DNA from: an uncultured Gammaproteobacteria bacterium
GTDB taxonomy: Bacteria; Patescibacteriota; Patescibacteriia; UBA1558; GWA2-36-10
Reading direction: 5' to 3'
Assembly: GCA_964638415.1 (NCBI GenBank)
Contig: CAZWYP010000006.1
Coordinates: 2,244 to 66,243 of the forward strand
Length of the DNA: 64,000 nucleotides
Below are positions 1 to 64,000 of this stretch, in pieces; the first letter of the stretch is position 1; each line of letters begins with the position of its first letter. Below the pieces are notes generated by a model. That model made no database searches, had not been told where the DNA came from, and saw only the letters and a list, made by a program, of their open reading frames with translations. Both the position numbers and the translations under genes were made by a program.

Positions 1-109
1 TTAATAATCTATGCGGGGCAGACGGCACATGCTTGCGCCAAGAATGGCTGGTTTTTAATCTCATACTCTCCTCTTTTCTAAAGCTTACTATCTTTTGTGT
101 CGTTTAATA

Positions 110-1195
110 TTAAACAACGATGCGCTTAATATAACTGTTGATTCTGGTAATAACTTCGTAATTAATAGTTCTGGCATGTTCAGCTAATTCTTCCACCTTA
201 ATTTCCGGACCGATAATCTCCACTTCCGTGCCCATCATCGCCTGGTGCTTAGCCGGCAACTCTATCATAGTTAAATTCATGCAGATATTGCCTCTAATTG
301 GGCAACGCTGCTTATTTACCACCACCTCCGCCTTATTGGACAAGCTGCGGTCATATCCCTCATTGTAGCCAATGGGTAGAATAGCGATATCGCAATCCTT
401 ATCTGTCACATAGGTGCGGTTGTAGCCAATGCTCTGTCCAGCTTTTAATCTTTTAACTTGGACGATCTTGGTTTTCCAGGATAACACTGGCTTAAGTTTT
501 AAGCCTAATTTCAAGCCTCTCTCCTGAGCAGCGACTGACGGCCATAAGCCATATAAAGATATGCCTAAGCGGATAATATCTCCATGGCGGTTATGCTGGC
601 TTAAAGCGGCCGCTGAACAAGCCGTATGATTCTTGTACTTGGGGAAATGCTGGCAAACGCTTTTAAACACATCAAGCTGTTCGGTAGTAAAAGTCTGGTC
701 ATCATTCTCAGATTCAGCATAGTGGGTATATAGGCTGTCGATTTTAAGATTTTCCAAGGTTTCAATATGCTTAATGGCTTTAACCGCCTCCTCTGCCCTG
801 AAGCCTAAGCGGGAAGTTCCCGTATCTATTTTAATAGACACTAAAAAGCTCTTGCCCAAGGTGTTAAGGTAATGGGCGGTATCTAAGTCATAAATAGGCA
901 AGGCAATCTGCTCAGCAGAAGCCTGTACCAACTCCTCTTCTGAACGGTCAAAGTAGCTTAAAACCATAATGGGCTTTTTGGTTAAGCGCTTAAGTTCAAT
1001 AGCCTCTGACAAAGATACTACCATAAAGCCAAAAACATGCTTATTGGCGTCTAAAATCTTAGCTACTTCCGCTAAGCCATGGCCATAGGCATTGCTCTTA
1101 ATTACCGGCCAAATGGGCAGATCGGGAGACAATTTATGGTACTGATCTACATTATGATTTAGATTTTTACTGTTAATTTCCAGCCAAGTAAGCAT
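110..1195 (-). CDS. alr: alanine racemase (PLP-dependent)
   Basis: 361 aa. N-terminal PLP-lysine motif VIKSNAYGHG. Overall Alr length and architecture. Confidence 0.85.
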   Translation of the reverse strand: MLTWLEINSKNLNHNVDQYHKLSPDLPIWPVIKSNAYGHGLAEVAKILDANKHVFGFMVVSLSEAIELKRLTKKPIMVLSYFDRSEEELVQASAEQIALPIYDLDTAHYLNTLGKSFLVSIKIDTGTSRLGFRAEEAVKAIKHIETLENLKIDSLYTHYAESENDDQTFTTEQLDVFKSVCQHFPKYKNHTACSAAALSQHNRHGDIIRLGISLYGLWPSVAAQERGLKLGLKLKPVLSWKTKIVQVKRLKAGQSIGYNRTYVTDKDCDIAILPIGYNEGYDRSLSNKAEVVVNKQRCPIRGNICMNLTMIELPAKHQAMMGTEVEIIGPEIKVEELAEHARTINYEVITRINSYIKRIVV

Positions 1196-1243
1196 AGTTT
1201 TTAGTTAAAAATAACAGTTTAATCTTAGCAAAAATTAGGCAAA

Positions 1244-1280
1244 AGAAAAAGCCCGGATTATCCCTTGATAACCCAGGCTT
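1244..1280 (-). terminator. putative rho-independent terminator downstream of membrane-protein gene
   Basis: Imperfect 12-bp hairpin gcccggattatc/gataacccaggc with an A-run on the plus strand, which reads as a T-run on the minus strand. Confidence 0.4.
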
Positions 1281-1297
1281 TTATGATGATTTCCGTC

Positions 1298-2017
1298 CTA
1301 ACTTTTGGTCTTGCTGGCTTCCCGCAAATTGCGAGCACTGGCTTCTTCGGACTTCAAGTTAGCAACTGTCACCCAGTCGTAGAAAACAGAAAAAGCTTTC
1401 CAACACAATTGCAGAATAGCTCCACAGACTACGAGAGTTAGAATAAGCAAGGCTGTCAGCACAATGCCGACCAGAAAGCTCCAGTAAATACCGGAGGCAC
1501 CGCCGAAGATCAGGGCAATTGCCAAACTGCCATAGAGAGAATCACGGCCCTTGAGCTTAGGATGATTCATCAGGCGGAAGAACAAGAAGATCATCAAAGC
1601 GGCAAAGATGGGATCCAAGATCCTTGGACTGGAGAAAGGCAATGGGAAGCGGAAAATATCCCGATACAATGTCTGGGTAATAGTTTCCCCTGCTTCCGCT
1701 TGTGCTTCAGATACAGCAGTAGAATCTTTGGCAACTGAATCTTTTGCTGTTGAATCAGCCAGTGCCTGGGTAGAGTCGCCAGCAGCTTTGGCCGCTGGTT
1801 TTTTGGTTTCCACCACCTGGCCAGTGGCTTTGCTCAGGGTAATGGTCACTATCTGACCGTCTTTCATCACTGCTTGCCGATGAGCAATAGCAGAAACGCT
1901 GGGAATGCTATTTCCCGACAGCGCCCAAATAAGCCAAAACAGGGCTACCACGGTAAAGGTGGTAATAGCCATTCGCTTTGCTATTATAACATCGCGATCA
2001 AGATTTTTGGCAGGCAT
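1298..2017 (-). CDS. hypothetical membrane protein with Ala/Ser/Thr/Asp-rich low-complexity linker
   Basis: 239 aa ORF. TM helices at both ends. Central low-complexity segment AAKAAGDSTQALADSTAKDSVAKDSTAVSEAQAEAGE. Confidence 0.5.
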   Translation of the reverse strand: MPAKNLDRDVIIAKRMAITTFTVVALFWLIWALSGNSIPSVSAIAHRQAVMKDGQIVTITLSKATGQVVETKKPAAKAAGDSTQALADSTAKDSVAKDSTAVSEAQAEAGETITQTLYRDIFRFPLPFSSPRILDPIFAALMIFLFFRLMNHPKLKGRDSLYGSLAIALIFGGASGIYWSFLVGIVLTALLILTLVVCGAILQLCWKAFSVFYDWVTVANLKSEEASARNLREASKTKS

Positions 2018-2113
2018 AAAATACTCCTTTTAGTCTGCGGTTAGGGATGTTTAAGTACTGCTTTACTTGGCAATCCTAACAGACTATCCTAAGGCCTGTC
2101 AATAAGATAAAAT

Positions 2114-3355
2114 TTATACTTTCAATGCCTTTTTACCAACAAATGGCTGTAATACTTTAGGCACCAACACTGAACCGTCGGTCTGCTGATTCTGCTCCAA
2201 AATAGCGGGAATAAGACGGCTGGTAGCTAAACCGGAAGCATTCAAGGTATGGACAAAATCATTCTTGCCTGTTTTATTATCCTTGTAGCGGATATTACCT
2301 CTCCTCGCTTGGTAATCTAAAGCATTAGAAACTGAAGACACTTCCTTGTAAGTATTCATGGAAGGAATCCAGACTTCCAAATCAACAGTCTTAGCCATAG
2401 CAGCGCTGCAATCTTCCGCCGCTAAAGCCACTGTCTGGTAATGCAAATCCAAGCCTTCAATTAATTTCTGGGCATTTAATAACAGCTCGTCAAAAGCCTT
2501 CCAAGATTCTTCCGGCTTAGTAAACTGGAACATTTCAATTTTATTGAACTGATGACCTCTAATCATCCCCCGCTCCTCTTTGCGGTAAGCGCCAGCTTCC
2601 CGACGAAAACAAGTAGAATAGGCAAAATATTTCAAAGGCAGATCTTTGTCTGGCAAAATTTCATCACGATGCAAATTACCAAGCATCATTTCACTGGTAG
2701 CATTAAGGCAGAGCTTATCCTGGGTCCAGAATAAATCATCGCGGAATTTAGGCAAATGACCGGAAGTATAGGCGGATTTTTCCGTTAATAAATAAGGCGG
2801 TAAGATAAACTGGTAGCCGTTCTTCCGGTGAAATTCAATAAAATAATTAAGCAAAGCCCATTCCAGAATCGCTCCATCGCCGGTATATAGCCAGAAGCCG
2901 CTGCCGGACATTTTAGCCGCCCGCTCATAGTCAATTAGCTTCAAGGAGGTGGCTAATTCCACATGGTCTTTTATTTTATCAAGCTTTGGCTGGCTGCCAA
3001 AAGTCTTAATAACCTTGTTATTTTCCTTGCCACCAGCCAGCACATCATCAGCCGGTAAATTAGGCAATTCCGACAAACGCAAATACAATTCCGCTTCAAT
3101 GCCCGCTAATTTCTTATCTAGCTTCTTAATATCTTCCCCGATCTTCTTCATCACCGCAATGGTTTTAGCATCCGGCTTAACTTTAGATGACTGATTGCGC
3201 TTAGCTTTTAATTCATCATTTTTAGTAATTACTTCCCGGCGTTGATCATCTAATTTAATAATGCTGTCCAAATCCAAATCTACTTTGGACATTCGCTTCA
3301 GCAAGCCTGCTTCTACCTGATCTTTATGGTCTCTAATTAATTGTATATCCAACAT
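2114..3355 (-). CDS. serS: seryl-tRNA synthetase
   Basis: 413 aa. N-terminal coiled-coil arm plus class II catalytic core. Typical SerRS length. Confidence 0.9.
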   Translation of the reverse strand: MLDIQLIRDHKDQVEAGLLKRMSKVDLDLDSIIKLDDQRREVITKNDELKAKRNQSSKVKPDAKTIAVMKKIGEDIKKLDKKLAGIEAELYLRLSELPNLPADDVLAGGKENNKVIKTFGSQPKLDKIKDHVELATSLKLIDYERAAKMSGSGFWLYTGDGAILEWALLNYFIEFHRKNGYQFILPPYLLTEKSAYTSGHLPKFRDDLFWTQDKLCLNATSEMMLGNLHRDEILPDKDLPLKYFAYSTCFRREAGAYRKEERGMIRGHQFNKIEMFQFTKPEESWKAFDELLLNAQKLIEGLDLHYQTVALAAEDCSAAMAKTVDLEVWIPSMNTYKEVSSVSNALDYQARRGNIRYKDNKTGKNDFVHTLNASGLATSRLIPAILEQNQQTDGSVLVPKVLQPFVGKKALKV

Positions 3356-3361
3356 AATATT

Positions 3362-4837
3362 TTATTTACTTTTTGGCCTCATAGTTGGGAAGAAAATTAC
3401 TTCCTTGATATTCTCCACATTGCCTAAGAGCATAATTAGTCTATCAATACCGATGCCTAAACCGGCCGTAGGCGGCATGCCGTGCTTTAAGGCTTCCACG
3501 AATTCATCATCTGCTCCCTGCGCTTCCTCATCCCCTTTTTTCGCCAAAGCTTTTTGCTCGGCAAAGCGCTCCGCCTGATCCAAAGGATCATTAAGCTCGG
3601 AAAAAGCATTACAGACTTCCGCGGTATTCACTACCAATTGGAAGCGCTCTACATAATTAGGACGATCAGCTATTTTTTTGGCTAAAGGAGAAATTTCAAT
3701 GGGATGATTAATTAAGAAAGTCGGCTGGATAATCTGCGGGCGAATAACTTTTTTATACAACTCATCTAATAATTTACCCCTACCCCAGCTTTTATCTGTC
3801 TTTAAACTCTGCTTTTTAGCCAAAACCATTAAATCTTTATCTGACAGCTTATCTATATCCACCTGGTAATATTTGGTGAATAAATCCTTAAAATCTACCC
3901 GGGGATAAGGATCTTTAAAATTTAAAGTATGCTCTCCGCTTTTTACCTCATAGCTGCCGGTAACAGCTTTAGCTAAAGCTGCCATGAATTTCTCCACAAA
4001 CTCCATCAGTCCCTCATAATCCTGGTAAGCCCAATATGCTTCAATCTGGGTAAATTCCGGATTATGCTGGTGGTCAATGCCTTCATTGCGGAAACAGCGG
4101 GCAATTTCATACACTTTCTCGTAACCGCCAATAATTAATCTTTTAAGATACAATTCCGGGGCAACGCGCAAGTATAGATCTATATCCAAAGCATTATGGT
4201 GGGTTTGGAAAGGCTGAGCAGTTGCACCAGAAGCCACTGCCTGCAGCATTGGCGTATCCACTTCCACAAAGCCAGCTTGGTTATAGTATTGCCGGATAAA
4301 GTCAATTACTTTGCTGCGCAACAGGAAAATATTCTTTACTTCGGGATTAGCCAGCAAATCCAAATATCTTTTTCTAAACCTTAAATCCTGATCTGCCAAG
4401 CCGGAATGTTTATCTGGTAAAGGCAATAGAGCTTTAGCTAGCATCATAACTTGGGAAGCTAAAATGGTCGGCTCGGCAGTTTTAGTCACAAAAGCTTGTC
4501 CGGTAATCTGAATGAAATCCCCTAAGTCAAAATTATCCTTGAAATTTTGGTAAGCTTCTTCGCCTAAATTATCTTTGCGGATAAAGCCCTGCACTTTGCC
4601 AGACTCATCTTCAAAATGCAGAAAGCAGGAACCACCCTGCAAGCGCAAGGAACGAATGCGTCCGGCTAGCACCACGGTTTGCTGGCTCGTAACCAAAGAC
4701 TTGAATTCAGCTAGAAAATCGCCAATAGTTTTATTTCTCTGGCTATTAGCTGGATAAGCAGCAACACCAGCTTTAGCCAATTGCTTTAGCTTTTTTAACC
4801 GCTGCTGGTATTCATCGTTAATATTGTATTCTGTCAT
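3362..4837 (-). CDS. lysS: lysyl-tRNA synthetase, class II
   Basis: 491 aa. OB-fold anticodon-binding N-terminus. Class II motifs (FRNEGID, GGLGIGIDRL). Confidence 0.9.
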   Translation of the reverse strand: MTEYNINDEYQQRLKKLKQLAKAGVAAYPANSQRNKTIGDFLAEFKSLVTSQQTVVLAGRIRSLRLQGGSCFLHFEDESGKVQGFIRKDNLGEEAYQNFKDNFDLGDFIQITGQAFVTKTAEPTILASQVMMLAKALLPLPDKHSGLADQDLRFRKRYLDLLANPEVKNIFLLRSKVIDFIRQYYNQAGFVEVDTPMLQAVASGATAQPFQTHHNALDIDLYLRVAPELYLKRLIIGGYEKVYEIARCFRNEGIDHQHNPEFTQIEAYWAYQDYEGLMEFVEKFMAALAKAVTGSYEVKSGEHTLNFKDPYPRVDFKDLFTKYYQVDIDKLSDKDLMVLAKKQSLKTDKSWGRGKLLDELYKKVIRPQIIQPTFLINHPIEISPLAKKIADRPNYVERFQLVVNTAEVCNAFSELNDPLDQAERFAEQKALAKKGDEEAQGADDEFVEALKHGMPPTAGLGIGIDRLIMLLGNVENIKEVIFFPTMRPKSK

Positions 4838-4927
4838 ATTTTTATTGTCTTTCTGGCTATAATTTTACTGAATTTTTAGCCAAATAGCAAGAAAAATAAT
4901 ACTTTAACAATAAATAAAAACTATCTA

Positions 4928-4956
4928 TTGACAAAATAATTAAAATATGATAGATT
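4928..4956 (+). promoter_or_regulatory. putative sigma70-type promoter (TTGACA-17-TAGATT)
   Basis: Perfect -35 TTGACA at 4928-4933. 17-nt spacer. TAGATT at 4951-4956. Lies upstream of the 5016 start. Confidence 0.35.
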
Positions 4957-5015
4957 ATATTGCTTTGCGTCCTTTGTCAACTTGTCTTGTTTCACCAAGA
5001 AAAGGGAGTCTTTCC

Positions 5016-6629
5016 ATGTTTCGTTTCATTTTCGTGGTTTTGTTTGCCTGCCTGGCAACCATATCCATATCTTCCGCTGAAGTCATTGACAACAACGTTG
5101 TCTGCCAATTGCCCAACTCGTCCTCCTTGGACGATACTTTGGATCAGCAAGTCATGGCCTTTGACGTATTAGTCGGCGACTACGACGATCAGGACAGTAC
5201 AGTTTATGTGGCTTGGACATCATTTCAAGGCGACAACGACCAAACTGTCGTTGCGGCTTACCGAAATGGTGAGGAACTTTGGCGCACAATAGTACCTTTC
5301 CCCGGCGATGCTTATCCCATCGCCGTCAAAATGGTTGGAGGAAGGGTTATTGTTTGTAGCCAAACCGTTTCATCAAACCCATTCGAGACACAACTGTCAA
5401 TCGCGGCAATTGCCAATTTCAATGGTGGCTTTCTGTATTACGGACACGTTACGCCAAGTTATTCCGCTAGTTTGCCATGGCAATTCGAAATGTACACTGC
5501 TCCAAATGATTTATTAATAGACACAGCCGTTGTGATCTGGCATGTGCAAGGAAGCGGATCTTCGTATTTCCAACGCGTCAATGTAGCTGAAAATCCACCC
5601 ACTCTTTTTGACGGCGATGGAACTGCTTTCCCGAATGGCTGTTATGTCAACTCCGACGCCGCCTGGCAAGGTGGGCGCTGGTGGTTTTCCGACTGCGGTA
5701 CAACTATGTACTCAATTAGTCCTACCGAGGGTTTAGTCGGAATAGACACTACTTCTTCCAACTACTGGACTATGTTCAGTGGCAGCGAAGATTCTCTGTG
5801 GGGAGTAACCTTTAATAACGGAATGGTCCTAGAGCACCTGTCAACTTCCGGTGAAGTAAACCCGATAGACACCCGTGTCTTACTCAGTTTACACACAGAT
5901 CCCGATTGGTCATTTCGCATGTCCCACGAACGATTTATTACCGGTGGACGATTCTTGACGACGAGCATGATTGAAGACACGCCATGGCCGTGGTATCACG
6001 TTTCCGTAGGTTGGTATGATTTGGAAACTGGTGGAAATTGGGGCTTTAGTCTACCAACTTACAATCCCCCCATCTCACATGCCGGCGCCATTTCGGACCA
6101 CATGATCGGCCTGATTACAGCTGGCCAAACCACTGTTCGTTTCGACGCTTGGGATATTTTAGACAGCGCTTATACCATCAGCGTTGATTCCATCGGTCCG
6201 CACCAAGATGGTTGGGGCGGCTGGTCAAGAATTTTCCCAGACGGTCACGGTGGGGCTGAGCTATTCTGGACTACTGCCGAAGGCATGGGGCCGGGCACGT
6301 TATATCATTATCACGTCACAAACGTGCAATCGACAAACAACCCAATTCAGACGAACATTCCTATAGACATGTCGCTCGGCCAGAACTACCCCAACCCGTT
6401 CAATCCGACGACGACCATTCCGTTCAACCTGCATCGCGCCGGTCCGGTAACACTGAAAGTATTCAATATTACCGGGCAGTTGGTTGCTACCGTGCTGAAC
6501 AACCAGGTGATGTCGGCCGGACAGCAGCAAGTTAATTTTGACGGCTCGCAGCTGTCCAGCGGCGTTTACGTCTATACCATTTCCAGCGGCAACTTCCAAG
6601 CTGCTCAGAAGATGGTCCTGATGAAATAA
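5016..6629 (+). CDS. secreted protein with T9SS-type (Por) C-terminal sorting domain
   Basis: Start reassigned to the internal Met (MFRFIFVVLFACLATISISSA signal peptide) preceded by a strong SD AAGGGAG 7 nt upstream. C-terminus NYPNPFNPTTTIPF...VYVYTI matches the TIGR04183/Por_Secre_tail motif. Coding GC is visibly higher than that of flanking genes. Confidence 0.7.
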   Translation: MFRFIFVVLFACLATISISSAEVIDNNVVCQLPNSSSLDDTLDQQVMAFDVLVGDYDDQDSTVYVAWTSFQGDNDQTVVAAYRNGEELWRTIVPFPGDAYPIAVKMVGGRVIVCSQTVSSNPFETQLSIAAIANFNGGFLYYGHVTPSYSASLPWQFEMYTAPNDLLIDTAVVIWHVQGSGSSYFQRVNVAENPPTLFDGDGTAFPNGCYVNSDAAWQGGRWWFSDCGTTMYSISPTEGLVGIDTTSSNYWTMFSGSEDSLWGVTFNNGMVLEHLSTSGEVNPIDTRVLLSLHTDPDWSFRMSHERFITGGRFLTTSMIEDTPWPWYHVSVGWYDLETGGNWGFSLPTYNPPISHAGAISDHMIGLITAGQTTVRFDAWDILDSAYTISVDSIGPHQDGWGGWSRIFPDGHGGAELFWTTAEGMGPGTLYHYHVTNVQSTNNPIQTNIPIDMSLGQNYPNPFNPTTTIPFNLHRAGPVTLKVFNITGQLVATVLNNQVMSAGQQQVNFDGSQLSSGVYVYTISSGNFQAAQKMVLMK

Positions 6630-6648
6630 GGCAAGACAATACGATGAA

Positions 6649-6687
6649 AGACCCGTTATCTATGAAGGTAACGGGTCTCTTTTTTAC
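6649..6687 (+). terminator. rho-independent terminator
   Basis: Hairpin gacccgtta...taacgggtc followed by tcttttttact. Confidence 0.6.
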
Positions 6688-6696
6688 TAATAGATA

Positions 6697-7500
6697 CTAT
6701 TTCACTTCCGGTAATTTCTGCCCGCGGAATTTCCAGAAGTATTTAATAAAGCTCAAAATATGTTGGCGGGAATATTTGCTGAAAGCAGTCTTTAAGACAT
6801 TCTCCGCAGCTGACTGGCGGCGATGCAGGTGAATCACTTCCGCCTGACCAACATAAGCTACTTGCCAGCCAGCTTGCCAAAACCTCCGGCACCAGTCAAT
6901 ATCCTCCAAATACATAAAGTATCTTTCATCCAAGAGGCCGACTTTTTCTAAAGCAGCACTGCGTACTAATAAACAAGCGCCGAATAAAGCCGGCACGGGA
7001 AAATTCTGATGATGATCATGATCTTTAAGAAAATAATAATTAAGCCAGTCTTGTCCGGCTTTAGTCTCTGCCAAGGTAGTGCGCCGATAAAGAGGCAGGC
7101 GCCAATCCGGAAAACGAGTGCAGGAATATTGGATAGTTTTGTCAGCATTAATTAGCCGCGGTCCGCATAAGCCGACTTGCGGATTATCTTCCAAATACTG
7201 ATACATAATATTTACCGCATCAGATAGAATGGCCAAATCCGGATTAAGGATGAGAATATACTTGCCCTGCGCCTGCTTAATTCCTAAATTATTACCCGCC
7301 GCAAAACCGCTATTCTTCTTATTCTGAATAAACTTAGCTTGAGGATACTCTTTTACTATCTCCTCCACTCCGTCATAGGAAGCATTGTCCACCACGATTA
7401 TTTCATAACTATGAGGCAATTTTAATTCCGCGATATTCTTTAATAATTCGCGGATCAAGTCTTTATTAAAATAATTAAGAATGACAATAGATAAATCCAT
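6697..7500 (-). CDS. glycosyltransferase family 2
   Basis: Start set to the internal Met (MDLSIVILNYFN) so the gene no longer overlaps the upstream gene. GT-A N-terminal motif and DxD region. Confidence 0.75.
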   Translation of the reverse strand: MDLSIVILNYFNKDLIRELLKNIAELKLPHSYEIIVVDNASYDGVEEIVKEYPQAKFIQNKKNSGFAAGNNLGIKQAQGKYILILNPDLAILSDAVNIMYQYLEDNPQVGLCGPRLINADKTIQYSCTRFPDWRLPLYRRTTLAETKAGQDWLNYYFLKDHDHHQNFPVPALFGACLLVRSAALEKVGLLDERYFMYLEDIDWCRRFWQAGWQVAYVGQAEVIHLHRRQSAAENVLKTAFSKYSRQHILSFIKYFWKFRGQKLPEVK

Positions 7501-7510
7501 TTTATTAAAT

Positions 7511-8497
7511 TTAAACAAACCAGCGCTGCATGTCTTCCGCTTTAATCTGGCGGTATTTTTTAATCTGCCTTTTTTTGTCGCGGAATTTAGGCAATAGCTG
7601 GAAGAATTCAAGCCAGCCTTTCAGCGTAGCTCTTTCCCTTAATAATAAATAGCCAAATTTCTTAAATTCATACCAAATAATTGGAAAAAAATCCTTGAAG
7701 AAATTCTTAGCAAAAGAGTTTTTGTAAATCATTGCCAGATGATTGCGGTAAGACAAGCGATTAGCAAAGCCCCTTTGCTTGCGGAAGCCCAACCCTTTAT
7801 TACTCACTGTCCGATGATGGTAAGCTATGGTTTCTGCTACCAGCCAATTCTCCCAGCCATTCAAGCGCAGGCGCCAAGCCAAATCAATGTCCTCCTTGTA
7901 AGCAAAGAAGTCCTCATCAAAATACTCGTAATTGCCATTGCCCTTGTCGTACTTAATCTTCTCCAGGCACTGGCGCCTAACCAATAAAGCAGTAGCGGAT
8001 AATCCGAAAACTTCCTGATTGATAGGATCATTATCTGGCTGGCCTTGAGCCATGTCTACTACCTGGCGATTGCGGCTTATTTTCAGCCCCAAAGAATCTA
8101 TGGTCTGGGTAAGATTATTGGCATGGAAATCCCAATATAATAGTTTGCCGGAAGCTGACGCAGCCATGGGATTAGCTTCCATAAACGCTACTAACTTCTC
8201 TAAATAGTCATTGGCCAGCATCACATCCTGGTTAAGGAATAGAATATAGTCCGACTTAGACCAGTTAATTAATAAATTGTGGCCTTTGGCAAAACCGATA
8301 TTCTGCTTCTGCTGGATGACTTTGGCCGGTGGATAATACTCCTTCATAGTAGCGACGGAATTATCGGTGGAAGCATTGTCCAAAACCAATAATTCCCAGT
8401 CGGTAAAAGTCTGGTTCTGCAGGCTTTTAATTAACCAGGGCAAATACTGGGCGCCATTCCAAGTTAATAAGCTAATAGTTACTTTAGGCTTGTTCAT
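7511..8497 (-). CDS. glycosyltransferase family 2
   Basis: 328 aa. VTISLLTWNGAQYL...LVLDNASTDNS GT2 signature. Confidence 0.75.
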   Translation of the reverse strand: MNKPKVTISLLTWNGAQYLPWLIKSLQNQTFTDWELLVLDNASTDNSVATMKEYYPPAKVIQQKQNIGFAKGHNLLINWSKSDYILFLNQDVMLANDYLEKLVAFMEANPMAASASGKLLYWDFHANNLTQTIDSLGLKISRNRQVVDMAQGQPDNDPINQEVFGLSATALLVRRQCLEKIKYDKGNGNYEYFDEDFFAYKEDIDLAWRLRLNGWENWLVAETIAYHHRTVSNKGLGFRKQRGFANRLSYRNHLAMIYKNSFAKNFFKDFFPIIWYEFKKFGYLLLRERATLKGWLEFFQLLPKFRDKKRQIKKYRQIKAEDMQRWFV

Positions 8498-9378
8498 AGG
8501 ATATCGATATCAAAATCTCGGTGGCGGTTAACCCAGATAATATAACAGAAAGTTAAAAACAGATTAAGCGGAATAAATAATAAAATAATCAAAGCAGTTA
8601 AAGGATTGTGGTGCTTGTAAAAATAATACAATATGCTCCAGTCAAAAATTGCCTGCTTAAAGAATTTACTTTCCTGGTCAAAACTTGCTCCGCCATAGTG
8701 AACTATGGAACTAGCCGGATAATATTCAATAGCCAGACCAGCTTTTGCTGCCCGCTTGCACCAATCCACTTCTTCAAACCAGATAAAAAACTTGGGATCA
8801 AAATAACCTACTTCTTTCAATGCTTCCCGGCGCCAAACCATCGCCGCTCCCATGATCTGCTGGACTAATTGCGCACGGTTATAATCAAAATCTTTAGCCA
8901 GATAATGGCGCAATAGCAGATTATTAGGAAAAACCTTGCTCAATTTCAGCAGGACAAAAAGCTGGGACCATAGCCCGGGAAAACGCCTGACTGAAGGCTG
9001 GATAGAGCCATTGGTATTTAAAACCTTCGGTCCTAAAATTTTTATCTCCGGATGCTGGTCTAGGTGTTCAATGATCTGCCGGAAAAAACCCGGCTTTACT
9101 TCCGTATCCGGATTCAGTAAAAAAAGATATTTGCCTTTAGCCTGCTTTAAAGCCAGATTGTTGGCTTGGGCAAATCCCCGGTTTTTCGGCAAAGCAATCA
9201 TGGTCACTTCGGGATAATTAGCAATAACCATTTCAGAAGTTTCATCGCGAGAATCGTTATCTACCACAAAAATCTCGCGGGAAAAATCCTGCGAATCTGC
9301 CAAGATTGAATCAAGGCATTTTTCCAATAATGGCCTGACTTTCCAATTGACAATAATAACCGAAATAATTGGCTGCAT
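8494..9378 (-). CDS. glycosyltransferase family 2
   Basis: 294 aa. ISVIIVNWKVRPLL...FVVDNDSRDET GT2 signature. C-terminal TM segment. Confidence 0.75.
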   Translation of the reverse strand: MQPIISVIIVNWKVRPLLEKCLDSILADSQDFSREIFVVDNDSRDETSEMVIANYPEVTMIALPKNRGFAQANNLALKQAKGKYLFLLNPDTEVKPGFFRQIIEHLDQHPEIKILGPKVLNTNGSIQPSVRRFPGLWSQLFVLLKLSKVFPNNLLLRHYLAKDFDYNRAQLVQQIMGAAMVWRREALKEVGYFDPKFFIWFEEVDWCKRAAKAGLAIEYYPASSIVHYGGASFDQESKFFKQAIFDWSILYYFYKHHNPLTALIILLFIPLNLFLTFCYIIWVNRHRDFDIDIL

Positions 9379-9379
9379 A

Positions 9380-10552
9380 TTAATTTAATTTTTTGTTAAC
9401 CAGTTCCAGCATCTTATTGACCGTGCTTAACCAGGAATACTTTTTGACAAACTCCTGCCGCGCTTGCCGGGCAGCATCATTATCTTGGGCCAAAGCTTCA
9501 TTGACTGCTTTGACAAAATCCTCTTTTGTTTCGGCAATAGTCACTAACTCCGCTAGATTCTCCGTACCGGCTTTGGCGGTAGCCACCACCGGCTTGCCGC
9601 AAGCTAAATACTCGTACATCTTCATGGGATTAGTGCTTAAGGAAAATTCTCCGGTCTTATGGGGAATGATACCGACATCAAACTGCTGGATGTACATGGG
9701 CGCTTCCGCATAACCCTTATAGCCTAAGAAGTGGATATTAGGCAGGCTTTCCAGCTCTGCTCTTGCTTGATCCTGTTGGTTCCAAACCGGACCGACTAAA
9801 ACCACTGACTTGTCTGGATTGTTTTCGGCTAAGTATCTGATCCAATCCAAATCCACTCTTTCCTGTATCACGCCAATGTAACCGATAATCGGCTTAGGCA
9901 ATTCCGCGATATCACGGTTAACTAAAGTAAATTTCTGGGTATAATGCTTGAAGTCAACGCCATTAGGTATCCAATAGACATTTGGCTGGTCATCAAAGAA
10001 TTTAACCAAGCTGGGCGAGACAGTGAAAATTAAATCTGCCTGATCTTTAATTAAGCGGTAATCCTGCTGCAGCCGCTCTTTATAAGCCTCATAAGACGGA
10101 TGATTAAGCCAATTATCCACTGCTTCAAAAACCGTCAATTTCTGCCCTAAATTCTGCCAATACGGAGCAGCAAAAGGAAAAAAGGACCAGAGCACAGCAT
10201 CCCCGAAATTAAGGCTCAAGGCTGTCTTTTTAATATTATTAAAAACCATTTTGGGATTAAAGAAGAATCTGACATCAGAATAAACATAAAGCTTTTCTGA
10301 CAACTTAGTCACCTTGAAAGTCAGCCTCTTTTTAATAACTTCCCCTTCATTGAGATTCAAGGCGATATTCTCCTTGTAATTCCTCAAGGCTCGCTTCCAA
10401 TTAAGTGGCAAGTAATCTACAGCTAAGATCTTGCCAATCTGCTCATTGTGCAGCAATTGCTGCAGCACATGATAATTACGATTGGATACGCCTTCCTCCC
10501 ACTCCGAGTAAGAGGACATATTAAGCATAATAACGTCAAATTTCTTTTCCAT
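9380..10552 (-). CDS. glycosyltransferase, GT-B fold (GT1/GT4-like)
   Basis: 390 aa. C-terminal GT-B nucleotide-sugar binding motifs (E..P.K..EYLACGKPVVAT). Confidence 0.65.
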   Translation of the reverse strand: MEKKFDVIMLNMSSYSEWEEGVSNRNYHVLQQLLHNEQIGKILAVDYLPLNWKRALRNYKENIALNLNEGEVIKKRLTFKVTKLSEKLYVYSDVRFFFNPKMVFNNIKKTALSLNFGDAVLWSFFPFAAPYWQNLGQKLTVFEAVDNWLNHPSYEAYKERLQQDYRLIKDQADLIFTVSPSLVKFFDDQPNVYWIPNGVDFKHYTQKFTLVNRDIAELPKPIIGYIGVIQERVDLDWIRYLAENNPDKSVVLVGPVWNQQDQARAELESLPNIHFLGYKGYAEAPMYIQQFDVGIIPHKTGEFSLSTNPMKMYEYLACGKPVVATAKAGTENLAELVTIAETKEDFVKAVNEALAQDNDAARQARQEFVKKYSWLSTVNKMLELVNKKLN

Positions 10553-10562
10553 GGAAATATAA

Positions 10563-11642
10563 TTATAAAATTTCTGCTAATTTTCTGGCTTGGCTTGGCG
10601 CTTGGATAAATTCCTGACTGCGATCATAAACGGCAGCAGCCAATCTTGTTGACAATTCATTATCCGTTAATAACCTCTCTAAAGCCAAAGCTATGGCTTT
10701 AACATCTTCTGCTACCAACAAAGCATTAACTTCATTAATCAGCCATTCGCTGGCTCCTCCGCTTTGGCCGGCAATAATCGGCAGTTTAGCCTGAGCCGCT
10801 TCTGCAAAGACAATACCAAAGCCTTCAGCATCAAATTGGCTTGAGCGGTGCGGCAAAATAAAAATATCCGCGAGGTTATAATAACCTATCAGCTCATTAT
10901 CTTCAACCCGGTTAATAATCCTCACCTTATCCGTCAACTGCTCCTGCTTAATAAGCTTAAGCAGATTGTTTTGCTCTTCTCCTTGCCCCACAATTAAATA
11001 CTGCACTGGATATTTTCTTAACTGAGCTAAAGCTTTAATTACCAGATCATGCCCCTTGCGGAAAGCTAGGCGTCCCACCGTGAGTAAGATTTTTTCTCCT
11101 ACAGCAATATTTAATTCCTGCCTTAATTTAGTTAACTTATTTTCATCAGTGTTTCCTAACGGATCAATACTAGGATAGAACAGTTTTATTTTCTCTTCAG
11201 GCAGCTTCAAATCAGCCAAAGACTGCTGGGTATCTAAGCTGTTAACTAGAATATACTTGGCGTTTCCCAAAATCTTTTTAGTTAGCGCTGGCTTGTTTTT
11301 TAAGGCCAGCTTAATATCCAAACCATGCAGGGAAATAATATACGGAACTTTAAGAAAATAAGCTAAGGAACCTAAAGGTAAAATATTGGGAGTAAATATC
11401 TGTTCAATCTTATTCTCTTTAATTATTCTCTTCAATTTAAAATAACTAAATAACCAAGTTGGCCTAATGAAGTTATTTTTCAATTTCAATTTAATCACCT
11501 GCTTATTAGCCTTCACTTCCGGATGGTCGGTTGCCACCAGATAATCTTCCAAGGGAAAAAACTTAAAGAGATTATAAACATAGCGGGCTACGCCGCCCTT
11601 AAAAGGAAAATATTCATGGGTTAAGACTAAAGTCTTTTTCAT
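10563..11642 (-). CDS. glycosyltransferase family 4
   Basis: 359 aa. GT4 EX7E-like region (FGIVFAEAAQAKLPIIAG). Confidence 0.75.
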   Translation of the reverse strand: MKKTLVLTHEYFPFKGGVARYVYNLFKFFPLEDYLVATDHPEVKANKQVIKLKLKNNFIRPTWLFSYFKLKRIIKENKIEQIFTPNILPLGSLAYFLKVPYIISLHGLDIKLALKNKPALTKKILGNAKYILVNSLDTQQSLADLKLPEEKIKLFYPSIDPLGNTDENKLTKLRQELNIAVGEKILLTVGRLAFRKGHDLVIKALAQLRKYPVQYLIVGQGEEQNNLLKLIKQEQLTDKVRIINRVEDNELIGYYNLADIFILPHRSSQFDAEGFGIVFAEAAQAKLPIIAGQSGGASEWLINEVNALLVAEDVKAIALALERLLTDNELSTRLAAAVYDRSQEFIQAPSQARKLAEIL

Positions 11643-13087
11643 TATTCCGGTTTTTTAACAAATAAAGAGTCTCGTAAAAATTTCAATTCACTAACTGTAA
11701 CTACCTGCCAGGCAAACATAAACAGCAGATAAATTCCCCCGCCAATAACAATAGTCAAAGGCCAGAAAATATTATCTTTAAGATACACTACCGCTAAGCC
11801 CATTAATAGGGCTAATAATAAAGATTTAAACAGGGGCTTTAAATCATATAATCTGCCTTGTCCTAAAGGCCAGGCATAAAATAGATTGAGAATAAATAAA
11901 ATTAATGTACTAACACTAGAAGCAAAAGACGCTCCAACCACTCCCCATTCCTTAATAAAAACCAGATTGAGAATAATATTAACTACCATGACTAATCCTA
12001 AATTTCTGGTATTAACTGCCTGGCGATTGGTAGCATTTAATAAACTGGATAAAGTAAAATTAATGAACAAAAACGGCAGGCTGGCAATTAGAATCTGCAA
12101 AGGCCAGACTGACCAGGCATATTCCGAACTGTAAATCTGGTGGATAATCTCCGGGGCTAATGCAATAATACCGGCAGATAAAGGCAAGGCAATAAAGCCT
12201 AAATAATTAAAACTGCGGACAAATACCCGGGACAATTCATTAGACTGCTGCTGGTAAAGATGGGTAAAGGCTGGATACAAAGCCGCCACCATAGCTAAGG
12301 GAATAAACTGAAAAGCAAAAGTTATTTTATACGCTACGCTATATAATCCTACTTCCACATTGCCTAATAATATCTTCAATAATACGGAATCAATATAGGC
12401 ATAGACTTTGGCAAAAATTGCCGCTAAGGCAAAAGGAAGACTAATCCAGAATATTTTTTTAATCAGTTCCTGGTCAAATAACAATTTAAGCTTAGCTTGA
12501 AATTTACCAACTAAGATTAAGCCAGAGAAAACTAGATTAAATAAAGAAGCTAAGCCTAAGACTGTAATGAGTAATAATAAATTCCTATTAAAATACAAAA
12601 GAGTCAAGCCAAAAACCATGACAATTAATTGGAAGATAATAGTGCCAATGGATTCAAATTTTAAATTCTGCTGTCCCCTAATAAAAGCATAAAACAATAA
12701 AGTAAAGCTATCAATCACTACAATTAAAGTGGTTAAATAAATCAAAGGCTGAACTGGATCATTAGCAAAAACTGTCCAGTTAATAATTAAAAGAAAAATA
12801 ACTGCCAGTAAAGTAAATAATAGCTTTAAAGAAAAAATCTGCTGGAACCAGCGCTGCTGATCTTGCTGGTTTCTAGCCACCTCTCTAATTAAAACCGGAG
12901 ACAAGCCAAAATCCATTAAAACAGCAAACATGGTAGCAAAAGAAATAGCAAAAAAATACTGCCCAGTATATTCTGGCCCTAAGGATCTAGCTAAAATAGT
13001 AAAATAAACAAAAGACAGCACTTTCTGCATAACTAAAGCCGTCAAGAAAAAAGCGGAATTAGCTGTTATTTTCCTAGTAGTTAACAT
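11642..13087 (-). CDS. oligosaccharide/polysaccharide flippase (MOP/Wzx-like)
   Basis: 481 aa with about 12-14 TM helices. Polysaccharide biosynthesis protein architecture. Sits in a GT cluster. Confidence 0.7.
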   Translation of the reverse strand: MLTTRKITANSAFFLTALVMQKVLSFVYFTILARSLGPEYTGQYFFAISFATMFAVLMDFGLSPVLIREVARNQQDQQRWFQQIFSLKLLFTLLAVIFLLIINWTVFANDPVQPLIYLTTLIVVIDSFTLLFYAFIRGQQNLKFESIGTIIFQLIVMVFGLTLLYFNRNLLLLITVLGLASLFNLVFSGLILVGKFQAKLKLLFDQELIKKIFWISLPFALAAIFAKVYAYIDSVLLKILLGNVEVGLYSVAYKITFAFQFIPLAMVAALYPAFTHLYQQQSNELSRVFVRSFNYLGFIALPLSAGIIALAPEIIHQIYSSEYAWSVWPLQILIASLPFLFINFTLSSLLNATNRQAVNTRNLGLVMVVNIILNLVFIKEWGVVGASFASSVSTLILFILNLFYAWPLGQGRLYDLKPLFKSLLLALLMGLAVVYLKDNIFWPLTIVIGGGIYLLFMFAWQVVTVSELKFLRDSLFVKKPE

Positions 13088-13154
13088 GCAGATATTATAA
13101 CAAAATGATTAAAAATAAACAAATATTATATAATCATTTTTTGGCTAACATTAA

Positions 13155-13188
13155 ATAAAAAAACTCGCAGATTAATGCGAGTATTTTT
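13155..13188. terminator. bidirectional rho-independent terminator
   Basis: Hairpin ctcgcag attaa tgcgag flanked by an A-run and a T-run. Downstream of rpsI on the minus strand. Confidence 0.5.
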
Positions 13189-13195
13189 ACAAACT

Positions 13196-13627
13196 TTAAC
13201 GTTTTGACCATTGCGGAGCACGGCGAGCTCTCTTCAAACCTGGTTTCTTTCTTTCCTTCTTGCGGTCATCTCTAGTTAATAGGCCTTCTGCTCTCAAATT
13301 TGGTTTCAAAGCTTCGTCAGCTTCCAATAAAGCGCGGGCAATGCCGTGTCTGACGCCTTCCGCTTGACCACGCTGTCCACCACCCTGAACTTTAACAGTA
13401 ATCGCAATATTCTCTCGGCCAGCAACACGCAATGGTTCCAGAACCTGATCCTGCCATTCAAAATAAGGAAAGTATTCCTTATAATCCTTGCCATTAACAG
13501 TGATCTGGATGCCAGTTACTTTCTTATCCAAAATCCTGACGCGGGCAATCGCTGTTTTACGGCGGCCGACAGCTGGAACATAAGCCTCTTTCTTAATAAT
13601 TTCAGGAGTTGTCTTTGTCTTTACCAT
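13196..13627 (-). CDS. rpsI: 30S ribosomal protein S9
   Basis: 143 aa. C-terminal KRARRAPQWSKR. Confidence 0.9.
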   Translation of the reverse strand: MVKTKTTPEIIKKEAYVPAVGRRKTAIARVRILDKKVTGIQITVNGKDYKEYFPYFEWQDQVLEPLRVAGRENIAITVKVQGGGQRGQAEGVRHGIARALLEADEALKPNLRAEGLLTRDDRKKERKKPGLKRARRAPQWSKR

Positions 13628-13975
13628 TTACTTGATGATTAATCTCTTAAACATTTTTGGTCTTAGCTTGTTCTTAGGAAGCATATTCCAAACAGTGCGG
13701 CGCAAAACTTCCGCCGGATTGGAAACAAATAAATCCTTAAGCTGCTTGGTACGGATACCGCCAGGATAACCGGTAGTGCGGTAATATGTTTTCTGCTGCA
13801 CTTTCTTGCCGGAGAATTTCAAGCCTGCCACATTGCTTACTTCCACGCTGTCACCCTGATCAATATTGGGTTGGTAAATTGTCTTATGCTTGCCCTGCAG
13901 TAAAAAAGCAATTTCCGAAGCCAAGCGGCCGGCAATTTTTCCTTCAGCATCAATTTTATGAATCTTTCTTTCCAT
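13628..13975 (-). CDS. rplM: 50S ribosomal protein L13 (compact)
   Basis: 115 aa. GKIAGRLASEIAFLLQGKHK matches the L13 core. Shorter than typical L13 at both ends. Confidence 0.85.
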   Translation of the reverse strand: MERKIHKIDAEGKIAGRLASEIAFLLQGKHKTIYQPNIDQGDSVEVSNVAGLKFSGKKVQQKTYYRTTGYPGGIRTKQLKDLFVSNPAEVLRRTVWNMLPKNKLRPKMFKRLIIK

Positions 13976-13980
13976 AGTCT

Positions 13981-14334
13981 TTATTTCACTAATTCAATCA
14001 AAGCCATTTTAGCGCGATCACCTACGCGGGGAGCCAATTTCACAATTCTGGTATAACCGCCTGATCTTTCCTGATAGCGTGGTCCTAAGACATCCAGCAC
14101 TTTCTGCACGGCTTTTTTATCTTTCAACCAGCGTCCTAATTGCTGCTTACTGTGAACAGATTTTACTCTACCACGAGTGATTAACTTCTCCACTAAAGGT
14201 TTAACAGTCTTAGCTTTAGCCTCTGTGGTCTTAACCTTTTCGTACAAAATAATGGAAGTAGCTAAGTTGTTCAACATAGCTTCCCGCGGCGCTTTCTTGC
14301 GATCCAGTTTTTTATTGACTTTTCGGTGTCTCAT
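13981..14334 (-). CDS. rplQ: 50S ribosomal protein L17
   Basis: 117 aa. MRHRKVNKKLDRKKAPREAMLNNLATSII. Confidence 0.9.
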   Translation of the reverse strand: MRHRKVNKKLDRKKAPREAMLNNLATSIILYEKVKTTEAKAKTVKPLVEKLITRGRVKSVHSKQQLGRWLKDKKAVQKVLDVLGPRYQERSGGYTRIVKLAPRVGDRAKMALIELVK

Positions 14335-14358
14335 AAATTTATTTGATCATTCAATGGC

Positions 14359-15123
14359 TTATTCTTCCTCTGCTTCTTCAGTTTCTTCTTCGCTCTTAGC
14401 CTTTTTACCTCTCTTCGCTTTTGGCTTTTCCTCTTCTTCCTTCTTCAACCACAAAGCAAAATGGCTTTCTAAGATAGCGGAAGCTTGGGATAAAGCATCT
14501 TCAGCAGTAATCGTACCGTCAGTAACGACATCCATTACTACTTTTTCATAGTTAGTCATCTTACCCACGCGGACATTCTCAATCTTGTAGCCGACATTTA
14601 ACACTGGAGAAAAACTTGAGTCAATGGCAATGGTACCGATATCCAACTTCTCTTTTTCTCGCTGTTCAACAGTGACATAACCCAAACCGTTCTCCACGGT
14701 AATTTCCATATCCAGATTAGATCCTTTGTCAGTCAAAGTGGCTATTACCAAATCCTTGTTGCTGATTTCCACCTGGGAATTCTTTTCAATATCTCCAGCT
14801 TTTAATACCTTTTCTCCTTTACCAGTTAATCTTAATTTAACCGGTTCTTCAGAATAGACTTTTAAGCGCAGCTGCTTTAAGTTCAACATAATCTCCACTA
14901 CGTCTTCTTTGACGCCGTTAACGGCATCAAATTCATGCTGCACGCCCTGGATCTTAAAAGCAGTAACCGCACCGCCGGATAAGGATGAGAGTAATACTCG
15001 GCGCAAAGCATTGCCGATAGTCACGCCAAAACCGGGATAGAATGGTTCAATAGATACCTGGTAATGGTTATCTTCTTGGCTTAAGATATTAATTTTTTCT
15101 GGTAAAGAAATTTGCTTATTCAT
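14359..15123 (-). CDS. rpoA: DNA-directed RNA polymerase alpha subunit, N-terminal domain only
   Basis: 254 aa. alpha-NTD motifs (GFGVTIGNALRRVLLSS). Ends in a K/E-rich acidic tail with no alpha-CTD. Confidence 0.85.
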   Translation of the reverse strand: MNKQISLPEKINILSQEDNHYQVSIEPFYPGFGVTIGNALRRVLLSSLSGGAVTAFKIQGVQHEFDAVNGVKEDVVEIMLNLKQLRLKVYSEEPVKLRLTGKGEKVLKAGDIEKNSQVEISNKDLVIATLTDKGSNLDMEITVENGLGYVTVEQREKEKLDIGTIAIDSSFSPVLNVGYKIENVRVGKMTNYEKVVMDVVTDGTITAEDALSQASAILESHFALWLKKEEEEKPKAKRGKKAKSEEETEEAEEE

Positions 15124-15187
15124 ATTTTTATTGGCCTGTTAATTTTTATCCTGCTTGCCCTCCTCCAAGGAAGCTTAACAGGTGAAA

Positions 15188-15802
15188 TTATCTAGAATAG
15201 AATTCCACAATTAAATTAGTTTGAATATTCTTCGGTAGATCGTCATCATTCAAAGCGCTGTTGATGACAATAGTCATTTTCTTCTGGTCAAAGCTCAACC
15301 AGCCAGCCGGTTCAATCTTTTCTAATTTGGCTTCCATCGCTTTCCAGTAAGGTTTTTTTAGCTTATTGGCTTTTATTTGGATTACCTGCCCGGGTTTAAC
15401 CTGGTAGGAAGGAATGTTGGTATTTTTGCCATCCACGGTAAAATGTCCATGAGTTACCAGCTGTCTTGCTAAACGGTGAGTAGCGGCCAAGCCGGAGCGG
15501 AAAATAACATTATCTAAGCGAGTTTCCAATAAGATCATTAAATTCTTACTGACATCGCCGGGCATTTTCTGCGCTCTTTTGAAAGTCAGGCTAAACTGCT
15601 TTTCTAATAAGCCATAAATAGTCTTAGCTTTTTGTTTAGCCAATAACTGTTTGCCATATTCGGAAACTTTAGCAAAAGCTTTCTTATTACCATGAACTCC
15701 CGCTGGATAAGGACGCTTATCTAAAGGAGATTTGACAGTATCCGCTACATTTTCCCCAAAACGGCGGCTAGCTTTATGTCTAGGTTTGAGATTTCTTCCC
15801 AT
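15188..15802 (-). CDS. rpsD: 30S ribosomal protein S4
   Basis: 204 aa. MGRNLKPRHKASRRFGENV N-terminus. Confidence 0.9.
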   Translation of the reverse strand: MGRNLKPRHKASRRFGENVADTVKSPLDKRPYPAGVHGNKKAFAKVSEYGKQLLAKQKAKTIYGLLEKQFSLTFKRAQKMPGDVSKNLMILLETRLDNVIFRSGLAATHRLARQLVTHGHFTVDGKNTNIPSYQVKPGQVIQIKANKLKKPYWKAMEAKLEKIEPAGWLSFDQKKMTIVINSALNDDDLPKNIQTNLIVEFYSR

Positions 15803-15823
15803 ATTATCTTAGTATTAGGTAAA

Positions 15824-16195
15824 TTAAACGCGTCTAACTTTCTTTGGTCGGCAGCCATTGTGCGGAATTGGCGTCATGTCTTTGATGGTATTAACCGCAA
15901 TGCCATTGGTGTGTAAAGCGCGGATAGCAGCTTCGCGGCCGGCACCTACGCCTTTAACAAAAACATCCACTTCCTGCAAGCCGTATTCTTTGGCTTTTTC
16001 TGCCGCATTCTTAACAATAATGGAAGCAGCATAAGGCGTTGCTTTTTTCGGACCCTTAAAGCCGTTAGCACCAGCAGAAGACCAGGATAAGGCATTGCCG
16101 GTCTGATCGGTAAAAGTGACAATCGTATTGTTGTAAGTGGCCTGGATATGCACTTGGCCCTTGCTTACTTTCTTTTTAATCTTTTTCTTAGCCAT
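15824..16195 (-). CDS. rpsK: 30S ribosomal protein S11
   Basis: 123 aa. S11 family signature. C-terminal CRPKKVRRV. Confidence 0.9.
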
Positions 16196-16222
16196 GTTGA
16201 TAATTCAATAGTTCAAATAAAA

Positions 16223-16612
16223 TTAAGTCTTTTGAGCAGCTTTAGCGCGTCCAGAACCCATAGTCACACGCTTATTGCCCCGAATCGTGCGGGAATTAGT
16301 CTTAGTGCGCTGGCCTCTGACTGGCAAGCCTTTTAAATGGCGGACTCCGCGATATGCTTTAATTTCTTTCAAGCGTTTGATATTAGTCAGTTTATTGCGG
16401 CGCAATTCACCTTCCACTACCAAATCCTTCTCAATCTTGGTGCGCAGCTTATTAACTTCTTCATCCGTCAAGCTCTTAACTCTGGTATCTGGATTGACTT
16501 TTAATTCCTTCAAAAGCTTATTAGCAGTAGTTATGCCAATGCCGTAAATATAGGTCAGGGCGACCGCTACTCTTTTTTCACTGGGAATATTGACTCCGGA
16601 AATTCTTGCCAT
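16223..16612 (-). CDS. rpsM: 30S ribosomal protein S13
   Basis: 129 aa. [26 protein letters not shown]. Confidence 0.9.
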
Positions 16613-16637
16613 ACTTTTTCACTTAATAAAATAATAA

Positions 16638-16751
16638 TTAACCCTGTCTCTGCTTATGCTTAGGATTTTTACAAATGCAAATTACCCGATTTTTGCGTCG
16701 GATAATCTTACAATCTTTGCACATTGGTTTGACAGAAGCTCTGACTTTCAT
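16638..16751 (-). CDS. rpmJ: 50S ribosomal protein L36
   Basis: Not in the ORF track because it is under 60 aa. Minus-strand translation [37 protein letters not shown] is the canonical L36 with its zinc ribbon. Expected position between infA and rpsM. Confidence 0.8.
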
Positions 16752-16764
16752 TTTTTTATGATAA

Positions 16765-17001
16765 TTATTTTCTAAAAATAATACGACCTTTGGTCATATC
16801 ATATGGACTCATTTCTACGACTACTTTGTCTCCCGGCAGTATTCTAATCTTATTCATGCGCATCTTTCCAGATAAATGAGTGAGAATTTCCAAGCCATTT
16901 TCCAAAGCGACTTTAAAATTGGCATTGGGCAGTAATTCTACCACCTCTCCCTCAATCTCCAAAAAACCTTTTTTATTGACTTTAGTCTGACTGTCGTTCA
17001 T
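16765..17001 (-). CDS. infA: translation initiation factor IF-1
   Basis: 78 aa. S1-like fold. [30 protein letters not shown]. Confidence 0.9.
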
Positions 17002-17186
17002 TAAAAAGTAATCTAAAATAAATTATTTATAAAACAAAATTGTCTTATAAATAACTAAAATATTGTCTAAATCTGTAATTAACGCCCCTAAAATTTAGCA
17101 GATTTGCTTTTATTTGTCAATGATTTTAGGCCTAATTGCCTTATTTTCTTAAAAACTAGCAAAAAATGCCTTAAAATAAGGGGTTT

Positions 17187-18107
17187 TTACAATAAAGTCT
17201 GCACTTCTTCCTGCAGCTGAATACCGTACTTATCCCTAATCTGCTGCTTAATTAAGCTCATTAAAATAACTACTTCCTCTGCTTTGGCATTGCCTAGGTT
17301 AATAATATAATTGGCATGCTTTTCTGAAATCTTAGCTTGGCCTATCTGCTTACCAGCCAGCCCCGCCTGTTCAATTAGCCAGCCAGTAGGAATCTTGCGG
17401 TGCTGGGCAAACTGCTCAATAGCTAATCCCCGCCTTTTTAAATCTTCAGTATCCACTTCATCAAAGCTGATGTTTTTAAAGACACAGCCGCAAGACGGCT
17501 CATTAGGATGCCGATCTTTACGGTAAATTAAGCGTTCTTTAATTAGCTGGCGACTAGCTGCTACATCTCCCCGCTGCAGTCTAATTTTAACTTCCAAGAT
17601 AATCCAAGGATGCTCTTTAAAAATACTATGGCGATACTGCCAGCCAGCTTGAGAGCCTAGCATAGTTCTCACTGCCAGATTCTCATCCAAATAAGTTATT
17701 TCTTCCGTTACATCTGACATACCAACGCCATAAGTACCAGCATTGCCTCTGACTGCGCCACCGACGGTACCGGGAATACCCGCGGCAAATTCCAAACCGG
17801 TTAATCCCTTGCTTAAACTTTCGTTCATCAGCAAAGTAAGATTAGCGCCAGCACCCACTGTTGCTTCCGTATCATTAAATTCAATTTTATTAAGATCCAA
17901 CTTAACCACCAAGCCATTAAAGCCATTGTCGGAAATTAAAATATTACTACCACCACCCAACATGAACATTTGCTGGTTATTAGTCTTGGCCCAAGTTTCT
18001 GCTTCTTTGACATCTTCCGCAGTTTTGGCTACCACAAAATATCTAGCTGGTCCGCCAATCTTGTAACTGGTATATGGTGCTAATATGACATTCTCTTGTA
18101 ATTGCAT
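17187..18107 (-). CDS. murB: UDP-N-acetylenolpyruvoylglucosamine reductase
   Basis: 306 aa. FAD-binding N-terminus (YTSYKIGGPARYF). MurB C-terminal domain. Confidence 0.85.
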   Translation of the reverse strand: MQLQENVILAPYTSYKIGGPARYFVVAKTAEDVKEAETWAKTNNQQMFMLGGGSNILISDNGFNGLVVKLDLNKIEFNDTEATVGAGANLTLLMNESLSKGLTGLEFAAGIPGTVGGAVRGNAGTYGVGMSDVTEEITYLDENLAVRTMLGSQAGWQYRHSIFKEHPWIILEVKIRLQRGDVAASRQLIKERLIYRKDRHPNEPSCGCVFKNISFDEVDTEDLKRRGLAIEQFAQHRKIPTGWLIEQAGLAGKQIGQAKISEKHANYIINLGNAKAEEVVILMSLIKQQIRDKYGIQLQEEVQTLL

Positions 18108-18127
18108 AGGGTTAATAAATAATAATC

Positions 18128-19495
18128 TTACTTAACTAGTTCTCTTGCTAAAGCATCAATATCTCCAGCTCCGACAAATAATAATACGGCATTATTAGGA
18201 TCAAGCTGCCTAATTAATCTCTTCACTTCCTTATGATCAGCAGCATAAGCTACCTTCTGCTGCTGAATGGCTTTGACTAAATCCCTACTGCTTATCTCTT
18301 CATGCTCTTCATTTTCCCGGCCGCTGACCTGGTAAATTTCGGAGATTATCAACTGATCAGCTAAAGTAAAGCATTTGGTAAAGTCATTAAACAAGGTCTT
18401 GGTCCGGTTATGGTGATGGGGCTGGAAAATAACTATTAACTCCCGCTCGGGATAAAAATCCTTGGCGGCCTGTAATAGTAGTTTAATGGAATCGGGATGA
18501 TGAGCGTAGTCTGAAATAACCACATTGCTTTTATAATCTCCCAAATTCTCAAAGCGCCGCCAGGTGCCGGCAAATTCCTGCAAGCTGTTCCAGATCTGAT
18601 GCTTATTAACCTGCAAATAGTCTGCCACCGCAATAGCCGACAAAGCATTGTAAACATTGTAATTGCCGGGAACCTTCAATTCAAAATCCCCCAAAGCCTT
18701 ATTATTCTTCTTAACGCTAAAAGTCTGTAAACCGGGCTTAACTTCTAAATTGCCAAAAGCATAATCTGCATTTTGTTCTTGGCCGAAAGTAAGTGTTTTA
18801 ACTGCTGCCTGTATCCTCTGGCTATTGGCATCATTAATATTTTTTACCAATAATCCTGCTTGAGGAAGCTTATCTGTAAATTTTTGAAAATGCTTCTGGA
18901 TATCGTTTAAATCCTGGTAATAGTCTAAATGATCTTCCGCTACATTGGTTAAGACAATAATCTCTGGTGTTATTTCCAGCATATGCGCCCGCCATTCACA
19001 GGCTTCCACTACCAAAATATTAGACTTACCAAAACGGAAATTACTCTGCCACTGAGGCACTAGGCTGCCGACAATAACCGTCGGATCCAAGCCAGCTTTT
19101 TCTAAAATTAAGCCAATCATCGCGGTAGTGGTAGTTTTGCCATTAGTGCCGGCCACGGCAATGGTGCGGTAATTCTTACTTAAGATGCCTAAAAACTGGA
19201 AATAACTAAGCGTGGGAATATTCAATTCCCGAGCCTTGGCTAATTCTGGATGATTATCTGGTAAAGCGGAAGTGTGGATGAATAAATCTAAATCGCTTTT
19301 AATATTATTAGCTTTCTGTTTTTTGTTAATATACACTCCCTTATCTTCCAAACGCTTGGTAATTTCTGACCACGACAAATCCGAACCTTCTACTTCCTTA
19401 CCTAAGTGCAGGAAATAATAGGCTAAGGCAGATAAGCCAATTCCCCCGATACCGGATAAATATACTTTATTTATTTTATTTAAATCAATTTCCAT
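18128..19495 (-). CDS. murC: UDP-N-acetylmuramate--L-alanine ligase
   Basis: 455 aa. Mur ligase motifs (GTNGKTTT). Rossmann N-terminus (GIGGIGLSALA). Confidence 0.85.
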   Translation of the reverse strand: MEIDLNKINKVYLSGIGGIGLSALAYYFLHLGKEVEGSDLSWSEITKRLEDKGVYINKKQKANNIKSDLDLFIHTSALPDNHPELAKARELNIPTLSYFQFLGILSKNYRTIAVAGTNGKTTTTAMIGLILEKAGLDPTVIVGSLVPQWQSNFRFGKSNILVVEACEWRAHMLEITPEIIVLTNVAEDHLDYYQDLNDIQKHFQKFTDKLPQAGLLVKNINDANSQRIQAAVKTLTFGQEQNADYAFGNLEVKPGLQTFSVKKNNKALGDFELKVPGNYNVYNALSAIAVADYLQVNKHQIWNSLQEFAGTWRRFENLGDYKSNVVISDYAHHPDSIKLLLQAAKDFYPERELIVIFQPHHHNRTKTLFNDFTKCFTLADQLIISEIYQVSGRENEEHEEISSRDLVKAIQQQKVAYAADHKEVKRLIRQLDPNNAVLLFVGAGDIDALARELVK

Positions 19496-19498
19496 TGA

Positions 19499-20521
19499 TT
19501 ATTTCTTAGCTAAAATATCTTCCACCAAACGAATATAATTGTCAACTGCGTTTTGGGGAAATAATTTCTGCAAATTCAAACCCAGCTGTTTGCGCAATTC
19601 CGAATTTGCCAATAATTTCTGCAGATACCTCTCCATTATTTTCTCCGAGCCTTGTTTCACGTAAATAGCGGCATTATGTTTGGCAAAAAATTCCGCATTA
19701 TCCTCCTGATGGCTCTGGGGTATGGGAATTAGCACCAAAGCTTTAGCTAGACTAGCCGCTTCCGTAATTAAGGAAAGACCCGCGCGGGAAATAATTATAG
19801 CTGCCCTAGATAATAACCCAGCCATATCACCAGTAGCAAAAGTCTGGCAGTAATAATTAGGCAAAGACAAAGCCTGATCCACATTATCTCTGCCGACAAT
19901 ATGGTATACGGGATAATGCTTAGTAAGCTCGGGAATTATTCCTTTCAGAAAATTATTAAAGCTTCTGGCTCCTAAACCGCCGCCGGTAATTAAGATAATT
20001 GGTTCTTCAGAGTCTGGCGGAATAATTCTCACTGGATTGCCAGTTAATACTATTTTATTACTGCTAAATAACTTTAATTGATCAGGAAAAGTTACGGTAA
20101 TTTTAGTAGCCAACTTAGCCATCAGCTTATTAGCCAGACCAACTTTAATATCCTGCTGGTGAACAACTCTGGGTATTCGGCAGAACCAAGCCGCTAAAAT
20201 CATCGGCACGGCTACAAAACTGCCAGCAGACAAAACCAACTCCGGCTTAAATTGCCTAATAATCCTCAAAGACTGGAAAAAACCAATCTTAAACCTAAAA
20301 ATATCTACTAAATTCTGCCAAGACCAGTAACGGCGTAATTTACCGGAAGCAATAGTCTCAAATTTAAAACCTAGCTTTTCCACTACCAGCCTTTCCGGAC
20401 CCTGCTGACTGCCGACAAATAAATACTCTGCCGGGTATTTAGAGGCAATGGCCAGCAAGGGACTGACTGAGCCCATAGTACCGCCTCCTACTAGAATTAT
20501 TTTTGGTTTTTTGCTAGCCAT
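19499..20521 (-). CDS. murG: undecaprenyldiphospho-muramoylpentapeptide beta-N-acetylglucosaminyltransferase
   Basis: 340 aa. GT28 (GGGTMGSVSPLLAIA N-terminus). 1-nt overlap with the ftsW stop. Confidence 0.85.
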   Translation of the reverse strand: MASKKPKIILVGGGTMGSVSPLLAIASKYPAEYLFVGSQQGPERLVVEKLGFKFETIASGKLRRYWSWQNLVDIFRFKIGFFQSLRIIRQFKPELVLSAGSFVAVPMILAAWFCRIPRVVHQQDIKVGLANKLMAKLATKITVTFPDQLKLFSSNKIVLTGNPVRIIPPDSEEPIILITGGGLGARSFNNFLKGIIPELTKHYPVYHIVGRDNVDQALSLPNYYCQTFATGDMAGLLSRAAIIISRAGLSLITEAASLAKALVLIPIPQSHQEDNAEFFAKHNAAIYVKQGSEKIMERYLQKLLANSELRKQLGLNLQKLFPQNAVDNYIRLVEDILAKK

Positions 20522-21684
20522 TAATTATTCTCCTTCACTGTATACTTAGAAATATTAGCCAAGATACCCACCGCTCCCAGAGTAATCGCTAAATTACTGC
20601 CACCTAAAGAAACAAAAGGCAGCGGCACACCGGTTAGCGGCATTAAGCCAATAATGGAAGCAATGTTAATAAAAATCTGGATAGACAACCAACTGGTAAT
20701 GCCTAGAGCAATTAATTTGCCAAAATCATCATTGGCATTCTTGGCTATTTTAAATCCTTTAACCATCAGCATGGCAAATAAGATAACAAAAGCTAAGCTG
20801 AAGATAAAGCCAATTTCTTCCGCTACCACCGCAAAAATTGAATCTCCAAAAGCTTCCGGCAGGTAATTGAATTTCTGGCGGGAGTACCCCAAGCCTAAGC
20901 CAAACCAGCCACCAGAGCCCACAGCGATTAAAGCTTGGTTAATTTGGTAATTAATTCCCTGCGGATCTATTTCCGGGTGTAGAAAAGCCGTTAAACGCTG
21001 CATGCGATACGGAGCGGCTTTAATCATCGCTAAGAAACCAACTATACCTAAACCAATAATTAAACCTAAATGACGCCAATTAGCCCCAGCCACAAAATAC
21101 ATGGCTAAAGCCGTAAAGACAATAATGCTTAAAGTGCCCAAATCCGGCTGAAGGATTAATAAAGCGGAGATTAAAAATAATATAATAATAAATGGACGGG
21201 CACCGACTTTCCACTCCTTAATGCGCCAGCCTAATTTAGACAACCAACCGGCTAAAAACAAGATAAAAGATAATTTAACAATCTCGCTGGTCTGGATGGA
21301 AAATCCCACATCAATCCAAGATTTAGCCGCGCCATAACCGGCTGACAAGCCGGGAACAAATACCAAGAGTAAAAGCAGAAAAGAGACAATTAAAAACCAT
21401 TGGTAAAACTCCAGATATTTTTTGTAATCCGTGCGTAAAGTTAAGTAGAATAAAACCAGCCCCGGCAATACTCCATTAGTTATCTGCTTGATCACAAAAA
21501 AATAAGTGCTCTGATCATGCTGGTAAAAAGCCATGGAAGCAGAAGCAGATGACAAAAACAGCAAGCCAAAAAGCAATAGCAAGCCTACTACTGACAATAG
21601 CCCTCGATCCGGCAAATGGCCGCCCTGGCCTAAGCCAAACGGCGCCCAAAACCATTCTTTAAAGCTTTTTTTTCTTCTGATCAT
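20521..21684 (-). CDS. ftsW: cell division protein FtsW/RodA (SEDS family)
   Basis: 387 aa with 10 TM. SEDS motifs (GLMPLTGVPLPFVSLGGS). Confidence 0.8.
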   Translation of the reverse strand: MIRRKKSFKEWFWAPFGLGQGGHLPDRGLLSVVGLLLLFGLLFLSSASASMAFYQHDQSTYFFVIKQITNGVLPGLVLFYLTLRTDYKKYLEFYQWFLIVSFLLLLLVFVPGLSAGYGAAKSWIDVGFSIQTSEIVKLSFILFLAGWLSKLGWRIKEWKVGARPFIIILFLISALLILQPDLGTLSIIVFTALAMYFVAGANWRHLGLIIGLGIVGFLAMIKAAPYRMQRLTAFLHPEIDPQGINYQINQALIAVGSGGWFGLGLGYSRQKFNYLPEAFGDSIFAVVAEEIGFIFSLAFVILFAMLMVKGFKIAKNANDDFGKLIALGITSWLSIQIFINIASIIGLMPLTGVPLPFVSLGGSNLAITLGAVGILANISKYTVKENN

Positions 21685-23074
21685 TTTTTACCAATTGATT
21701 AAATTTCCGAGCGCGGTCAAATTCATTAACAAACATATTAAAGCTAGCAGCAGCTGGAGAGAATAATAATAAGTCAGCCTTAACTAAATTCTTTTTAGCC
21801 AAAGTATAAGCAGCCTTTAAACTGGAAAATCCTTTAGCTAAGTGCTTGAGTGGATACTTCACTTTATGCAAAGCCGCGATTAATTTATCACTGCCAGTAC
21901 CCTTAAGTAAAACTACATTCTTTACCTGTTCTTTAATTACTTTAGCCAAGGCTCCATAATCCAGATTTTTATCCTGCCCACCAGCCAACAATACTATCTT
22001 CTTGCCAGCCAGAGCTTTAATCGCTGCCATCGTTGCATCCGGCGTAGTAGAAGTAGAATCATTGTAAACTAAAGCCTTTCCTAATTTACCAATAAACTGC
22101 AGACGAAAATCTACGCCAGTAAAAGAATTAATTGCTTTAGCAATATTAAGATTATTTACCTTAAGCAGCTTAGCTACGCAAATTGCTGCTAAAATATTAG
22201 CTAAATTATGCTCGCCTAACAGCTTTATTTTTTTAATGTCCATTACTCTCTCTTGGCGTTTACCATCGTAAAAATAAATTTCTCCTGACTGGTAATATAT
22301 TCCTTTGACTTTCTTAAGTAGAGAAAAATAAAAAACTTTAGCTTTTGTTAATTTAGCTGCTTGGGATGACAGTTTATTATCCCAATTTAAGACAGCATAA
22401 TCTTCCTTCCCTTGATTTCTTACAATATGGTATTTAGCTTCAGCATAAGCCTGCATACTACCATAACGGTTCAGATGATCCGACATAATATTGGTAATAA
22501 CTGCTACTGCCGGGGATATTTTATACTCCCCCAAATTCTCCAGATGCCAGCTAGATAATTCCAAGACTGGCCAGCTGTTGGTCTGTAATTTATCTAGCAC
22601 GGAAAACATCGGAGTGGTAGCAATATTACCAGCTAAAACATTGCCTTTAATTGCAGTCTTTAGAATATGATGAATTAAGGTGGCGGTGGTAGACTTACCT
22701 CTAGTGCCGGTAACACCAACACTACTCCCCCTAAATAAGCCAAAAAACATCACTGCCTCATTGACAATGGGAATCTTATTTTCTCTCGCCTGTTTAAGAT
22801 ATAAGGAATTAGCCGGTACGCCGGGATTCTGTACAATTAAATCCTGTTTAACAAAATCTGCCAAAGAATGCCGGCCTAAGGTATATTTAATTTTATTACT
22901 ACCAGCTAAAGCTTTGATCTTTTTTAAAGTTGGCTCTAATTGCTTCGCCGTTTTTAAGTCAGTAATGGTTAATTGCGCACCACGCTTTAATAGCCATTTT
23001 ACTACCTGAAAAGCGCCACCATGCAAACCCAGTCCCATAATTAAAACTCTCTGTTTAGACCAAGCTTTTACCAT
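21659..23074 (-). CDS. murD: UDP-N-acetylmuramoylalanine--D-glutamate ligase
   Basis: 471 aa. Mur ligase core (GTRGKSTTATL). Position between ftsW and mraY. Confidence 0.85.
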   Translation of the reverse strand: MVKAWSKQRVLIMGLGLHGGAFQVVKWLLKRGAQLTITDLKTAKQLEPTLKKIKALAGSNKIKYTLGRHSLADFVKQDLIVQNPGVPANSLYLKQARENKIPIVNEAVMFFGLFRGSSVGVTGTRGKSTTATLIHHILKTAIKGNVLAGNIATTPMFSVLDKLQTNSWPVLELSSWHLENLGEYKISPAVAVITNIMSDHLNRYGSMQAYAEAKYHIVRNQGKEDYAVLNWDNKLSSQAAKLTKAKVFYFSLLKKVKGIYYQSGEIYFYDGKRQERVMDIKKIKLLGEHNLANILAAICVAKLLKVNNLNIAKAINSFTGVDFRLQFIGKLGKALVYNDSTSTTPDATMAAIKALAGKKIVLLAGGQDKNLDYGALAKVIKEQVKNVVLLKGTGSDKLIAALHKVKYPLKHLAKGFSSLKAAYTLAKKNLVKADLLLFSPAAASFNMFVNEFDRARKFNQLVKNDQKKKKL

Positions 23075-24126
23075 AAGCTCATATCAATAATAGCTACAAT
23101 TAAGCCAATCACCGCGGTGACACCGGCAATTACCCAGAAACGCATGACAATTTTAGGCTCTGACCAACCTTTGGCTTCAAAATGATGATGAATAGGCGCC
23201 GATAAAAATACTTTGCGCTTGCGAATCTTCTTGGAGAGGATTTGAATGATTACCGAACCGGATTCTATTAACAGAATAAAGCCAATAATTGGCAAAAGCA
23301 AAGGATAACCCGTCAACACTGCCACAATGCCTAAAGCTACTCCTAAAGACATAGCGCCGGTATCGCCCATAAAGAATCTGGCGGGATTAATATTAAACCA
23401 CAAGAAAGAAAGCAAGGCTCCGATGATCACCCCGCAGAAAGCCGCTAAATTATAATCTCCCTGGACAAAAGCAATGGTGCCGTAAGCACCAAAAGCCGCT
23501 AAAACTATACCGCCGGCTAAACCGTCTAAACCGTCTGTTTCATTGACAGAAAAAGCAGTAGCGACAATTACAAAAATAAAGAAAGGAATAAACCAGTAGC
23601 CTAATTCAAATACTCCCACAAACGGTATCCTAACTACATCCCATTCCAATTTAAAATAAAACCACCAAGCACCGAAAACAGCAATTAAAGCGTACATCAG
23701 CAAGCGGTGCTTAACTGTTAAGCCGCCTCCCTTACCACCGCCCTGTCGGCGAACATTAAACCAGTCATCCAGTAAGCCCACTAAAGCCGAGGCAATCAAG
23801 GCGCCTAAAGGCAGATAAGTCTCCGACCTAGTCAAAAAATTCCAGCTGGCTAAAAAAGAATCTGGCCATACCTTGTAAATCCAGAAAAAAACCAAGGCTA
23901 ATAATAAAGTGGTAAACCAAATCAATACTCCACCCATAGTCGGTGTACCGGATTTAACCTGATGGATCTTGGAAAAAATAGGCGTCAATCCGTCATTACG
24001 GACACTCTTGCCCAAACGATGCTTATATAAAAAATGCGTCCATAACGGAGTAAGCAGGGTGGCTAGTAAAAAAGCAATAGCTGTTAGCGCCAAAATTTTA
24101 ATAATAACAAAATTTTCGGTCATCAT
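23068..24126 (-). CDS. mraY: phospho-N-acetylmuramoyl-pentapeptide transferase
   Basis: 352 aa. Polytopic. Conserved Asp-rich loops (DDWFNVRR, NETDGLDGLA). Confidence 0.9.
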   Translation of the reverse strand: MMTENFVIIKILALTAIAFLLATLLTPLWTHFLYKHRLGKSVRNDGLTPIFSKIHQVKSGTPTMGGVLIWFTTLLLALVFFWIYKVWPDSFLASWNFLTRSETYLPLGALIASALVGLLDDWFNVRRQGGGKGGGLTVKHRLLMYALIAVFGAWWFYFKLEWDVVRIPFVGVFELGYWFIPFFIFVIVATAFSVNETDGLDGLAGGIVLAAFGAYGTIAFVQGDYNLAAFCGVIIGALLSFLWFNINPARFFMGDTGAMSLGVALGIVAVLTGYPLLLPIIGFILLIESGSVIIQILSKKIRKRKVFLSAPIHHHFEAKGWSEPKIVMRFWVIAGVTAVIGLIVAIIDMSLW

Positions 24127-24482
24127 AAATTGTAGCTAATAATATTATAAAGATAGATTAAAACCATAAAATTAATTACCGCTACGGCAGTAATGATAAA
24201 ATGGCTCCAAATAGTCTGCTTATTCCATAACCAATAAGCTAAAGCTAAATCCAATATGCTAATCACTAAGCTAATAGCTGGTAATAAATACAGCCAATAC
24301 CACGGTCCAATCGCGTCAAAACCAAAGTAAATATTATAGTGTAAAATAGATAAATCGCTTCTGACTATAGGCCGAAAAAGTAAAAGCAGCCAGCCGGCTA
24401 AAATAAATAAAACCGCCGCATTAATCAACCAAAAATTCAAACGGTCCTTGTAAAAAACCTTAATGTTCTTTATCAACAGCAT
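24123..24482 (-). CDS. hypothetical small membrane protein
   Basis: 119 aa with 3-4 predicted TM helices. 4-nt overlap with mraY. Confidence 0.45.
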   Translation of the reverse strand: MLLIKNIKVFYKDRLNFWLINAAVLFILAGWLLLLFRPIVRSDLSILHYNIYFGFDAIGPWYWLYLLPAISLVISILDLALAYWLWNKQTIWSHFIITAVAVINFMVLIYLYNIISYNL

Positions 24483-24576
24483 ATTTTCTCATATTTTAAC
24501 ATAAAAGATTAAAAAAATCTACTTTAATAATTAGCTTAAATATAGTATAATAAAAGCAAAATTAACCCATAAATCT

Positions 24577-25446
24577 ATGGCAGTAAAAAAGGCTATCAAG
24601 GCCAAAAAAGCCACTACTTCTAAAACCCAAGCTCTCCAGCTAGATAAATTGCTAGCAGCAGCACTTAAGGTAAAAGCTACCAGCATTCATTTAGAGCGCC
24701 ATAGCGAACAAGCCAAGGTTAGATACCGAGTAATGAATGAATTAAAATCGGGAGAGAAGATTTCTTTGGATTCCTTTCTGGCTTTAAGCCAAAAGCTTAA
24801 AGCTTTGGCTAATGTTGATCCCACCGCTAATACTCCCCAGGAAGGACGCTTTAGGGCTCGCTCCGGAGAGCAAGAATTACAGCTAGGTACTGCTTTCTGG
24901 CCAATGTATGAAGGAGAAAAGATTATTATTAAAATTCTGGACGATAAATCAGCTAAACTATCTACTTTATTGCTGACTGAGGAAGATTTCCATAAAATAT
25001 CTTCTGCGCTGCAAGATAAATCGGGCTTAATCCTACTGACAGAAATGAAATTAACAGAAAAAAACCGCCTGCTATATGCCCTACTTAATGAGCTTAATCG
25101 GGAAGCCTTGGATATCTTCACTCTAGAAGACTTTATCGAATACCCCCTGCCGGGTATTCATCAGCAGCAATTGGAAAACTTTGAAGATAATAAATTAAGT
25201 AATACTTTAGCTAAACTGCTTAGGCATGAACCGGATGTGGTGATGATTTCCAAGATTACTGGTCCGGAAACTGCCAAGCAAATAGTCAATGCTGCCGCTC
25301 ATAATATTGTTCTTACCTATTTACCAGGCCGAAACTTAGAAGAAAGCATGCATTTTCTCAAAGCCTGGGGAATTGATGATTATATTCTAGAATCTGTCTT
25401 AAAATCAATTATTACCCAAGCAGATAATAAATTTAAAATAATCTAA
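24577..25446 (+). CDS. degenerate PilB/GspE/PilT-like secretion ATPase homologue (pseudo-ATPase)
   Basis: 289 aa. It aligns to the N2 domain and ATPase core of T2SS/T4P ATPases: PQEGRF..GEKIIIKIL vs PQDGRf..GEkvvlRiL, the Asp box TLEDFIEY, and LRHEPDVVM. The Walker A is replaced (GLILLTEMKLTEKN vs [14 protein letters not shown]). The Walker B Glu is lost (MISKITGPETA vs [11 protein letters not shown]). The His box is degenerate and the C-terminal subdomain is absent. Confidence 0.7.
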   Translation: MAVKKAIKAKKATTSKTQALQLDKLLAAALKVKATSIHLERHSEQAKVRYRVMNELKSGEKISLDSFLALSQKLKALANVDPTANTPQEGRFRARSGEQELQLGTAFWPMYEGEKIIIKILDDKSAKLSTLLLTEEDFHKISSALQDKSGLILLTEMKLTEKNRLLYALLNELNREALDIFTLEDFIEYPLPGIHQQQLENFEDNKLSNTLAKLLRHEPDVVMISKITGPETAKQIVNAAAHNIVLTYLPGRNLEESMHFLKAWGIDDYILESVLKSIITQADNKFKII

Positions 25447-25475
25447 GAAAAGCCGCGGTGAACGCGGCTTTTTAA
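25447..25475. terminator. bidirectional rho-independent terminator at convergent junction
   Basis: Perfect hairpin gccgcg gtgaa cgcggc with a 5' A-run and a 3' T-run. Sits between the converging stops at 25446 and 25472. Confidence 0.6.
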
Positions 25476-25693
25476 ACTAATTTAATTTCTTTTACTTCCG
25501 GGCACTGGCATTTTATCTCTGTTTCAATCAAGCCCCGGAAAGTAAGATCAGCAATCGGACAGTGAGCGCAAGCGCCTTTAAATTTCAAACTTAATACTCC
25601 GGAATCTTGGTTAAATTCTACCAACTCCATATCTCCTCCATCCGACTGCAAGGCCGGCCTAATCTTAGCAATAACTTGCTCTACTGCTGTCAT
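25472..25693 (-). CDS. NifU-like (Nfu) Fe-S cluster scaffold domain protein
   Basis: 73 aa. LKFKGACAHCP CxxC motif typical of the Nfu/NifU C-terminal domain. Confidence 0.7.
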   Translation of the reverse strand: MTAVEQVIAKIRPALQSDGGDMELVEFNQDSGVLSLKFKGACAHCPIADLTFRGLIETEIKCQCPEVKEIKLV

Positions 25694-26100
25694 TGTATTT
25701 TACCAGATAAACTCTGGAAGGTTTCGTCTAATTTTTCTTTTTCTTCTTCCTTAGTCTGCCAATGTACTAAATCATCATTCAGATAACGGGGAATAACATG
25801 CCAATGCACATGATCAATTACCTGTCCGGCTGCCTTGCCATTATTTAATCCCAGATTAAAACCAGCTGCTTGTAATAATCCGGCAATCTGCGGCGCTAAA
25901 CGGTGAACAACTTTAATTAAATTAGCAGCAGACTCTGCATCCATCTCTGTAAAATTGGCAAAATGCTCTTTAGGCACTACTAAAGTATGACCCTTAGTAT
26001 TGGGAGCAATATCTAAAAAAGCCAGATAATCTTGATCTTCATATACTTTCTGGGCGGGAATTTCTCCGGCCGCTATTTTACAAAAAACGCAATCTACCAT
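25690..26100 (-). CDS. HIT-family nucleotide hydrolase
   Basis: 136 aa. Histidine triad HVHWHVIPR. Confidence 0.85.
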   Translation of the reverse strand: MVDCVFCKIAAGEIPAQKVYEDQDYLAFLDIAPNTKGHTLVVPKEHFANFTEMDAESAANLIKVVHRLAPQIAGLLQAAGFNLGLNNGKAAGQVIDHVHWHVIPRYLNDDLVHWQTKEEEKEKLDETFQSLSGKIQ

Positions 26101-26102
26101 AA

Positions 26103-27734
26103 TTATTCTTTAAATTCTATTTTAATTAATTTAAACTCTTCATTTATCTCAACTGTTTGCTGAAAAGTCAAACCACTCTCCTCTGCTTCCTGCTTAACTT
26201 CTAATAATTTATCTGCTGGCTGCGAAGTATAAAAATAAATCGGAGTCTTGTCTTTTATCTTAGCAATGCGTGGCCAAAGAGGCAAATCTCCCTGCGGCAC
26301 TACTACCCGGTAATACGGAAAAAATATCTTGTCGCTCCGTTCGGTAATAATAACCGAATGCTTAGGCGCGTAATTCTGCACCCTGACAAACTGCCGGTAA
26401 TAACTCTGTAAATTTGCAGTATTAGCAACTAGCCCATCATAAGGAGAATAATATGCTAATCTCACGGAAAAAATTCCTAGAATAATTACCAATATCAATG
26501 GCCAACTGACTGCTAAATATTTCTGTTTTAAATTGCTGAGGCCTAAAATAGCTTTAGCAACAAATGGCAAAATTAAAATATAAATCGGTAGAAAATAACG
26601 CACATAAGAAATACTAATGGTATTATATTGCTTAACCAAAGGATCAGCTAAATCCCAATTGGCGTAATAGATTAAAATAATTATACTGACTAAACTAGTA
26701 GCTATAAAATACTTAAACCAGAGAGATTGCCTGTTAAATACTTGGTCTTTCAAATACCACCAAGATAATAAAGCTAAGAGATAATACGGCCACATTAATT
26801 CTACTAAATAATGCCAGGTGTTAGATAATAACAATCTGGTCTGCCAACCAAAAGGCAAAATAATTACCTGCAGATAACCAATTAATCCTCGATGTCCTGA
26901 AGCAAACTCTGTCGGCAGGCTATTATTCTGCAGATTAAGATAGCCAAACAGCCACCATGAGCCATAAACTGCTTTATTTAAAGATAGACTGGCTAAAGCG
27001 GTAAAAATAAATAAGAGTGCAGCAATAATAATCTGCTTTTTAGTAATTAACTTATAATTAAAATACCAGAGCAGCAATAATAGAACTGCTACCCATAAAA
27101 TTTCCGTGGGCCTGACTGCTAAAGCGCAAAGTATTAGCCAACTGCCAATAATAAACCACAGATTGCTTTTCTTTTCTGCAAATAAAAACAATCCTAATAA
27201 GCCAAAGCTTAAGAGGAAAATAAATAGAATTACGGGCAGCATGGCCTCATTGGTAAAAAACAGCCAAGGCGCTAAGGGTAATAATAATAAAGCGCATAAT
27301 AAGCTTAAATCCAGATCATGCCAGATCCGGTAAAACAGCTGGTAGATAATAAAAACAGTAGCGACTGCCAGTATGGGAGTCAAGAATAAGATGCTTAGTG
27401 GCCCCAATAATTTAAAAGCTAAGCCAAAAATAAGCAGTCCTGGTAAAAAAGTCATGGGCACCAGCCAACCGTTAATCACATTAATACTGCGGGTATGTAA
27501 TAGATTATCTGTCCAGAAATTCAAATACTCTAAAGAGAAAAGGGAATTAAGGCGGCTAAATGACTCGGCAAAGAAATAATTAGCATTAGCATCAGGCCAA
27601 TTAAAAATCATCTGCTTGGTTGCTAGCCATTGCGGCAACCAGGTAGACCAAATGGTATAGGAATAAAGCCAGAAGAAAATCAGACTCAAGCCAATAACTA
27701 GAATACTATAAGTAGTTTTTTTATTGATCTGCAT
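26103..27734 (-). CDS. GT-C fold membrane glycosyltransferase (ArnT/PMT-like, GT39/GT83)
   Basis: 543 aa with at least 11 TM and a C-terminal extracytoplasmic domain. First-loop motif PDANANYFFAESF resembles the ArnT/PMT DE..YAEIA catalytic loop. Confidence 0.5.
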   Translation of the reverse strand: MQINKKTTYSILVIGLSLIFFWLYSYTIWSTWLPQWLATKQMIFNWPDANANYFFAESFSRLNSLFSLEYLNFWTDNLLHTRSINVINGWLVPMTFLPGLLIFGLAFKLLGPLSILFLTPILAVATVFIIYQLFYRIWHDLDLSLLCALLLLPLAPWLFFTNEAMLPVILFIFLLSFGLLGLFLFAEKKSNLWFIIGSWLILCALAVRPTEILWVAVLLLLLWYFNYKLITKKQIIIAALLFIFTALASLSLNKAVYGSWWLFGYLNLQNNSLPTEFASGHRGLIGYLQVIILPFGWQTRLLLSNTWHYLVELMWPYYLLALLSWWYLKDQVFNRQSLWFKYFIATSLVSIIILIYYANWDLADPLVKQYNTISISYVRYFLPIYILILPFVAKAILGLSNLKQKYLAVSWPLILVIILGIFSVRLAYYSPYDGLVANTANLQSYYRQFVRVQNYAPKHSVIITERSDKIFFPYYRVVVPQGDLPLWPRIAKIKDKTPIYFYTSQPADKLLEVKQEAEESGLTFQQTVEINEEFKLIKIEFKE

Positions 27735-28920
27735 TGATATATTCTAAAAGCTTACCAATATAATTAGGCAATAGATAACTGCTGACGCTGTGTTGGCAAT
27801 TAGCAGACAATAAGGATAGCTTCTCCCGCTGCTGGTACAAACCGATAATCTTCTTATTCATCAACTCCCAGTTGGCGGCTGGAAAAATCCAGCCGTTTTT
27901 TCCTTCCTTTATCAGCTCCGCTGTTCCGCCAATATCGGCCGCCAAAACTGGAATTCCTAAATTCAGCACCTCATAAATCACCGTTGGTGAATTCTCATAG
28001 CATAAAGAAGGCACTACTGCCAAATCCATCTTAGCTAATAATGGCAATAACTGCTGCTGAGACAGCCAGCCGTAGAAAATAATCCGCTGGTCATCATCAG
28101 CTAATTCTTTGGCTTTAGCCAGATCCTGACCAACACCGGCAACATGCAGCCTGGCCTGCGGCAAAGATAATTTACGGAAATTGGTAATCAGTTCTAAAAC
28201 TCCCTTAGCTTTATGCACTTGCCCCAAATAAAGCAGATTTAACTCCGCAGTTGGCTTCTTATGCAAATTAATTGCTGAACGAACTGGATTGGGCAAAACT
28301 ACCTTCTGCGACTGCGGAAAAAATCCTTTTTCCTGGTAGAAATTCAAAAGATAACGGGAAGGAGAAATAATTAATTGCGGAGAAGCAAATAATTTTTTAG
28401 TAAGCTTGTCATAACCGGTTAATTTGACTAAGCGACTTTCCCAGTTATTCTCCTGTTCTTTAATTATTAAGCCGGAAGGGATAACCAGCTGCACATCATG
28501 CAAAATATGAACATGCTTAATTTTTAATTGGCGCAGCAGTAAAGGAATTAAAAAGCCAAAACCGGTTAAATTATGAGTAATAACCACCTCTGGTTTTTCT
28601 TGCAATAAAATTCTTCTGGTCTGCCAGTAAGAAAAGATATTGAAGATATCAAATAAGCGCCAGATAAAACGAATGGGAAGAGGAAATTTGTAATCATTTA
28701 AATAATAATAGATATTAGCCGGATAAATGCGCTTAACTGGAATGTCATTAACTTCACCCTCGGATATTTGCCAGGATTTAAAACCTTGGGCTGGCTTAGT
28801 AGAAATTACAAACACGTGCTGCCAAGCTTCTTTTAAGCCTTCGGCCATCATGGCGGCAACCAATTCCGCCCCTCCCCTGATTAACGGCGGGTATAAATTA
28901 GAAATTATTCCTATTTTCAT
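27721..28920 (-). CDS. glycosyltransferase family 4
   Basis: 399 aa. GT-B. C-terminal EX7E-type region (SLCYENSPTVIYEVLNLGIPVLAADIGG). Confidence 0.75.
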   Translation of the reverse strand: MKIGIISNLYPPLIRGGAELVAAMMAEGLKEAWQHVFVISTKPAQGFKSWQISEGEVNDIPVKRIYPANIYYYLNDYKFPLPIRFIWRLFDIFNIFSYWQTRRILLQEKPEVVITHNLTGFGFLIPLLLRQLKIKHVHILHDVQLVIPSGLIIKEQENNWESRLVKLTGYDKLTKKLFASPQLIISPSRYLLNFYQEKGFFPQSQKVVLPNPVRSAINLHKKPTAELNLLYLGQVHKAKGVLELITNFRKLSLPQARLHVAGVGQDLAKAKELADDDQRIIFYGWLSQQQLLPLLAKMDLAVVPSLCYENSPTVIYEVLNLGIPVLAADIGGTAELIKEGKNGWIFPAANWELMNKKIIGLYQQREKLSLLSANCQHSVSSYLLPNYIGKLLEYINADQ

Positions 28921-30059
28921 TTCACTACACTCTGTAAAACATTATCCAATTGGTAACCTATTTTCTCCCAGGTATATTTAGCTATTACCTTCTCCCGTCC
29001 CGCATTGCCATAAGCTTTGGCTACTCTGGGATTATCCAAAAGATATTTTAACATTAAAACTAAATTATCTACATTGCCAGGCTTAACCAATAAGCCATTC
29101 TGCTTTTTATCCACTACCGATCTGACTCCCGGTAAATCAGAAGCAATTACCGGCACATTAGTAGCCATCGCCTCCAATAAAACGATACCGAAAGCTTCCG
29201 AGCGATCAATGGAAGGTAAGACAAAAATATCAGCTAGGTTATAAAAACGGGGCAAATCGCTGTCCGATACAAAACCGGCAAAAATAACTTTTTTAGATAA
29301 GCCTAAGCTGTTTACTAAGCTTTGGTAGCTCTCTTTAAGATCACCACCACCGGCAATAACTAAGCGGATGTCATTATTATTGGATAATTTGCTCATGGCT
29401 TGAATCAGAATATTCACTCCCTTGAAATAATGGGCTTTATCTAAAGCACCGACAAATAAAATTACTTTTTTATCATAAAGATCATAGCGCTGCATTAATT
29501 CCTTATCCGGTAAGCGACGCTTGAATAGTAGATGATTAACTCCGCAGGGAATTTCCACGAACTTTTCCGGCTCTACCTGCAAACGCTCCTTAAGACTGGA
29601 CTGTCGGGCATAATCATAAGAAGTGACAATAATCTTATCGGCCCGATCCAAAATCTTAGGCAATACATGCTGAGTGTGCCAACCAAAAAACTTAGCTAAT
29701 AAGCCCGTACCTACTACATCCATATGGTAAGTGACGACCAGCTTCAAGTCCTTGAATTTATCTAAAAAGTAAATAGTTTCTGCTCCGCCAAAAAAAGGAT
29801 AATGCAGATGAATAACATCATATTTAGGTAAATGCCACCATAATTGGGGCAAAATACCGGCATTGCCGTATTTAAACCAAGGATAAAGCCGCATTACTTT
29901 AAAAGGCAATTCTTCAGTCTGACTGAATTTTTTATATAAAGGCGTAAAGACTGTCACTTCATGACCCAAAGCAGCCAAAGACCAGGAATTGTAATAAGCG
30001 ACATTGCCAATGCCTCCTTTATATGGTGGGAATGTAGATGTGACTTCCGCAATTTTCAT
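28917..30059 (-). CDS. glycosyltransferase family 4
   Basis: 380 aa. GT-B. RSEAFGIVLLEAMATNVPVIASDLPG. Confidence 0.75.
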   Translation of the reverse strand: MKIAEVTSTFPPYKGGIGNVAYYNSWSLAALGHEVTVFTPLYKKFSQTEELPFKVMRLYPWFKYGNAGILPQLWWHLPKYDVIHLHYPFFGGAETIYFLDKFKDLKLVVTYHMDVVGTGLLAKFFGWHTQHVLPKILDRADKIIVTSYDYARQSSLKERLQVEPEKFVEIPCGVNHLLFKRRLPDKELMQRYDLYDKKVILFVGALDKAHYFKGVNILIQAMSKLSNNNDIRLVIAGGGDLKESYQSLVNSLGLSKKVIFAGFVSDSDLPRFYNLADIFVLPSIDRSEAFGIVLLEAMATNVPVIASDLPGVRSVVDKKQNGLLVKPGNVDNLVLMLKYLLDNPRVAKAYGNAGREKVIAKYTWEKIGYQLDNVLQSVVK

Positions 30060-30078
30060 TAAGCTAAATTTAAAATAA

Positions 30079-31149
30079 TTACCAAATAATTAATATTCTA
30101 ACAATCTGCCAATATGCATTAAAAACTATATTGGCTATCTTTAAAGCTGTATTCTCCAAAGGCTGGAAAAGAATCTTGCCAGTAAACCGGCGACAAATTT
30201 CCCGATCATTCACTTTCCTTTTAGTCTGGATATTCCGGCGCCGGGAAAAGAATATTTCCCACTGTTCATAGTCAATTAGCCATTGGTAAGCCTTAAGCTT
30301 CTCCCGCCAGTATTTATTCTTTACGGCAAATATCCACTGGCCGATTTCCATCACCAGCCAAGCGGGAAATAATAAGAGAATAGTTAATAGCTTGTAATTC
30401 TTTAAGGACACCCATAAGCGGTTTCTTTCAAACCAATAGACTTGCTTGAAAGTTCTATCAAATTCATATTTGTGGTAAATAATGCTTTGCGGTATTAAAT
30501 AATTATCATAACCCAATAAGCGCAGAGACCAGCCTAAATCCAAATCTTCCAGATACATAAACATGGTATCGTCAAACAAATAGCCTAATTCTGACAAAGC
30601 GGACATGGAGATAAAGACACCGGCACCGGAAGCATAGTTAATCTTACTGACTTCCTGCTTATTATCATCAACCTCTTCGCAATGCGTGGCATAGCCAAAA
30701 CCCAAGTAATGAATATCATTGCCTAAAGAGTTAATCAGCGGACTGTTGTCCGGAGACCAAATCCTAATCTTTGACTGCAATGATCCAAACTTATGCTCCT
30801 TGGCAAAGTTATACAGCGGCTGCAAAAATCCCGGTTCAATAACCGTATCCTGATTCAATAAATAAATAAAATCAGCACCGATGCTTTGGGCATACTCATA
30901 ACCCACATTATTAGCACCGACATAGCCTAAATTCTTCTTATTGACAATAACCTTAATCTCCGGATAATGCTGTTCTAAATAAGAAACAGAGTCATCGCTG
31001 GAATTATTATCCACTACCAAAATTTCCCAATCAAAATCTTCATACTTCTCCTTGGTTAAAGTTGGTAATAAATCATCCCAGTACTTGCGGCTGTTATAGC
31101 TTGGTATTATTACAATTACCTTATCTCTTTTTGGCATGGTTAATAGCAT
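30079..31149 (-). CDS. glycosyltransferase family 2
   Basis: 356 aa. VIVIIPSYNSRKYW...LVVDNNSSDDS. C-terminal TM. Confidence 0.7.
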   Translation of the reverse strand: MLLTMPKRDKVIVIIPSYNSRKYWDDLLPTLTKEKYEDFDWEILVVDNNSSDDSVSYLEQHYPEIKVIVNKKNLGYVGANNVGYEYAQSIGADFIYLLNQDTVIEPGFLQPLYNFAKEHKFGSLQSKIRIWSPDNSPLINSLGNDIHYLGFGYATHCEEVDDNKQEVSKINYASGAGVFISMSALSELGYLFDDTMFMYLEDLDLGWSLRLLGYDNYLIPQSIIYHKYEFDRTFKQVYWFERNRLWVSLKNYKLLTILLLFPAWLVMEIGQWIFAVKNKYWREKLKAYQWLIDYEQWEIFFSRRRNIQTKRKVNDREICRRFTGKILFQPLENTALKIANIVFNAYWQIVRILIIW

Positions 31150-31453
31150 CCTCGCGAGTTAATCTGGTCAGGTCTGTTTCTATCTTATTCAAGCGGATAA
31201 ATATTCTGAACAATAGATAGAAGACAATAATAATAGACAAATAGACTACTAAGTCGGCACCACGGCCAATGCCTAAGATATTTGCCAGATAACTAGTGCT
31301 ATTAGGCTGCCAGAAAACCAATAAGATCGCCAGCCACAGCAGCAGCCAGATTAAAAAATTAGCCGTAGATATTTTATCTGCTTGTTTTTGTTTAAATAGC
31401 TTGAAAACCATAACTAGCGTAAACAAGCTTACTATAATCTGCAACCAAATCAT
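31121..31453 (-). CDS. DUF2304-like small membrane protein
   Basis: 110 aa with two TM. Central GIGRGADLVVYLSIII motif. Adjacent to a polyprenol-phosphate GT2, as is typical for DUF2304. Confidence 0.55.
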   Translation of the reverse strand: MIWLQIIVSLFTLVMVFKLFKQKQADKISTANFLIWLLLWLAILLVFWQPNSTSYLANILGIGRGADLVVYLSIIIVFYLLFRIFIRLNKIETDLTRLTREDAINHAKKR

Positions 31454-32133
31454 TTGCTTAATTTGTTAAATAATAAATCTTTAATAATCTGCAAGCCTCC
31501 CTGCCCCCGACCCTTGCCGGCTAAAAGCGATTGTCCGAAAGAAAAATATTTGACAGTCATCGGCACTTCTTTTATCCGCAGTTTCAATTTATGGGCTTTA
31601 GCGGCAATTTCACTGCAATGGGCTGCTCCATCGTGCTCAATAATAATCTTGGCTGCTGTTTCCTTAGTCATCGCCCGAAAACCGCTTTGCGGATCTGTAA
31701 GCTTTATACCTAAAAACAAGCGATTAATCAACCGGGCAATGGGAAAGATCAACTTATCCTTAAGCCAGGGCAATTCTGATTTCTTATCCAAAAAACGGGA
31801 GCCAAAAACAATATCATATTGCTGAGTTAATAATGGAGCAATAATCTCCGATATTTCTTTGACTAAAAATTGCCCATCAGCGTCAAAATGGACAATTATA
31901 TCGGCACCCATCTTCAGAGCATAATCATTGCCGGTTTGCAAAGCTGCTCCCTGGCCGCGATTAAGACGGTGGGATAATAAAACCACCGGAAACTGCTCTA
32001 CTATTTTAGCCGTCTGGTCAGAAGAGGCGTCGTTTATTACTACCACTTCATAAGGCAAATTTTTCAGCTCCGCCAATACTGAACCAATGCTTTGTTCTTC
32101 ATTGAAAGCCGGAATAACGACAAATACTCTCAT
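31450..32133 (-). CDS. polyprenol-phosphate glycosyltransferase (Dpm1/ArnC-like GT2)
   Basis: 227 aa. MRVFVVIPAFNEEQSIGSVL...VVVINDASSDQT. Soluble GT2 of the dolichol-phosphate mannosyltransferase type. Confidence 0.75.
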   Translation of the reverse strand: MRVFVVIPAFNEEQSIGSVLAELKNLPYEVVVINDASSDQTAKIVEQFPVVLLSHRLNRGQGAALQTGNDYALKMGADIIVHFDADGQFLVKEISEIIAPLLTQQYDIVFGSRFLDKKSELPWLKDKLIFPIARLINRLFLGIKLTDPQSGFRAMTKETAAKIIIEHDGAAHCSEIAAKAHKLKLRIKEVPMTVKYFSFGQSLLAGKGRGQGGLQIIKDLLFNKLSK

Positions 32134-32150
32134 AACCTTATTAAATTTAA

Positions 32151-33197
32151 TTATTCATCTACTTCACCGCTGTCTTGACTTAAATACGGGCGATACAAAC
32201 GACCGCGAGACTGGAAATCATCAACGGTTTCCCTCAAGCCTTCATCGATAGAGACCAAGGGAAGCCAATTAAGCTCAGTTTTGGCTTTGGCAATATCCGG
32301 TAAAGCAGGTTTGGTAGCATAAGCAAAATTCTCCTGATTGGCAATAACTGCCTTAGAATTAGTCAGGGAGATAATCTTGCTAGCAATTTCATTCAATGTG
32401 TAAGTATTTTCATCACCAAAGTTCACTGGATCTTTAATATCTGAGGCCATCAAGGAAATCAGGCCTTCTACTAAATCTTTAACATAACAAAAACTGTAAG
32501 TTAAATTCTCTGCTCCGGCGATTACTACTTCTTTGCCGTCTAATGCTTCCTGAATATAATCCGGAATATGCCGGCCGCTATGCTGCAGCATTCTCGGTCC
32601 GTAGGTGGAAAAAATTCTGGCAATGCGCGTGTCTAATTTATAAAAATCACGATAAGTAGCCGTTAAAGTTTCAGCAAATCTTTTGCCTTCATTATAACAA
32701 GCTCGAGGTCCTAAATAATTAATCAAACCATAATAATCTTCCTTGACTCGAGAGTTGTCTTCCGGCGGTTCACCATAAACCGATGAGGTAGAAGCTAATA
32801 AATAACGGGCTTTGTATTTTTTAGCAATTTCCAAGCTGTTAATTACTCCCAAGGAATTAGCGTGAGCAGTTTCAATGGGCAACTTGGTATAATCCTTAGC
32901 GGAAGTTGGGCAAGCTAGATTATAAACTTCCTGAAATCCCTGCAAGTCCACCTTAAATTTCTGCAATTCCGGAAATTCATCAAAATTCAACTCCCGATTA
33001 ATATCGTGGCGGACAAATTCAAAATTGGGATATTCCAAAAGCATTTTAATGTTCTCCACGTCGGAAGAGATAAAATTATCTACGCAAATTACATTATCTC
33101 CAGATTTCAATAGCGACTCGCATAAATGCGAACCGATAAATCCAGCGCCACCCAAGACTAGAATGTTCTTTTTAGTGATAGGAATTCTTGTCGTCAT
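32151..33197 (-). CDS. UDP-glucuronate decarboxylase (UXS / ArnA-C-terminal-like SDR)
   Basis: 348 aa. GGAGFIGSHL Rossmann motif. LLASTSSVYGEP...GPRACYNEGKRFAE...RIFSTYGPRM closely matches UDP-xylose synthase. Confidence 0.75.
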   Translation of the reverse strand: MTTRIPITKKNILVLGGAGFIGSHLCESLLKSGDNVICVDNFISSDVENIKMLLEYPNFEFVRHDINRELNFDEFPELQKFKVDLQGFQEVYNLACPTSAKDYTKLPIETAHANSLGVINSLEIAKKYKARYLLASTSSVYGEPPEDNSRVKEDYYGLINYLGPRACYNEGKRFAETLTATYRDFYKLDTRIARIFSTYGPRMLQHSGRHIPDYIQEALDGKEVVIAGAENLTYSFCYVKDLVEGLISLMASDIKDPVNFGDENTYTLNEIASKIISLTNSKAVIANQENFAYATKPALPDIAKAKTELNWLPLVSIDEGLRETVDDFQSRGRLYRPYLSQDSGEVDE

Positions 33198-33202
33198 ATT
33201 TT

Positions 33203-33910
33203 TTATTTAATTTTTTTAAAAGTATAATACCAACGAATTTTAATAAGTTCAGCTAAAGTCAAAAAATAACCCTTTATTCCTACCTTGGAATCCAGATTAT
33301 TCTCCCAGACAATCGGCACTTCTTTTACTGCTAATTTATGCTGCCTAGCTAGCCACATCAGCTCAAAGTCAAATCCCCAACCGTTAGTAATCATCTGTGA
33401 AAATAAAATTTTACAATCCGCGCGAAAAAGCTTGAAGCCGCATTGAGTGTCTTTGATATCCAAAGACAATAAATACCTAACTAGCCAATTACCAGATTTT
33501 CCTAACATTACCTTCAGCTTATTCTGCTCTTTTAAAATAACTGAATCTGCTAAAGCTCTGGAGCCAATAACTATTGGGTATTGCGAGCAATACGGCAACA
33601 ATTTACTTAATTCGCTAATGTCGGTGGAATTATCCGCATCCATGAATAAAATTAAATCGCCGGTCGCCGCCAAAACCCCCTTCTTAACAGTATAGCCTTT
33701 ACCATGATTGCCTAAATTGCGCAAAAGCTTAATTCCGGAAATTTTCTCTAAAATGTGCCTGGTGTTGTCTGTAGAACCGTCATCTACCACAATTATCTCT
33801 GAATGACTAAAATTCTCAAGCAGCCAAGTCTTAACTTTAGCCAAAGTTTCACCGATTATTGCTGCTTCATTGAAAGCCGGAATAACCACACTGATTTTCT
33901 TCTGTTCCAT
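33203..33910 (-). CDS. polyprenol-phosphate glycosyltransferase (GtrB-like GT2)
   Basis: 235 aa. ISVVIPAFNEAAIIGETL...IIVVDDGSTDNT. Confidence 0.75.
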   Translation of the reverse strand: MEQKKISVVIPAFNEAAIIGETLAKVKTWLLENFSHSEIIVVDDGSTDNTRHILEKISGIKLLRNLGNHGKGYTVKKGVLAATGDLILFMDADNSTDISELSKLLPYCSQYPIVIGSRALADSVILKEQNKLKVMLGKSGNWLVRYLLSLDIKDTQCGFKLFRADCKILFSQMITNGWGFDFELMWLARQHKLAVKEVPIVWENNLDSKVGIKGYFLTLAELIKIRWYYTFKKIK

Positions 33911-34338
33911 TAATTTACCTTAAACGTCCAAAGTTTCTGCAACCAAAAATTCCAATTCATTACAATAATAATCGTTAATACTTTAGCTAAAATATCATAC
34001 CAATGCAAATGGTCAACAAAAATGTACAAAAAGAATAAAGTCCATAACAAACCGCCGCTGGCTACCAAGATGAATTTAAAATACTGACCGGAAAAACTTT
34101 GATGATTAACTTTAAAAGTCCAGTATTTATTCAGTAAAAAACTGCAGCTAGCTGCCAAGAAAAAGGCCATAATCGCAGCAGATAAGTAATGCCAATAAAC
34201 TATTCTAGTAAAGAAAACATAAACTGCCAAATCAACCAAAGTATTAAAACCGCCAATTAAAGAAAATTTGATAAACTGCTTAACTGAAGGACGGTCATTT
34301 AACCAACGGATAATTTGCAAATCATTATCTATCCACAT
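33910..34338 (-). CDS. GtrA-family membrane protein
   Basis: 142 aa with 4 TM. FIKFSLIGGFNTLVDLAVY...NKYWTFK GtrA signature. Confidence 0.65.
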   Translation of the reverse strand: MWIDNDLQIIRWLNDRPSVKQFIKFSLIGGFNTLVDLAVYVFFTRIVYWHYLSAAIMAFFLAASCSFLLNKYWTFKVNHQSFSGQYFKFILVASGGLLWTLFFLYIFVDHLHWYDILAKVLTIIIVMNWNFWLQKLWTFKVN

Positions 34339-34339
34339 A

Positions 34340-36430
34340 TTAAGAAGCTACTTCCAATTGATAACCATTCTTATCATTACTGTCGCGCAGATAAAAACTA
34401 TTTTTTTCTACGCCGTCATAATTGTAAATTCGCAATAAAGCAGCTGATCCTTTATGCGGCAAAGTTAAAATCTCAGGAATGCCATCGCCAGATAAATCAC
34501 GCACCACCAATTCCACTCCTCCTTTATAATTAGCATTAAAGGCTAACCAATCATGTTTAAGCTTACCCTTATAGCTAAATAAGCGAATCTGAGTGGCTAA
34601 ATTACGACTGGGAGCGGTAACAATTTCCTGCCAACCGTCATTATTCACATCACCTACGCTTACCTCTACTCCCTGGTCAAAATTGTCATAAGCAACAAAC
34701 TGGCTGTATAAACGGTTGCGCCAGTCAAAAACCTTCACTTCACTTATTCGACCGGCTGCTGGCGCAGTAATGATCTCGTCTTTACCATCATTATTCACAT
34801 CGCCAAGAGCTAAATTTACTCCGCCATAATAATTTCCCTCATAAACGAAAAATTGGTTTTTTACCTGACCCTGCCAATTAAAAATCTTCAAATGCGGGCC
34901 ACCCTTACTTTCTGGGGCAGTAATAATTTCGTTTTGGCCATCGCCATCAATATCCCCGATGGCAATATTGACTCCGCCGGAAAACTTAGCATCATAAGCA
35001 AACCACTCGGATAATAATTCTCCAGCTAAGCTAAAAACTTTAAGATGCGGTCCGCCGCCGGCTTTGGGAGCAGTGATAATTTCCATTAAATCATCATTAT
35101 TCACATCACCGATAGCAATATTGACTCCACCTTTAAACTTTTCTGCATAAGCCAGAAAATTATCTAATTCATTTCCTTCCTGATCTAAAACAATAATTTG
35201 GGGAATTTGACCGCTGTCTGGAGCTATTACCAAATACTTTAATTCATCTTCCAATTGCGCGGCTAAATTAAGAGCCGCACCAATATCAATTAAGCCGGAG
35301 CCTAGAGCTGCATAGTTATCTGGATTAGCCGTTTTTAAGCTTTGAGAGCTCTGAGATAGAATATTATAAATATTATAAGGGCGCAGGTTGGGATAATGCA
35401 TTTTCAACAAACTGGCGGTGCCGGAAATTATCGGCGCAGCCACTGATGTTCCTGACCAGCCAGTTCCGTAATACGCTGTTAGTTTACTATCTCCAGTTTT
35501 TTGAAATAAAGTAGAATAAAAGTTAGCGCCGGGAGCGGAAAGATCAATACAGTTGCTGCCATGATTGGCAAAGGTAGCTAATTTTTTCTGATTATCAACC
35601 GCCGATACTCCCAACACCCGGTTAATCTCATCCAATTCACATACCGGGTAACGCGGAGTAACATTAAGATTCAATCCTTTGTTCTCTTCATTGCCGGAAG
35701 CTGCCACCACTACCACTCCCGCCTCATAAGCTTCCTTAATCGCTTGCTTAATAGTATTATCGTAAGACTTACCAACTAAGCTTAGATTAATAATATCCGC
35801 TCCATTCTCTACGGCATAATCAATAGCTTGGGACAAAACTAAAGTATTGCCCTGACCAAATTCATCCAAAATACGCAAAGGCATTATTTTAGCGTGGGGA
35901 GCAATGCCGACAATCCCGCTGTCATTAGCCGTTCCGGCCAAAATTCCCGCCACTACTGTACCATGATTAATTGACACTATATCGTATTCCCCAGAAACAT
36001 CTGGCTCTGGAACATTGTCGCTGTCAACAAAATCCCAGCCTACCACATCGTCAATATAGCTATTGCGATCATCATCAATGCCATTATCCGCTATTTCTCC
36101 GGCATTTAACCAAATATTATTAACTAAATCCGGATGATCCAAATCAACTCCGGAATCTAAGATAGCCACTACTACTTCTTTATTCACTTGCAAATCATTA
36201 GACCAGCTGGGCTTAATATTAATCAAATCAAAATACGTCTGGTAAACCAAGTTGGGATCCTGCGGAGTATAATCCTGTTTAAACCTGCTAACCGCAGAAA
36301 CTGTAGGCAATAAAAGCAATAAGCCAAGGGTTAAATTTAAAGAATATAATAACTTTTTTAACACGCCGTGGTTAATTAAATAATTAGGCCATAATTTGTC
36401 TAAATTATAACAAAAAACCCTGTTAATCAC
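34340..36430 (-). CDS. subtilisin-like serine peptidase (S8) with C-terminal FG-GAP repeat beta-propeller
   Basis: 696 aa. Catalytic triad motifs DSGVDLDHPDL, HGTVVAGI, GTSVAAP. C-terminus has 5-6 repeats of about 47 aa (GGVNIAIGDVNNDG..EIITAP..GGPHLKVF). Confidence 0.8.
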   Translation of the reverse strand: MINRVFCYNLDKLWPNYLINHGVLKKLLYSLNLTLGLLLLLPTVSAVSRFKQDYTPQDPNLVYQTYFDLINIKPSWSNDLQVNKEVVVAILDSGVDLDHPDLVNNIWLNAGEIADNGIDDDRNSYIDDVVGWDFVDSDNVPEPDVSGEYDIVSINHGTVVAGILAGTANDSGIVGIAPHAKIMPLRILDEFGQGNTLVLSQAIDYAVENGADIINLSLVGKSYDNTIKQAIKEAYEAGVVVVAASGNEENKGLNLNVTPRYPVCELDEINRVLGVSAVDNQKKLATFANHGSNCIDLSAPGANFYSTLFQKTGDSKLTAYYGTGWSGTSVAAPIISGTASLLKMHYPNLRPYNIYNILSQSSQSLKTANPDNYAALGSGLIDIGAALNLAAQLEDELKYLVIAPDSGQIPQIIVLDQEGNELDNFLAYAEKFKGGVNIAIGDVNNDDLMEIITAPKAGGGPHLKVFSLAGELLSEWFAYDAKFSGGVNIAIGDIDGDGQNEIITAPESKGGPHLKIFNWQGQVKNQFFVYEGNYYGGVNLALGDVNNDGKDEIITAPAAGRISEVKVFDWRNRLYSQFVAYDNFDQGVEVSVGDVNNDGWQEIVTAPSRNLATQIRLFSYKGKLKHDWLAFNANYKGGVELVVRDLSGDGIPEILTLPHKGSAALLRIYNYDGVEKNSFYLRDSNDKNGYQLEVAS

Positions 36431-36530
36431 AAGTAAAATTTATAATCACTATAAATACATGATATACTAAAAAAGATGTCTTCAAGGCTCATTAAAGTCT
36501 TGGCTAATAATTAACAAAAAAATATGAATA

Positions 36531-36560
36531 AAAAAACACCCTGTTTTCAGGGTGTTTTTT
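36531..36560. terminator. bidirectional rho-independent terminator
   Basis: Perfect hairpin caccctg tttt cagggtg flanked by an A7 run and a T6 run. Immediately after the stop of the glycoside hydrolase gene. Confidence 0.55.
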
Positions 36561-37548
36561 ATTTGACAAATAATTGCTTGGCAAAATCCCAATACTGACT
36601 ATCCCCGTTCTGCTTTTGCCAATACCACCACTCTATTCCCCATAAATAAGTAGCAGGAAAATTAATATTCTGTGCTAGCTGGACATTGGCTCTAAATTGC
36701 TGCAAATCAAAAGATTTTTGGTACTCTTCCTTAGATAAATCCTGCAAACGGCCAGTGGGAGACCAAGGTTCAGCTTGTAATTCACTAATCACTACTTGAT
36801 CTGCCTTATCTACTCTAGCTGCTTTCCATTGGTAAAACCAGCTGGGTAAAAACCAGCGCCAATAACCGAAATTCTTATTCCACGCCACCCGATACAATGA
36901 TGATCCCAATTGGTCAGCTAATTTCCCTTCTTTGCCCCACATGCTTAATTCTCCAGAAACAGTAAGTAAAATCGGGCGATCGTCCAAACTTTTAACTAGG
37001 GAGATTTCTTTCTTTAAAAAATCCTCATCAGCAGCTGGGCAAACACCAAACCAATCTACTAGCGGCTCATTCTCTACCTGCCAGGCAATAATTTCCTTTC
37101 GATCTCGGTAGCGTTCTACCACCATTTTCAGCATCGCCAAGGTTCTTTGCTGCTTAACTTCCAATTCAGAATTTTCTAACCAAGCCGGCGTATGGCATTC
37201 CGGCCAGCGCGGCAAGCGCCAGCCAATTGCTGCCAAAAACTGAACATCGCGCTTAGCGCCTTCATTTAAAATTTCATCGAATTTGCCAAAATCATAAACA
37301 CCTTCTGTGGCTTCGATCTCATCCCAGTAAATCGGCAAACGCACCTTTTTAATCTGCAGGTCGTCAAAAGCTGCTTGGTAAACTTCCTGCCAGGATAATT
37401 CTAAACGATCCGTCTGCTTGGTGGAGAAAGTCACTCCCCAGAACTGATTATCTGTCCTTAATTCTTTTATCCGGGGATAATGCTTGTCAAAACGGAGATA
37501 CCAAACAGCAAAAACGATAATTAAAATTAGAATAATAATTTTCCACAT
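36559..37548 (-). CDS. membrane-anchored clan GH-A (TIM-barrel) glycoside hydrolase, GH5/GH10-like
   Basis: 329 aa. N-terminal TM. Putative acid/base motif WQVENEP and nucleophile motif VISELQ. Confidence 0.5.
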   Translation of the reverse strand: MWKIIILILIIVFAVWYLRFDKHYPRIKELRTDNQFWGVTFSTKQTDRLELSWQEVYQAAFDDLQIKKVRLPIYWDEIEATEGVYDFGKFDEILNEGAKRDVQFLAAIGWRLPRWPECHTPAWLENSELEVKQQRTLAMLKMVVERYRDRKEIIAWQVENEPLVDWFGVCPAADEDFLKKEISLVKSLDDRPILLTVSGELSMWGKEGKLADQLGSSLYRVAWNKNFGYWRWFLPSWFYQWKAARVDKADQVVISELQAEPWSPTGRLQDLSKEEYQKSFDLQQFRANVQLAQNINFPATYLWGIEWWYWQKQNGDSQYWDFAKQLFVK

Positions 37549-37551
37549 AAT

Positions 37552-38484
37552 TTAAATGGCAATAAAATACAAACCTAGACTAATTAAAATAATAGCAATC
37601 GCCTTCTGGATAATTACCGCTTTACTAATATTCTCTTTGACTATTTGCGGGAAAAACAAAGACAATAATGCGCCAAAGATCAGGAGAAAAGCATATTCCA
37701 CTCCCTGCAAAGCGCTCACTAAAGCCACTGAGGCTAAAGATACTGCATAATTCTGGAGCAAGAAACCGACAGCAGCAATTAATTGGTTAATTAAAAAAAT
37801 AATCCTCCCTTTTTGTTTTAAATTAAACAAACTTTTAAAAATCTTCTTCCGGTAATCATTCCTAATTAGCAAAAACAAGACGGCAATAAAACTGCCTAAA
37901 CGCATCCAGATAAAACCGCTAAAGAAGGGCTGATGGGTATAAAGATATTTAGTGCCGACAAAAAATAAGCCAAAAAACAAACCAGCACCCAAAGCAAACC
38001 AAATAGCCAAAACTTGGTTTTCCGCTTCCGGACGAAACCAAGCTTTAATCTTATCCCATAATTCATGAGAGTCAGGAAACCAAGAAATAATAATAGTACC
38101 TAAAAGCAATAAAATAATAGCTAGCCATTGGTAGAAAGTAAAAGACTCCTTCAGTAAAAAAATGGACAGAATTAAGATAAAAATAGGTATAGAGCCTCCC
38201 ATAATGGGAATGATCCGCGAAGCTTCGCCTAATTTTAAGGCTTTGTACATTAAAAGCAAAGCAATAGGAAACAAAGCGCCAACTAATAAATTAAGGCTAA
38301 AAACCGTCCAGCCGCTCCAGATTAGCCACCAGGGCGCCAATAGCCAGACTAATAAACCCAATATTCCTACGAGAAAAGTATAAGCATGGTGATTAGGTAA
38401 GAATTTCTGCAGTAAAAACTTATCAGTCAAATTGACTAGAGCGAGAATAAAATAAGCAATAATAGCAATTAATAACCAAGACAT
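37552..38484 (-). CDS. EamA/DMT-superfamily membrane transporter-like protein
   Basis: 310 aa with about 10 TM. GEASRIIPIMGGSIPIFILILSIFLLKE resembles the EamA motif. Confidence 0.45.
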   Translation of the reverse strand: MSWLLIAIIAYFILALVNLTDKFLLQKFLPNHHAYTFLVGILGLLVWLLAPWWLIWSGWTVFSLNLLVGALFPIALLLMYKALKLGEASRIIPIMGGSIPIFILILSIFLLKESFTFYQWLAIILLLLGTIIISWFPDSHELWDKIKAWFRPEAENQVLAIWFALGAGLFFGLFFVGTKYLYTHQPFFSGFIWMRLGSFIAVLFLLIRNDYRKKIFKSLFNLKQKGRIIFLINQLIAAVGFLLQNYAVSLASVALVSALQGVEYAFLLIFGALLSLFFPQIVKENISKAVIIQKAIAIILISLGLYFIAI

Positions 38485-38500
38485 ATAAATATTATATTAT

Positions 38501-39616
38501 TTAATCTTGAATGCAGCGAACAGAGCCTGCATAAAAATCTCCAGAAATAGCACCTCGATAACGACCTACCGTAGCTAAAGCACTGCTAAAAGTCCGATAC
38601 CAAGCACTACTTAAGCCATATTTAGTAGAAGACCAAATCCAGCCTGTACCGTCTTGATACAAAAACATATATTCATAATTATCCCAAATTCCGCCTAAAA
38701 CATCATTAAATCCAGAGGAACCTCCTGCTTTTAATTTAGTGCCTTCATTGGTTCCTCGCCAACCAGTAGTAGTCGTGTCAATCGGAAAATCAGTAGTACA
38801 GCTGCCAGAAGTACAGACTGCTCTTTCTAAAGTAGTAAATTCATCATGAGTTGGAATATGCCAACCGGTTGGACAAATACCTTGAGCGCCATTAACTTCC
38901 GAGCCACACATCGCTTGTGGCCAGATGTAAATACCACCATCTGCTGTACAATTAGCTTCCGAATCATTATAGCAATACTTTTTAATAGCCGCTGCCGAAA
39001 CGCAACTGTAACCACCAGTACCCCCAGCTACCCTGGTGCCGACATTAAGATTCTGTGCAAACCAGCACTGCGTGCCAATCTGCACAGTTGCATAATTAAC
39101 CCCCTCGTAACTAACCGTATCACCACAAGCAAATCCACCACCACCTTCTTCTCCGGCACTAGCTGTATATTCATAACAATGTTCAACTACAAAACCGGCA
39201 TCGCTTACTCTGGTAATATAATAACCCGTATCATCACCCGTAGCATCAGGATCAATTGGCAATTCACCAATGTACGGCTCCATTAAAGAAGCTAGATCAA
39301 CTCTGGCAATATCCTGACCCAAAGTGGTGCAGGTAGCATTACCGGCAGTGGAACCCCCAGCAGAAACCAGCATATAAGGAGTATTAAGAGTTAAAGCGGC
39401 AATAGCTGCTGGCACTGTGCCATTATTATCTGCTACTAAGGTAGTTAAGCATTTTTCTAACTCATCACAATTCTTATCTCGTAAGGAGTTTTGTGCTTCG
39501 CCAAAACGTCGAGCTGGATCAACTGCAACAAAAACTACCGCCGCCAATACCCCAATAACGGCAATTACTAAAATGATTTCTATTAAAGTAAACCCTTTCT
39601 CTTTACTTAAAAACAT
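38501..39616 (-). CDS. type IV pilin-like protein with C-terminal Fib_succ_major (FISUMP) domain
   Basis: 371 aa. Class III signal plus N-methylation site KG/FTLIEIILVIAVIGVLAAV. C-terminal QCWFAQNLN...CPTGWHIPTHDEF...WSSTKYG...GSVRCIQD matches the TIGR02145 pattern. Confidence 0.7.
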   Translation of the reverse strand: MFLSKEKGFTLIEIILVIAVIGVLAAVVFVAVDPARRFGEAQNSLRDKNCDELEKCLTTLVADNNGTVPAAIAALTLNTPYMLVSAGGSTAGNATCTTLGQDIARVDLASLMEPYIGELPIDPDATGDDTGYYITRVSDAGFVVEHCYEYTASAGEEGGGGFACGDTVSYEGVNYATVQIGTQCWFAQNLNVGTRVAGGTGGYSCVSAAAIKKYCYNDSEANCTADGGIYIWPQAMCGSEVNGAQGICPTGWHIPTHDEFTTLERAVCTSGSCTTDFPIDTTTTGWRGTNEGTKLKAGGSSGFNDVLGGIWDNYEYMFLYQDGTGWIWSSTKYGLSSAWYRTFSSALATVGRYRGAISGDFYAGSVRCIQD

Positions 39617-39718
39617 GTAAAATTGTTGCTTATCAACATTTTTAAGTTAACTTTAGCATTATTTGTAAGTAATTATAACATTTTTAATCAAAAAATCCAA
39701 AAATAATATTAAGAGGAA

Positions 39719-39747
39719 TTGACAAAAAATATAATCCAGAGTATGCT
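39719..39747 (+). promoter_or_regulatory. putative promoter TTGACA-17-TATGCT
   Basis: Perfect -35 hexamer at 39719-39724. 17-nt spacer. The gene at 39791 is preceded by a strong SD GGAGG. Confidence 0.35.
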
Positions 39748-39790
39748 ATTGCTTAATTTGTTCATTACACCAATTTAATCGGAGGAATCC

Positions 39791-40225
39791 ATGACTAGTT
39801 TAGGCCAATTTACCTGCCTTAATCCCCACTGTCCTGATCACCAAAAACCAGAACAAGGAAACATAACTTTATACACCTTTTACAGCCGGAAGCGAGTCCG
39901 CTTGTTACTCTGCCGTACTTGCGGCAAAACCTTCAGTGAACTGAAAGGGACGCCATTCTGGGGCACTAGACTGGATTGGAATACAATCGTTATCATTTAC
40001 CGTGGACTATTGTCTGGTGGGACCATTCGCGGCACAGCTAGAGACTACAATTTCTCCAAAAATACCATCAAGCGCTACCTAGATCTGCTTAATGACAATT
40101 TTCCTGCTGTGGAGAAATTACTAATTGACCAGCAGGTGATCTTACCTGGACAGCAGCAAATGCTCCTAGATCTAAAAAAACGCTTTCCTAGAACTGTTAA
40201 ATTAGCAGGCAAAAAAGCTCACTAG
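39791..40225 (+). mobile_element. IS1 InsA-like / transposase N-terminal zinc-ribbon + HTH protein (orphan, no DDE domain)
   Basis: 144 aa. C-x4-C...C-x2-C zinc ribbon (CLNPHCPD...CRTCGKTF) followed by an HTH (GTIRGTARDYNFSKNTIKRYL), as in IS1 InsA and IS1595 N-termini. Higher GC and a strong SD, unlike native genes. No downstream transposase catalytic ORF. Confidence 0.5.
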
Positions 40226-40242
40226 AACAGTGCTAATGGAAA

Positions 40243-40284
40243 TAAAAAACCCTGAACCAATTTGGACAGGGTTTTCTTCTTTTA
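40243..40284. terminator. bidirectional rho-independent terminator
   Basis: Hairpin aaccctg...cagggtt flanked by an A-run and ttttcttctttt. Shared by the plus-strand IS-like gene and the minus-strand Cys-rich ORF. Confidence 0.55.
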
Positions 40285-40285
40285 T

Positions 40286-40423
40286 TTAAGAGCAGCAGTC
40301 GCATCCATCGGCACAATTACAGCCTTCGCCGGAACAATTGCAGTCATTTTTACCGCAATTGCAACCCATTGAATCGCTGCAAGTACATGGATCATTGCCG
40401 CAATTTGGACAAACATCTCCCAT
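40286..40423 (-). CDS. metallothionein-like cysteine-rich small protein (45 aa)
   Basis: Not in the ORF track because it is under 60 aa. Minus-strand ATG to TAA gives MGDVCPNCGNDPCTCSDSMGCNCGKNDCNCSGEGCNCADGCDCCS. It has 13 Cys in 45 residues, arranged as CxC/CC clusters with no aromatic residues. Terminator immediately downstream. Confidence 0.5.
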   Translation of the reverse strand: MGDVCPNCGNDPCTCSDSMGCNCGKNDCNCSGEGCNCADGCDCCS

Positions 40424-40454
40424 GATTTGCAAATTAATAATTAACTATTTGTTA

Positions 40455-41789
40455 TTATAGACTATTAATAATTTCCCGCAAGGGCTGCATTAAACTGGAA
40501 GAGAATTCTCTATCAGTAATAGCCGATGAGGCCACAATAGCGTTATGTGGTTTATGCTTATCTCTCTGATATTTCCTGGGATAATGCGCTTCAATAGCAC
40601 CATTAGGTAAAACAAAAATATGATTGAGTTTCAATTCTTCAATTAACTGATCTGCATTATTGCTCTTTGGTCTAATCTTTAAATAATTTAAAATATTATT
40701 CAGCTGCCAACCAACTGCATCCCTATCCATGACAATTAAAAATCTGATGTTGAAAATCTTGAGTAATTCAATAAACAGCATCATATTCCCTTTGCCGTGG
40801 GTTTGCACCACCTTTATCTCCTGATCACCGCCATAATAACGATCAATTAAGCCGCGTAATAGGATTCTATCCGATACTCCTTCCACCAAAACTACGGTAT
40901 CGGCAAAAAACATTTCCAAATTATCCGCATCTAATTCCTGGATTAAGCGCTGGCCAAAATAATGACGTTTGGTCAAAGACAAACCAAAAGCTTCCGTACT
41001 CTTTTCGCTTTTTACCACTCTAATTACCTGCGGCAAGGTAATAGCTTTAATAAATAATGGAGAATGGGTAGTGAAGAATATCTGAGCACCACTGCTATTC
41101 TGCATCGCCCACAATAATTTCTTGATTAAAATAGGATGCAAATGAGTTTCTGGTTCGTCAATAATCACCAATTGGTATTCTGGATGGAAGATATAAAGCA
41201 AGATGGTAAAAACCCGGCGGAAGCCGGAACCTAGACGATCTAAGGTGACTTTCCTATCTGCTTCCTGCAGACCAGTTGTCTCATAATTAATATCTAGGGC
41301 ATTCTTGCCAGTAACTATCTTGGGAAAATGTTTAGCTAGATTCTGCTGAAACTCAGCCAAACTCTCCGGATATTTTCGCAGACTCTGCCAATCTTTCTTA
41401 ATCTGATCTAAATTATGAAAATCATTAGAAGTAAGGTGCTTAACTGTCTTTGCTAAATAATTAGCTAATTTTCCTTGGTAAGGCAATACTTTATTGCCAA
41501 AAATTAACTGCCGTTGCTTATTTTTTAACTGTAATAGGCCTTGGCTTAAAGGTAAATTAAATTGTTTCTGCTCTTCTTTGCTAAAATTCAACGCAATTTC
41601 AATATCTGCCTTGGGATAATCTAAAGCCTCACTGGTATCTTTCTTATTAAAAGCATAATCTATAGCATAAAGAATATTACTTTTGCCACAGTTGTTCTGA
41701 CCGATCAAAATACTAATCGGTAAACCAGTCAGTAAAATAGGCTTCTTGATGCTTTTGTAATAATTTATTTTTAGCTTGGCAATGCGCAT
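40455..41789 (-). CDS. OLD-family ATP-dependent endonuclease (AAA_21-type ATPase + TOPRIM)
   Basis: 444 aa. Walker A LIGQNNCGKSNILYAI (P2 Old/GajA-like GxNxxGKSN). Walker B LVIIDEPETHLHP. H-loop FFTTHSP. TOPRIM motifs VVLVEGVSDRILL and LIVMDRDA. Confidence 0.65.
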   Translation of the reverse strand: MRIAKLKINYYKSIKKPILLTGLPISILIGQNNCGKSNILYAIDYAFNKKDTSEALDYPKADIEIALNFSKEEQKQFNLPLSQGLLQLKNKQRQLIFGNKVLPYQGKLANYLAKTVKHLTSNDFHNLDQIKKDWQSLRKYPESLAEFQQNLAKHFPKIVTGKNALDINYETTGLQEADRKVTLDRLGSGFRRVFTILLYIFHPEYQLVIIDEPETHLHPILIKKLLWAMQNSSGAQIFFTTHSPLFIKAITLPQVIRVVKSEKSTEAFGLSLTKRHYFGQRLIQELDADNLEMFFADTVVLVEGVSDRILLRGLIDRYYGGDQEIKVVQTHGKGNMMLFIELLKIFNIRFLIVMDRDAVGWQLNNILNYLKIRPKSNNADQLIEELKLNHIFVLPNGAIEAHYPRKYQRDKHKPHNAIVASSAITDREFSSSLMQPLREIINSL

Positions 41790-43123
41790 TATAGCAATTG
41801 GATATCCTCTATTTCCCTGACCTTGTTATGCAAAACAATATTTTCAATGTGATAAGTTCCCATTTTCGGAGCATCTAAATATCCTTGCATAGCAGCTTCT
41901 GCCAGCCAGCCGGAATTCAGCCAGTCAAACAACCACTCATTGACATATTTGACATCCGGGGCATCAATGCCCGCTCCCAGAGCCAATAACCAATCCCGGT
42001 TATAAAACTCCTGAGAACCTACCGGTGGAGTCATTAAAATAGGAATGCCCAAGCCGCTGTAAAAAGTAAGTTCCGAGGGCTTGGTCCACAGAATATCCGT
42101 TGCTCTTAAGGCTTTGTTGAATAATTTAAAATAGTTCTGCTTGTCTTCAGAAAAGATAATATCAATATTTCTACAATCATTAAGCCGGCAGTCTTTAATG
42201 GCCTTTTGGAAAAAAACATAAACATCATTTCTGGCACCCGCTACTAAATTTAAATGAATTTGCCCAGTCTTAATTTGTCTATGCAATAAATGGGCAATTT
42301 CTGCGCCAATCTCTCTTTGCGCGCCAGCTCCACCCACCGCAAAAGTAATAGTCAATGGACGATTAGGCTTTTTAATGTTGCGAATCGGGCAAAGATAGTC
42401 TTCTAATAATTTTGAGTACTTATGCCGGTAAATTCCTTTGGGATCCAGCATAGCCAAGCGATCTTTTAAATCGCTTTTTAAAATCTTCTGATCCAAGCCT
42501 CCAATGTTCTCCTTAGGCAAAGGAAAGCCAGTGACATAAATATTCTGGGCTTTCACGCCGTACAATAAAAGGCGTTCTCTCACCCGCTTATTGGGAGCTA
42601 AATAGATAATTCTGCTTCTTTTTGGCTCCATTGGCGCCCAGGCTCTGGCGACATCGGCATCGGTAACTACTAGATAAATCTTTTCCGGATAATTATTGTA
42701 TTCTGCTACATAGGCCGGAACAAAAAAAGTAGTCACCATAGGCAATGGTTTTTTGCGCAAAATGTCTATTAAATTCTTGCCCATGCCCCGCTTAATCTTG
42801 CGGTAAAAGAATTTAAGCTGGGAATAAGGCTTAGATAAATCGCGCCGAGGATAAAACGGCTCAATCCTCTGGAAATAGTCCATTAAACGAAAAACCCATG
42901 GGCCGATGATCGGCACATCCTTAAAACGTGAAATCAATTCGTACAAAGTCCGGCTTTCATTCCATTCATACTGCTCGCGGCGAGAAATTCCCTGGTAGAA
43001 ATTAGCATTGATTACCCCATTGGGGCTTGAGCCAGCTAAGGGATGAGCGGCTCGCTGATGGCCATAGCCCATATCCACGGCAACGACATACATTTTATTT
43101 TGTTTTGGTGTTGGCTTGTCCAT
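41789..43123 (-). CDS. GT-B glycosyltransferase, MGDG-synthase/UgtP-like (GT28)
   Basis: 444 aa. N-terminal MYVVAVDMGYGHQRAA (cf. UgtP ILTANYGNGHVQVAK). Mid-region FVPAYVAEY...YLVVTDADVARAW...NIYVTGFPL parallels UgtP. C-terminal GT28 motif GIPILMTPPVGSQEFYNRDWLLALGAG. Its stop overlaps the OLD gene's start (TAATG). Confidence 0.65.
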   Translation of the reverse strand: MDKPTPKQNKMYVVAVDMGYGHQRAAHPLAGSSPNGVINANFYQGISRREQYEWNESRTLYELISRFKDVPIIGPWVFRLMDYFQRIEPFYPRRDLSKPYSQLKFFYRKIKRGMGKNLIDILRKKPLPMVTTFFVPAYVAEYNNYPEKIYLVVTDADVARAWAPMEPKRSRIIYLAPNKRVRERLLLYGVKAQNIYVTGFPLPKENIGGLDQKILKSDLKDRLAMLDPKGIYRHKYSKLLEDYLCPIRNIKKPNRPLTITFAVGGAGAQREIGAEIAHLLHRQIKTGQIHLNLVAGARNDVYVFFQKAIKDCRLNDCRNIDIIFSEDKQNYFKLFNKALRATDILWTKPSELTFYSGLGIPILMTPPVGSQEFYNRDWLLALGAGIDAPDVKYVNEWLFDWLNSGWLAEAAMQGYLDAPKMGTYHIENIVLHNKVREIEDIQLL

Positions 43124-43257
43124 TATAACTAATATCGCAAGCTGATAATATTCTTGCCGGATTTTTTCCGATGCTTTTTCAAAGCTTGTTTGCGCTTCTT
43201 ATTCATCTTAAAAAATCTATTAACTAATTATATTAAGTATATTATAACACAAACTAG

Positions 43258-43431
43258 CTACTTCTTAGAAGTCAGGCGTAAATATATTCCTAATAGCAAA
43301 AGAAAATAAAACCAGTATTCTAAGTTAATAAATCGCTGCACTGAGCCGGATGATGATAATTCCCAGACTACTAATAGCAACCAAACTGCCAAAGCAATAA
43401 CAAATAATTCTTTAATCAGCTTTCTAATCAT
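43258..43431 (-). CDS. possible small membrane peptide (57 aa)
   Basis: Minus-strand ORF MIRKLIKELFVIALAVWLLLVVWELSSSGSVQRFINLEYWFYFLLLLGIYLRLTSKK. Its ATG overlaps the upstream gene's TGA (ATGA). One or two TM. No homology recognised. Confidence 0.25.
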   Translation of the reverse strand: MIRKLIKELFVIALAVWLLLVVWELSSSGSVQRFINLEYWFYFLLLLGIYLRLTSKK

Positions 43432-43925
43432 CGCTTAAGAATTAATTTTAAATCATTGAAAGTAATACTGCCGGGATCCATTAAATCCGGAAAAGAGAAG
43501 ATAATCTGCAGTTTATTATTATTAATAGCTGCTGAAGATAAGTCAAAGCCTGTTGTAAACTCTCCCTTAGCAAGTTCCTGCCATTGCCAGCTGCCGTCTG
43601 ACTGCTTAAGGCCAATATCTGCCCTAACGGGTGAAGAAATATTTCCCACTATCGACAGCTTGCTATAGCCATCGGGAATATAAGCCTGTAGATACAAGGG
43701 TTCAGCTAAAACTGCTAACTGCTTATTGGCTGGCAGAAAATTAGTGCGATTTAATGGATAAAGTCCAAAAACATCCCTAGTTAAACCGTCTTTAAAATCC
43801 ACTGAATAAGTAAGTTCTTGAGATAAAACAAAATTATTCTGCACTAAATAACCAAATAAGATTATTGAAATTAACAACAGAAAATATCGCCAACCTAAAA
43901 TAATTTTTTCCTGATTTAATAACAT
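43428..43925 (-). CDS. hypothetical secreted/membrane-anchored protein
   Basis: 165 aa. N-terminal signal anchor. No recognisable motif. Confidence 0.45.
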   Translation of the reverse strand: MLLNQEKIILGWRYFLLLISIILFGYLVQNNFVLSQELTYSVDFKDGLTRDVFGLYPLNRTNFLPANKQLAVLAEPLYLQAYIPDGYSKLSIVGNISSPVRADIGLKQSDGSWQWQELAKGEFTTGFDLSSAAINNNKLQIIFSFPDLMDPGSITFNDLKLILKR

Positions 43926-43970
43926 GGCTTTATTTTAACAAAAAAGGCGAATTATGTTAAACTATAGCCG

Positions 43971-46091
43971 ATGATTACTTTTGGTAAAATCCAGCATTTA
44001 GCTATTCAAAGCGGAACAATATTAGTCTTGGCAGCTAATTGGCAATGGTGGCATTCTCCGCTAGTCGGCATTTTGGCCGGTTTTTTTTATTTATTCTTCA
44101 ATAGCAAGAAATTAGGCGATATCTTTTTTGACAAAGCCCGACCCAGCTTTAAAAATATCTTGGGCTTATTGACTATTATTATCTACTTAAGCCTACTCTA
44201 TACCACTGCTTATCATTTCTACCAAATCAATGACTTAATTTTCTGGGTAGCTTTGCTTTCCATACCTTTAGCGGTAGAAATTATTTCTCGCAGCTTGAAC
44301 CGGGAGCATTATTATTTTACCGAATTGGATATCCCTAATATCCGCTTGGCTAATATTAAAAACTTAATCCTTCCTCTTATTATCCTAATTTTAGATGGTT
44401 TAACTTTCTGGCTGCTGTTTCGCCGAGCAACAGTGGAAGTTTTACGCTCCCCTTGGGAGATATTAGATGCTAAATTCTGGCTATTATTAATTGTCAGCAC
44501 AATCTTGCTGGTAATTTTTATTCTGCACAGCCAGCAAGCTAATAAGCCATTATTTCTAATGGCTGTCCACTTCCTATTATTCTCCAGCATTGCTTTAATC
44601 CTCTATCCTTTGGGCTTTGGCTATGATCCGTTTATCCACCAGGCTAATATGAAAATAATCGCCGAAACCGGAACTTTAAATCCTCGACTCTTCCTGTACA
44701 TCGGACAATATGGGCAGATATTCTTCTTAAGCGATTTATGGCAAATTTCTTTGAATACTATCAATAAGCTATTCATGCCTTTTGCTTTCAGCTTATTCTG
44801 GCCTTATACCCTTTATTACGGCCTGCGCTATGGCTTGAACTGGCCGCGCAGAATGAGCATGATCTGCATTTTAGCCAGCTTACTGGTTGGTTTTAATTTT
44901 GCCATCATGTCCACTCCGCAAAATCTGACTTTTCTGCTGTTTGCTATCTTCATTTTCCTGATTCCAGTTATTCGCAAGGGAAGCATCAGTCTTTATTTCG
45001 GATTAAGTTTAAGCTTAGCCGCTTTAACTATTCATCCTTTAGGCGGTATCCCCCTGCTTTATTCCGTAGTATTGCTGATGATAACCAAATCCGAATTTTC
45101 TAAGCTATGGAAAAGTATTTTATACTACTTATCTTTACTAGGTGCAGCTATTAGCTTACCCCTGCTGTTAGCGCTCTACCAGCGCTTAGCTGGCCGCTCT
45201 TGGCAAGCTATTCTAACTTGGCATCCTTGGCCACTAATTGATTTCCCGCCTTTACAATTCTACTCTGCTTATTCCTGGCCTTTGGACATGCTGCACAATC
45301 TTTGGGATAATCGCTTCTGGCTATTCTTCCTGCTACTTACTATTGGCCTGGTGTTGATTATTAAAAAAAACAAGGTTTTATTCTTCAAAAGGCATTTAAC
45401 TATTCTAGGTCTATTAATCTCTAATTATTTACTAGCGAGATTATTTATCTCCTTTGACACGCAAATCGCCTATGAGCAGACTGCCTATCTGTTGCGCATT
45501 ACTTATTTAATTAGCCTGACTGCTTTGCCAATAATCCTCACTGCTTTTTACTTCTGGTGGCGCCCCTATACGGAAAAAAATAATTTCACTTGGTACAAGC
45601 TCTGGCTAACTGTCCTCACCAGCTTATTATTATTCGTCAGCCTGTATTTCAGCTATCCAGTCTATGACCGCTATACCAACAGCAAAAGCTTCAATGTCAC
45701 CGCTGCTGATCTGGAAACTGTGACCACCATTGAACAGACTGCGGGCAACCAGCCGTATATTGTCCTAGCTAACCAAATGGTGGGAGCAGCCGCTATTAAC
45801 ACCTATGGCTTTGCCCATTATTACCCAGCGGGCAGCCATGATAATTTCTATTATTCCATGCCTTTGGGCATTGACAATATTTACCAAAACTTCCTTAATA
45901 TGATAGAAGCCAAAGCTGACCGAGCTGAAGCTTTAGCCGCGATGGATAAAGCTGAAGTAGACAGACTATATTTCGTGGTCAATAATTACTGGCATTCAGC
46001 TAAAACCGCCATTAGCCAAGCTAAGACAACTGCTGATGAATACTTTACTGTCAGCGGAGAAAAAAATTACGTTTTTGTCTATTACCGCTAA
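43971..46091 (+). CDS. hypothetical large polytopic membrane protein (possible GT-C-like)
   Basis: 706 aa with at least 14 TM followed by a C-terminal soluble domain of about 170 aa. No catalytic motif identified. Confidence 0.5.
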   Translation: MITFGKIQHLAIQSGTILVLAANWQWWHSPLVGILAGFFYLFFNSKKLGDIFFDKARPSFKNILGLLTIIIYLSLLYTTAYHFYQINDLIFWVALLSIPLAVEIISRSLNREHYYFTELDIPNIRLANIKNLILPLIILILDGLTFWLLFRRATVEVLRSPWEILDAKFWLLLIVSTILLVIFILHSQQANKPLFLMAVHFLLFSSIALILYPLGFGYDPFIHQANMKIIAETGTLNPRLFLYIGQYGQIFFLSDLWQISLNTINKLFMPFAFSLFWPYTLYYGLRYGLNWPRRMSMICILASLLVGFNFAIMSTPQNLTFLLFAIFIFLIPVIRKGSISLYFGLSLSLAALTIHPLGGIPLLYSVVLLMITKSEFSKLWKSILYYLSLLGAAISLPLLLALYQRLAGRSWQAILTWHPWPLIDFPPLQFYSAYSWPLDMLHNLWDNRFWLFFLLLTIGLVLIIKKNKVLFFKRHLTILGLLISNYLLARLFISFDTQIAYEQTAYLLRITYLISLTALPIILTAFYFWWRPYTEKNNFTWYKLWLTVLTSLLLFVSLYFSYPVYDRYTNSKSFNVTAADLETVTTIEQTAGNQPYIVLANQMVGAAAINTYGFAHYYPAGSHDNFYYSMPLGIDNIYQNFLNMIEAKADRAEALAAMDKAEVDRLYFVVNNYWHSAKTAISQAKTTADEYFTVSGEKNYVFVYYR

Positions 46092-46092
46092 A

Positions 46093-46131
46093 CAAAAAAA
46101 ATAACCCTGCACTTAGTGCAGGGTTATTTAA
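46093..46131. terminator. bidirectional rho-independent terminator
   Basis: Perfect hairpin aaccctgcac tta gtgcagggtt with an A8 run upstream and a T-rich stretch downstream. Sits between convergent genes. Confidence 0.6.
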
Positions 46132-46141
46132 TTTAACAGAA

Positions 46142-46423
46142 TTACAATACGGCTTCTTTAGCAGCCTTAGCAATGCGGAATTTGCAAACAGTCTTGGCTG
46201 GAATAGTAATCGTAGCGCCAGTGGCTGGATTGCGTCCCTGTCGGGCCTTGCGGTGCATTTTAACTAACTTACCAATGCCAGGCACGGTAAATTCACCATT
46301 TGATTTGACTTCTTTGTAAGCCAATTCAGTCATGAAGTCCAAAACAGTTTGGACATCCTTCTTGCTCAAACCTGACTTTTCAGCCAAGGTAGAGAGCACT
46401 TGAGTTTTGCTCATTTTAGCCAT
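46142..46423 (-). CDS. hup: DNA-binding protein HU
   Basis: 93 aa. HU/IHF signature GFGKF-like arm (NPATGATITIPAKTVCKFR). Confidence 0.9.
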   Translation of the reverse strand: MAKMSKTQVLSTLAEKSGLSKKDVQTVLDFMTELAYKEVKSNGEFTVPGIGKLVKMHRKARQGRNPATGATITIPAKTVCKFRIAKAAKEAVL

Positions 46424-46611
46424 ATTTTTGACTTTTTAGTTAATTAATTATTTATTTTATCTAACTTCACTACTGCTAATTTATCTTGTGGATAAGTCAG
46501 AGTATGGAAATTACTTAGGAATATTAGCATATTTTAAAAAGTTTGTGAATATTTAACCAATGTTTTCGGGGTTTTTTAATACATAGATAAAAAAATATGT
46601 CAAATGTTTAA

Positions 46612-46642
46612 AGAAAAAACAAGCCGAATTTGGCTTGTTTTT
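46612..46642. terminator. rho-independent terminator (bidirectional)
   Basis: Hairpin caagcc gaattt ggcttg flanked by an A-run and a T-run. Immediately after the stop of the 46646 gene. Confidence 0.55.
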
Positions 46643-46645
46643 CGC

Positions 46646-48223
46646 TTATTGCAGATTAGCGCCAGTCGGATAATTCAGTAAATGAGTCTGGTTAACTTCC
46701 ACAATATCTGACCAATTATATCCGCGATCTAAGAAAGATTGAGTAGAGATAATCGGTCTTTTAGTGTTGTTTTCCAATAGATAAACAGTTTTATCTCCTA
46801 TTCCCTTAATTAATTTAACATCCTGGTAGCTATCTAAATCCAGTTTGTCTATAGTGACAATCTGGCTCCAGCTATTCTGCGGATAAGAAGTAAATACCTT
46901 GGCATTAGGAATAGCTAATTTAATAAACTGGTCATTAGCTTTTTTATATAGATAATATACCGTAGCATTATCTGGAGATTTAACTAATTTAACATCCGGC
47001 AGATTATTTACTTGATTTGAGCTGGCAATCTTTACACTAGACCAGCTGTAGCCATTGCGCTGGAAAATATTAGGATTTTTAACATAGTGCTTGCGGCCAT
47101 TTAATAAAGCATATAACTTATCTCCTACTTTGTAGATAACAGAGGGTGCTGTCTTATTGGCACGGTTAGCTGCCAAACTGACATTCTGGCCAGCAGAAAC
47201 AGGCAAGGCCTGGGTAGTAAAGCTTTTAATTTCCGACTTAGCGCTTTTGCCAAAAACATCCTTAGTTTCTACCTGGTAATAATACTGGGTTTCCGGTTTT
47301 AAGCCGGTAATTTCAATGCGGTGATCGAAGCTTTTCAAAGAGTCCTTAATGCTGACTTTCTTTTTCAGCTTATCCGCACTAGTGCCATAACGCACTAAAG
47401 CGCTGGCTAACTTATTACTCTGCCAGGTAATAACTGCGCTGCGGTTGGTAATGCCGGCATCTTTAGAGCTAACTGGCCTAATATTGTAATTAGCTAAAGT
47501 TTCCCTGTCGGCATTATCCGTAATTAAGGTGCGAAAAGTAATATCCTGGCCAACTTGCTTATTACCATCCTTATCTTTAACTTCTACCTTGAAGTGATAC
47601 AAAGTGCCGGGAGATAATTTAGTCAAAGTTACTTCCTGCCATAGGCGGCGGGACTTAACTGAAACTTTCTTGCCGTATTCAATGGTTTTACCATAATACA
47701 CAATGCCGGAAGTTAATTCACTGGTCTGCCACTGGATAGTAGCCACGGTACCAGCCACATAAGGAATATTAATAACTTCAATGTCTGGAATGACATTATC
47801 GTCAATATCATCGGTATTAAATACCTGGTCAAAAGAAGATACTTCCTGATCCGCGGTATAAGCTACTATGCGGAAGTGGTAGTCTTCATCGGCTAATAAG
47901 CCGAATAAATTAATCTCATGATTAGTCCGGGGATTTATTTGAGCAGTAACCTGGCGGCCATATTCATTAGTTAAGCCATATTCAATACGCCCATTAGCGG
48001 GAATATTGGTATACCACTTAATCATGACCTTTTCCTGGCTAACTTCAACTTCAATATTGCTAATCTCCAATTCGCCATAAGCAGAAGCTGGATAGGCTAA
48101 TCCTAAACCAAAACTGAATAGAGCCAGCTTGGTAATTAAGCTCAATATTGTTAATTTTTGGCTAAAATTAGATATTTTCTGCCACATATTATTAATATTA
48201 ATTAATATACAATAATAGCACAA
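46646..48223 (-). CDS. secreted protein with three Fn3-like repeats
   Basis: 525 aa. Signal peptide. Three divergent repeats of about 90 aa, each containing an (E/R)YG..x..YG element (IEYGLTNEYGRQV, VYYGKTIEYGKKV, VRYGTSADKLKKKV), as in purple-acid-phosphatase N-terminal/Fn3 domains. C-terminal domain of about 180 aa of unknown function. Confidence 0.5.
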   Translation of the reverse strand: MCYYCILININNMWQKISNFSQKLTILSLITKLALFSFGLGLAYPASAYGELEISNIEVEVSQEKVMIKWYTNIPANGRIEYGLTNEYGRQVTAQINPRTNHEINLFGLLADEDYHFRIVAYTADQEVSSFDQVFNTDDIDDNVIPDIEVINIPYVAGTVATIQWQTSELTSGIVYYGKTIEYGKKVSVKSRRLWQEVTLTKLSPGTLYHFKVEVKDKDGNKQVGQDITFRTLITDNADRETLANYNIRPVSSKDAGITNRSAVITWQSNKLASALVRYGTSADKLKKKVSIKDSLKSFDHRIEITGLKPETQYYYQVETKDVFGKSAKSEIKSFTTQALPVSAGQNVSLAANRANKTAPSVIYKVGDKLYALLNGRKHYVKNPNIFQRNGYSWSSVKIASSNQVNNLPDVKLVKSPDNATVYYLYKKANDQFIKLAIPNAKVFTSYPQNSWSQIVTIDKLDLDSYQDVKLIKGIGDKTVYLLENNTKRPIISTQSFLDRGYNWSDIVEVNQTHLLNYPTGANLQ

Positions 48224-48276
48224 ATTATTATTTTTGTCAATATATACAGTAATTATAGCAAAATTAGCAATTATAA

Positions 48277-48306
48277 TAAAAGTCGCCTTGGGAGCGACTT
48301 TTTTTA
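48277..48306 (-). terminator. rho-independent terminator
   Basis: Hairpin gtcgc cttggga gcgac flanked by an A-run and a T-run. Downstream of the glyoxalase-family gene. Confidence 0.5.
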
Positions 48307-48315
48307 CTTTAAATT

Positions 48316-48705
48316 CTACTTAGCATTCTTATCCGCCTGATGCAAGCCAAAGGTGTTTCCTTCGGTATCCAGAAAATATCCCTGCCAGGCCATTCCTACC
48401 AAAGCATATTTTGGCAAGGCAATTTTACCGCCAGCTGATATAATCTTTTCCGCATAGAGATCAAAATTATCTACCTGCACAGTGCAAACATAAGCATTAG
48501 CACCGGCTGAATTTGCTGGACTTGGTCTTTGTAACAATCCTCCATTAATACCAGGTTCAGTGCTGCCTTCTGGGGCAGTCATCACTCCCCAGTACACCGG
48601 ATCCTCCAACCACTTGGGAAACTCCCAGCCAAAAACAGCTTGATAAAACTTTTTAGCGCGCTCAATGTCATCAGCGTGAATTTCAAAATGAACTACTCTA
48701 GGCAT
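48316..48705 (-). CDS. VOC/glyoxalase-bleomycin resistance family protein
   Basis: 129 aa. MPRVVHFEIHADDIERAKKFYQAVFGWEF N-terminal beta-alpha-beta-beta-beta module. Confidence 0.8.
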   Translation of the reverse strand: MPRVVHFEIHADDIERAKKFYQAVFGWEFPKWLEDPVYWGVMTAPEGSTEPGINGGLLQRPSPANSAGANAYVCTVQVDNFDLYAEKIISAGGKIALPKYALVGMAWQGYFLDTEGNTFGLHQADKNAK

Positions 48706-48724
48706 AATATTGTATATTAAATAA

Positions 48725-49303
48725 TTAAATCAAATGGATTAAACCGGCAGCAAACAGCAAGTTAAACAAAAAAGTTCCCAATAACATTACAATAAACAAT
48801 TCCCTCAACCGATAACCCAAAATAGCTAAAGGAATGATAATTAATTCATTAGGTAAGGGTACAAACATCACGAATAAAGCCAAAATAATAATCGGCCACC
48901 AGTAATTTCTATCCCGCCAACGGTCTAATCTCTGAAACCATTTATTCTGCACAGTTGACAGAGTAATTTCGCGGCCGGCATGGCCCAAGAAATACGCTAA
49001 GCAGTCCGCTAAAGTCATGCCTAGACTAATAATAATAATTGTCAGCCAGAAACTTAAGCCTGACTCTAAAAACAAAGGCAAAAAAGTAATAGCTGGAATA
49101 GGGACAATTAGATTAAAGCCAGAAATAGTCGAGATAATAAAAATTGCCCAATAGCCATAGATCATTACCAGTTCTCTCAGCAATTCATTATCCTTGGCAA
49201 AATGGCTAAGCCATAAAGCAAAAGCTAAAAAACAAAAAAAGAAAAGCAAGCGAATAATCGCTTTGGTAATTCTAGTGCTTTTCTTTAATTGTTTTCTGGC
49301 CAT
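48725..49303 (-). CDS. DedA/TVP38-family membrane protein
   Basis: 192 aa. LGMTLADCLAYFLGHAGRE resembles the DedA G..D..Y..GR..G motif. Confidence 0.5.
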   Translation of the reverse strand: MARKQLKKSTRITKAIIRLLFFFCFLAFALWLSHFAKDNELLRELVMIYGYWAIFIISTISGFNLIVPIPAITFLPLFLESGLSFWLTIIIISLGMTLADCLAYFLGHAGREITLSTVQNKWFQRLDRWRDRNYWWPIIILALFVMFVPLPNELIIIPLAILGYRLRELFIVMLLGTFLFNLLFAAGLIHLI

Positions 49304-49388
49304 TGAATAGATTATAACAAATTTTAGAGAAATAATCTAAAATACCACCAATAAAAATTGGGGTATTATGTTTAATCAAGAATTAATA

Positions 49389-50096
49389 TTAAAAATTTCC
49401 AAAGAATCTTCCCGCTGCCAAACCAACCACTAAGGCTACACTACCTAATAACAAAGTTCTTAGCCCAGCTGACAACCAAGGCTTTTTAGTATATCTAGTA
49501 GTGACTGCTCCTAAAGCAAATAAGGCAAAGAGGGCTAAAATTATGGAAAAATAAACCGCCTGATCAATAGGGAAAAATAAATAAGCAGATAAAGGAATAT
49601 AACCGCCGATGATATAGGAGAAAAACATGAATAATCCCCGACGAATACTATCTTGGGAAGCATTGGGAAAAACATGCATCTCATGCACAGACATCTCTTT
49701 CAGCATTAATTTCTTGTTTTGCGTGGCAGCCGAGGCCATTTCCTTAGCTAAAGCTTTTGGCCAGCCATCGCGTAGGTAAATATTAGCTAAAATTTTTTTC
49801 TCCTCTTTGGTAAAATTAACTATTTCATATTTTTCCTCGGAGATTTTCCGCTCGGCAATATCTGCTTCTGATTTATTAGATAAATAAGAGCCAATCCCCA
49901 TGGAAATAGACTCTACGGCAATAATAACAAAACCAGCTAATAATACTGTCTGGTGACTTTGGCTGCCAGCCGCTACGCCGCTGACTGCTCCTAAGGTAGA
50001 GACCATGCCGTCTTCCAAGCCAAATAAAATCTCCCTAATGGTGGAAGCTACCTTGGATTTATCATGATGGAGGAAATTTTTGCGCTGATCAATCAT
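49389..50096 (-). CDS. VIT1/CCC1-family iron/manganese transporter
   Basis: 235 aa. LFGLEDGMVSTLGAVSGVAAGS VIT motif. Five TM. Confidence 0.65.
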   Translation of the reverse strand: MIDQRKNFLHHDKSKVASTIREILFGLEDGMVSTLGAVSGVAAGSQSHQTVLLAGFVIIAVESISMGIGSYLSNKSEADIAERKISEEKYEIVNFTKEEKKILANIYLRDGWPKALAKEMASAATQNKKLMLKEMSVHEMHVFPNASQDSIRRGLFMFFSYIIGGYIPLSAYLFFPIDQAVYFSIILALFALFALGAVTTRYTKKPWLSAGLRTLLLGSVALVVGLAAGRFFGNF

Positions 50097-50126
50097 TTAA
50101 ATATTGCATCAGAATAATATTATTTA

Positions 50127-50603
50127 TTAAGCTGGCAATTTACTGTGGCGGACAATTATCAAGATAGACAATGCCAAAGATAAAATAAAGAAAACCAAAC
50201 CAAAGAAACAAGGGGTTAAAAATGGACTGGTAGTCACTACCCCAGAACAGCCGGCTGTAGGATTAAATCCCGCCTGGTAAAACTTAGTAAAGGTATAAAC
50301 CATATTGCCCCAAGCAAATAAGACACAAGCTACCAATAACCAGCGTAATTTCTTTTCTGCTGACAGTCTTTTTTCCTCTGCCAGCTTGTAAATCTTGACT
50401 GACCAGACTAAGGCGACAATAAAAGCAATAGCACCATAAAAACAAGGTGTGACTACGGGATTAGGCACGGTGCAATCCTTAACTTTAAAAATAGTGCCTT
50501 CTAAATCATAAAACCTAATAAAATCAGTAACCACGGTATACCAGGCAAAAATAGCGCCAGCTATCAATAGCCAGATCTGAGCAAGATATAATTTTTTAAG
50601 CAT
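50127..50603 (-). CDS. hypothetical 4-TM membrane protein with internal duplication and paired cysteines
   Basis: 158 aa. The two halves share C-x10-12-(T)PCF(Y/F)G motifs (CTVPNPVVTPCFYGAIAFIV and CSGVVTTSPFLTPCFFGLVFFIL). Confidence 0.4.
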   Translation of the reverse strand: MLKKLYLAQIWLLIAGAIFAWYTVVTDFIRFYDLEGTIFKVKDCTVPNPVVTPCFYGAIAFIVALVWSVKIYKLAEEKRLSAEKKLRWLLVACVLFAWGNMVYTFTKFYQAGFNPTAGCSGVVTTSPFLTPCFFGLVFFILSLALSILIIVRHSKLPA

Positions 50604-50607
50604 ATCT

Positions 50608-50979
50608 TTAACGATTAATTTCTCTTTTATTGACTTCCGTGGGATTGAATAATTCCACTATTTCAGCAAATACTTTCCTAGTTCCTTCGGTATTATCTTT
50701 AGTATAATTGCAGATAAATACATCTAAAGTCAGATAATTATACTCTGGCCAGGTATGCATGCAGATATGCGATTCTGACAAGACATTAGCGCCGGTATAA
50801 CCTCCTTCATTGGGAAAAGAATAATAAAAAGCATGCAATTCTTTGAACTGATGCTTTTTAATAATTTCTGAAATTTTATCTTTAACTAATTCTGGGTTAA
50901 CCAGCAGGGATAATTGGTCGGTATGAATCTCTCCGACAATGTGCAGTCCACTGACTGCGCCATTAGGCCGTTGTTCCAT
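50608..50979 (-). CDS. speD: S-adenosylmethionine decarboxylase proenzyme (small prokaryotic type)
   Basis: 123 aa. Self-cleavage and pyruvoyl site VLSESHICMHTWPEYNY...LDVFIC matches Bacillus-type AdoMetDC (ISESHLTIHSFPE...DVYTC). Confidence 0.8.
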   Translation of the reverse strand: MEQRPNGAVSGLHIVGEIHTDQLSLLVNPELVKDKISEIIKKHQFKELHAFYYSFPNEGGYTGANVLSESHICMHTWPEYNYLTLDVFICNYTKDNTEGTRKVFAEIVELFNPTEVNKREINR

Positions 50980-51043
50980 TTCTTTGTTAAGGCTAAATAA
51001 TAATGGGATTATTATACCACTAGCAGCTTAAAAATTCAATAAT

Positions 51044-51712
51044 TTAGTTGTTAATGCTGCGTAAAGTTACTTCAAAAATAAGGGTAGCATTGGGAGGAAT
51101 CGGTCCAGAACCGCTCTCACCATAAGCTAATTCTGAAGGAATGGTCAGTTTTCTTACTTCACCAACTTTCATTCCTAACAAACCCTGATCCCAACCGGGA
51201 ATCACTGTGCCTTCGCCAATGGTAAAGGTATATGGCTCGCGGCCTACGCTGGAATCAAATTGAGTACCATCTTCCAAGGTACCGGTATAGTCCACGGTGA
51301 TAGAGTCACCGGAAACCACCACTGCTTCTCCAGTACCGGGAGTTAAAATTTCTGTCTGTACTTGCATATTAGTATTATTTACATTAGGTTGATTAGCTGC
51401 CATTTGTTCGGCAATCTCTTTAATATTCATCCCTTCGGGGAAAAACAATTCTCCATCCTTGGTAAGGTAAGAATCTACTACTGTGCCATTAGGCAAAGTC
51501 AGGGATAATTTATACATACCGCGATCTTTTACCGCTTCCTTAACAGTCACTGTAGAACCAGGCTGCATTAAATTATCATTAATGAATTTTTCACCAATAG
51601 TCTTGGCTTCCTCTAAAGAAATTGCTTTGACATTGTCTTTAGTGAAAATAATATATCCGGCCAAGCCTAGGATAATAACGGCAAAAACCGCTAATAGGAT
51701 ATTCTTTTGCAT
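51044..51712 (-). CDS. FKBP-type peptidyl-prolyl cis-trans isomerase (secreted/lipid-anchored)
   Basis: 222 aa. N-terminal TM. C-terminal FKBP domain [16 protein letters not shown]...[15 protein letters not shown]...LIFEV. Confidence 0.85.
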
Positions 51713-51791
51713 GGTTTAAATTTAATAATTAGCTGGTATATTATACTACTCTGCCTTCAATGAGTAAAGGAAAAACCTGAAACTTCAGATC

Positions 51792-51820
51792 TTGACTTTT
51801 TTTAATTTTTTAAGTATTAT
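51792..51820 (+). promoter_or_regulatory. putative promoter TTGACT-17-TATTAT upstream of tRNA-Thr
   Basis: Hexamers at 51792-51797 and 51815-51820 with a 17-nt spacer, 19 nt before the tRNA 5' end. Confidence 0.4.
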
Positions 51821-51838
51821 TTAGTGCGTATAATTTAC

Positions 51839-51914
51839 GCCACCCTAGCTCAGTTGGTAGAGCTACAGTTTTGTAAACTGTGGGTCGTCGGTTCGAGTCC
51901 GACGGGTGGCTCCA
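51839..51914 (+). tRNA. tRNA-Thr (anticodon TGT)
   Basis: 76 nt. Full cloverleaf folds by hand: acceptor GCCACCC/GGGTGGC, D-stem GCTC/GAGC, anticodon stem ACAGT/ACTGT with loop TTTGTAA, T-arm GTCGG-TTCGAGT-CCGAC, encoded CCA. Confidence 0.85.
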
Positions 51915-51944
51915 GAAAATTAACTAATTTTAAATAGCAACAGT

Positions 51945-52100
51945 ATGTCACAGGATAATTTAGCTAAATTAGAGTGCACAGAATGCCGTAATATCAATTA
52001 CCAGACTTCTCGCAATAAGAAAGTAATTAAAGAACGTCTGCAAATGAAGAAATATTGCGAACACTGCAAAAAGCACGTCTTACACAAAGAAACCAAATAA
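51945..52100 (+). CDS. rpmG: 50S ribosomal protein L33
   Basis: Not in the ORF track because it is under 60 aa. [51 protein letters not shown] matches the L33 zinc-ribbon form (cf. B. subtilis [31 protein letters not shown]). Confidence 0.8.
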
Positions 52101-52122
52101 TCCCATACCTTTGGGATTCTTT

Positions 52123-52196
52123 GGGGGGTTAGTATAGTGGCAGTACAAGGGTCTCCAAAACCTTTGGCGTGGGTTCGATTCCTACACCCCCTGCCA
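52123..52196 (+). tRNA. tRNA-Trp (anticodon CCA)
   Basis: 74 nt. Acceptor GGGGGGT/ACCCCCT. Anticodon arm AGGGT-CTCCAAA-ACCTT with one G-U pair. T-arm GTGGG-TTCGATT-CCTAC. Encoded CCA. Confidence 0.8.
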
Positions 52197-52280
52197 AAAA
52201 TACCTATAGCAATATGGGTGTTTTTATTGCCTTGATTTTTCTAACAATCCTCTGCTAAGATAAAATCATAATCCAAACCT

Positions 52281-53483
52281 ATGAAAAAAATATTATCCTT
52301 ACTACTTATAACCATTGTCTTAGCGGGTTGTACCCCTAAAGGTTATGGAGAATTAAGTAAATTTCTTCGTCCAGATATTAAGGACGATTTCTGTGGAGTA
52401 CATATTAATTTTCAATACTGTAAATGTGCCTTCCATAATGAATACTGTGATGCTATTGGTTTAGACAAAGGGGCTGCTAAATCTTATGTCTATTCAGAAT
52501 ATGATAAGTGGATCAATGACTTACTAGCTACTTTTGAGACTAGTTGTACTACTGCTGGTGGTTTTTACACCGATGAAGCTTGTCAGTACTGTACTGACGG
52601 TTATGTATCAAATGGTGAAGATTGTGTAGATCAAACTGTCTTAGCTGAAAAAGGATCAGAAGAAATAGCAAATAATACTGGCGAAGAACTATTTGATGCA
52701 GACTGTAATCTTAATCAGGAGTTATTTGATCAAGATTGGCGTAAATACTCTGACATTGATGATGTTATTCCTTTTGAAGAAAGAAGTTATGAAGCTAAAC
52801 AAGCAGTCACTGCCTATGAAAACATGATAGAAAAAATGGTCTTAGCCTTTGAATTAGAAAGAGATATTGAAATAGAAAATCAAATGCAGACAGAATTAAC
52901 TGAATATAGAACTGCTTTAGTTAATAATATTAAAACTAACTTATTAAAAGCTTTTTGGAGACTATCTTGGGTAACTTACAACACCATCCAAAGCGGTAAA
53001 GGCTTGGGCCAATCTTACACTCAGGTATTAAATGCCAGCGAAGCAGCCGAAGCAGTAGGCGCTGGTTTAAAAGTAGTTCAAGGAGTAATTCCCGGTAATT
53101 CTTCTTTAGCTATTGATACTTCCGACTTTAGTGGCAAAGTGGAATCAGTTGGTGTTAATGTGGCTTTAGAAGCAGTAGACACTTTAGGTGACCCAGTTAA
53201 AGTAGCTACTGAATTATTTAAGAGCGCAGCATCAGCACCTCTACCTTCCGCTGATATCTCAGAAGAAGAAATAAACATCCTAAGAGAACAACATCTAAAT
53301 AAAGGTGTGATAGATAAAGCACTAGCTGACAGCCAAGCAGCTAATAATGAACGACAAACAAAACTTAATCAGTTAGAGACGGAAATAGTTGAATTACAAA
53401 CTCAAATAGATGAATGGGAGGCCAAAGAAAAAGACCGAGTCAAAGCTGGATTAGAAAATACTTGTGAGAATGGAAATTTGTAA
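52281..53483 (+). CDS. hypothetical lipoprotein with Cys-rich N-domain and C-terminal coiled coil
   Basis: 400 aa. Lipobox LAGC at residues 14-17. 16 Cys in the first 130 residues. C-terminal heptad-like region (NERQTKLNQLETEIVELQTQIDEWEAKEKD). Confidence 0.5.
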   Translation: MKKILSLLLITIVLAGCTPKGYGELSKFLRPDIKDDFCGVHINFQYCKCAFHNEYCDAIGLDKGAAKSYVYSEYDKWINDLLATFETSCTTAGGFYTDEACQYCTDGYVSNGEDCVDQTVLAEKGSEEIANNTGEELFDADCNLNQELFDQDWRKYSDIDDVIPFEERSYEAKQAVTAYENMIEKMVLAFELERDIEIENQMQTELTEYRTALVNNIKTNLLKAFWRLSWVTYNTIQSGKGLGQSYTQVLNASEAAEAVGAGLKVVQGVIPGNSSLAIDTSDFSGKVESVGVNVALEAVDTLGDPVKVATELFKSAASAPLPSADISEEEINILREQHLNKGVIDKALADSQAANNERQTKLNQLETEIVELQTQIDEWEAKEKDRVKAGLENTCENGNL

Positions 53484-53487
53484 ATAA

Positions 53488-53524
53488 AAGAAATAATCCC
53501 TGTAAAGGGATTATTTCTTTTTTC
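53488..53524. terminator. bidirectional rho-independent terminator
   Basis: Hairpin aataatccc tgtaaa gggattatt between convergent genes. Flanked by A-rich and T-rich runs. Confidence 0.5.
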
Positions 53525-53720
53525 TCATCTTCTTAATAGCCGCTACTCCTACCAATAAAGCGGTTGCTCCAGCAATAGTGGTAAGTAATTTCTTTTTCTT
53601 AGCCGGCTCCATTTTATCATATTTAGCCTTTAAGCCTTTCATCTGGATCAGCATTTTATTAGTCAGCTGCTGCAAATACTCATACTTATCCGTAGTTTTT
53701 TTAGTTGTTTTCTTAGGCAT
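53511..53720 (-). CDS. hypothetical small C-tail-anchored basic protein
   Basis: 69 aa. Lys-rich, with a single C-terminal TM. Weak evidence that it is a real gene. Confidence 0.3.
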   Translation of the reverse strand: MPKKTTKKTTDKYEYLQQLTNKMLIQMKGLKAKYDKMEPAKKKKLLTTIAGATALLVGVAAIKKMRKKK

Positions 53721-53761
53721 AAAATTATTCCTCCTAAATTAATTGTAGCATTAAAAGCAGA

Positions 53762-54859
53762 TTACCACCAACTCTTCTTACTGGACTTTAATTCTTTGTC
53801 TAATTCTTCAATTAATTGCTTTTGCTTTTTAGTCAGTTTAGTCGGCACATCTACTTGCACAATTACCACCTGATCTCCCCTACCTCTACTATTTAAATGA
53901 TTAACTCCCTTATTGCGCAGAATGAATTGCTGGCCGGACGGAGTACCATTTGGAATCTTCAACTTAACCTGTCCGTCAATAGTTTTAACTTTAACTTCAC
54001 CGCCTAAAACTGCCGTACTGAAAGGAATCTCCATTTTGGTAATTAAATCATCGCCTTCCCTTTCAAAACCAGCTTCTGGACGAATACGCACGGCAATGTA
54101 TAAATCTCCAGCACTAGCTCCTCTGACACCGCCATTTCCTTTGCCAGATAATCTAATAGACTGCCCTTCATTAATACCAGCCGGTATTTCTACCTTAATA
54201 TGCTCAGTTTCTGTTTTTAAGCCATCACCGCCACACTGGCCGCATTTCTCTTTAATCTGCTTGCCTTTACCTCGGCAATGCGGGCAAGTGGTTTGTGTCT
54301 GAAATTGCCCTAAAATAGTAGTGGTGACTCTACCGCGCCCATTACAGGCACTGCAGGTTTCAAAAGCAGTTCCCTCTTTAGCCCCACTGCCATCGCAAGA
54401 CTGGCATTTGTTCTGCTTGCGCAAAGATATTTCTTTGCTAGCGCCAAACACTGCTTCGGATAAGCTTATTTCCAAATCTACTTCAATATCTGAACCGCGT
54501 TCAGTCCTTGTTTGTCGTCCACCCATACCACCACCAAAGAAACTACCAAAAATATCTCCAAGATCAAAATCAAAGTCAGCGGTACCCTGTTGAAATCCCC
54601 CAAAAGGATTATTACCAAAAGGATTGCTGCCGCCAAAGCCTTGGGCTCCCTCAAAAGTCTGCCCGAATTGATCATACTGGGCGCGCTTGTCTTTATTACC
54701 TAATACCTGGTAAGCTTCATTGATTTCCTTAAACTTAGCATCCTGACCACTGTTTTTATCTGGATGATGTTCATGAGCTAATTTGCGGAAAGCTTTTTTT
54801 ATATCTTCAGCACTGGAATTTTTTTCCACACCGAGAATTTTATAGTAGTCTTTGGACAT
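53762..54859 (-). CDS. dnaJ: chaperone DnaJ
   Basis: 365 aa. J-domain HPD motif. Gly/Phe-rich linker. Four CxxCxGxG zinc-finger repeats. Confidence 0.9.
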   Translation of the reverse strand: MSKDYYKILGVEKNSSAEDIKKAFRKLAHEHHPDKNSGQDAKFKEINEAYQVLGNKDKRAQYDQFGQTFEGAQGFGGSNPFGNNPFGGFQQGTADFDFDLGDIFGSFFGGGMGGRQTRTERGSDIEVDLEISLSEAVFGASKEISLRKQNKCQSCDGSGAKEGTAFETCSACNGRGRVTTTILGQFQTQTTCPHCRGKGKQIKEKCGQCGGDGLKTETEHIKVEIPAGINEGQSIRLSGKGNGGVRGASAGDLYIAVRIRPEAGFEREGDDLITKMEIPFSTAVLGGEVKVKTIDGQVKLKIPNGTPSGQQFILRNKGVNHLNSRGRGDQVVIVQVDVPTKLTKKQKQLIEELDKELKSSKKSWW

Positions 54860-54866
54860 CTACAGA

Positions 54867-56753
54867 CTATTTATTATCCTTAACTTCTTCGTATTGGCCC
54901 TCAACCGGCTCATCTTTCTTCTGCTCTGCTTCCGGTTGTGCCTGTTGCTGATTAGCCTGCTGGTACATCGCTGCACCGATTTTCTGCACAACTTCATCCA
55001 TGTCTTTAATGGCAGCTTTAATCGCTTCAATGCTAGAGCCGTCTTTTACTGCCTTAACTGCAGAAATCTTTTCTTCCATTAATTTCTTGTCTTCTTCTTT
55101 AATCTTATCTGCATTTTCCTTAATGAACTTCTCCGTCTGGAAAATAACATTGTCTGCCTGATTGCGGGTATCTACTTCTTCTTTCTTCTTTTTATCTTCT
55201 TCAGCGTGCATTTCTGCATCTTTCTGCATGCGGTCAATTTCATCTTTAGACAAGCCGGAAGAAGACTGAATAGTAATCTTTTGCTCCTTACCAGTAGCCT
55301 TATCTTGTGCCTTAACGTTCAAAATGCCATTAGCATCAATGTCAAAGCTAACCTCAATCTGCGGAATGCCGCGAGGTGAAGGCGGAATACCATCAAGCAT
55401 AAAACGGCCTAGGGTTTTGTTGTCAGCGGCCATTTCACGCTCTCCCTGCAGGATATGGATTTCCACACTAGGCTGGTTATCTGCAGCGGTAGAAAAAATC
55501 TGGCTCTTGGAAGTAGGAATAGTAGTATTGCGGGGAATTAAAGGAGTTCGTACGCCGCCTAAAGTTTCAATGCCTAAAGTCAAAGGAGTAACGTCTAATA
55601 ATAACACGTCCTTAACATCTCCTTGTAATACTCCAGCTTGTACGGCAGCACCCATCGCTACCACTTCATCTGGATTAACAGAGATATTAGGCTTCTTGCC
55701 AAAAAACTCCTCCACTTTCTTCTGTACCAAAGGCATGCGAGTCATACCGCCAACTAAGATTACTTCTTCAATATCTGCCGGAGTAACCTGGGCATCGGTT
55801 AAAGCTTTCTTGCAGGGTTCCAAAGTCTTATTTACCAAATCTCCTACTAATTCTTCCAATTTAGCCCTAGTCATCTTCATTACCAAGTGCTTGGGACCAG
55901 ACGCATCAGTGGTAATAAACGGTTGGTTAATTTCTGTTTCCATTGAGGAAGATAATTCAATTTTGGCTTTTTCTCCCGCTTCTTTCAAGCGCTGCAAAGC
56001 CAAGGGATCGTGAGACAAGTCAATGCCTTCCTGTTTTTTAAACTCGGAAATAATCCAGTCAATAATCCGCTGATCAAAATCATCACCGCCTAGGTGGGTA
56101 TCTCCGTTAGTGGATTTCACTTCTACCGTATCCTGGGAAACATCCAAAATGGAAATATCAAAAGTACCGCCACCCAAGTCATAAACAGCGATCTGCTGGT
56201 CTTTTTTCTTGTCAAAGCCATAAGCTAAAGCGGCCGCAGTCGGTTCATTAATAATGCGTTTAACTTCCAAACCGGCAATTTTACCAGCATCCTTAGTTGC
56301 TTGTCGCTGAGAATCATCAAAATAGGCCGGTACGGTAATCACCGCTTCCGTTACCGGTGAACCCAGTCTTTCTTCAGCATCAGCTTTAAGCTTCTGCAAT
56401 ACCATGGCAGAAATTTCCTGCGGGCTGTAATCTTTACCAGCCATCACTACTTTAACGCCAGATCCGTCTTTACTTATTTTATACGGCAAATTCTTCACAT
56501 CCTGGTCAACCGTGCTGTCATTAGAACGGCGGCCAATTAATCTCTTCACGGAAAAAATAGTATTCTCCGGATTAGTCACTGCCTGCCGTTTAGCCGGTAA
56601 ACCCACTACCCGCTCATTACTCTTGGTAATTGCTACCATGGACGGCGTAGTCCTATTACCTTCTTTGTTTTCCAAAATTTTAGGCTTACCCCCTTCAATA
56701 ATTGCTACTGCGGAGTTGGTGGTACCTAAGTCTATACCAATAATCTTTCCCAT
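54867..56753 (-). CDS. dnaK: chaperone DnaK (Hsp70)
   Basis: 628 aa. [18 protein letters not shown]. Confidence 0.95.
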
Positions 56754-56758
56754 ATTAT

Positions 56759-57082
56759 TTATTCTTTAAAATTTTTTAATAAATTATTATTTTTAATAAC
56801 CTCCCTGATGGCCAATACGTCATCGGCCGACAAATCATCGCCAACGGCAAAATCCATCACTTCCTGGGGCTTAAGATCGGTCAAAATCGCATTACCCACC
56901 ACGCCTTGCGGCACCGAAGCTAATTTAGTTAATAAGCTGGCGCCGCAAGTAGCACAAGTGGCATAGGTTAAAATGCCCAGCTCGCTTTCGTCTAATACCT
57001 GGATCATCGCCGACTGGTAATCTGCGCTGCAAACCGGGCATTTCCGTATTAATCTTAAATTTATCGGTAAATGGCTGAGCAT
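56759..57082 (-). CDS. hypothetical zinc-ribbon protein within the heat-shock operon
   Basis: 107 aa. CPVCS...CATCG tetracysteine. No recognised family. Confidence 0.45.
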
Positions 57083-57478
57083 TTACTTGGCAATGTCAAT
57101 TTTAATATTGCGTGACTTAGCCCGCTCTTCTTTAGGCAAGACTACTTTCAATAAGCCATTAGCAAAGGTAGCCTGAGCCTTATCTGCCTGAACAGAAGCC
57201 GGCAAAATAACCGAGCGGTGGAAAGAGCCAGTCCGCACTTCTTTGCGGTAATAGTTCTTCTCTTCCAATTCCGATTTGGATTCCCGCTTGCCTTCCACAG
57301 TGAAGACATCATCTTTAACGGAAATACTGACGTCTTCCGGAGCAATGCCAGCCAAACTGGTTTCAATTACCACATTCTCCCGATCTTCATAAACATCCAT
57401 GGCGGGCAAGAAATTGGTCAAACCGCTTTCCAAATTCTCAAAGGTGTCCAAAAATGGACTCCAAGGTATGATTGACAT
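57083..57478 (-). CDS. Hsp20/alpha-crystallin small heat-shock protein
   Basis: 131 aa. Alpha-crystallin domain (AMDVYEDRENVVIETSLAGIAPEDVSISVKDDVFTVEGKRE). Confidence 0.85.
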   Translation of the reverse strand: MSIIPWSPFLDTFENLESGLTNFLPAMDVYEDRENVVIETSLAGIAPEDVSISVKDDVFTVEGKRESKSELEEKNYYRKEVRTGSFHRSVILPASVQADKAQATFANGLLKVVLPKEERAKSRNIKIDIAK

Positions 57479-57493
57479 AGTTTTCTCCTTTCT

Positions 57494-57973
57494 TTAACTT
57501 AATTGATTAATTATTACTTTAGCCGGTCTAATTATCTGCCCTTCCGCCTGAAAACCAGCTTGCTTTTCCTCCACGATTTCCTGATCCGGCTTGCTATCGT
57601 CTTGGATCTGCCCGATGGCTTCATGCTGGTGAGGATCAAATAACTCTCCGACTGTTTTTATTTTTTTAATATTATGGCTGCTTAAGAAGCTTTCCCACAT
57701 TTTCAGAATATGTTCTAAACCAACTGCCCAGGAATCTTGCTTGTTATTGCTGGGAATATGTTCCAAAGCAGTCTGGTAATTGTCAAAGATGGGTAATAGT
57801 TCAGAAATGATATCAGTTACTAACCAACTTTTTAATGAAATAATTTTCTGCTCTGACTCTTTCTGCAAGTTTTGGTAATCCGCCAATGCTGTCTGCCAGC
57901 CCAGTAAATTCTGCGCCGCTTCTTCCTCTAACTGCACTAAGCGCTCTTGCTCGTTTATTTTCTCTTCACTCAT
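57494..57973 (-). CDS. grpE: nucleotide exchange factor GrpE
   Basis: 159 aa. Coiled-coil N-terminus. C-terminal GrpE beta-domain (FDPHQHEAIGQ). Confidence 0.85.
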   Translation of the reverse strand: MSEEKINEQERLVQLEEEAAQNLLGWQTALADYQNLQKESEQKIISLKSWLVTDIISELLPIFDNYQTALEHIPSNNKQDSWAVGLEHILKMWESFLSSHNIKKIKTVGELFDPHQHEAIGQIQDDSKPDQEIVEEKQAGFQAEGQIIRPAKVIINQLS

Positions 57974-57978
57974 AATTA

Positions 57979-58644
57979 TTATTTAATAACTTTAACGGTA
58001 GTGGCTAATAATCCCAAAACCTTATTGTAATCCATCCGAGCTGGTCCTAAGATAGCCAATAACTCTCTGCCTTTAGTCGGCAGCGGAGTAATTACCATCG
58101 CGCAATGCTCATGGAAAGGATTACGACTGCCAATTAATACCTGCGCTTCATTAATCTCATGGTAAATCTTAGCCAGGGCTTTTTCCAAACTGTCTACTAC
58201 TTGGGTGACAGATAAAACCATTTTGTAGTCGGCAAATTCTGGCTGGGAAAATAAATTGAATAAGCCGGTAAAGTAGAAATCGCTGGGTGCTAAAGCCACC
58301 AAAGAAGCTAAGTTTGTTTTAGCCGATAACAATTTGGCTAAATCCCTGATATCCTGATCATACGCTTTTTTTAATTCGGTAAATTCTGTATCAGAAGAAT
58401 TCTCTACGCTCAAAAGATGGTCTAAATAATACTGATAGCCTTTAGCGGTTGGTATGCGCCCGGCCGAAGTATAAGGCTGGTAAATATAACCATCCTGTTC
58501 CAATTCCAACATGGCATTGCGGATAGTAGCTGGACTAACATTAAAAATCTTATCCTCCACCAAGACTTTAGAGCCAATCGGGTGAGCGGTTTTAACATGC
58601 AATTCCACAATGGCTTTTAATAATTTTTCCAATCTGGCTTCCAT
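57979..58644 (-). CDS. hrcA: heat-inducible transcription repressor HrcA (compact)
   Basis: Start moved to the second Met so the CDS does not overlap the CIRCE element. Winged-helix N-terminus (LLKAIVELHVKTAHPIGSKVL...SPATIRNAMLELEQDGYI). Operon context with grpE and dnaK. Confidence 0.75.
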   Translation of the reverse strand: MEARLEKLLKAIVELHVKTAHPIGSKVLVEDKIFNVSPATIRNAMLELEQDGYIYQPYTSAGRIPTAKGYQYYLDHLLSVENSSDTEFTELKKAYDQDIRDLAKLLSAKTNLASLVALAPSDFYFTGLFNLFSQPEFADYKMVLSVTQVVDSLEKALAKIYHEINEAQVLIGSRNPFHEHCAMVITPLPTKGRELLAILGPARMDYNKVLGLLATTVKVIK

Positions 58645-58664
58645 GTATAATATTATAAAGCAAA

Positions 58665-58691
58665 TTAGCACTCTTGGTCAAGGAGTGCTAA
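58665..58691. promoter_or_regulatory. CIRCE operator (HrcA binding site)
   Basis: TTAGCACTC-ttggtcaag-GAGTGCTAA is a perfect match to the CIRCE consensus TTAGCACTC-N9-GAGTGCTAA. It lies 20 bp upstream of hrcA, and a TATAAT reads on the minus strand between CIRCE and the start codon. Confidence 0.85.
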
Positions 58692-58724
58692 ATAATTAAA
58701 AATTTAGGCTAATTTTAAATAAAA

Positions 58725-59978
58725 TTAACTTTGCCTTAAAGCATCAATAGGATTAAGGTTAGCAGCTTTTTTAGCCGGATAAATACCAAAAATTAAGCCA
58801 ATGATCATAGAAAAGCCAATGGCAATAACTAAAGCCTTGGGCGGCAAAGACCAGGACCAGGTAAATTCCTGGTATTGGGCAACAAGATAAATCAGGAAAT
58901 TAATAATAATGCCTAAAATAGTACCAGCGACAGAACCAATAGCAGTAATCACAATAGCTTCAGTTAAAAACTGCCTCATAATATCCTTATACTTAGCCCC
59001 GGCCGATTTGCGCAAACCGATTTCAAAAGTCCTTTCCGCCACGGAAACATACATAATATTCATAATCCCCACTCCTCCGACAATTAAGGAAATACTAGCC
59101 AAAGCAATTAATAATAAACTGACTCCGCCAATAATCGTTCCTAGTAATTCCTTAGCATCATCTAAAGAACTGACGGCAAAGTCATCTTTATCCGGATCAT
59201 TACCTTTAATATCATGCCGGTCTCTTAATAAATACTCCATATCGGCAATGGTTGAATCTTCCAAGGAAGGGTCTATCATATGGGAGGTGATAAAAGTCAC
59301 ATGGTTTATTCCCCATAATAATTTTTGTCCGGTCTGGATGGGTATGTAAATAACATTATCCTTATCAAAAAACAAAGAACTGCCTTCAGATTCTAATTCT
59401 CCAATTACTTTAAAATTAAGCTGTCTGATTTTAATATTCTGGCCAATCGCCTCGCTATTGCCGAATAGTTTTTCCTTAATCTTAGAACCTAGCACCGCTA
59501 CTCTAGCTAAAGAATCATCTTCTTCCTTATTAAAAAACCGTCCTTTAGAGACTTTAGCGCTGTCTATTTCCATAACTTCCGCATTGGAGCCGAAAATAAG
59601 GCTATTCTTCACATTGCCTTCCCACTGCGCCACTTCCTGACCAATAAAAGCCGCATAGCTTTTATCTATATTCGGCAGACGGTTAATCGCTTCCCTATCC
59701 TCTAAAGTCAAAGTAGTAATTACCACTCCCTGCACTTGGGAGGTGGCATTCTCTGCTGATTCATACTTAGTATTAGGAACCTTGACTTCTGTCTGCAGAA
59801 TATTACTGCCAAAACTGTCAATTTCAGAGAAAATAAACTTTTCAATGCTCTGGCCGGCAGAAATAACCACAATAACTGCCGCAATGCCAATAACAATTCC
59901 TAAGATAGTCAAAATTGCCCGAGCCCGATTGACTCGCAAAGCATTAACGGCGATTTTTACTGCTTCCCGATATTTCAT
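58725..59978 (-). CDS. ABC transporter permease, MacB/FtsX family
   Basis: 417 aa. N-terminal TM, large periplasmic domain, C-terminal FtsX 3-TM bundle. Confidence 0.75.
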   Translation of the reverse strand: MKYREAVKIAVNALRVNRARAILTILGIVIGIAAVIVVISAGQSIEKFIFSEIDSFGSNILQTEVKVPNTKYESAENATSQVQGVVITTLTLEDREAINRLPNIDKSYAAFIGQEVAQWEGNVKNSLIFGSNAEVMEIDSAKVSKGRFFNKEEDDSLARVAVLGSKIKEKLFGNSEAIGQNIKIRQLNFKVIGELESEGSSLFFDKDNVIYIPIQTGQKLLWGINHVTFITSHMIDPSLEDSTIADMEYLLRDRHDIKGNDPDKDDFAVSSLDDAKELLGTIIGGVSLLLIALASISLIVGGVGIMNIMYVSVAERTFEIGLRKSAGAKYKDIMRQFLTEAIVITAIGSVAGTILGIIINFLIYLVAQYQEFTWSWSLPPKALVIAIGFSMIIGLIFGIYPAKKAANLNPIDALRQS

Positions 59979-61216
59979 TATTCGTATCTTAAAGCTTCAA
60001 TTGGTTTTAATTTAGCGGCTTTCTTAGCCGGATACCAGCCAAAAACTATTGCTACCAAGAAAGTAAATACTACGGCCAAAAATACGGAAAATGGCGGTAC
60101 TACAAAATCCCAATCATAACCCAAGCCATTAGCCGCTAAACTGACTAATAAAGAGATCAGAACACCGAAGGCAATACCGATAAAACCGCCAGCTGCTGAC
60201 AGAATAAAAGTCTCGGCTAAAAATTGCTGGCTGATATCTGCTGACTTAGCACCTACTGCTTTCCGCAAGCCGATTTCCCTAGTTCTCTCCGTTACCGCTA
60301 CCAGCATGATATTCATTACGCCAATGCCTCCCACTAATAAAGAAACTGCCGCCACTGCTGCCAAAAAATAATTCAAGGCATTGGTAATATTCTTTAAGGT
60401 ATCCAAGGCTTTGTCTGCAGACTCCGCAGTAAAATCATCCTCTTCCGTAGAGTTAATATCATGCCGCTCTCGCAGTATCTTTTTCACTTCATCCAAAGCT
60501 ACATCAATGTTAGTCCCTTCCGCTATTTTAGCCCTGGCAAAGCTAATATGGTTAACTCCCAGCATTAATTTCTGGGCAGTGGTTAAGGAAATAAATATCT
60601 GATCATCCTGATTCTGGAAACCAGCACTGCCTCTGGGCTCCATCACGCCAATCACAGTAAAAGTCTCTTTATTAACCTTAATCTTTTCATTAAGCGGATC
60701 CTGGTTGCCAAATAAATCCTCCTTAACTTGCGAACCTAAAATCGCTACTCGGACTACTTCCTCTTCTTCTTCGGTTGTTAAAAAACGGCCGCTAATTACC
60801 TTAGCTTCTTCCACTTGGATATAATTAGCAGTTACGCCGACAAAACTGCTGTCCGTACTGCGATTCTGCCAGGCAATATTGGCAACACCGCGAATATACG
60901 CTGTCGCTGCTTCAATTTCCGGCAATTGTTTTTGAACGGCTTTAATATCGTCAGCCGTTAAGGTAGTGACATTAACTCCCAAAGTAGCAGAAGGCTGTCC
61001 GCTGTCTAAAGCTGCTCCCGGCAGAATACCGATTAGATTAGAGCCAATGCCTTTAATCTGGTTAAATACCAGGCTGGAAGCACCGGCGCCAATGGACATG
61101 ATCATTATCACCGAAGCAATACCAATAATAATCCCCAAACTGGTCAGGAAAGAGCGCATCTTATTTCTAACCAAGGTGCGCCAAGGGATTACAAAGATGT
61201 CATGATCAAGATGCAT
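59978..61216 (-). CDS. ABC transporter permease, MacB/FtsX family
   Basis: 412 aa. Same architecture as its neighbour. Paralogous (IGLRKAVGAK vs IGLRKSAGAK). Confidence 0.75.
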   Translation of the reverse strand: MHLDHDIFVIPWRTLVRNKMRSFLTSLGIIIGIASVIMIMSIGAGASSLVFNQIKGIGSNLIGILPGAALDSGQPSATLGVNVTTLTADDIKAVQKQLPEIEAATAYIRGVANIAWQNRSTDSSFVGVTANYIQVEEAKVISGRFLTTEEEEEVVRVAILGSQVKEDLFGNQDPLNEKIKVNKETFTVIGVMEPRGSAGFQNQDDQIFISLTTAQKLMLGVNHISFARAKIAEGTNIDVALDEVKKILRERHDINSTEEDDFTAESADKALDTLKNITNALNYFLAAVAAVSLLVGGIGVMNIMLVAVTERTREIGLRKAVGAKSADISQQFLAETFILSAAGGFIGIAFGVLISLLVSLAANGLGYDWDFVVPPFSVFLAVVFTFLVAIVFGWYPAKKAAKLKPIEALRYE

Positions 61217-61238
61217 CTCAATTAAATAGCTAAAATTA

Positions 61239-61958
61239 TTATTTCAATTCCTGCTCGCTGGCAGCTATCTTGCGTTCAAAATTCTTGCTGTCATTTACTA
61301 AATAGCCATCTTTAACACTAATAATCCTAGTGGCATGGCGAGCAGTGGTAGTTTCGTGGGTAACTAAAATAATGGTTTTGCCCTCGTCATTAAGACGCTG
61401 CAGAATGGACATAATCTGCAAACCGGTTTTGGAGTCCAAATTTCCGGTCGGCTCATCAGCAAAGATGATTTCCGGCTGATTAACCAAGGCGCGGGCAATT
61501 GCTACTCGCTGTTTTTCTCCGCCGGACAGTTGATTAGATAAATAATCCCGACGATGTTCAAGATTAACGCTTTTAATCGCCTGATCAACAGCTTTGGTTT
61601 CAAATTTTTTATCACTATACAATAAAGGCAGGCGCACATTATCCCAGACTGAAGTCTTGGGTAATAGGTTAAAATTCTGGAAAACAAAACCCACTTTATT
61701 ATTACGGAAACTAGCTAAAGTATCATCGTCTAAAACACTGACATCCTGACCCTGAAACAGATACTGTCCTTGGCTTAAAGTGTCTAAAAAGCCCAAAATA
61801 TGCATCAAGGTGGACTTACCGCTGCCAGAGGGCCCCATGATAGAGATAAACTCCCCGGCTTTAACTTCAAAATTGATGTCAAATAAAACTTTAGTGACTA
61901 CATCTTCGTTGACATACTCCTTATATAGATTCTTGATTTCAATTAAATTATTTGCCAT
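61239..61958 (-). CDS. ABC transporter ATP-binding protein (MacB/LolD-type)
   Basis: 239 aa. Walker A GPSGSGKST. Signature LSGGEKQRVAIARAL. Walker B IIFADEPTGNLD. Confidence 0.9.
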   Translation of the reverse strand: MANNLIEIKNLYKEYVNEDVVTKVLFDINFEVKAGEFISIMGPSGSGKSTLMHILGFLDTLSQGQYLFQGQDVSVLDDDTLASFRNNKVGFVFQNFNLLPKTSVWDNVRLPLLYSDKKFETKAVDQAIKSVNLEHRRDYLSNQLSGGEKQRVAIARALVNQPEIIFADEPTGNLDSKTGLQIMSILQRLNDEGKTIILVTHETTTARHATRIISVKDGYLVNDSKNFERKIAASEQELK

Positions 61959-63615
61959 TGCTGGTTAAAGTAATAACTTGCTGGCCTTGAGTTAAGCCCT
62001 CAATTATTTCAATCATGCCGTCATCGCCTTTGATGCCAGTCACCACTTCCTGATCAACTACCTGATTATCTGCTTGGAGGATCTGTACAATTCTTTTGTT
62101 CTCCTTATAAATCACTGCCCGGGCAGGGATTATTAAAACATCATCCTTCTTATCGGTTAAGATGGTTAAATCAGCAGTCATGCCTGATTTTATCTGGTCA
62201 TTCTTATCAACAAAATTAACTTTTATTTTGTAATAAATAACATCATTAATCACCGTGGCCGCTGGATCAATAAAGGTAACAGTGCCAGCAATAGCACTTT
62301 CAATGTTAAGAGCATCTAAAACAATATCTACCTGATCAGCTAAAGCGATTTTGGTAATATCCGATTCTGGGACATTGACTTCAATCTGTAAATTAGTTAA
62401 GCCAATCATGGAAATGACCGGAGTAGTAATTGAGGAAGACTCGCCGGGATCAAAATTAACTTTGGTAATCAGTCCATCAACCGGCGCTTTAATGATTGTA
62501 TCGGAAAATTGGCTTAAAATCCGGCTTAAATTGGCTTGCGCTCTTCTAACATTAGCTTCAGCGGATTTTATGTCAAAATCGCGAGGATCAGCAGTTTTGT
62601 AATTTAACTTGGCCTTAGCTAAATTTAAGCTGGTTAAAGCCGACTGAATATCATTATTGGCATCAGTAATCTGATTTTGGTAATAAATATCTCTAGTGCG
62701 GATATCGCTAGAAGCGTCTCGTACTGAACTAATCGCAGTATTAACCGTAGTGCTTTGGGTATTAATAGTTGTTTTCCAGGTGTCGATAACTGACTGGGTA
62801 TAAGTACCACTGGCCCGGGCTGCTTGGAAAACCTGGAAGCCGTAGCTAAGAGTCTGGGAGATATCATTCAATAAAGCCTCTAAACTATCTAGCGTATTTA
62901 GTATCTCTGCTTGATCACTTCCTTGATTTAAGCCGCTAACCGCTGAAGACAAGCCGTTAAAATCTATCATCGCCAAATCATACCTGTTTTCCGCATTAAT
63001 CAGAGCCTGGGAATCGCTGGTTAATAAATTACTGTCGGCATTAGTATCTAATAAACTGTCATTAATAATCTCCAAAGCATACTGGGCGACAAAATACTTG
63101 TCCTTAGCAGTATTAACCCCAGTCACATACAAATTATTTAATTCCTGGTTGCGCGTATTCTCTAAACCAGCTAAAGCATCTACCGCACTGTTATAAGAGA
63201 TCTCCGCTGCGCGCAATTCTTCCTGAGTGACCTGAATATCTTCGTCACTGGCTCCAGCCAATAATTTATCCAATTCGCTGCGGGCAATGTCCACAGCTGC
63301 CTGAGCATCGTTAATTTGAGCGCTAATATCTCCAGCCCGCAAGCTAGCTAAAGTCTGGCCGGCCTTAACTTCATCGCCAACTTTGACGCCAATACTCTGG
63401 ATAATGCCGCCTGACTTGAAATTAAGATCAATTTCATCAGCCGACTCCACCTGACCGGTCACTTCCACTGTCTGAGTAATTGAGCCGCGTTCAACCGCAG
63501 CGGTCACATAAGTAGTTTCCGGCGGAGTAGATAATTTATAAGCAGCCAGAATAATTACCCCGATAATTACCAGCCACCACCATCGCTTCTTCATAAAAAT
63601 AAAGATTTTCCCCAT
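61948..63615 (-). CDS. HlyD/MacA-family periplasmic adaptor (membrane fusion protein) with long coiled-coil
   Basis: 555 aa. N-terminal TM. Biotinyl/lipoyl-like half-motifs. Extended alpha-helical hairpin. C-terminal beta-barrel. Confidence 0.75.
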   Translation of the reverse strand: MGKIFIFMKKRWWWLVIIGVIILAAYKLSTPPETTYVTAAVERGSITQTVEVTGQVESADEIDLNFKSGGIIQSIGVKVGDEVKAGQTLASLRAGDISAQINDAQAAVDIARSELDKLLAGASDEDIQVTQEELRAAEISYNSAVDALAGLENTRNQELNNLYVTGVNTAKDKYFVAQYALEIINDSLLDTNADSNLLTSDSQALINAENRYDLAMIDFNGLSSAVSGLNQGSDQAEILNTLDSLEALLNDISQTLSYGFQVFQAARASGTYTQSVIDTWKTTINTQSTTVNTAISSVRDASSDIRTRDIYYQNQITDANNDIQSALTSLNLAKAKLNYKTADPRDFDIKSAEANVRRAQANLSRILSQFSDTIIKAPVDGLITKVNFDPGESSSITTPVISMIGLTNLQIEVNVPESDITKIALADQVDIVLDALNIESAIAGTVTFIDPAATVINDVIYYKIKVNFVDKNDQIKSGMTADLTILTDKKDDVLIIPARAVIYKENKRIVQILQADNQVVDQEVVTGIKGDDGMIEIIEGLTQGQQVITLTSNGK

Positions 63616-63665
63616 AAAATTAACTGATTTCTTAAAGCAATCCCATTATAACCTATTTATCTTAA

Positions 63666-63700
63666 TTAAAAAAGGGGCTAAAGATAACCCCCTTTTTAAA
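63666..63700. terminator. rho-independent terminator
   Basis: Hairpin aagggg ctaaagataa cccctt flanked by an A-run and a T-run. Downstream of the partial minus-strand ORF. Confidence 0.45.
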
Positions 63701-63716
63701 GGAAAATTACAATTTA

Positions 63717-63971
63717 TTATCTCTGAACATAAATAGAAGAATCGGCATAATTGCTTTCTATACAAGCTCCAATCTTAATACGACCATTAGAATCCTTTAA
63801 TAAGTAATAACCAGTGCCATCAGAACCAGCTGTTAATTGAGTATAAGTCGGATCAATCGGCATGGTAGGGATGTAGGTAGAAACTATGCCGGAAGAAATA
63901 TCGCGCTTAGCAATAGAATCGCCGTGGCAAGTCTCACTAGTAACATCTGAATTTCCCGCTACATGGATCAA
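63717..63971 (-). CDS. hypothetical protein, C-terminal fragment (ORF continues beyond the window end)
   Basis: Open to the window end. The C-terminus ...GACIESNYADSSIYVQR has a Cys-containing tail that could fit a pilin-like C-terminus, but this is not supportable. Confidence 0.3.
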   Translation of the reverse strand: MIHVAGNSDVTSETCHGDSIAKRDISSGIVSTYIPTMPIDPTYTQLTAGSDGTGYYLLKDSNGRIKIGACIESNYADSSIYVQR

Positions 63972-64000
63972 ATAAGTTGTACCAGCGGAAGCAGTGCTGA

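Follow-up and report, generated by a model that had tools for sequence, protein, structure and literature searches.

The gene at 5016–6629 of the window, by which we mean the whole 64,000-nt stretch of DNA analysed here, is best read as a self-contained CPR cassette, in which a long-resident, FCB-type C-terminal domain (CTD) is kept under purifying selection, the passenger has been exchanged, and the CTD probably acts without a canonical translocon. We put the probability of this reading at about 0.6. The T9SS CTD is taken to mark an outer-membrane secretion system that is limited to Bacteroidota and allied phyla of the FCB group. On sequence evidence, the gene appears to belong to a lineage-maintained, passenger-swapping cassette family, and to be neither a recent one-off transfer nor a relic. 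The parts of the cassette and its two flanking genes are as follows.

3362–4837, minus strand: lysS (LysRS), a conserved flank that is divergent from the cassette and serves as the synteny anchor.
4928–4956, plus strand: sigma-70-type promoter, TTGACA, a 17-nt spacer and TG-n-TAGATT (10/12 positions, extended -10).
5002–5008, plus strand: Shine-Dalgarno (SD) sequence AAGGGAG, 7 nt before the ATG (duplex dG -8.5).
5016–5078, plus strand: predicted Sec (SPI-type) signal peptide, residues 1–21, cleavage between SSA and EV, read from the sequence.
5079–6350, plus strand: orphan passenger domain, residues 22–445 (424 aa), delimited by sequence searches and composition.
6351–6626, plus strand: type-A T9SS-class CTD, residues 446–537, assigned by profile HMMs, motifs and fold.
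6649–6686, plus strand: intrinsic terminator with a 13-bp stem, a 4-nt loop and a T run (hairpin at 6649–6678, dG -20.2 kcal/mol).
6697–7611, minus strand: GT2 glycosyltransferase, the other conserved flank and first gene of a conserved GT/flippase cluster.

The open reading frame (ORF) runs from the ATG at 5016 to the TAA at 6629, encodes 537 aa, and is the most compositionally deviant gene of the window. Its GC content is 0.493, whereas the 48 other window ORFs average 0.398 (sd 0.026), which places it at z = 3.6, and its region ranks first of 312 sliding windows both in tetranucleotide distance (z = 6.2) and in GC. The non-uniform composition that a first-pass annotation had reported, with a GC markedly above that of the neighbours, is therefore borne out. 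GC3 is 0.530, where 0.415 would be expected from the protein's own amino-acid sequence and host codon usage (z = 5.9); it reaches 0.707 in the CTD-coding part, and the synonymous-codon likelihood of the ORF is the lowest among the window genes. The codons singled out by the annotation as the mark of this gene are not what sets it apart, however, as all three occur at host-like frequency (CCG 0.31 vs 0.31, GGC 0.39 vs 0.40 and CGC 0.38 vs 0.32 in the host). The excess falls on CTG, TCC, TCG, GCC and GTC, and TTA, TCT and CCT are underused.

GC steps abruptly at both ends of the ORF, as it would in an assembly or binning chimera carrying a GC-rich segment from another organism, an origin the annotation had considered. 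We give this next to no credence. A contig from run SRR10064596, built by a second assembler (Logan), is 100% identical over window positions 3514–8001, both junctions included, and the arrangement of lysS and cassette recurs in contigs of other runs and metagenomes (ERR14369873, JAEAMF01, Ga0233431, Ga0208246 and Ga0075911). The intergenic DNA on either side of the gene is, moreover, AT-rich and host-like.

The expression signals named by the annotation were all recovered. The perfect -35 hexamer TTGACA at 4928–4933, with a TAGATT -10 ending at 4956, forms the best promoter site between 4000 and 8000, a region in which the count of promoter-like sites equals the shuffle expectation. The site gains support because it is conserved in a relative, L048, where the block TATTGACAAAATA...TATG is also kept; promoters of this type are generic across the host clade. 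The public gene call begins at an ATG at 4947; the promoter lies downstream of this ATG, which favours the start at 5016. A duplex dG of -6 or below is found in only 3 of 49 window genes, this ORF included, compared with 9% of random positions, so the host is truly SD-poor. In its relatives, an SD precedes 10/10 cassette genes examined, and the L048 counterpart reads CAGGGAG. The tight terminator behind the ORF has a dG z-score of -4.5, with 0/200 shuffles equally stable, and every sister cassette has a hairpin and T run of its own at the same place.

The encoded protein begins with a putative signal peptide, MFRFIFVVLFACLATISISSA followed by EV, assigned by eye; residues 1–21 fit such a peptide, in line with the annotation. 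The MFRF protein start is common to the ORF, L048 and a further relative, L052. The passenger that follows is acidic (pI 4.2) and predicted to be all-beta, with 1 Lys and 18 Trp in 424 aa. It matched only itself in a word-indexed search of 5.8 billion proteins and in a full, exhaustive HMMER search of 1.84 billion representative proteins, and had 0 matches to PDB sequences by phmmer at E up to 10. Against Pfam and NCBIfam, the whole protein matched only CTD-class families, the passenger being without a Pfam match. In the homology searches that the annotation had proposed for the two domains, no full-length homologue emerged from a possible donor lineage and only the CTD has homologues. When the passenger was examined for internal repeats, the outcome was borderline: the best segment pair scored 45 against 36.2 ± 5.1, a value reached by 10 of 200 shuffles. 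An AF2 model of the full-length protein made with no alignment had a pLDDT of 34.6 and was unusable. The passenger would offer a true orphan extracellular domain of 424 aa for structural study.

The CTD was recognised by two profiles, scoring 46.8 bits against PF18962 (cut-off 27; residues 458–534) and 43.3 bits against TIGR04183 (cut-off 23), the family the annotation had named. The match stops 3 residues short of the C-terminus, in a protein with a putative N-terminal Sec signal peptide. The stretches NYPNPFNP and SGVYVY and the terminal KMVLMK correspond to motifs B, D and E, defined as PNPF, SGxYxY and terminal lysines, respectively (PMC10202324), and their columns show no variation, or almost none, among 32 CTDs. 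Modelled by AF2 from this 32-sequence alignment, the CTD has a pLDDT of 82, with a core above 90, and adopts an Ig-like beta-sandwich of six long strands and short N-terminal strands. When the model was searched against the PDB with Foldseek, the matches were Ig-like domains; among them were the CTD of a T9SS substrate, 8glk_D, at 25% identity and that of RgpB, 7pq4, at 26%. The Ig-like fold class, seven-stranded in type-A CTDs, is common, so that the fold test does not discriminate. Beyond the host lineage, those CTD matches that carry a name are from the FCB group.

The locus itself points to an inserted element. In about 12 relatives (L059-62, L065-68, L070-72 and L083), the gap between the glycosyltransferase gene GT2a and lysS is roughly 100 bp long and empty. 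In at least 5 other relatives, one to three genes of the same design occupy this site; CTD genes fill it in the window, L048, L052, L056/57 and L054. On a rough NJ tree of LysRS, the genomes with a filled site are spread over at least 2 distinct clades. Judging from these comparisons of gene order, the ORF is an insertion relative to the ancestral order, and the interval between the GT cluster and lysS appears to be an insertion hot spot. We found no flanking direct or inverted repeats at the cassette in the window and no mobility genes in the 64 kb; an IS110 transposase occurs only in the island of L054, together with three CTD genes and a C25 peptidase.

Comparison with L048 shows conserved ends and an exchanged middle. 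Its LysRS is 84.6% identical in amino acids to that of the window, nucleotide identity is 79% on average upstream, over a stretch that takes in the -35 box, SD and MFRF start, and BLASTP puts the CTDs at 71% identity (76% across the final 88 aa, 76% in nucleotides), with homology continuing 24 nt beyond the stop. Between these ends, the two passengers align no better than chance (Smith-Waterman score 36 vs 40.3 ± 6.2 for shuffles). For the CTD pair, pN is 0.16, pS 0.70 and dN/dS 0.09, with synonymous sites saturated. These values and the invariant motif residues suggest that purifying selection maintains the CTD, in organisms with no known T9SS, and that it is neither junk nor a decaying relic; they speak against the non-functional CTD that the annotation had allowed for, and its alternative, a repurposed CTD, is the reading we favour. 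In L052, an equally close relative, the CTD is only 44–47% identical to that of the window, so re-acquisition or replacement fits as well as vertical descent, and an NJ tree of the CTDs is star-like and does not separate single from multiple acquisitions.

The sister cassettes (the genes of L048/P0002, P0003, L050a, L052, L056/57, L084 and L054) resemble the ORF in having an SD, a signal peptide, a Lys-poor acidic passenger, a GC3-rich CTD and a terminator of their own. Their CTDs likewise end in K-x-x-L-x-K, and for most the site adjoins lysS; L048 additionally shares the promoter and the MFRF start. Lysine makes up 0–1.2% of the cassette family, compared with 7.3% of host proteins and a median of 2.9% in other CTD proteins. 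The GC3 of the cassettes exceeds that of the host in every relative, although the hosts themselves have very different GC. High GC and GC3 are therefore family-wide and do not date the transfer. The sister passengers are homologous to one another (E 1e-7 to 1e-95) and carry a dockerin-like DxDGDG motif, whereas the window passenger is unrelated to them. We tried it as a diverged member of their family, which shares about 150–280 aa, and rejected this: blastp gave no match at E 1e-2 or better, hmmsearch scored -0.8 bits, and the hhalign probability was 0.06%.

Horizontal acquisition, as the annotation had proposed it, holds in part. The gene is extra at a site whose GT2 and lysS flanks adjoin in relatives, and its named CTD matches are of the FCB group. 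A recent one-off event is not supported, given that promoter, SD, signal-peptide start and CTD all recur in L048 at the corresponding position. A recent acquisition from a T9SS-bearing FCB donor, with the CTD as a non-functional relic, would account for a composition more deviant than that of any other window gene, for a gene added to the ancestral synteny, for the FCB-group names of the outside CTD matches and for the transposase in the L054 island; the L056 CTD, with a GC3 of 0.85 in a host at 0.22–0.30, even looks freshly imported. We nevertheless consider it quite unlikely, since a relative at synonymous saturation has promoter, SD, signal peptide and CTD in common with the ORF, at a low CTD dN/dS, the promoter type is native to the clade, the GC excess extends through the family without decay towards host values, and no sampled donor offers a homologue of the passenger.

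The host, as judged from DnaK and conserved synteny, appears to be a Parcubacteria/Komeilibacteria-like CPR bacterium. The named top matches of its DnaK (79–82% identity) all belong to Patescibacteria, Parcubacteria or Komeilibacteria. A LysRS scan of GTDB representatives returned nothing closer than 48% identity, and the organism and its near relatives are therefore absent from those species representatives. The window carries the dcw cluster and pilin-like genes. Among the 48 further ORFs that reach 150 aa, we found no T9SS families, in agreement with the annotation, and no outer-membrane families; the core components SprA/Sov, PorV, PorU and PorK/L/M/N or GldK-N are all among the families without a match there. 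CPR cells imaged so far are without an outer membrane (PMC7906910), and the CPR have been placed in a monoderm clade (bioRxiv 10.1101/2021.05.31.446380). By taxonomy and literature, an outer membrane is not expected in the host; the T9SS is an outer-membrane system, and its CTD is recognised in the periplasm (PMC10202324). Our literature search on the T9SS or its CTD in CPR, Patescibacteria or Parcubacteria retrieved nothing relevant. One Parcubacteria paper names Por CTD proteins, but for SAR406.

Were this lineage, unlike other CPR, to have an outer membrane and a T9SS elsewhere in its genome, the protein would be ordinary T9SS cargo. The CTD motifs for PorV/PorM recognition (PMC10202324) are intact and under selection, and one relative, L054, has several cassettes and a C25-family peptidase, both points in its favour. 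We regard this as very unlikely in view of the envelope of CPR cells and the gene content of the window described above; furthermore, the C25 protein of L054 has no match to the PorU model NF033707, and contigs of 0.4–0.85 Mb in relatives imply very small genomes.

The same L054 gene, which carries Peptidase_C25 and Propeptide_C25 domains and lies inside the cassette array, raises the idea of a cut-down sortase-like pathway. Once Sec has exported the protein, a PorU-like C25 cysteine transpeptidase would cut off the CTD and attach the cargo to a surface glycan, itself the product of the neighbouring GT/flippase cluster. With no lysine, the passengers would escape off-target amine attack or a Lys-specific, gingipain-like protease. 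PorU resolves its thioester with primary amines (PMC10202324), the cassette locus always adjoins the GT cluster, and the lysine avoidance is extreme and convergent, all of which would suit this pathway. The C25 protein, however, was seen in one relative only and falls outside the PorU model, the 64-kb window holds no C25 gene, and adjacency to the GT cluster may merely reflect the position of the hot spot. We think the pathway improbable.

Equally, the CTD-tagged proteins could be host-directed effectors of an episymbiont, docking by molecular mimicry on the PorV/T9SS or surface structures of a Gram-negative FCB host. Attachment of CPR cells to Gram-negative hosts is documented (PMC7906910), selection conserves the CTD's recognition motifs in a cell expected to have no use for them, and interaction genes typically show variable passengers at a hot spot. 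As CTD recognition is normally periplasmic (PMC10202324), the sites would be out of reach from outside, and we hold out little hope for this explanation. A broader scheme, which we also consider unlikely, is that a clade of CPR episymbionts with no outer membrane maintains swappable cassettes of signal peptide, lysine-free passenger and T9SS CTD. The CTD would be a functional address tag in a non-canonical pathway, either for a minimal PorU-like transpeptidase system that anchors cargo to the surface glycan of the symbiont itself or for docking on the T9SS or PorV of a Gram-negative FCB host, and the conserved cassette ends would be recombination arms through which passengers are exchanged.

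In the cassette reading that we prefer, the CTD module would originally have been acquired from FCB-group-like organisms and would have resided in the lineage long enough for its synonymous sites to saturate, with the passenger exchanged between the conserved cassette ends. The protein would be exported by Sec across a single membrane, and its Ig-like CTD could then act as a surface-retention, sorting or binding module with no canonical outer-membrane translocon. Several CPR genomes would keep a T9SS-type tag at one fixed hot spot by purifying selection. If these genomes are truly without a T9SS, the CTD either has a second role, in surface anchoring or binding, that needs no T9SS, or it acts on a host that has one. 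Both possibilities matter for our view of how ultra-small symbionts construct their surface and make contact with hosts, and CTD counts in metagenomes would then be an unsafe guide to the presence of a T9SS or to taxonomy. The cassettes also suggest that a gene family can stably retain atypical GC and GC3, which are then not a clock for recent transfer.

[quoted passage not shown] Unlike such cargo, it is found in a CPR/Parcubacteria host, a group reported to be without an outer membrane, and in a window without a T9SS gene; it has a strong SD and an orphan, nearly lysine-free passenger, and is a member of a cassette family that is specific to CPR and sits at a fixed hot spot of the chromosome. 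The FlgD Ig-like domain (PF13860) and the CHU_C type-B CTD (PF13585) are of the same beta-sandwich class and match the same C-terminal stretch more weakly, at 17.8 and 20.6 bits, respectively, against a cut-off of 27. Given the weaker FlgD_ig matches, the CTD might serve simply as a generic Ig-like module; among the profiles compared, the type-A model is clearly the best.

The gene on the plus strand at 5016–6629 was inserted at a hot spot beside lysS and belongs to a cassette family of CPR bacteria. [quoted passage not shown] The gene and its closest counterpart, on the metagenome contig L048, extend as follows:

ATG 5016 to TAA 6629, plus strand: target gene, 537 aa
L048:1104–2411: cassette gene of the relative, 435 aa, beginning 100 codons before the publicly annotated start

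The longest possible ORF of the target starts at ATG 4947, which the public call P0001 (560 aa) takes. From the sequence we prefer ATG 5016, because AAGGGAG lies upstream at the proper spacing, the product then opens with a signal peptide, two relatives use the identical MFRF start, and a predicted −10 box (4951–4956) sits downstream of 4947. The public 5′ ends of both genes appear wrong: P0001 begins 23 codons too early (4947–5015), upstream of the −10 box, and P0002, the call on L048, begins 100 codons too late (L048 1104–1403), so that its signal peptide was missed.

The TTGACA −35 hexamer reported in the first-pass annotation is present, and TTGACA/TG-TAGATT is the top promoter match in the region. 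Promoter-like sites there are no commoner than in shuffles; the promoter is credible because it is conserved in L048. The claim of a strong SD among SD-poor neighbours is strongly upheld, as an anti-SD duplex of −6 kcal/mol or below is found in only 3 of 49 genes, the target included, a lower share than the 9% of random positions. Across the 49 ORF starts of the whole window, host genes are essentially without SD and have A/T-rich upstream regions instead. The terminator was likewise recovered: a stem of 13 bp and a T run (−20.2 kcal/mol, z = −4.5). A second GC-rich gene, at 1298–2017 on the minus strand (GC 0.483), has the strong SD AAAGGAG (−8.8); its product, a membrane protein of 239 aa, has a low-complexity Ala/Lys/Asp/Ser linker and no Pfam family. 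Because this gene separates alr from serS, which adjoin one another in relatives, it is probably another inserted gene.

The target is a genuine gene on a sound contig. A chimeric contig, proposed earlier as an alternative to horizontal transfer, is refuted by an independent Logan assembly of SRR10064596, in which a 4,488-bp contig covering lysS, the target and the GT2 glycosyltransferase gene is 100% identical to window positions 3514–8001; the lysS–cassette junction is also seen in independent metagenomes. P0002 was the best non-self match in the first protein search, with a CTD 71% identical to that of the target (BLASTP). It sits on L048, a 2.5-kb contig from another run whose second gene encodes part of a LysRS that shares 84.6% identity with the window LysRS. 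The intergenic regions of the two average 79% identity, spanning TATTGACAAAATA, the SD and ATGTTTCGTTTC (MFRF). Similarity returns at the CTD (76% nucleotide identity) and extends 24 nt beyond the stop codon. The passengers show no similarity (local alignment score 36 versus 40.3 ± 6.2 for shuffles), and homologues of the window passenger were absent from 5.8 billion word-indexed proteins, 1.84 billion representatives (HMMER) and the PDB sequences. The target thus has conserved ends and a unique passenger. The passengers of L048, the public protein P0003, L050a, L052, L056, L084 and two L054 genes are mutually homologous and have a dockerin-like DxDGDG motif; membership of the window passenger in this group was rejected (hmmsearch −0.8 bits, hhalign probability 0.06%).

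Scanning metagenomes with an alignment of LysRS sequences yielded 66 loci. About 12 relatives (LysRS 62–69% identical) share the order flippase-GT1-GT1-GT2-GT2-GT2-lysS-serS-alr, in which the last GT2 gene and lysS are separated by only about 100 bp. This gap is filled at the following loci (LysRS identities in brackets):

L052: one CTD gene with an MFRF start (84%)
L056, L057: one CTD gene apiece (70%)
L054: an IS110-family transposase, three CTD genes and a Peptidase_C25/propeptide protein (74%)
L054, 197–9697, minus strand: extent of this island, which adjoins lysS
L084: a partial cassette gene
L055, L058: small unrelated ORFs

One of the three CTD genes in the L054 island has Sortilin/BNR repeats. 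Filled sites occur in at least two separate clades of a rough LysRS neighbour-joining tree, so that parsimony on this approximate tree favours an ancestrally empty site filled more than once. In L050, two tandem cassettes with an unchanged promoter type and AT-rich spacers lie by a different housekeeping gene; the family is therefore multi-copy and not bound to one site. Although L052 is equally close by LysRS, its CTD is only 44–47% identical to that of the window, which argues that whole cassettes, and not passengers alone, are sometimes replaced. Horizontal acquisition is supported, in that the gene is extra to a conserved gene order, but not as a recent event. In L052–L083, the gene after lysS encodes one of two SerRS types among close relatives (66–86% versus 36–40% identity to the window SerRS), which suggests that serS was replaced within the clade.

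With a GC of 0.493 against 0.398 ± 0.026 in 48 other ORFs (z = 3.6), the target ranks first of 312 gene-length sliding windows for GC and for tetranucleotide distance (z = 6.2), and composition along the window is not uniform. Amino-acid composition does not explain this, because GC3 (0.530) exceeds the 0.415 expected from the target's own protein sequence and host codon usage (z = 5.9); its synonymous-codon likelihood is the worst in the window. The first-pass annotation, whose observation was confirmed overall, erred in one detail: the codons that it named, CCG, GGC and CGC, are at host frequency, and the true shifts are toward CTG, TCC, TCG, GCC and GTC.

Anomalous composition is a stable feature of the cassette family. 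An SD (−6.4 to −11.6 kcal/mol) and a signal peptide are present in all 10 cassette genes examined, and the cassettes are all GC-richer than their hosts (0.528 versus 0.347 in L056, 0.499 versus 0.428 in L052, 0.464 versus 0.33 in L048). The CTD-coding part is the most extreme in GC3 (window 0.707 versus 0.41, L056 0.851 versus 0.22–0.30, L048 0.50 versus 0.21). An offset of about +0.29 over host GC3 persists in both the window and L048 copies despite saturated synonymous sites, so simple un-ameliorated foreign DNA is no explanation and composition cannot date the transfer. Repeated re-acquisition, GC-biased gene conversion in a recombining family, or selection are possible sources. Lysine is scarce in the passengers: only 1 of the 424 residues of the window passenger is K, and other cassette passengers have 0–1.2%, against 7.3% in host proteins, 2.4% in the window's next most lysine-poor protein and a median of 2.9% in 117 CTD proteins elsewhere. 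This extreme avoidance is common to non-homologous passengers and is not seen in the window's other secreted proteins. Since the window passenger is unrelated to the others, the avoidance is convergent, which points to a constraint from pathway or environment.

All named top matches of the window's DnaK are Patescibacteria/Parcubacteria (79–82% identity), several of them Candidatus Komeilibacteria. The window contains a dcw cluster, rpoA, rpsD, many glycosyltransferases, pilin-like proteins and a PilB-like ATPase, together with the following genes:

38501–39616, minus strand: protein joining a type IV pilin-like N-terminal methylation motif to a Fib_succ_major domain (Fibrobacter succinogenes major paralogous domain), a further FCB-associated domain in a CPR genome; at 2.4% K, the second most lysine-poor protein of the window
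14359–15123, minus strand: RpoA ORF of only 254 aa, with N-terminal and insert domains and no alpha C-terminal domain by Pfam at E 1e-5
40455–43123, minus strand: AAA_15/AAA_21 ATPase with an OLD-type TOPRIM domain, adjoining a DUF6938 protein, a pair that looks defence-like
52281–53483, plus strand: 400-aa orphan lipoprotein with a LAGC lipobox and no Pfam family, after tRNA-Thr and tRNA-Trp; GC3 unusually low (0.217)

CPR cells imaged by cryo-TEM have no outer membrane (PMC7906910), and CPR have been assigned to a monoderm clade (bioRxiv 10.1101/2021.05.31.446380). Because T9SS operates in the outer membrane and recognises its CTD in the periplasm (PMC10202324), a T9SS tag is unexpected in this host and, judged by taxonomy, the target protein should not be a T9SS substrate. 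As first noted, no T9SS components are found among the window's 48 remaining ORFs of 150 aa or more, and in the literature covered by our search no T9SS CTD was described from CPR bacteria. The chief risk to our reading is that the lineage may have a T9SS after all. The C25 protein of L054 (786 aa, Peptidase_C25 plus Propeptide_C25) is a lead toward a PorU-like, sortase-only pathway, but it does not match the PorU model.

The CTD is a genuine domain of the type-A class, and selection acts on it. Comparison of the window with L048 gives it a pN of 0.16 and a pS of 0.70 (dN/dS ~0.09), and in LysRS, too, synonymous sites are saturated (pS 0.79); purifying selection has therefore retained the tag over a long period, which contradicts the earlier proposal that it may be non-functional. 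We favour instead the reading that it is repurposed. The module presumably came originally from FCB-type T9SS cargo; Sec would export the protein, which would remain extracellular, and the CTD could serve in retention, sorting or binding independently of the canonical translocon. The assignment of the domain itself holds, as the last 80 residues exceed the curated cut-offs of PF18962 and TIGR04183. The type-A motif residues (PNPF, SGxYxY and the terminal lysines) are present and invariant across a 32-sequence alignment, with which AF2 confidently predicted a beta-sandwich (pLDDT 82, core >90). PDB matches of the model are Ig-like domains, including a T9SS substrate CTD (8glk_D) and the RgpB CTD (7pq4); they are consistent with type-A membership but non-discriminating, because the Ig-like fold class is common. 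By sequence, motifs and predicted fold, the C-terminal domain of the target belongs to the type-A CTD family.

Follow-up and report, generated by a model that had tools for sequence, protein, structure and literature searches.

The gene examined here lies on the plus strand of a 64-kb window, the whole stretch of DNA that was analysed, and encodes a 289-aa protein that an earlier note on this DNA had read as a dead and truncated relative of the T2SS/T4P assembly ATPases. A CPR origin of the window, as the note had supposed, is supported by its DnaK matches, which are 75–82% identical to Parcubacteria/Patescibacteria. The genes and features at the locus are as follows.

24123..24482, minus strand: tm119, a 119-aa membrane protein with three TM segments, first gene of the divergent mraY-murD-ftsW-murG-murC-murB operon.
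24483..24576, no strand assigned: divergent intergenic region of 94 bp shared with the tm119-mraY operon (7-locus alignment).
24524..24551, plus strand: promoter-like site TTAATA-16-TATAAT, 25 nt 5′ of the ATG (consensus scan, 10 of 12 matches).
24577..25446, plus strand: pseudo-ATPase open reading frame, complete, 289 aa plus stop, with an ATG start.
24577..24636, plus strand: Lys/Ser-rich N-terminal tail, aa 1–20, at the place of the missing N1 domain (model and alignments).
24637..24951, plus strand: N2 domain, aa 21–125 (PilB/GspE and family alignments, secondary structure of the model).
25039..25068, plus strand: Walker A remnant TEMKLTEKNR, aa 155–164 (alignments to PilB/GspE and family).
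25120..25140, plus strand: Asp-box remnant TLEDFIE, aa 182–188 (family alignment).
25231..25266, plus strand: Walker B remnant PDVVMISKITGP, aa 219–230 (alignments to PilB/GspE and family).
25300..25326, plus strand: His-box remnant HNIVLTYLP, aa 242–250 (family alignment).
25399..25443, plus strand: C-terminal β-hairpin, aa 275–289 (model strands 275–282 and 285–288, alignments).

Homology of the protein to the T2SS/T4P assembly ATPases over the N2 domain and the RecA-like core, as claimed in the earlier note, is borne out. The Pfam alignment proposed there as a check gave a highly significant match to T2SSE (PF00437; E 1.2e-41, 143.1 bits against a gathering cut-off of 24.9), covering profile positions 11–275 of 370, rather than the lack of T2SSE similarity that would have told against the claim. 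The top match in the PDB is Geobacter PilB (E 2.5e-28), where residues 19–280 of the query pair with chain residues 204–470 of 588. Solved PilB/GspE structures match at E 1e-27 to 1e-28, whereas the matches to PilT structures are weak (E 1e-4 to 1e-6, about 95 residues). The NCBIfam models place the protein in the same branch, with 112–148 bits for GspE, PilB and ComGA and 43 for PilT. Nevertheless, every equivalog or subfamily cut-off is missed by a wide margin, the bit scores over the cut-offs of the GspE, PilB, ComGA, TfpB and PilT equivalogs being 147.8/617, 134.9/630, 132.6/676, 111.9/300, 105.9/850 and 43.2/319. The protein is thus a T2SSE homologue, but by its Walker A, Walker B and His-box motifs, its domains and its equivalog scores it does not pass as a functional ATPase of the family.

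Only N2 and the RecA-like core remain of the PilB architecture. About 200 PilB residues on the N1 side have no counterpart, the alignment beginning at PilB chain residue 204, and a Pfam search of the 289-aa protein for T2SSE_N/MshEN (N1) found no match at E ≤ 10. N1 is the domain that binds GspL, PilM or c-di-GMP. In its place stands the N-terminal tail, which reads "LxSLIKSKSKSA" in relatives and is modelled as a low-confidence helix with pLDDT below 50 at residues 1–13. The N2 domain keeps the motifs SIHLE, RYR, PQEGRF and GEKIIIKIL. At the other end, PilB chain residues 471–588 are unmatched. The Zn-binding subdomain is missing, as had been noted, the C-terminal subdomain is absent too, and the chain stops where the tetracysteine CxxC starts in PilB/GspE. 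The AF2 monomer model (pLDDT 84.4) superposes on PilB; its best Foldseek match is PilB 5tsh_E, with TM 0.78, E 3.9e-26 and an rmsd of 3.2 Å over 270 columns.

Within this preserved fold, the key catalytic residues are, by alignment, gone from three of the four ATPase motifs. The reported replacement of the Walker A sequence GPTGSGKT by EMKLTEKN is real but needs one correction: the Walker lysine (Lys162) is kept, and what has been lost are the glycines and the Thr. Lys162 is invariant across the family and is immediately preceded by an acidic residue, Asn or Asp stands where the Mg-binding Ser/Thr would be, and the pattern GxxGxGK[ST] is matched by no family member. GK[ST] is kept in all other top T2SSE matches except one protein, P0010. 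In Walker B, GEIRD has become SKITG (context VVMISKITG), exactly as the note described; the catalytic Glu is Lys here and Gln, His or Asn in relatives, and a GP within the remnant is a new invariant of the family. The His box is likewise degenerate, TLHTN having become TYLPG (AHNIVLTYLPG compared with TGH-x-V-x-S-T-L-H-T). Neither of its histidines is conserved in the family, where Y-L-P forms a new invariant; the protein of the window has a His one residue ahead of the first His-box position, which is absent from relatives. The Asp box, T-x-E-D-P-x-E, retains invariant E184 and D185 while its Pro is replaced by Phe/Tyr.

Judged from the sequence and the model, the protein should be unable to hydrolyse ATP and probably does not bind it either. 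In the AF2 model the Walker A loop consists of three residues (156–158). Its helix begins at residue 159 and so precedes by three residues Lys162, which aligns with the Walker lysine of intact relatives. The P-loop helix in intact ATPases normally begins at GK(S/T). An acidic residue before the Walker lysine, together with a P-loop modelled as a 3-residue turn, would make ATP binding improbable. Counting against inactivity, the Walker lysine and the Asp-box acids are still invariant, and from these residues another proposal can be built, namely that the protein is a nucleotide-binding sensor or switch with an aberrant P-loop rather than a motor, comparable to the non-hydrolysing RecA-type ArlH/FlaH. 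Lys162, E184 and D185 would then be kept for nucleotide, as would the mostly retained arginines of N2 (RYR, PQEGR), and the segments of the old cleft are the most conserved, with column conservation of 0.75–0.76 in the Walker A remnant and Asp box (0.76 in the Asp box) and a family mean of 0.63. We consider such a sensor improbable. None of the P-loop glycines survives, the lysine follows directly on an acidic residue, the Mg-binding Ser/Thr has turned into Asn or Asp, the modelled loop has only three residues, the Walker B Glu has been lost along with the two histidines of the His box, and PQEGR is deleted in one sub-lineage. The conservation of the old cleft segments also fits a structural or interface role.

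The degenerate motifs are not peculiar to this genome. Orthologues were found in about 5–6 lineages, with 32–68% identity, lengths of 286–297 aa and colinear sequences, and family members come from at least 8 independent assemblies. The search of related genomes that had been recommended yielded the same motif losses and the same truncation point in all orthologues found, and marine and groundwater assemblies of independent origin carry identical substitutions. The family is restricted to one clade of Parcubacteria (CPR) and is very rare: a family search among 1.84 billion representatives gave 3 clusters, and 241 million metagenome records gave 7 loci, all Parcubacteria. Identity within the family falls to 32%, overlapping the 25–33% identity to intact PilB, so that pairwise identities alone are no proof of monophyly; the case for monophyly rests on the shared derived motifs, the truncation point and the genomic slot.

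Motif loss, truncation and a position outside any pilus operon are also what would be expected of a decaying remnant of an ordinary pilB, or of an assembly or annotation artefact, with no function. Two further observations lean the same way. One lineage (L033) is without the gene, and at long range the pseudo-ATPase is the fastest evolving among its neighbours (32–68% identity vs 56–74% for MurD). The close-range comparison speaks against decay. For a close pair of genomes, dN/dS of the pseudo-ATPase is 0.06 at a dS of 0.70, with 66 synonymous differences and 21 amino-acid differences, and the neighbours in the same comparison give 0.07 (MurD), 0.08 (FtsW), 0.12 (tm119) and 0.37 (pilin). For a more distant pair the pseudo-ATPase gives approximately 0.12–0.17. 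The gene is under strong purifying selection, which rules out a pseudogene. Its frame is intact and colinear in every lineage that carries it, over a divergence of up to 68%, and the sole "broken" copy (L023, a 136-aa call) is due to a 100-N scaffold gap. The recurrence of identical substitutions in independent assemblies argues equally against an artefact.

Sequencing error or a frameshift can be set aside as well, through the family-wide substitutions and the missing trace of a C-terminal piece. A tblastn search of the 64-kb window with intact PilB aligned residues 171–434 only, and the C-terminal PilB piece gave no HSP in any frame; an intact Walker A/B recoverable by frame correction, which the note had allowed for, is thus not found. 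The promoter is conserved too. Six of the 7 aligned loci carry the −10 element TATAGTATAAT; locus L003, with an insertion of ~65 nt, has TATTATACCAT at the aligned −10 position and TATAAT further downstream. Two conserved blocks of the intergenic region, TATTTTAACAT and AAAAAAATCTA, are read as back-to-back core promoters, with a putative assignment to the minus strand for the tm119 side. The idea of a decaying or artefactual pilB is effectively refuted. What lies at the locus is an expressed-looking and constrained gene for a PilB/GspE-type ATPase cut down to N2 and the RecA-like core. The view that it is a pseudo-enzyme kept by selection and not junk agrees with the family-wide motif loss, the dN/dS of 0.06 and the conserved −10, although the inactivity itself is deduced from sequence.

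The gene occupies the same slot in all orthologue loci, between the tm119-mraY-murD end of the cell-wall operon on one side and nifU on the other; nifU is convergent and starts 25 nt past the pseudo-ATPase stop. The dcw neighbours named in the earlier note are genuine, the gene adjoining the mraY-murD-ftsW-murG-murC-murB operon, and glycosyltransferase and sugar-nucleotide genes lie on the far side. Pilus genes are elsewhere. The note was right that the gene stands outside any pilus operon, no pilus machinery genes being present in the 64-kb window: active pilB, pilT, pilC/gspF, pilM and pilD were sought there and none was found, nor was any of them found within ±10 kb in at least 10 related loci. 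The neighbourhood therefore offers no link to pilus machinery. The pilin-like gene mentioned in the note is authentic (38501..39616; N_methyl E 7.6e-7), and relatives whose contigs extend there have a GFTL(V/I)ELL prepilin between ftsW and murG. The window has no such dcw-embedded prepilin, and for this reason the prepilin is rejected as an obligate partner.

This setting gives weight to a different proposal, in which the protein has been repurposed away from pili as an envelope or division accessory acting with the dcw/peptidoglycan operon or else with the envelope-glycan cluster downstream; a scaffold close to the membrane would be one such role. Its position is invariant, divergent from tm119-mraY across an intergenic region of ~90 bp with back-to-back conserved promoter blocks, and the glycosyltransferase/sugar-nucleotide genes flank it on the other side. 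tm119, which has no Pfam or PADLOC match, was recovered only from close relatives of the source organism: its word-seeded homology matches are all 113–119 aa, only Parcubacteria GW2011_GWA2_36_10 is named among their sources, and the contigs examined all show the same syntenic region. There is also a precedent in Myxococcus, where PilB signals to the production of exopolysaccharide (PMC5544727, as reported in PMC11656802). On the other hand, the region is syntenic over >15 kb among close relatives, so that adjacency to dcw reflects a lineage-wide gene order, is not independent evidence for division and weighs little. No domain or motif ties the protein to peptidoglycan or glycan enzymes. Lineage L033, whose MraY identity places it inside the clade, has cleanly lost the pseudo-ATPase while keeping tm119-mraY-murD and the glycan genes intact. 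Envelope synthesis does not need the pseudo-ATPase, given this deletion, and tm119, which L033 has without it, is excluded as an obligate partner. We regard the envelope or division role as rather unlikely. The loss in L033 also marks the pseudo-ATPase as dispensable and accessory. A component of a defence system was considered too and was rejected, no PADLOC match being obtained.

The reading that we prefer, with roughly even confidence, is that the protein is a PilB-derived pseudo-ATPase that binds other proteins and probably tunes type IV pilus-like machinery. Pseudo-enzymes commonly regulate or scaffold the pathways of their active relatives. If it does not hydrolyse ATP, it would work as a pseudo-enzyme and rely on inherited surfaces for protein-protein contacts, these being the packing surfaces of the N2 domain and core by which PilB-type subunits touch one another and their platform partners. 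Not all inherited interface elements are required, since the L017 lineage has a deletion of PQEGR in N2. Mechanistically, binding to the type IV pilus-like machinery of the cell is most likely: the pseudo-ATPase might enter or cap the ring of an active PilB/PilT-type ATPase, forming a non-catalytic subunit there, or might instead dock on the platform. As a brake, stator or adaptor it would then adjust the assembly of pili without powering it, and would be a non-essential accessory factor. Ring formation or docking on the platform might, however, depend on N1 and the C-terminal subdomain, both of which are missing. Because the lineage has type IV pilin-like proteins, its genome should encode, at another place, a pilus-type machine with an active ATPase. 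A bolder version holds that the family is the founding natural case of a non-catalytic T4P/T2SS-motor subunit (stator or brake), a dead protomer that would co-assemble with the active hexamer or cap it, as non-catalytic subunits of other ring ATPases do, or, with tm119 and the dcw prepilin, a coupler of pilus assembly and wall growth in the ultra-small CPR cells; we think this quite unlikely.

Comparison with known systems sharpens this picture. The protein resembles PilB, GspE (PulE) and ComGA in the fold of N2 and the RecA-like core (TM 0.78 to Geobacter PilB) and in keeping SIHLE, RYR, PQEGRF and the E-D of the Asp box, but it differs from them in the absence of N1, of the tetracysteine Zn subdomain and of the C-terminal subdomain, in the replacement of the Walker A glycines/Thr, the Walker B Glu and the His-box histidines, and in having no pilC, pilM or gspF adjoining it (±10 kb). 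In outline it is closer to PilT and PilU, which consist of an N-terminal PAS-like domain and a core without N1 or Zn subdomain in about 290–350 aa. Its sequence, however, sides with the PilB/GspE branch, the PilT model giving 43 bits where 319 are required. Both of these retraction ATPases are catalytically active, keep their Walker, Asp and His boxes intact and carry a C-terminal AIRNLIRE region that the pseudo-ATPase lacks.

Analogies of function can be drawn further afield. Archaeal ArlH (FlaH), a RecA/KaiC-like protein, partners the archaellum ATPase ArlI and is thought to associate with and modulate this hexameric T2SSE-family motor, not to power assembly. ArlH belongs to a KaiC-like family, keeps its Walker A, binds ATP and is encoded in the archaellum operon, whereas the pseudo-ATPase descends from the motor and lacks a P-loop; the analogy is functional only. 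Similarly, TadZ/CpaE of Tad pili has an ATPase fold with an atypical nucleotide site and serves as a localisation or assembly hub, not as a motor. It is a widespread protein of MinD/ParA-type fold encoded in the tad operon, from which the pseudo-ATPase differs in its T2SSE fold and its restriction to one clade. Closer in ancestry is P0010, a 440-aa protein of MAG GCA_964621675.1 with an eroded His box, GGLKHSERP at Walker A and LTDLP at Walker B. It is only 28% identical, adjoins recA, still has its CxxC Zn subdomain and C-terminal region, and falls outside the family; being independently degenerate, it indicates that motif loss recurs in the T2SSE superfamily. Proteins of ~1000 aa, the best non-family matches of the exhaustive profile search (220–290 bits), were considered as a fused pair of dead and live PilB and rejected. 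The three that were inspected have GPTGSGKTT and GEIRD unbroken in each module, so that their 220–290 bits are the sum of two domains, and the one locus looked up has an unrelated gene context.

PilB/GspE-type motors are described in the work consulted as homo-hexamers of identical active subunits, and their known regulators are unrelated proteins, namely PilZ, FimX, c-di-GMP and phage inhibitors (2024 review, PMC11656802). No T2SSE pseudo-ATPase was described in the literature searched, most subscription papers lying outside that search. The impact of the family is limited by its rarity (7 loci in 241 million records), by its occurrence in uncultivated organisms and by its being dispensable in one lineage. 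Its immediate value is that of a curated example, since family proteins are currently labelled as "PilB", "TadA" or "GspE" ATPases, and such labels mislead for proteins without the catalytic motifs. If it is a pseudo-subunit derived from the motor, it would represent a new type of regulator for the PilB/GspE machine, and, as a natural experiment, it would reveal what in the PilB fold matters beyond catalysis. The episymbiotic life of CPR bacteria is believed to depend on type IV pili (PMC11623550), and with such dependence lineage-specific modifiers of the pilus would bear on attachment to the host.

The reading frame at 24577..25446 (+) encodes a 289-aa protein, a predicted pseudo-ATPase, which by ancestry belongs to the T2SSE superfamily. 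Its Pfam T2SSE match (profile positions 11-275 of 370) has an E-value of 1.2e-41 and scores 143 bits where the cut-off is 24.9, and its best solved-structure match is Geobacter PilB (E 2.5e-28; query 19-280 versus chain 204-470 of 588), with Vibrio GspE also among the best. The top curated models, GspE, PilB and ComGA, score 148-112 bits, far under their equivalog cut-offs, and the PilT model only 43 bits. An AF2 model from 11 input sequences (mean pLDDT 84.4) fits PilB 5tsh_E at TM 0.78, with an rmsd of 3.2 Å across 270 columns. The earlier note had called the protein a catalytically dead, truncated PilB/GspE-type homologue, and judged by sequence, modelling and selection this pseudo-enzyme reading is essentially right. 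The alignments reproduce its replacements of GPTGSGKT by EMKLTEKN at the P-loop, with the refinement that the Walker lysine (K162) is kept, and of GEIRD by SKITG at Walker B. The His box is degenerate (TLHTN to TYLPG), as it had said, and the Asp box keeps its acids, as TLEDFIE. The chain stops where the CxxC Zn motif starts, so that the Zn-binding subdomain is missing as described; the truncation goes further, as the N1 domain is also absent, with a 20-residue Lys/Ser-rich tail in its place. Compared with PilB, GspE, ComGA and PilT ATPases, the protein departs in every tested motif save the Asp-box acids, and in domain content, equivalog scores and gene neighbourhood.

Sequencing error had been offered as a refutation, and it fails, since the substitutions are family-wide and an intact PilB used as tblastn query matches nothing in the window except this gene. 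All orthologues found carry the same substitutions, (E/Q/G)x(K/R)(L/P)x(E/D)K(N/D)x, then S/G-x-I-x-G-P, then Y-L-P, and the same truncation point; they are colinear and 286-297 aa long. Members are very scarce. Among 5.8 billion proteins, a word-seeded search returned six orthologues of the 288-aa class at 46-52% identity, followed by intact ATPases at ~30%; exhaustive HMMER over 1.84 billion representatives gave no more than three clusters of short degenerate proteins (P0004, P0016, P0030); 2 loci turned up in 185,579 scanned species genomes and 7 in 241 million metagenome records. The sources are marine (e.g. MAG SI048_bin106) and groundwater metagenomes, and the databases label the proteins 'PilB', 'TadA' or 'GspE' ATPases. 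The closest DnaK matches of the window are all Parcubacteria/Patescibacteria (75-82% identity), including Komeilibacteria and GW2011_GWA2_36_10. In one orthologue, P0003 (322 aa), the gene call begins with ~40 in-frame residues resembling thioredoxin reductase (MYDIIIIGSGPAGW…), probably the product of a chimeric contig or a mistaken start and no real fusion. Groundwater relatives L021, L024 and L025 have a 7-residue insertion, GSPRGVA, directly ahead of the first core strand, and a uracil-DNA glycosylase gene between murC and murB.

Full-text literature searches found no description of a T2SSE pseudo-ATPase, and the passages searched in a 2024 review on PilB cofactors name no inactive paralogue derived from the motor (PMC11656802). 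PilB and PilT of TM7x, a cultivated patescibacterium, were reported with well-conserved Walker boxes (PMC11623550). Among the best ~160 T2SSE matches, GK[ST] is kept in all non-family proteins except P0010 (440 aa; L020:1909-3231), which has GGLKHSERP at Walker A and LTDLP at Walker B and keeps the CxxC Zn subdomain. P0010 adjoins recA in an unrelated MAG and is independently degenerate; motif erosion therefore recurs in the superfamily. P0011 matches the Gracilibacteria ATPase P0009 throughout, at the same length, but reads Trp at many Gly positions (WTWSWKT for GTGSGKT); it apparently comes from a code-25 genome (UGA = Gly) to which the wrong translation table was applied, so that the database would hold a spuriously 'degenerate' Walker A. 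A tandem 'double PilB' family (P0015, P0017-P0029; ~980-1050 aa) was also seen. The three sequences inspected have two full N2+core+Zn modules, with Walker A and B intact in both; Pfam adds an MshEN domain in P0015. In the one context examined (L034:8001-11057) the gene is an orphan adjoining polA, tsaE and ruvB, with no pilC nearby.

Substitution rates were compared between close relatives L016 and L022 (pseudo-ATPases 93% identical) and the more distant L003 and L006, where dS is close to saturation.

Substitution rates of the pseudo-ATPase and neighbouring genes
Pseudo-ATPase, L016 vs L022: dN 0.039, dS 0.70, dN/dS 0.06
MraY, L016 vs L022: dN 0.029, dS 0.98, dN/dS 0.03
MurD, L016 vs L022: dN 0.069, dS 0.92, dN/dS 0.07
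FtsW, L016 vs L022: dN 0.053, dS 0.64, dN/dS 0.08
tm119, L016 vs L022: dN 0.066, dS 0.56, dN/dS 0.12
dcw-embedded pilin, L016 vs L022: dN 0.352, dS 0.95, dN/dS 0.37
Pseudo-ATPase, L003 vs L006: dN 0.20-0.22, dS 1.3-1.7, dN/dS 0.12-0.17

The pseudo-ATPase is clearly under constraint, despite being the fastest-evolving protein of its neighbourhood at long range (32-68% identity versus 56-74% for MurD). Located 25 nt ahead of its ATG is a promoter-like site (TTAATA-16-TATAAT), the −10 element of which, TATAGTATAAT, occurs in 6 of 7 aligned loci. The pseudo-ATPase is a constrained, motor-derived protein without catalytic motifs, and that it is a non-functional remnant is hardly credible. Locus L023 was considered as a broken copy and rejected, the apparent break being a 100-N scaffold gap.

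The old cleft segments are the best-conserved parts of the family (Walker A remnant 0.75 and Asp box 0.76, versus 0.63 overall), with K162, E184 and D185 invariant; this suggests that the cleft holds an internal salt-bridge network replacing the nucleotide, or a repurposed interface. In the AF2 model the strand ahead of the old P-loop stops at residue 155 and a helix starts at 159, three residues before Lys162; because just three residues separate them, the model predicts loss of the phosphate-binding loop. ATP would not be hydrolysed, and its binding would probably be lost too. A residual nucleotide sensor is improbable. The protein would instead work through inherited protein-protein surfaces.

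The gene occupies an identical slot in every locus carrying it. On one flank it diverges from tm119 (119 aa, three TM segments), the gene at the head of mraY-murD-ftsW-(prepilin)-murG-murC-murB, an operon; the opposite flank has convergent nifU, then HIT and a glycosyltransferase/sugar-nucleotide cluster. The dcw adjacency pointed out earlier is thus real, but synteny of the whole region extends >15 kb, and the adjacency is therefore clade-wide gene order with no independent functional signal. Locus L033 has the tm119 homologue P0290 in the order HIT-nifU-(38 bp)-tm119-mraY-murD (L033:5741-6360), with no T2SSE gene or remnant. Its MraY shares 82-86% identity with the MraY of most members, more than that of gene-bearing L017 does (73-78% to all the others), so L033 is nested in the clade and one clean loss is the simplest history. 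The pseudo-ATPase is therefore dispensable, and tm119, retained without it, is no obligate partner. L033 and the synteny both weigh against a role as envelope or division accessory factor, which is rather unlikely.

Several other features of the window were observed. A polytopic membrane protein (~520-550 aa; 26103-27734 (-)), without a Pfam match, is conserved in all related loci, flanked by HIT and a pair of GT4 glycosyltransferases; it could be a glycan polymerase or transferase specific to the lineage. A 560-aa protein at 4947-6629 (+) matches Por_Secre_tail (E 4.2e-12), a C-terminal sorting domain of type IX secretion. This was not to be expected in Patescibacteria, as T9SS is known as a trait of Bacteroidota/FCB. 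At 39791-43123, otherwise conserved sequence carries what may be a mobile or defence islet:
39791-40225, TnsD-like fragment
40455-41789, OLD-family nuclease with AAA_15/AAA_21 and TOPRIM
41789-43123, DUF6938 protein

The gene lies outside any pilus operon, as the earlier note held: pilB, pilT, pilC, pilM and pilD are all absent from the window. The lineage does use type IV pilin-like proteins. The pilin-like gene noticed at 38501 has an N_methyl domain. In relatives, every contig that extends to ftsW and murG has a type IV prepilin of 280-341 aa, with GFTL(V/I)ELL near its N-terminus, between these two genes:
38501..39616 (-), window, prepilin-like protein, 371 aa, N_methyl motif and N-terminal GFTLIEI
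L003:4835-5860 (-), dcw-embedded prepilin
L006:4912-5877 (-), dcw-embedded prepilin
L016:4903-5913 (-), dcw-embedded prepilin
L017:112-954 (-), dcw-embedded prepilin
L022:12012-12944 (+), dcw-embedded prepilin

The window protein resembles the embedded pilins in its N-terminal helix only and ends in a Fib_succ_major (Fibrobacter succinogenes major paralogous) domain (E 5.7e-24). The embedded prepilin evolves fast, as its dN/dS indicates, and it is uncommon for a pilin to share a transcript with genes of lipid II synthesis. The window lacks it, the ftsW stop overlapping the murG start (junction ~20521); that pilin is therefore no obligate partner of the pseudo-ATPase. There is about an even chance that the pseudo-ATPase is a non-catalytic partner or regulator of type IV pilus-like machinery, as ring subunit, cap or platform adaptor. 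L033 and the other lineages provide a natural presence/absence contrast for phylogenetic profiling.

What the first reader, a model, noticed from the sequence alone, without database searches (positions are those of the whole stretch)
38501..39616. Type IV pilin-like N-terminus fused to a Fib_succ_major (FISUMP) domain
Seen in sequence. The canonical prepilin leader and N-methylated hydrophobic helix, MFLSKEKG/FTLIEIILVIAVIGVLAAVVFVAV (cleavage after Gly, with Glu at +5), is followed by a Cys/Gly-rich region. That region ends in motifs matching the Fibrobacter succinogenes major paralogous domain (TIGR02145): QCWFAQNLN, CPTGWHIPTHDEFTTLE, WIWSSTKYG...WYRTF, GSVRCIQD.

Established knowledge: FISUMP domains are extracellular modules of unknown function.

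Inference: this would place a FISUMP module on a pilus or pseudopilus fibre as a surface-displayed adhesin or binding module. That is potentially relevant to host or prey attachment in an episymbiont. It also argues against the chance fusion of two ORFs, because the reading frame is continuous for 371 codons.
Basis: seen in the sequence. Interest (0 to 1): 0.55.

Follow-up and report, generated by a model that had tools for sequence, protein, structure and literature searches.

The report
Pilin carrying a lectin-like FISUMP module
This gene from an ultrasmall Patescibacteria (CPR) bacterium encodes a type IV pilin with a C-type-lectin-like FISUMP domain attached by a short glycine linker; it is probably a pilus-displayed binding module, and the design is real but already catalogued rather than new.

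Summary
An intact 371-codon ORF lies at 38501-39616, on the minus strand.

- **Domain calls:** The ORF scores above curated cut-offs for the prepilin motif (TIGR02532, PF07963) and for FISUMP (TIGR02145, PF09603).
- **Structure:** The AlphaFold2 model shows a complete pilin module (long helix plus beta-sheet, residues 9-150). A disordered EEGGGG linker and a confident FISUMP domain (164-371) follow.
- **Recurrence:** At least 25 of the 120 best database clusters share the architecture, nearly all from Patescibacteria.
- **Pilus link:** One homologue (39% identical) sits inside a PilB-PilC-pilins-PilM operon.
- **Prior knowledge:** Raynaud et al. 2021 list N_methyl + IPR011871 as the fifth commonest "modular pilin" architecture, so this is a new member of a known kind.

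Three further findings:

- **Discordant modules:** The nearest pilin modules (64-67% identical) carry a small Cys-rich domain instead. The nearest FISUMP modules (56-61%) are anchored by a transmembrane helix.
- **DGRs in relatives:** Some close FISUMP relatives are genuine DGR targets. This gene has neither template repeat nor reverse transcriptase.
- **Neighbours:** An EamA transporter and a membrane-anchored glycosidase follow immediately downstream. One other locus repeats this.

Ligand and filament assembly are untested.

The parts
38501..39616 (-). Whole ORF, 371 aa plus stop: prepilin leader, pilin module, Gly linker and FISUMP module
   Evidence: ORF list; domain scores above curated cut-offs; identical ORF in a second assembly
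39593..39616 (-). Class III (prepilin) leader peptide MFLSKEKG: 8 residues, basic, ending in Gly at -1
   Evidence: Read from the sequence; TIGR02532 and PF07963 matches cover residues 4-29
39524..39592 (-). Hydrophobic alpha1-N, FTLIEIILVIAVIGVLAAVVFVA, with Glu at mature position 5
   Evidence: Sequence; helix 11-31 in the model; aligns to Geobacter PilA, GspG and PilE alpha1
39167..39523 (-). Pilin globular module (aa 32-150): alpha1-C helix to residue 63, then beta-strands 80-84, 93-96, 101-107, 132-136 and 142-146; Cys50, 56, 96, 147
   Evidence: AlphaFold2 model. The family profile matches solved pilins over profile positions 11-159. It is 64-67% identical to P0019 and P0025 and 50% to P0123, pilins that lack FISUMP
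39128..39166 (-). Flexible linker TASAGEEGGGGFA (aa 151-163)
   Evidence: pLDDT below 50 for residues 150-161. The same EEGGG junction occurs in P0019 and P0025, where a different C-terminal module follows
38504..39127 (-). FISUMP / Fib_succ_major module (aa 164-371) with 10 Cys; all near-invariant family residues retained
   Evidence: TIGR02145 86.6 bits, PF09603 85.8 bits; pLDDT about 90; conserved columns; Foldseek match to phage proteins annotated as FISUMP, E 7e-9
38516..38680 (-). Variable C-terminal surface of FISUMP (aa ~313-367), equivalent to the DGR variable region of close relatives and the presumed ligand-contact region. It is not DGR-diversified here
   Evidence: Column entropy rises from about 0.7-1.5 to 1.8-2.25 bits. 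In L003, L005, L015 and L035 the last ~160-200 nt of the FISUMP gene is a VR with adenine-specific mismatches to a downstream TR. No TR or RT in the window
39658..39687 (-). Promoter-like site (includes TGTTATAAT) about 45 nt upstream of the start codon; a consensus match only
   Evidence: Pattern scan, number of sites not above shuffled expectation; sequence read
37552..38484 (-). EamA/DMT-family transporter, 16 nt downstream on the same strand; probably co-transcribed
   Evidence: PF00892 62.6 bits; spacing; no terminator-like site between the genes; a homologous EamA is adjacent to the pilin-FISUMP gene in L013
36559..37548 (-). Membrane-anchored clan GH-A-like glycoside hydrolase (N-terminal TM helix; VENEP and ELQAEPW motifs), 3 nt after EamA
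   Evidence: PF02449 34.9 bits plus GH10 and GH5 hits; sequence; a 40% identical homologue lies immediately downstream of the pilin-FISUMP gene in L013
39791..41789 (.). Lineage-specific segment upstream: TnsD-like zinc-ribbon/HTH ORF (39791-40225, +), Cys-rich 48-aa ORF (40286-40432, -) and OLD-family ATPase-TOPRIM (40455-41789, -). Together with the pilin gene it separates DUF6938 from EamA, which are adjacent in L083
   Evidence: Pfam; synteny comparison with L083; no flanking repeats found

Best explanation
The gene encodes a bimodular ('modular') type IV pilin of a Parcubacteria-type Patescibacteria bacterium.

Proposed mechanism, all inferred unless marked otherwise:
1. A prepilin peptidase removes the 8-residue leader after Gly8 and methylates Phe1.
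2. The hydrophobic alpha1 helix with Glu5 lets the small pilin module be taken up by the type IV pilus machinery into the filament. Because the subunit is bulky, it most likely enters as a low-abundance or tip-located subunit.
3. The C-terminal 208-residue FISUMP domain hangs off the pilin head on a flexible EEGGGG linker. It is disulfide-rich and C-type-lectin-like.
4. That domain acts as the binding module. It probably binds a glycan or another surface ligand on a host cell or substrate through its variable C-terminal face (about residues 313-367).

Shown here: the two domains, the linker, the recurrence of the architecture, the presence of one homologue in a T4P operon, and DGR diversification of the equivalent face in close relatives.

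Inferred: processing, incorporation into a filament, tip location, and the nature of the ligand.
For: - **Domain scores:** both are above curated cut-offs.
- **Model:** canonical pilin helix plus beta-sheet, a disordered linker and a confident FISUMP domain; mean pLDDT 82.
- **Pilin similarity:** the family profile hits solved pilins and GspG down to E 9e-13 over the whole pilin module.
- **Recurrence:** at least 25 of the 120 best clusters carry PF07963 + PF09603. Their names include 'FISUMP domain-containing protein [Patescibacteria / Paceibacterota]' and JGI's 'TIGR02145 family / prepilin-type N-terminal cleavage/methylation domain'. 31 of 122 retrieved proteins match both modules.
- **T4P operon:** in L002 the homologue P0023 (39% identical, 99% coverage) lies in this gene order: PilB (T2SSE, 431 bits), PilC (T2SSF), an unknown ORF, a prepilin, pilin-FISUMP, a prepilin, PilM, then two prepilins.
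- **Pilin clusters:** in my tally, 8-9 of 16 fusion loci hold further prepilin genes. In L013 one of these is a pilin-LamG lectin pilin.
- **Paralogues:** one MAG (RA.bin4) has at least 5 pilin-FISUMP paralogues.
- **FISUMP fold (literature):** Fib_succ_major and DUF1566 form the CLec2 C-type-lectin class of DGR targets (PMC5758913). Lcl-CTD/DUF1566 is C-type-lectin-like and binds glycosaminoglycans (PMC11162425).
- **FISUMP fold (this protein):** a weak Lcl_C hit here (E 0.0036) and a stronger one in P0010 (E 1.8e-5).
- **DGRs in relatives:** real DGRs diversify the last ~58 residues of FISUMP proteins that are 52% identical to this one.
- **Precedent:** S. sanguinis PilB and PilC are modular pilins that act as adhesin and lectin (PMC8179133, PMC9934059). 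Saccharibacteria PilX2 is a lectin-like minor pilin needed for efficient host binding (PMC11623550).
Against: - **No machinery in view:** the window has no other pilin and no PilC, PilD or PilM. Its only T2SSE-family ORF (24577-25446) has lost the Walker A motif. The rest of the genome is not available.
- **Mostly orphan genes:** most homologous fusion genes sit among housekeeping genes (L082, L085, L086). The link to pilus machinery therefore rests on one operon (L002) and on pilin clustering.
- **Non-filament use of the module:** the nearest FISUMP relatives are anchored by a plain N-terminal TM helix, so the module also works without a filament.
- **No experiment:** nothing is known experimentally about any pilin-FISUMP protein.
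Confidence: 0.55

Rival explanations
1. Surface-anchored lectin that uses the prepilin signal without forming a long pilus. The class III signal and the pilin module would only anchor the FISUMP domain at the membrane, or build a short pseudopilus-like stub. The protein would serve as a substrate- or ligand-capture module working with the co-transcribed EamA transporter and the membrane-anchored glycosidase. This resembles the archaeal 'bindosome', in which sugar-binding proteins carry class III signal peptides (from my own knowledge of Sulfolobus Bas/PibD).
For: - The gene is followed at 16 nt and 3 nt by EamA and a clan GH-A-like hydrolase with an N-terminal TM helix.
- The trio recurs in L013 as EamA, pilin-FISUMP, GH, with GH1 upstream. 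EamA and GH genes also lie within 10 kb in L083 and L084.
- The closest FISUMP modules (56-61% identical) are simply TM-anchored surface proteins.
- There is no T4P machinery in the window, and most fusion genes are orphan genes.
Against: - The EamA/GH neighbourhood is seen in only 2 (adjacent) plus 2 (nearby) of 16 fusion loci. It could be inherited synteny among related Parcubacteria rather than functional coupling.
- The pilin module is complete and canonical, with Glu5.
- A homologue lies inside a T4P operon.
- EamA/DMT transporters do not use binding proteins (established knowledge).
Confidence: 0.22
2. Major (body) pilin: every subunit of the filament carries a FISUMP domain, giving a lectin-coated fibre.
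For: - The N-terminal module resembles major pilins and GspG rather than specialised minor pilins. The best PDB matches are Geobacter PilA, GspG and PilE, and Glu5 is present.
- The flexible linker could let the module splay outwards. Raynaud et al. do not exclude a body location.
Against: - A 22-kDa module on a linker of about 13 residues on every subunit is sterically demanding.
- In L002 and L083 small (124-171 aa) prepilins that look like conventional major pilins are encoded alongside.
- Characterised modular pilins are minor pilins (PMC8179133, PMC11623550).
Confidence: 0.1
3. DGR-diversified receptor: the FISUMP C-terminus of this gene is hypermutated by a diversity-generating retroelement, as in close relatives.
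For: FISUMP genes in L003, L005, L015 and L035 have a downstream template repeat with 16-22 adenine-specific mismatches. L003, L005 and L035 also have an RT ORF with the GRYVDD motif. FISUMP is a recognised DGR target class.
Against: - There is no second copy of the gene's 3' end anywhere in the 64-kb window.
- No ORF carries an RT motif other than the subtilase.
- None of the pilin-FISUMP fusion genes in loci L002-L081 has a TR. L082-L087 were fetched later and were not scanned.
Confidence: 0.03
4. Assembly or annotation artefact: two separate genes (a pilin and a FISUMP protein) joined by a mis-assembly or sequencing error.
For: The two modules have discordant nearest relatives.
Against: - An identical ORF occurs in a second assembly.
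- Dozens of homologues have the same architecture and the same module boundary.
- The linker is conserved with P0019 and P0025.
- GC content is uniform across the two halves, 0.417 versus 0.432.
Confidence: 0.02

Closest known systems
Modular type IV pilins (Raynaud et al. 2021, PNAS, PMC8179133): architecture IPR012902 - IPR011871
   Same: Exactly this domain order: an N-terminal prepilin methylation motif plus pilin module, a short linker, then an effector domain that is not specific to pilus biology. The paper's InterPro survey counts 40 proteins with IPR012902 - IPR011871, the fifth commonest architecture. Its representative is from Candidatus Wolfebacteria, also a CPR lineage.
   Different: That paper lists the architecture only and calls the domain's function unclear. 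No pilin-FISUMP protein has been studied. That IPR011871 is the Fib_succ_major entry is from my memory of InterPro, not from a tool result.
Streptococcus sanguinis PilB (pilin + vWA) and PilC (pilin + ConA-like lectin)
   Same: A small pilin module carries a bulky binding module through a short linker. They are minor pilins with direct roles in adhesion and glycan binding (PMC8179133, PMC9934059).
   Different: The effector fold differs: vWA or ConA-like there, Cys-rich FISUMP (C-type-lectin-like) here. Those genes lie in the pil locus, whereas this one is an orphan gene next to a transporter and a glycosidase.
Saccharibacteria (Nanosynbacter lyticus TM7x) PilX1 / PilX2 lectin-like minor pilins (PMC11623550)
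   Same: Same superphylum. They are pilins with accessory C-terminal lectin-like domains. PilX2 is needed for efficient host binding, and sugars inhibit binding.
   Different: The modules are a beta-jelly-roll and a 7-bladed beta-propeller, not FISUMP. PilX1 and PilX2 lack a predicted canonical PilD signal, whereas this protein has a textbook one. Those genes sit in T4P loci.
DGR target proteins of class CLec2 (DUF1566 / DUF823 / Fib_succ_major; e.g. Legionella LdtA) and Legionella Lcl C-terminal domain
   Same: The same domain superfamily: a surface-exposed ligand-binding C-type-lectin-like module whose C-terminal face tolerates variation (PMC5758913, PMC11162425). Relatives 52% identical to this FISUMP are DGR targets.
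   Different: Those proteins are lipoproteins, or are TM- or collagen-stalk-anchored, not pilins. This gene has no TR or RT. Lcl-CTD lacks disulfides, whereas this domain has 10 Cys.
TM-anchored ~270-aa FISUMP proteins of Patescibacteria, Elusimicrobia and Peregrinibacteria (P0009, P0013, P0017, P0089 ...)
   Same: The closest relatives of the FISUMP half: 56-61% identical over residues 162-371, with the same Cys pattern.
   Different: They are anchored by a plain N-terminal hydrophobic helix with no GFTLIE motif and no pilin head.
P0019 / P0025 / P0123 pilins (221-234 aa)
   Same: The closest relatives of the pilin half: 64-67% identical (P0019, P0025) and 50% (P0123). They keep the four Cys (P0019, P0025) and the EEGGG junction.
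   Different: After the linker they carry a Cys-rich domain of about 60-70 residues (CGNGILEGxEVCD...) instead of FISUMP. That domain has no Pfam hit.

Membership tests
Type IV pilin / class III signal peptide protein (TIGR02532, PF07963) | Short hydrophilic leader ending in Gly, followed by about 21 hydrophobic residues with Glu at mature position 5 | tested here: met
   MFLSKEKG|FTLIEIILVIAVIGVLAAVVFVAV; TIGR02532 28.2 bits against a cut-off of 16.3; PF07963 28.9 bits against 21.2
Type IV pilin / class III signal peptide protein (TIGR02532, PF07963) | Pilin fold: extended N-terminal alpha1 helix packed on an antiparallel beta-sheet | tested here: met
   Model has helix 11-63 and strands between 80 and 146, pLDDT 64-89. 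The family profile aligns with solved PilE, PilA and GspG over profile positions 11-159. This is a prediction, not an experiment
Type IV pilin / class III signal peptide protein (TIGR02532, PF07963) | Cleavage and N-methylation by a prepilin peptidase, and polymerisation by a PilB/PilC machinery in the same genome | not testable with these tools
   Only one 64-kb window (66.5-kb contig) is available. No PilC, PilD or PilM was found in it, and its one T2SSE-like ORF lacks Walker A. A homologue (L002) does sit in a PilB-PilC-PilM operon
FISUMP / Fib_succ_major domain (TIGR02145, PF09603) | Profile score above the curated cut-off over the whole domain | tested here: met
   TIGR02145 86.6 bits against 41.65, profile positions 8-176 of 176; PF09603 85.8 bits against 33.9, profile 1-187 of 187
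FISUMP / Fib_succ_major domain (TIGR02145, PF09603) | Conserved cysteines and signature motifs (QCW, GxCPxGWHxP, W.SS, VRC) | tested here: met
   All invariant or near-invariant columns of alignment A1 are retained: C164, C184, C215, C223, C248, C368, W185, G251-W252-H253-P255, W328, S330, R367
Modular pilin sensu Raynaud et al. 2021 | [quoted passage not shown] | tested here: met
   Two separately scoring domains and a linker of about 13 residues with pLDDT below 50. The architecture is listed in the paper's Dataset S1
Modular pilin sensu Raynaud et al. 2021 | The module has a direct role in a pilus-mediated function (adhesion) | not testable with these tools
   Needs binding assays or genetics
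DGR variable protein (CLec2 class) | VR at the gene's 3' end paired with a nearby TR that differs at adenines, plus a DGR reverse transcriptase | tested here: not met
   No repeat of the 3' end in the window and no RT-motif ORF. The positive controls L003, L005, L015 and L035 were detected by the same script
Type II secretion pseudopilins (GspG TIGR01710, GspH TIGR01708) | Equivalog score above cut-off | tested here: not met
   GspH 31.1 bits against 80; GspG 26.2 bits against 88.85. The matches are limited to the N-terminal helix
C-type lectin-like fold (Lcl_C / DUF1566, PF07603) | Pfam score above the gathering threshold, or structural similarity to solved C-type-lectin-like domains | tested here: inconclusive

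The most novel reading that the evidence does not exclude
Two related readings are not excluded by my evidence.

(1) In Parcubacteria-type CPR bacteria, pilin-FISUMP proteins are exchangeable host- or substrate-recognition cassettes. A conserved pilin 'carrier' ends in a Gly-rich junction, and different effector modules (FISUMP, a small Cys-rich domain, LamG) are swapped onto it.

(2) In this lineage the lectin-pilin works as one unit with the co-transcribed surface glycosidase and EamA transporter. The unit would bind, cleave and import a host or environmental glycan. That would be a pilus- or bindosome-like nutrient-capture device, not merely an adhesin.
Probability: 0.15. Interest if true: 0.6.

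Novelty: new member of a known kind. Interest (0 to 1): 0.32.

Why it matters
All cultivated Patescibacteria depend on attaching to other cells, and type IV pili are among the few surface machines they nearly all keep. In Saccharibacteria, lectin-like minor pilins are now tied experimentally to host binding.

Pilin-FISUMP proteins are a recurrent, paralogue-rich equivalent in the much larger and uncultivated Parcubacteria side of the radiation. At least 5 copies occur in one MAG.

If the FISUMP module is the ligand-recognition head, these genes are candidate determinants of host range. Their variable C-terminal face, which DGRs diversify in TM-anchored relatives, would be the place to look for specificity.

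For this particular gene the result is mainly confirmatory. The annotation 'prepilin-type N-terminal domain + FISUMP' is right, and the design is already catalogued.

Tried and rejected
- **Foldseek against the PDB:** the full model gave no hit with E below 1, only noise such as HIV RT.
- **PDB sequence searches:** the sequence and profile searches found only pilins and no solved FISUMP.
- **BFVD (viral) fold search:** it returned only other FISUMP-annotated phage proteins, plus a non-significant C-type lectin hit.
- **DGR hypothesis for this gene:** rejected. There is no TR and no RT in the window.
- **IS or transposon boundaries:** I looked around the 38.5-41.8 kb segment and found only short AT-rich chance repeats.
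- **Compositional sign of horizontal transfer:** none. Gene GC is 0.426, the window is 0.396 and the neighbours range 0.356-0.437.
- **Context of the closest pilin-module relative:** the look-up for P0019 failed because the protein is not on record.
- **Homologue search with the N-module alone:** it returned only three proteins, so the module-swap picture rests on few sequences.
- **Regex screen for T2SSE Walker A:** it missed a degenerate T2SSE-like ORF that Pfam later found. That ORF lacks Walker A and cannot be counted as PilB.
- **EamA/GH neighbourhood as a general rule:** rejected. It is absent from L002, L082, L085, L086 and L087.
Full report
**1. Observation**

The coordinates 38501-39616 hold one uninterrupted ORF of 371 codons, on the minus strand. 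The plus-strand reading of the same span is full of stops.

The N-terminus reads MFLSKEKG|FTLIEIILVIAVIGVLAAVVFVAV. It has an 8-residue basic leader ending in Gly, Phe at +1 and Glu at +5.

Both domain calls clear their curated cut-offs:

| Model | Bits | Cut-off | Residues |
|---|---|---|---|
| TIGR02145 (FISUMP) | 86.6 | 41.65 | 172-371 |
| TIGR02532 (prepilin) | 28.2 | 16.3 | 7-28 |
| PF09603 | 85.8 | 33.9 | 178-370 |
| PF07963 | 28.9 | 21.2 | 4-29 |

A 23.9-kb contig assembled independently from run SRR10064596 carries the identical ORF with the same neighbours. The gene is the only ORF in the 64-kb window with a prepilin motif.

**2. Anatomy**

I built an AlphaFold2 model on a 46-sequence alignment. 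Mean pLDDT is 82.1 and pTM is 0.61. It shows three parts:

- **Pilin module.** A long alpha1 helix (residues 11-63, with a break at 32-33) is followed by five short strands between residues 80 and 146. This is the classical pilin 'lollipop'.
- **Linker.** Residues 150-161 (…TASAGEEGGGG…) have pLDDT below 50.
- **FISUMP domain.** Residues 164-371 are compact, with pLDDT about 90.

Only about 13 residues form a Gly-rich linker.

A profile of the family matches solved pilins and pseudopilins over the whole pilin module (Geobacter PilA 9e-13, GspG 2e-11, PilE 4e-8, up to profile position 159). It matches no solved FISUMP.

The protein has 14 Cys: four in the pilin head and ten in FISUMP. Six of the ten are invariant or nearly so in the family.

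**3. Organism**

DnaK from the window is at most 82% identical to anything in the database. Its best named relatives are Candidatus Komeilibacteria, Parcubacteria, Nomurabacteria and 'Patescibacteria group'.

The window also holds a mur/fts cluster, ribosomal genes and many glycosyltransferases. The source is therefore a Parcubacteria-type CPR bacterium. An episymbiotic lifestyle is assumed from the phylum, not shown.

**4. The fusion recurs and is linked to pili**

- Of the 120 best database clusters, at least 25 carry both PF07963 and PF09603. They are 34-41% identical to the query over about 99% of its length.
- Sources name them 'FISUMP domain-containing protein [Patescibacteria / Paceibacterota]', or 'TIGR02145 family / prepilin-type N-terminal cleavage/methylation domain'.
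- 31 of the 122 retrieved proteins match both modules by BLASTP.
- FISUMP itself is a very large family. The 50%-identity library gave 26,932 representatives at E up to 1e-3 (this count includes matches to the pilin N-terminus) and 995 at E up to 1e-30. Many are giant multi-repeat proteins, and fusions to pilins are a small minority.
- In species-representative genomes, 9 of the 80 best loci hold a fusion.

In L002 the homologue P0023 (39% identical, full length) sits in this gene order: PilB (T2SSE 431 bits + MshEN), PilC (T2SSF 189 bits), an unknown 475-aa ORF, a prepilin, pilin-FISUMP, a prepilin, PilM, then two prepilins. This is the strongest evidence that such proteins are pilus subunits.

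In my tally of the 16 fusion loci examined:

- About half hold further prepilin genes.
- Four hold a second pilin-FISUMP gene (L007, L023, L083, L087).
- L013 holds a pilin-LamG lectin pilin 3.6 kb away.

One MAG (RA.bin4, GCA_022710685.1) has at least five pilin-FISUMP paralogues on three contigs. Many fusion genes are nevertheless orphan genes among housekeeping genes (L082, L085, L086), as the window's gene is.

**5. What is known**

Raynaud et al. 2021 (PMC8179133) defined 'modular pilins' and showed that S. sanguinis PilB (pilin + vWA) is an adhesin. Their InterPro survey lists IPR012902 - IPR011871 with 40 proteins, the fifth commonest architecture. Its representative comes from Candidatus Wolfebacteria, and they call the function unclear. 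That IPR011871 is the Fib_succ_major entry is from my own memory of InterPro.

Wu et al. 2018 (PMC5758913) place Fib_succ_major, DUF1566 and DUF823 in one class of DGR targets with a C-type-lectin fold (CLec2). The solved Lcl C-terminal domain (DUF1566) is C-type-lectin-like and binds glycosaminoglycans (PMC11162425).

This protein gives a sub-threshold Lcl_C hit (E 0.0036), and relatives give stronger ones. In Saccharibacteria, lectin-like minor pilins with accessory C-terminal domains exist, and PilX2 is needed for efficient host binding (PMC11623550).

**6. DGR test**

My script compared the last 240 nt of every FISUMP gene with its own locus. It found four genuine cassettes:

| Locus | Mismatches at template adenines |
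|---|---|
| L003 | 19 of 20 |
| L005 | 16 of 19 |
| L015 | 22 of 25 |
| L035 | 21 of 22 |

L003, L005 and L035 also have RT ORFs with the GRYVDD motif. L003 and L005 are 52% identical to the query's FISUMP domain.

The variable region maps to about residues 313-371 of the query. There the column entropy in the family alignment rises to 1.8-2.25 bits, against 0.7-1.5 in the core. This marks the probable ligand-contact face.

The window gene itself has no second copy of its 3' end in 64 kb and no RT. None of the fusions in L002-L081 has a TR. L082-L087 were fetched later and were not scanned.

**7. Module discordance**

| Query module | Nearest relatives | Identity | What they carry instead |
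|---|---|---|---|
| Pilin (residues 1-153) | P0019, P0025, P0123 | 64-67% (P0019, P0025); 50% (P0123) | A Cys-rich module of about 60-70 residues with no Pfam hit |
| FISUMP (residues 162-371) | ~270-aa proteins P0009, P0013, P0017 | 56-61% | A plain TM helix anchor |
| Both (other fusions) | e.g. P0008, P0014, P0023 | 26-36% (pilin), 41-52% (FISUMP) | - |

P0019 and P0025 keep the four Cys and the EEGGG junction of the query.

The simplest reading is that effector modules are exchanged on pilin carriers at a Gly-rich junction. Unequal evolutionary rates could also contribute, and the sample is small.

**8. Neighbourhood**

- **Downstream.** On the same strand, an EamA/DMT transporter lies 16 nt away. 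A 329-aa clan GH-A-like hydrolase follows 3 nt after that, with an N-terminal TM helix and VENEP / ELQAEPW motifs. Next come a subtilase-FG-GAP protein, GtrA and glycosyltransferases. No terminator-like site separates the pilin gene from EamA.
- **L013.** The order is GH1, EamA (37% identical), pilin-FISUMP, GH (40% identical).
- **L083.** DUF6938 (60%), EamA (44%) and GH (51%) are contiguous, and two fusions lie 7-15 kb away.
- **L084.** GH1 and EamA lie about 9 kb away.
- **Window compared with L083.** The window has 3.3 kb between DUF6938 and EamA. This segment holds an OLD-family ATPase-TOPRIM, a Cys-rich 48-aa ORF, a TnsD-like zinc-ribbon ORF on the other strand, and the pilin gene. I found no flanking repeats and no GC anomaly.
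- **Elsewhere.** The EamA/GH association is absent from the other fusion loci. It is a lead, not a rule.

**9. Machinery in the window**

There is no PilC, PilD or PilM. The only T2SSE-family ORF is 24577-25446 (+), 289 aa, PF00437 143 bits. It has EMKLTEKNR where Walker A (GPTGSGKST) should be, and it is short. Whether this organism has a working T4P machine cannot be decided from the window.

**10. Verdict**

The most likely function is a modular, probably low-abundance or tip-located, type IV pilin that presents a C-type-lectin-like FISUMP head for ligand or host binding (confidence about 0.55).

The main rival is a membrane-anchored or stub-displayed lectin that works with the adjacent transporter and glycosidase (about 0.22). 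The architecture is already catalogued and named by pipelines, so novelty is 'new member of a known kind' and interest is modest.

The added value lies in four points: the operon evidence, the paralogue expansion, the module discordance at the conserved linker, and the DGR-defined variable face.

Noticed in passing
window 24577-25446 (+): A 289-aa T2SSE-family (PilB/GspE-like) ORF scores PF00437 143 bits, but its Walker A is replaced (…GLILLTEMKLTEKNRLL… instead of GPTGSGKST) and its C-terminus is truncated. It looks like a degenerate pseudo-ATPase. It stands alone next to the mraY/mur cluster, 13 kb from the pilin gene.
   Followed up: partly
L003 2338-3295 and RT near 4090; L005 9519-10698 and RT near 11509; L015 10556-11270; L035 2284-4267 and RT near 5039: Genuine DGR cassettes target the C-terminal ~58 residues of FISUMP proteins in Ca. 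Nomurabacteria, an uncultured bacterium, Bacteroidales and Ignavibacteria. Mismatches at template adenines are 16-22 of 19-25. RT ORFs with GRYVDD are present in three of the four loci.
   Followed up: partly
window 39791-41789: A 3.3-kb lineage-specific segment (which includes the pilin gene, 38501-39616) lies between DUF6938 and EamA; those two genes are adjacent in L083. The part upstream of the pilin gene holds an OLD-family ATPase-TOPRIM (defence-type nuclease), a 48-aa ORF with 14 Cys (CPNCGNDPCTCSDSMGCNCGKNDCNCSGEGCNCADGCDCCS, metallothionein-like, no Pfam hit) and a TnsD-like zinc-ribbon/HTH ORF on the opposite strand. No flanking repeats were found.
   Followed up: partly
window 4947-6629 (+): A 560-aa protein has a T9SS C-terminal sorting domain (Por_Secre_tail: PF18962 46.6 bits, TIGR04183 43.2 bits). 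This is unexpected in a Patescibacteria genome, a group thought to be monoderm and to lack T9SS.
   Followed up: no
P0019, P0025 (same 155.8-kb NCBI contig), P0123: Pilins 50-67% identical to the query's pilin module, two with the same EEGGG linker, end in a Cys-rich module of about 60-70 residues (CGNGILEGxEVCD…, reminiscent of Myxococcus-type Cys-rich repeats). The module has no Pfam hit. It appears to be an unannotated class of modular pilin.
   Followed up: partly
L012 2833-13137 (Ca. Magasanikiibacteriota JBAYUH010000006.1): A 1789-aa protein with three FISUMP domains and five fn3 domains is flanked on both sides by pairs of prepilin-like genes (611/207 aa and 604/210 aa). Here FISUMP is associated with pilin genes without being fused to one.
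   Followed up: no
L007, L008, L083 (Patescibacteria RA.bin4, GCA_022710685.1): At least five pilin-FISUMP paralogues occur in a single MAG, two of them in tandem, together with 483-aa and 566-aa prepilins of unknown C-terminal content.
   Followed up: partly
window 34340-36430 (-): A subtilase (Peptidase_S8) is fused to tandem FG-GAP repeats, with three 153-nt DNA repeats at 34752-35158. It is encoded just downstream of the pilin-EamA-GH string and is another probable surface protein.
   Followed up: no
L002, L006, L011, L021, L023, L025 record titles: Several MAGs that carry pilin-FISUMP genes and CPR-like low-GC loci are titled 'uncultured Gammaproteobacteria bacterium' in TPA assemblies. 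The gene content (for example the monoderm-type T4P operon in L002) suggests these labels may be wrong.
   Followed up: no
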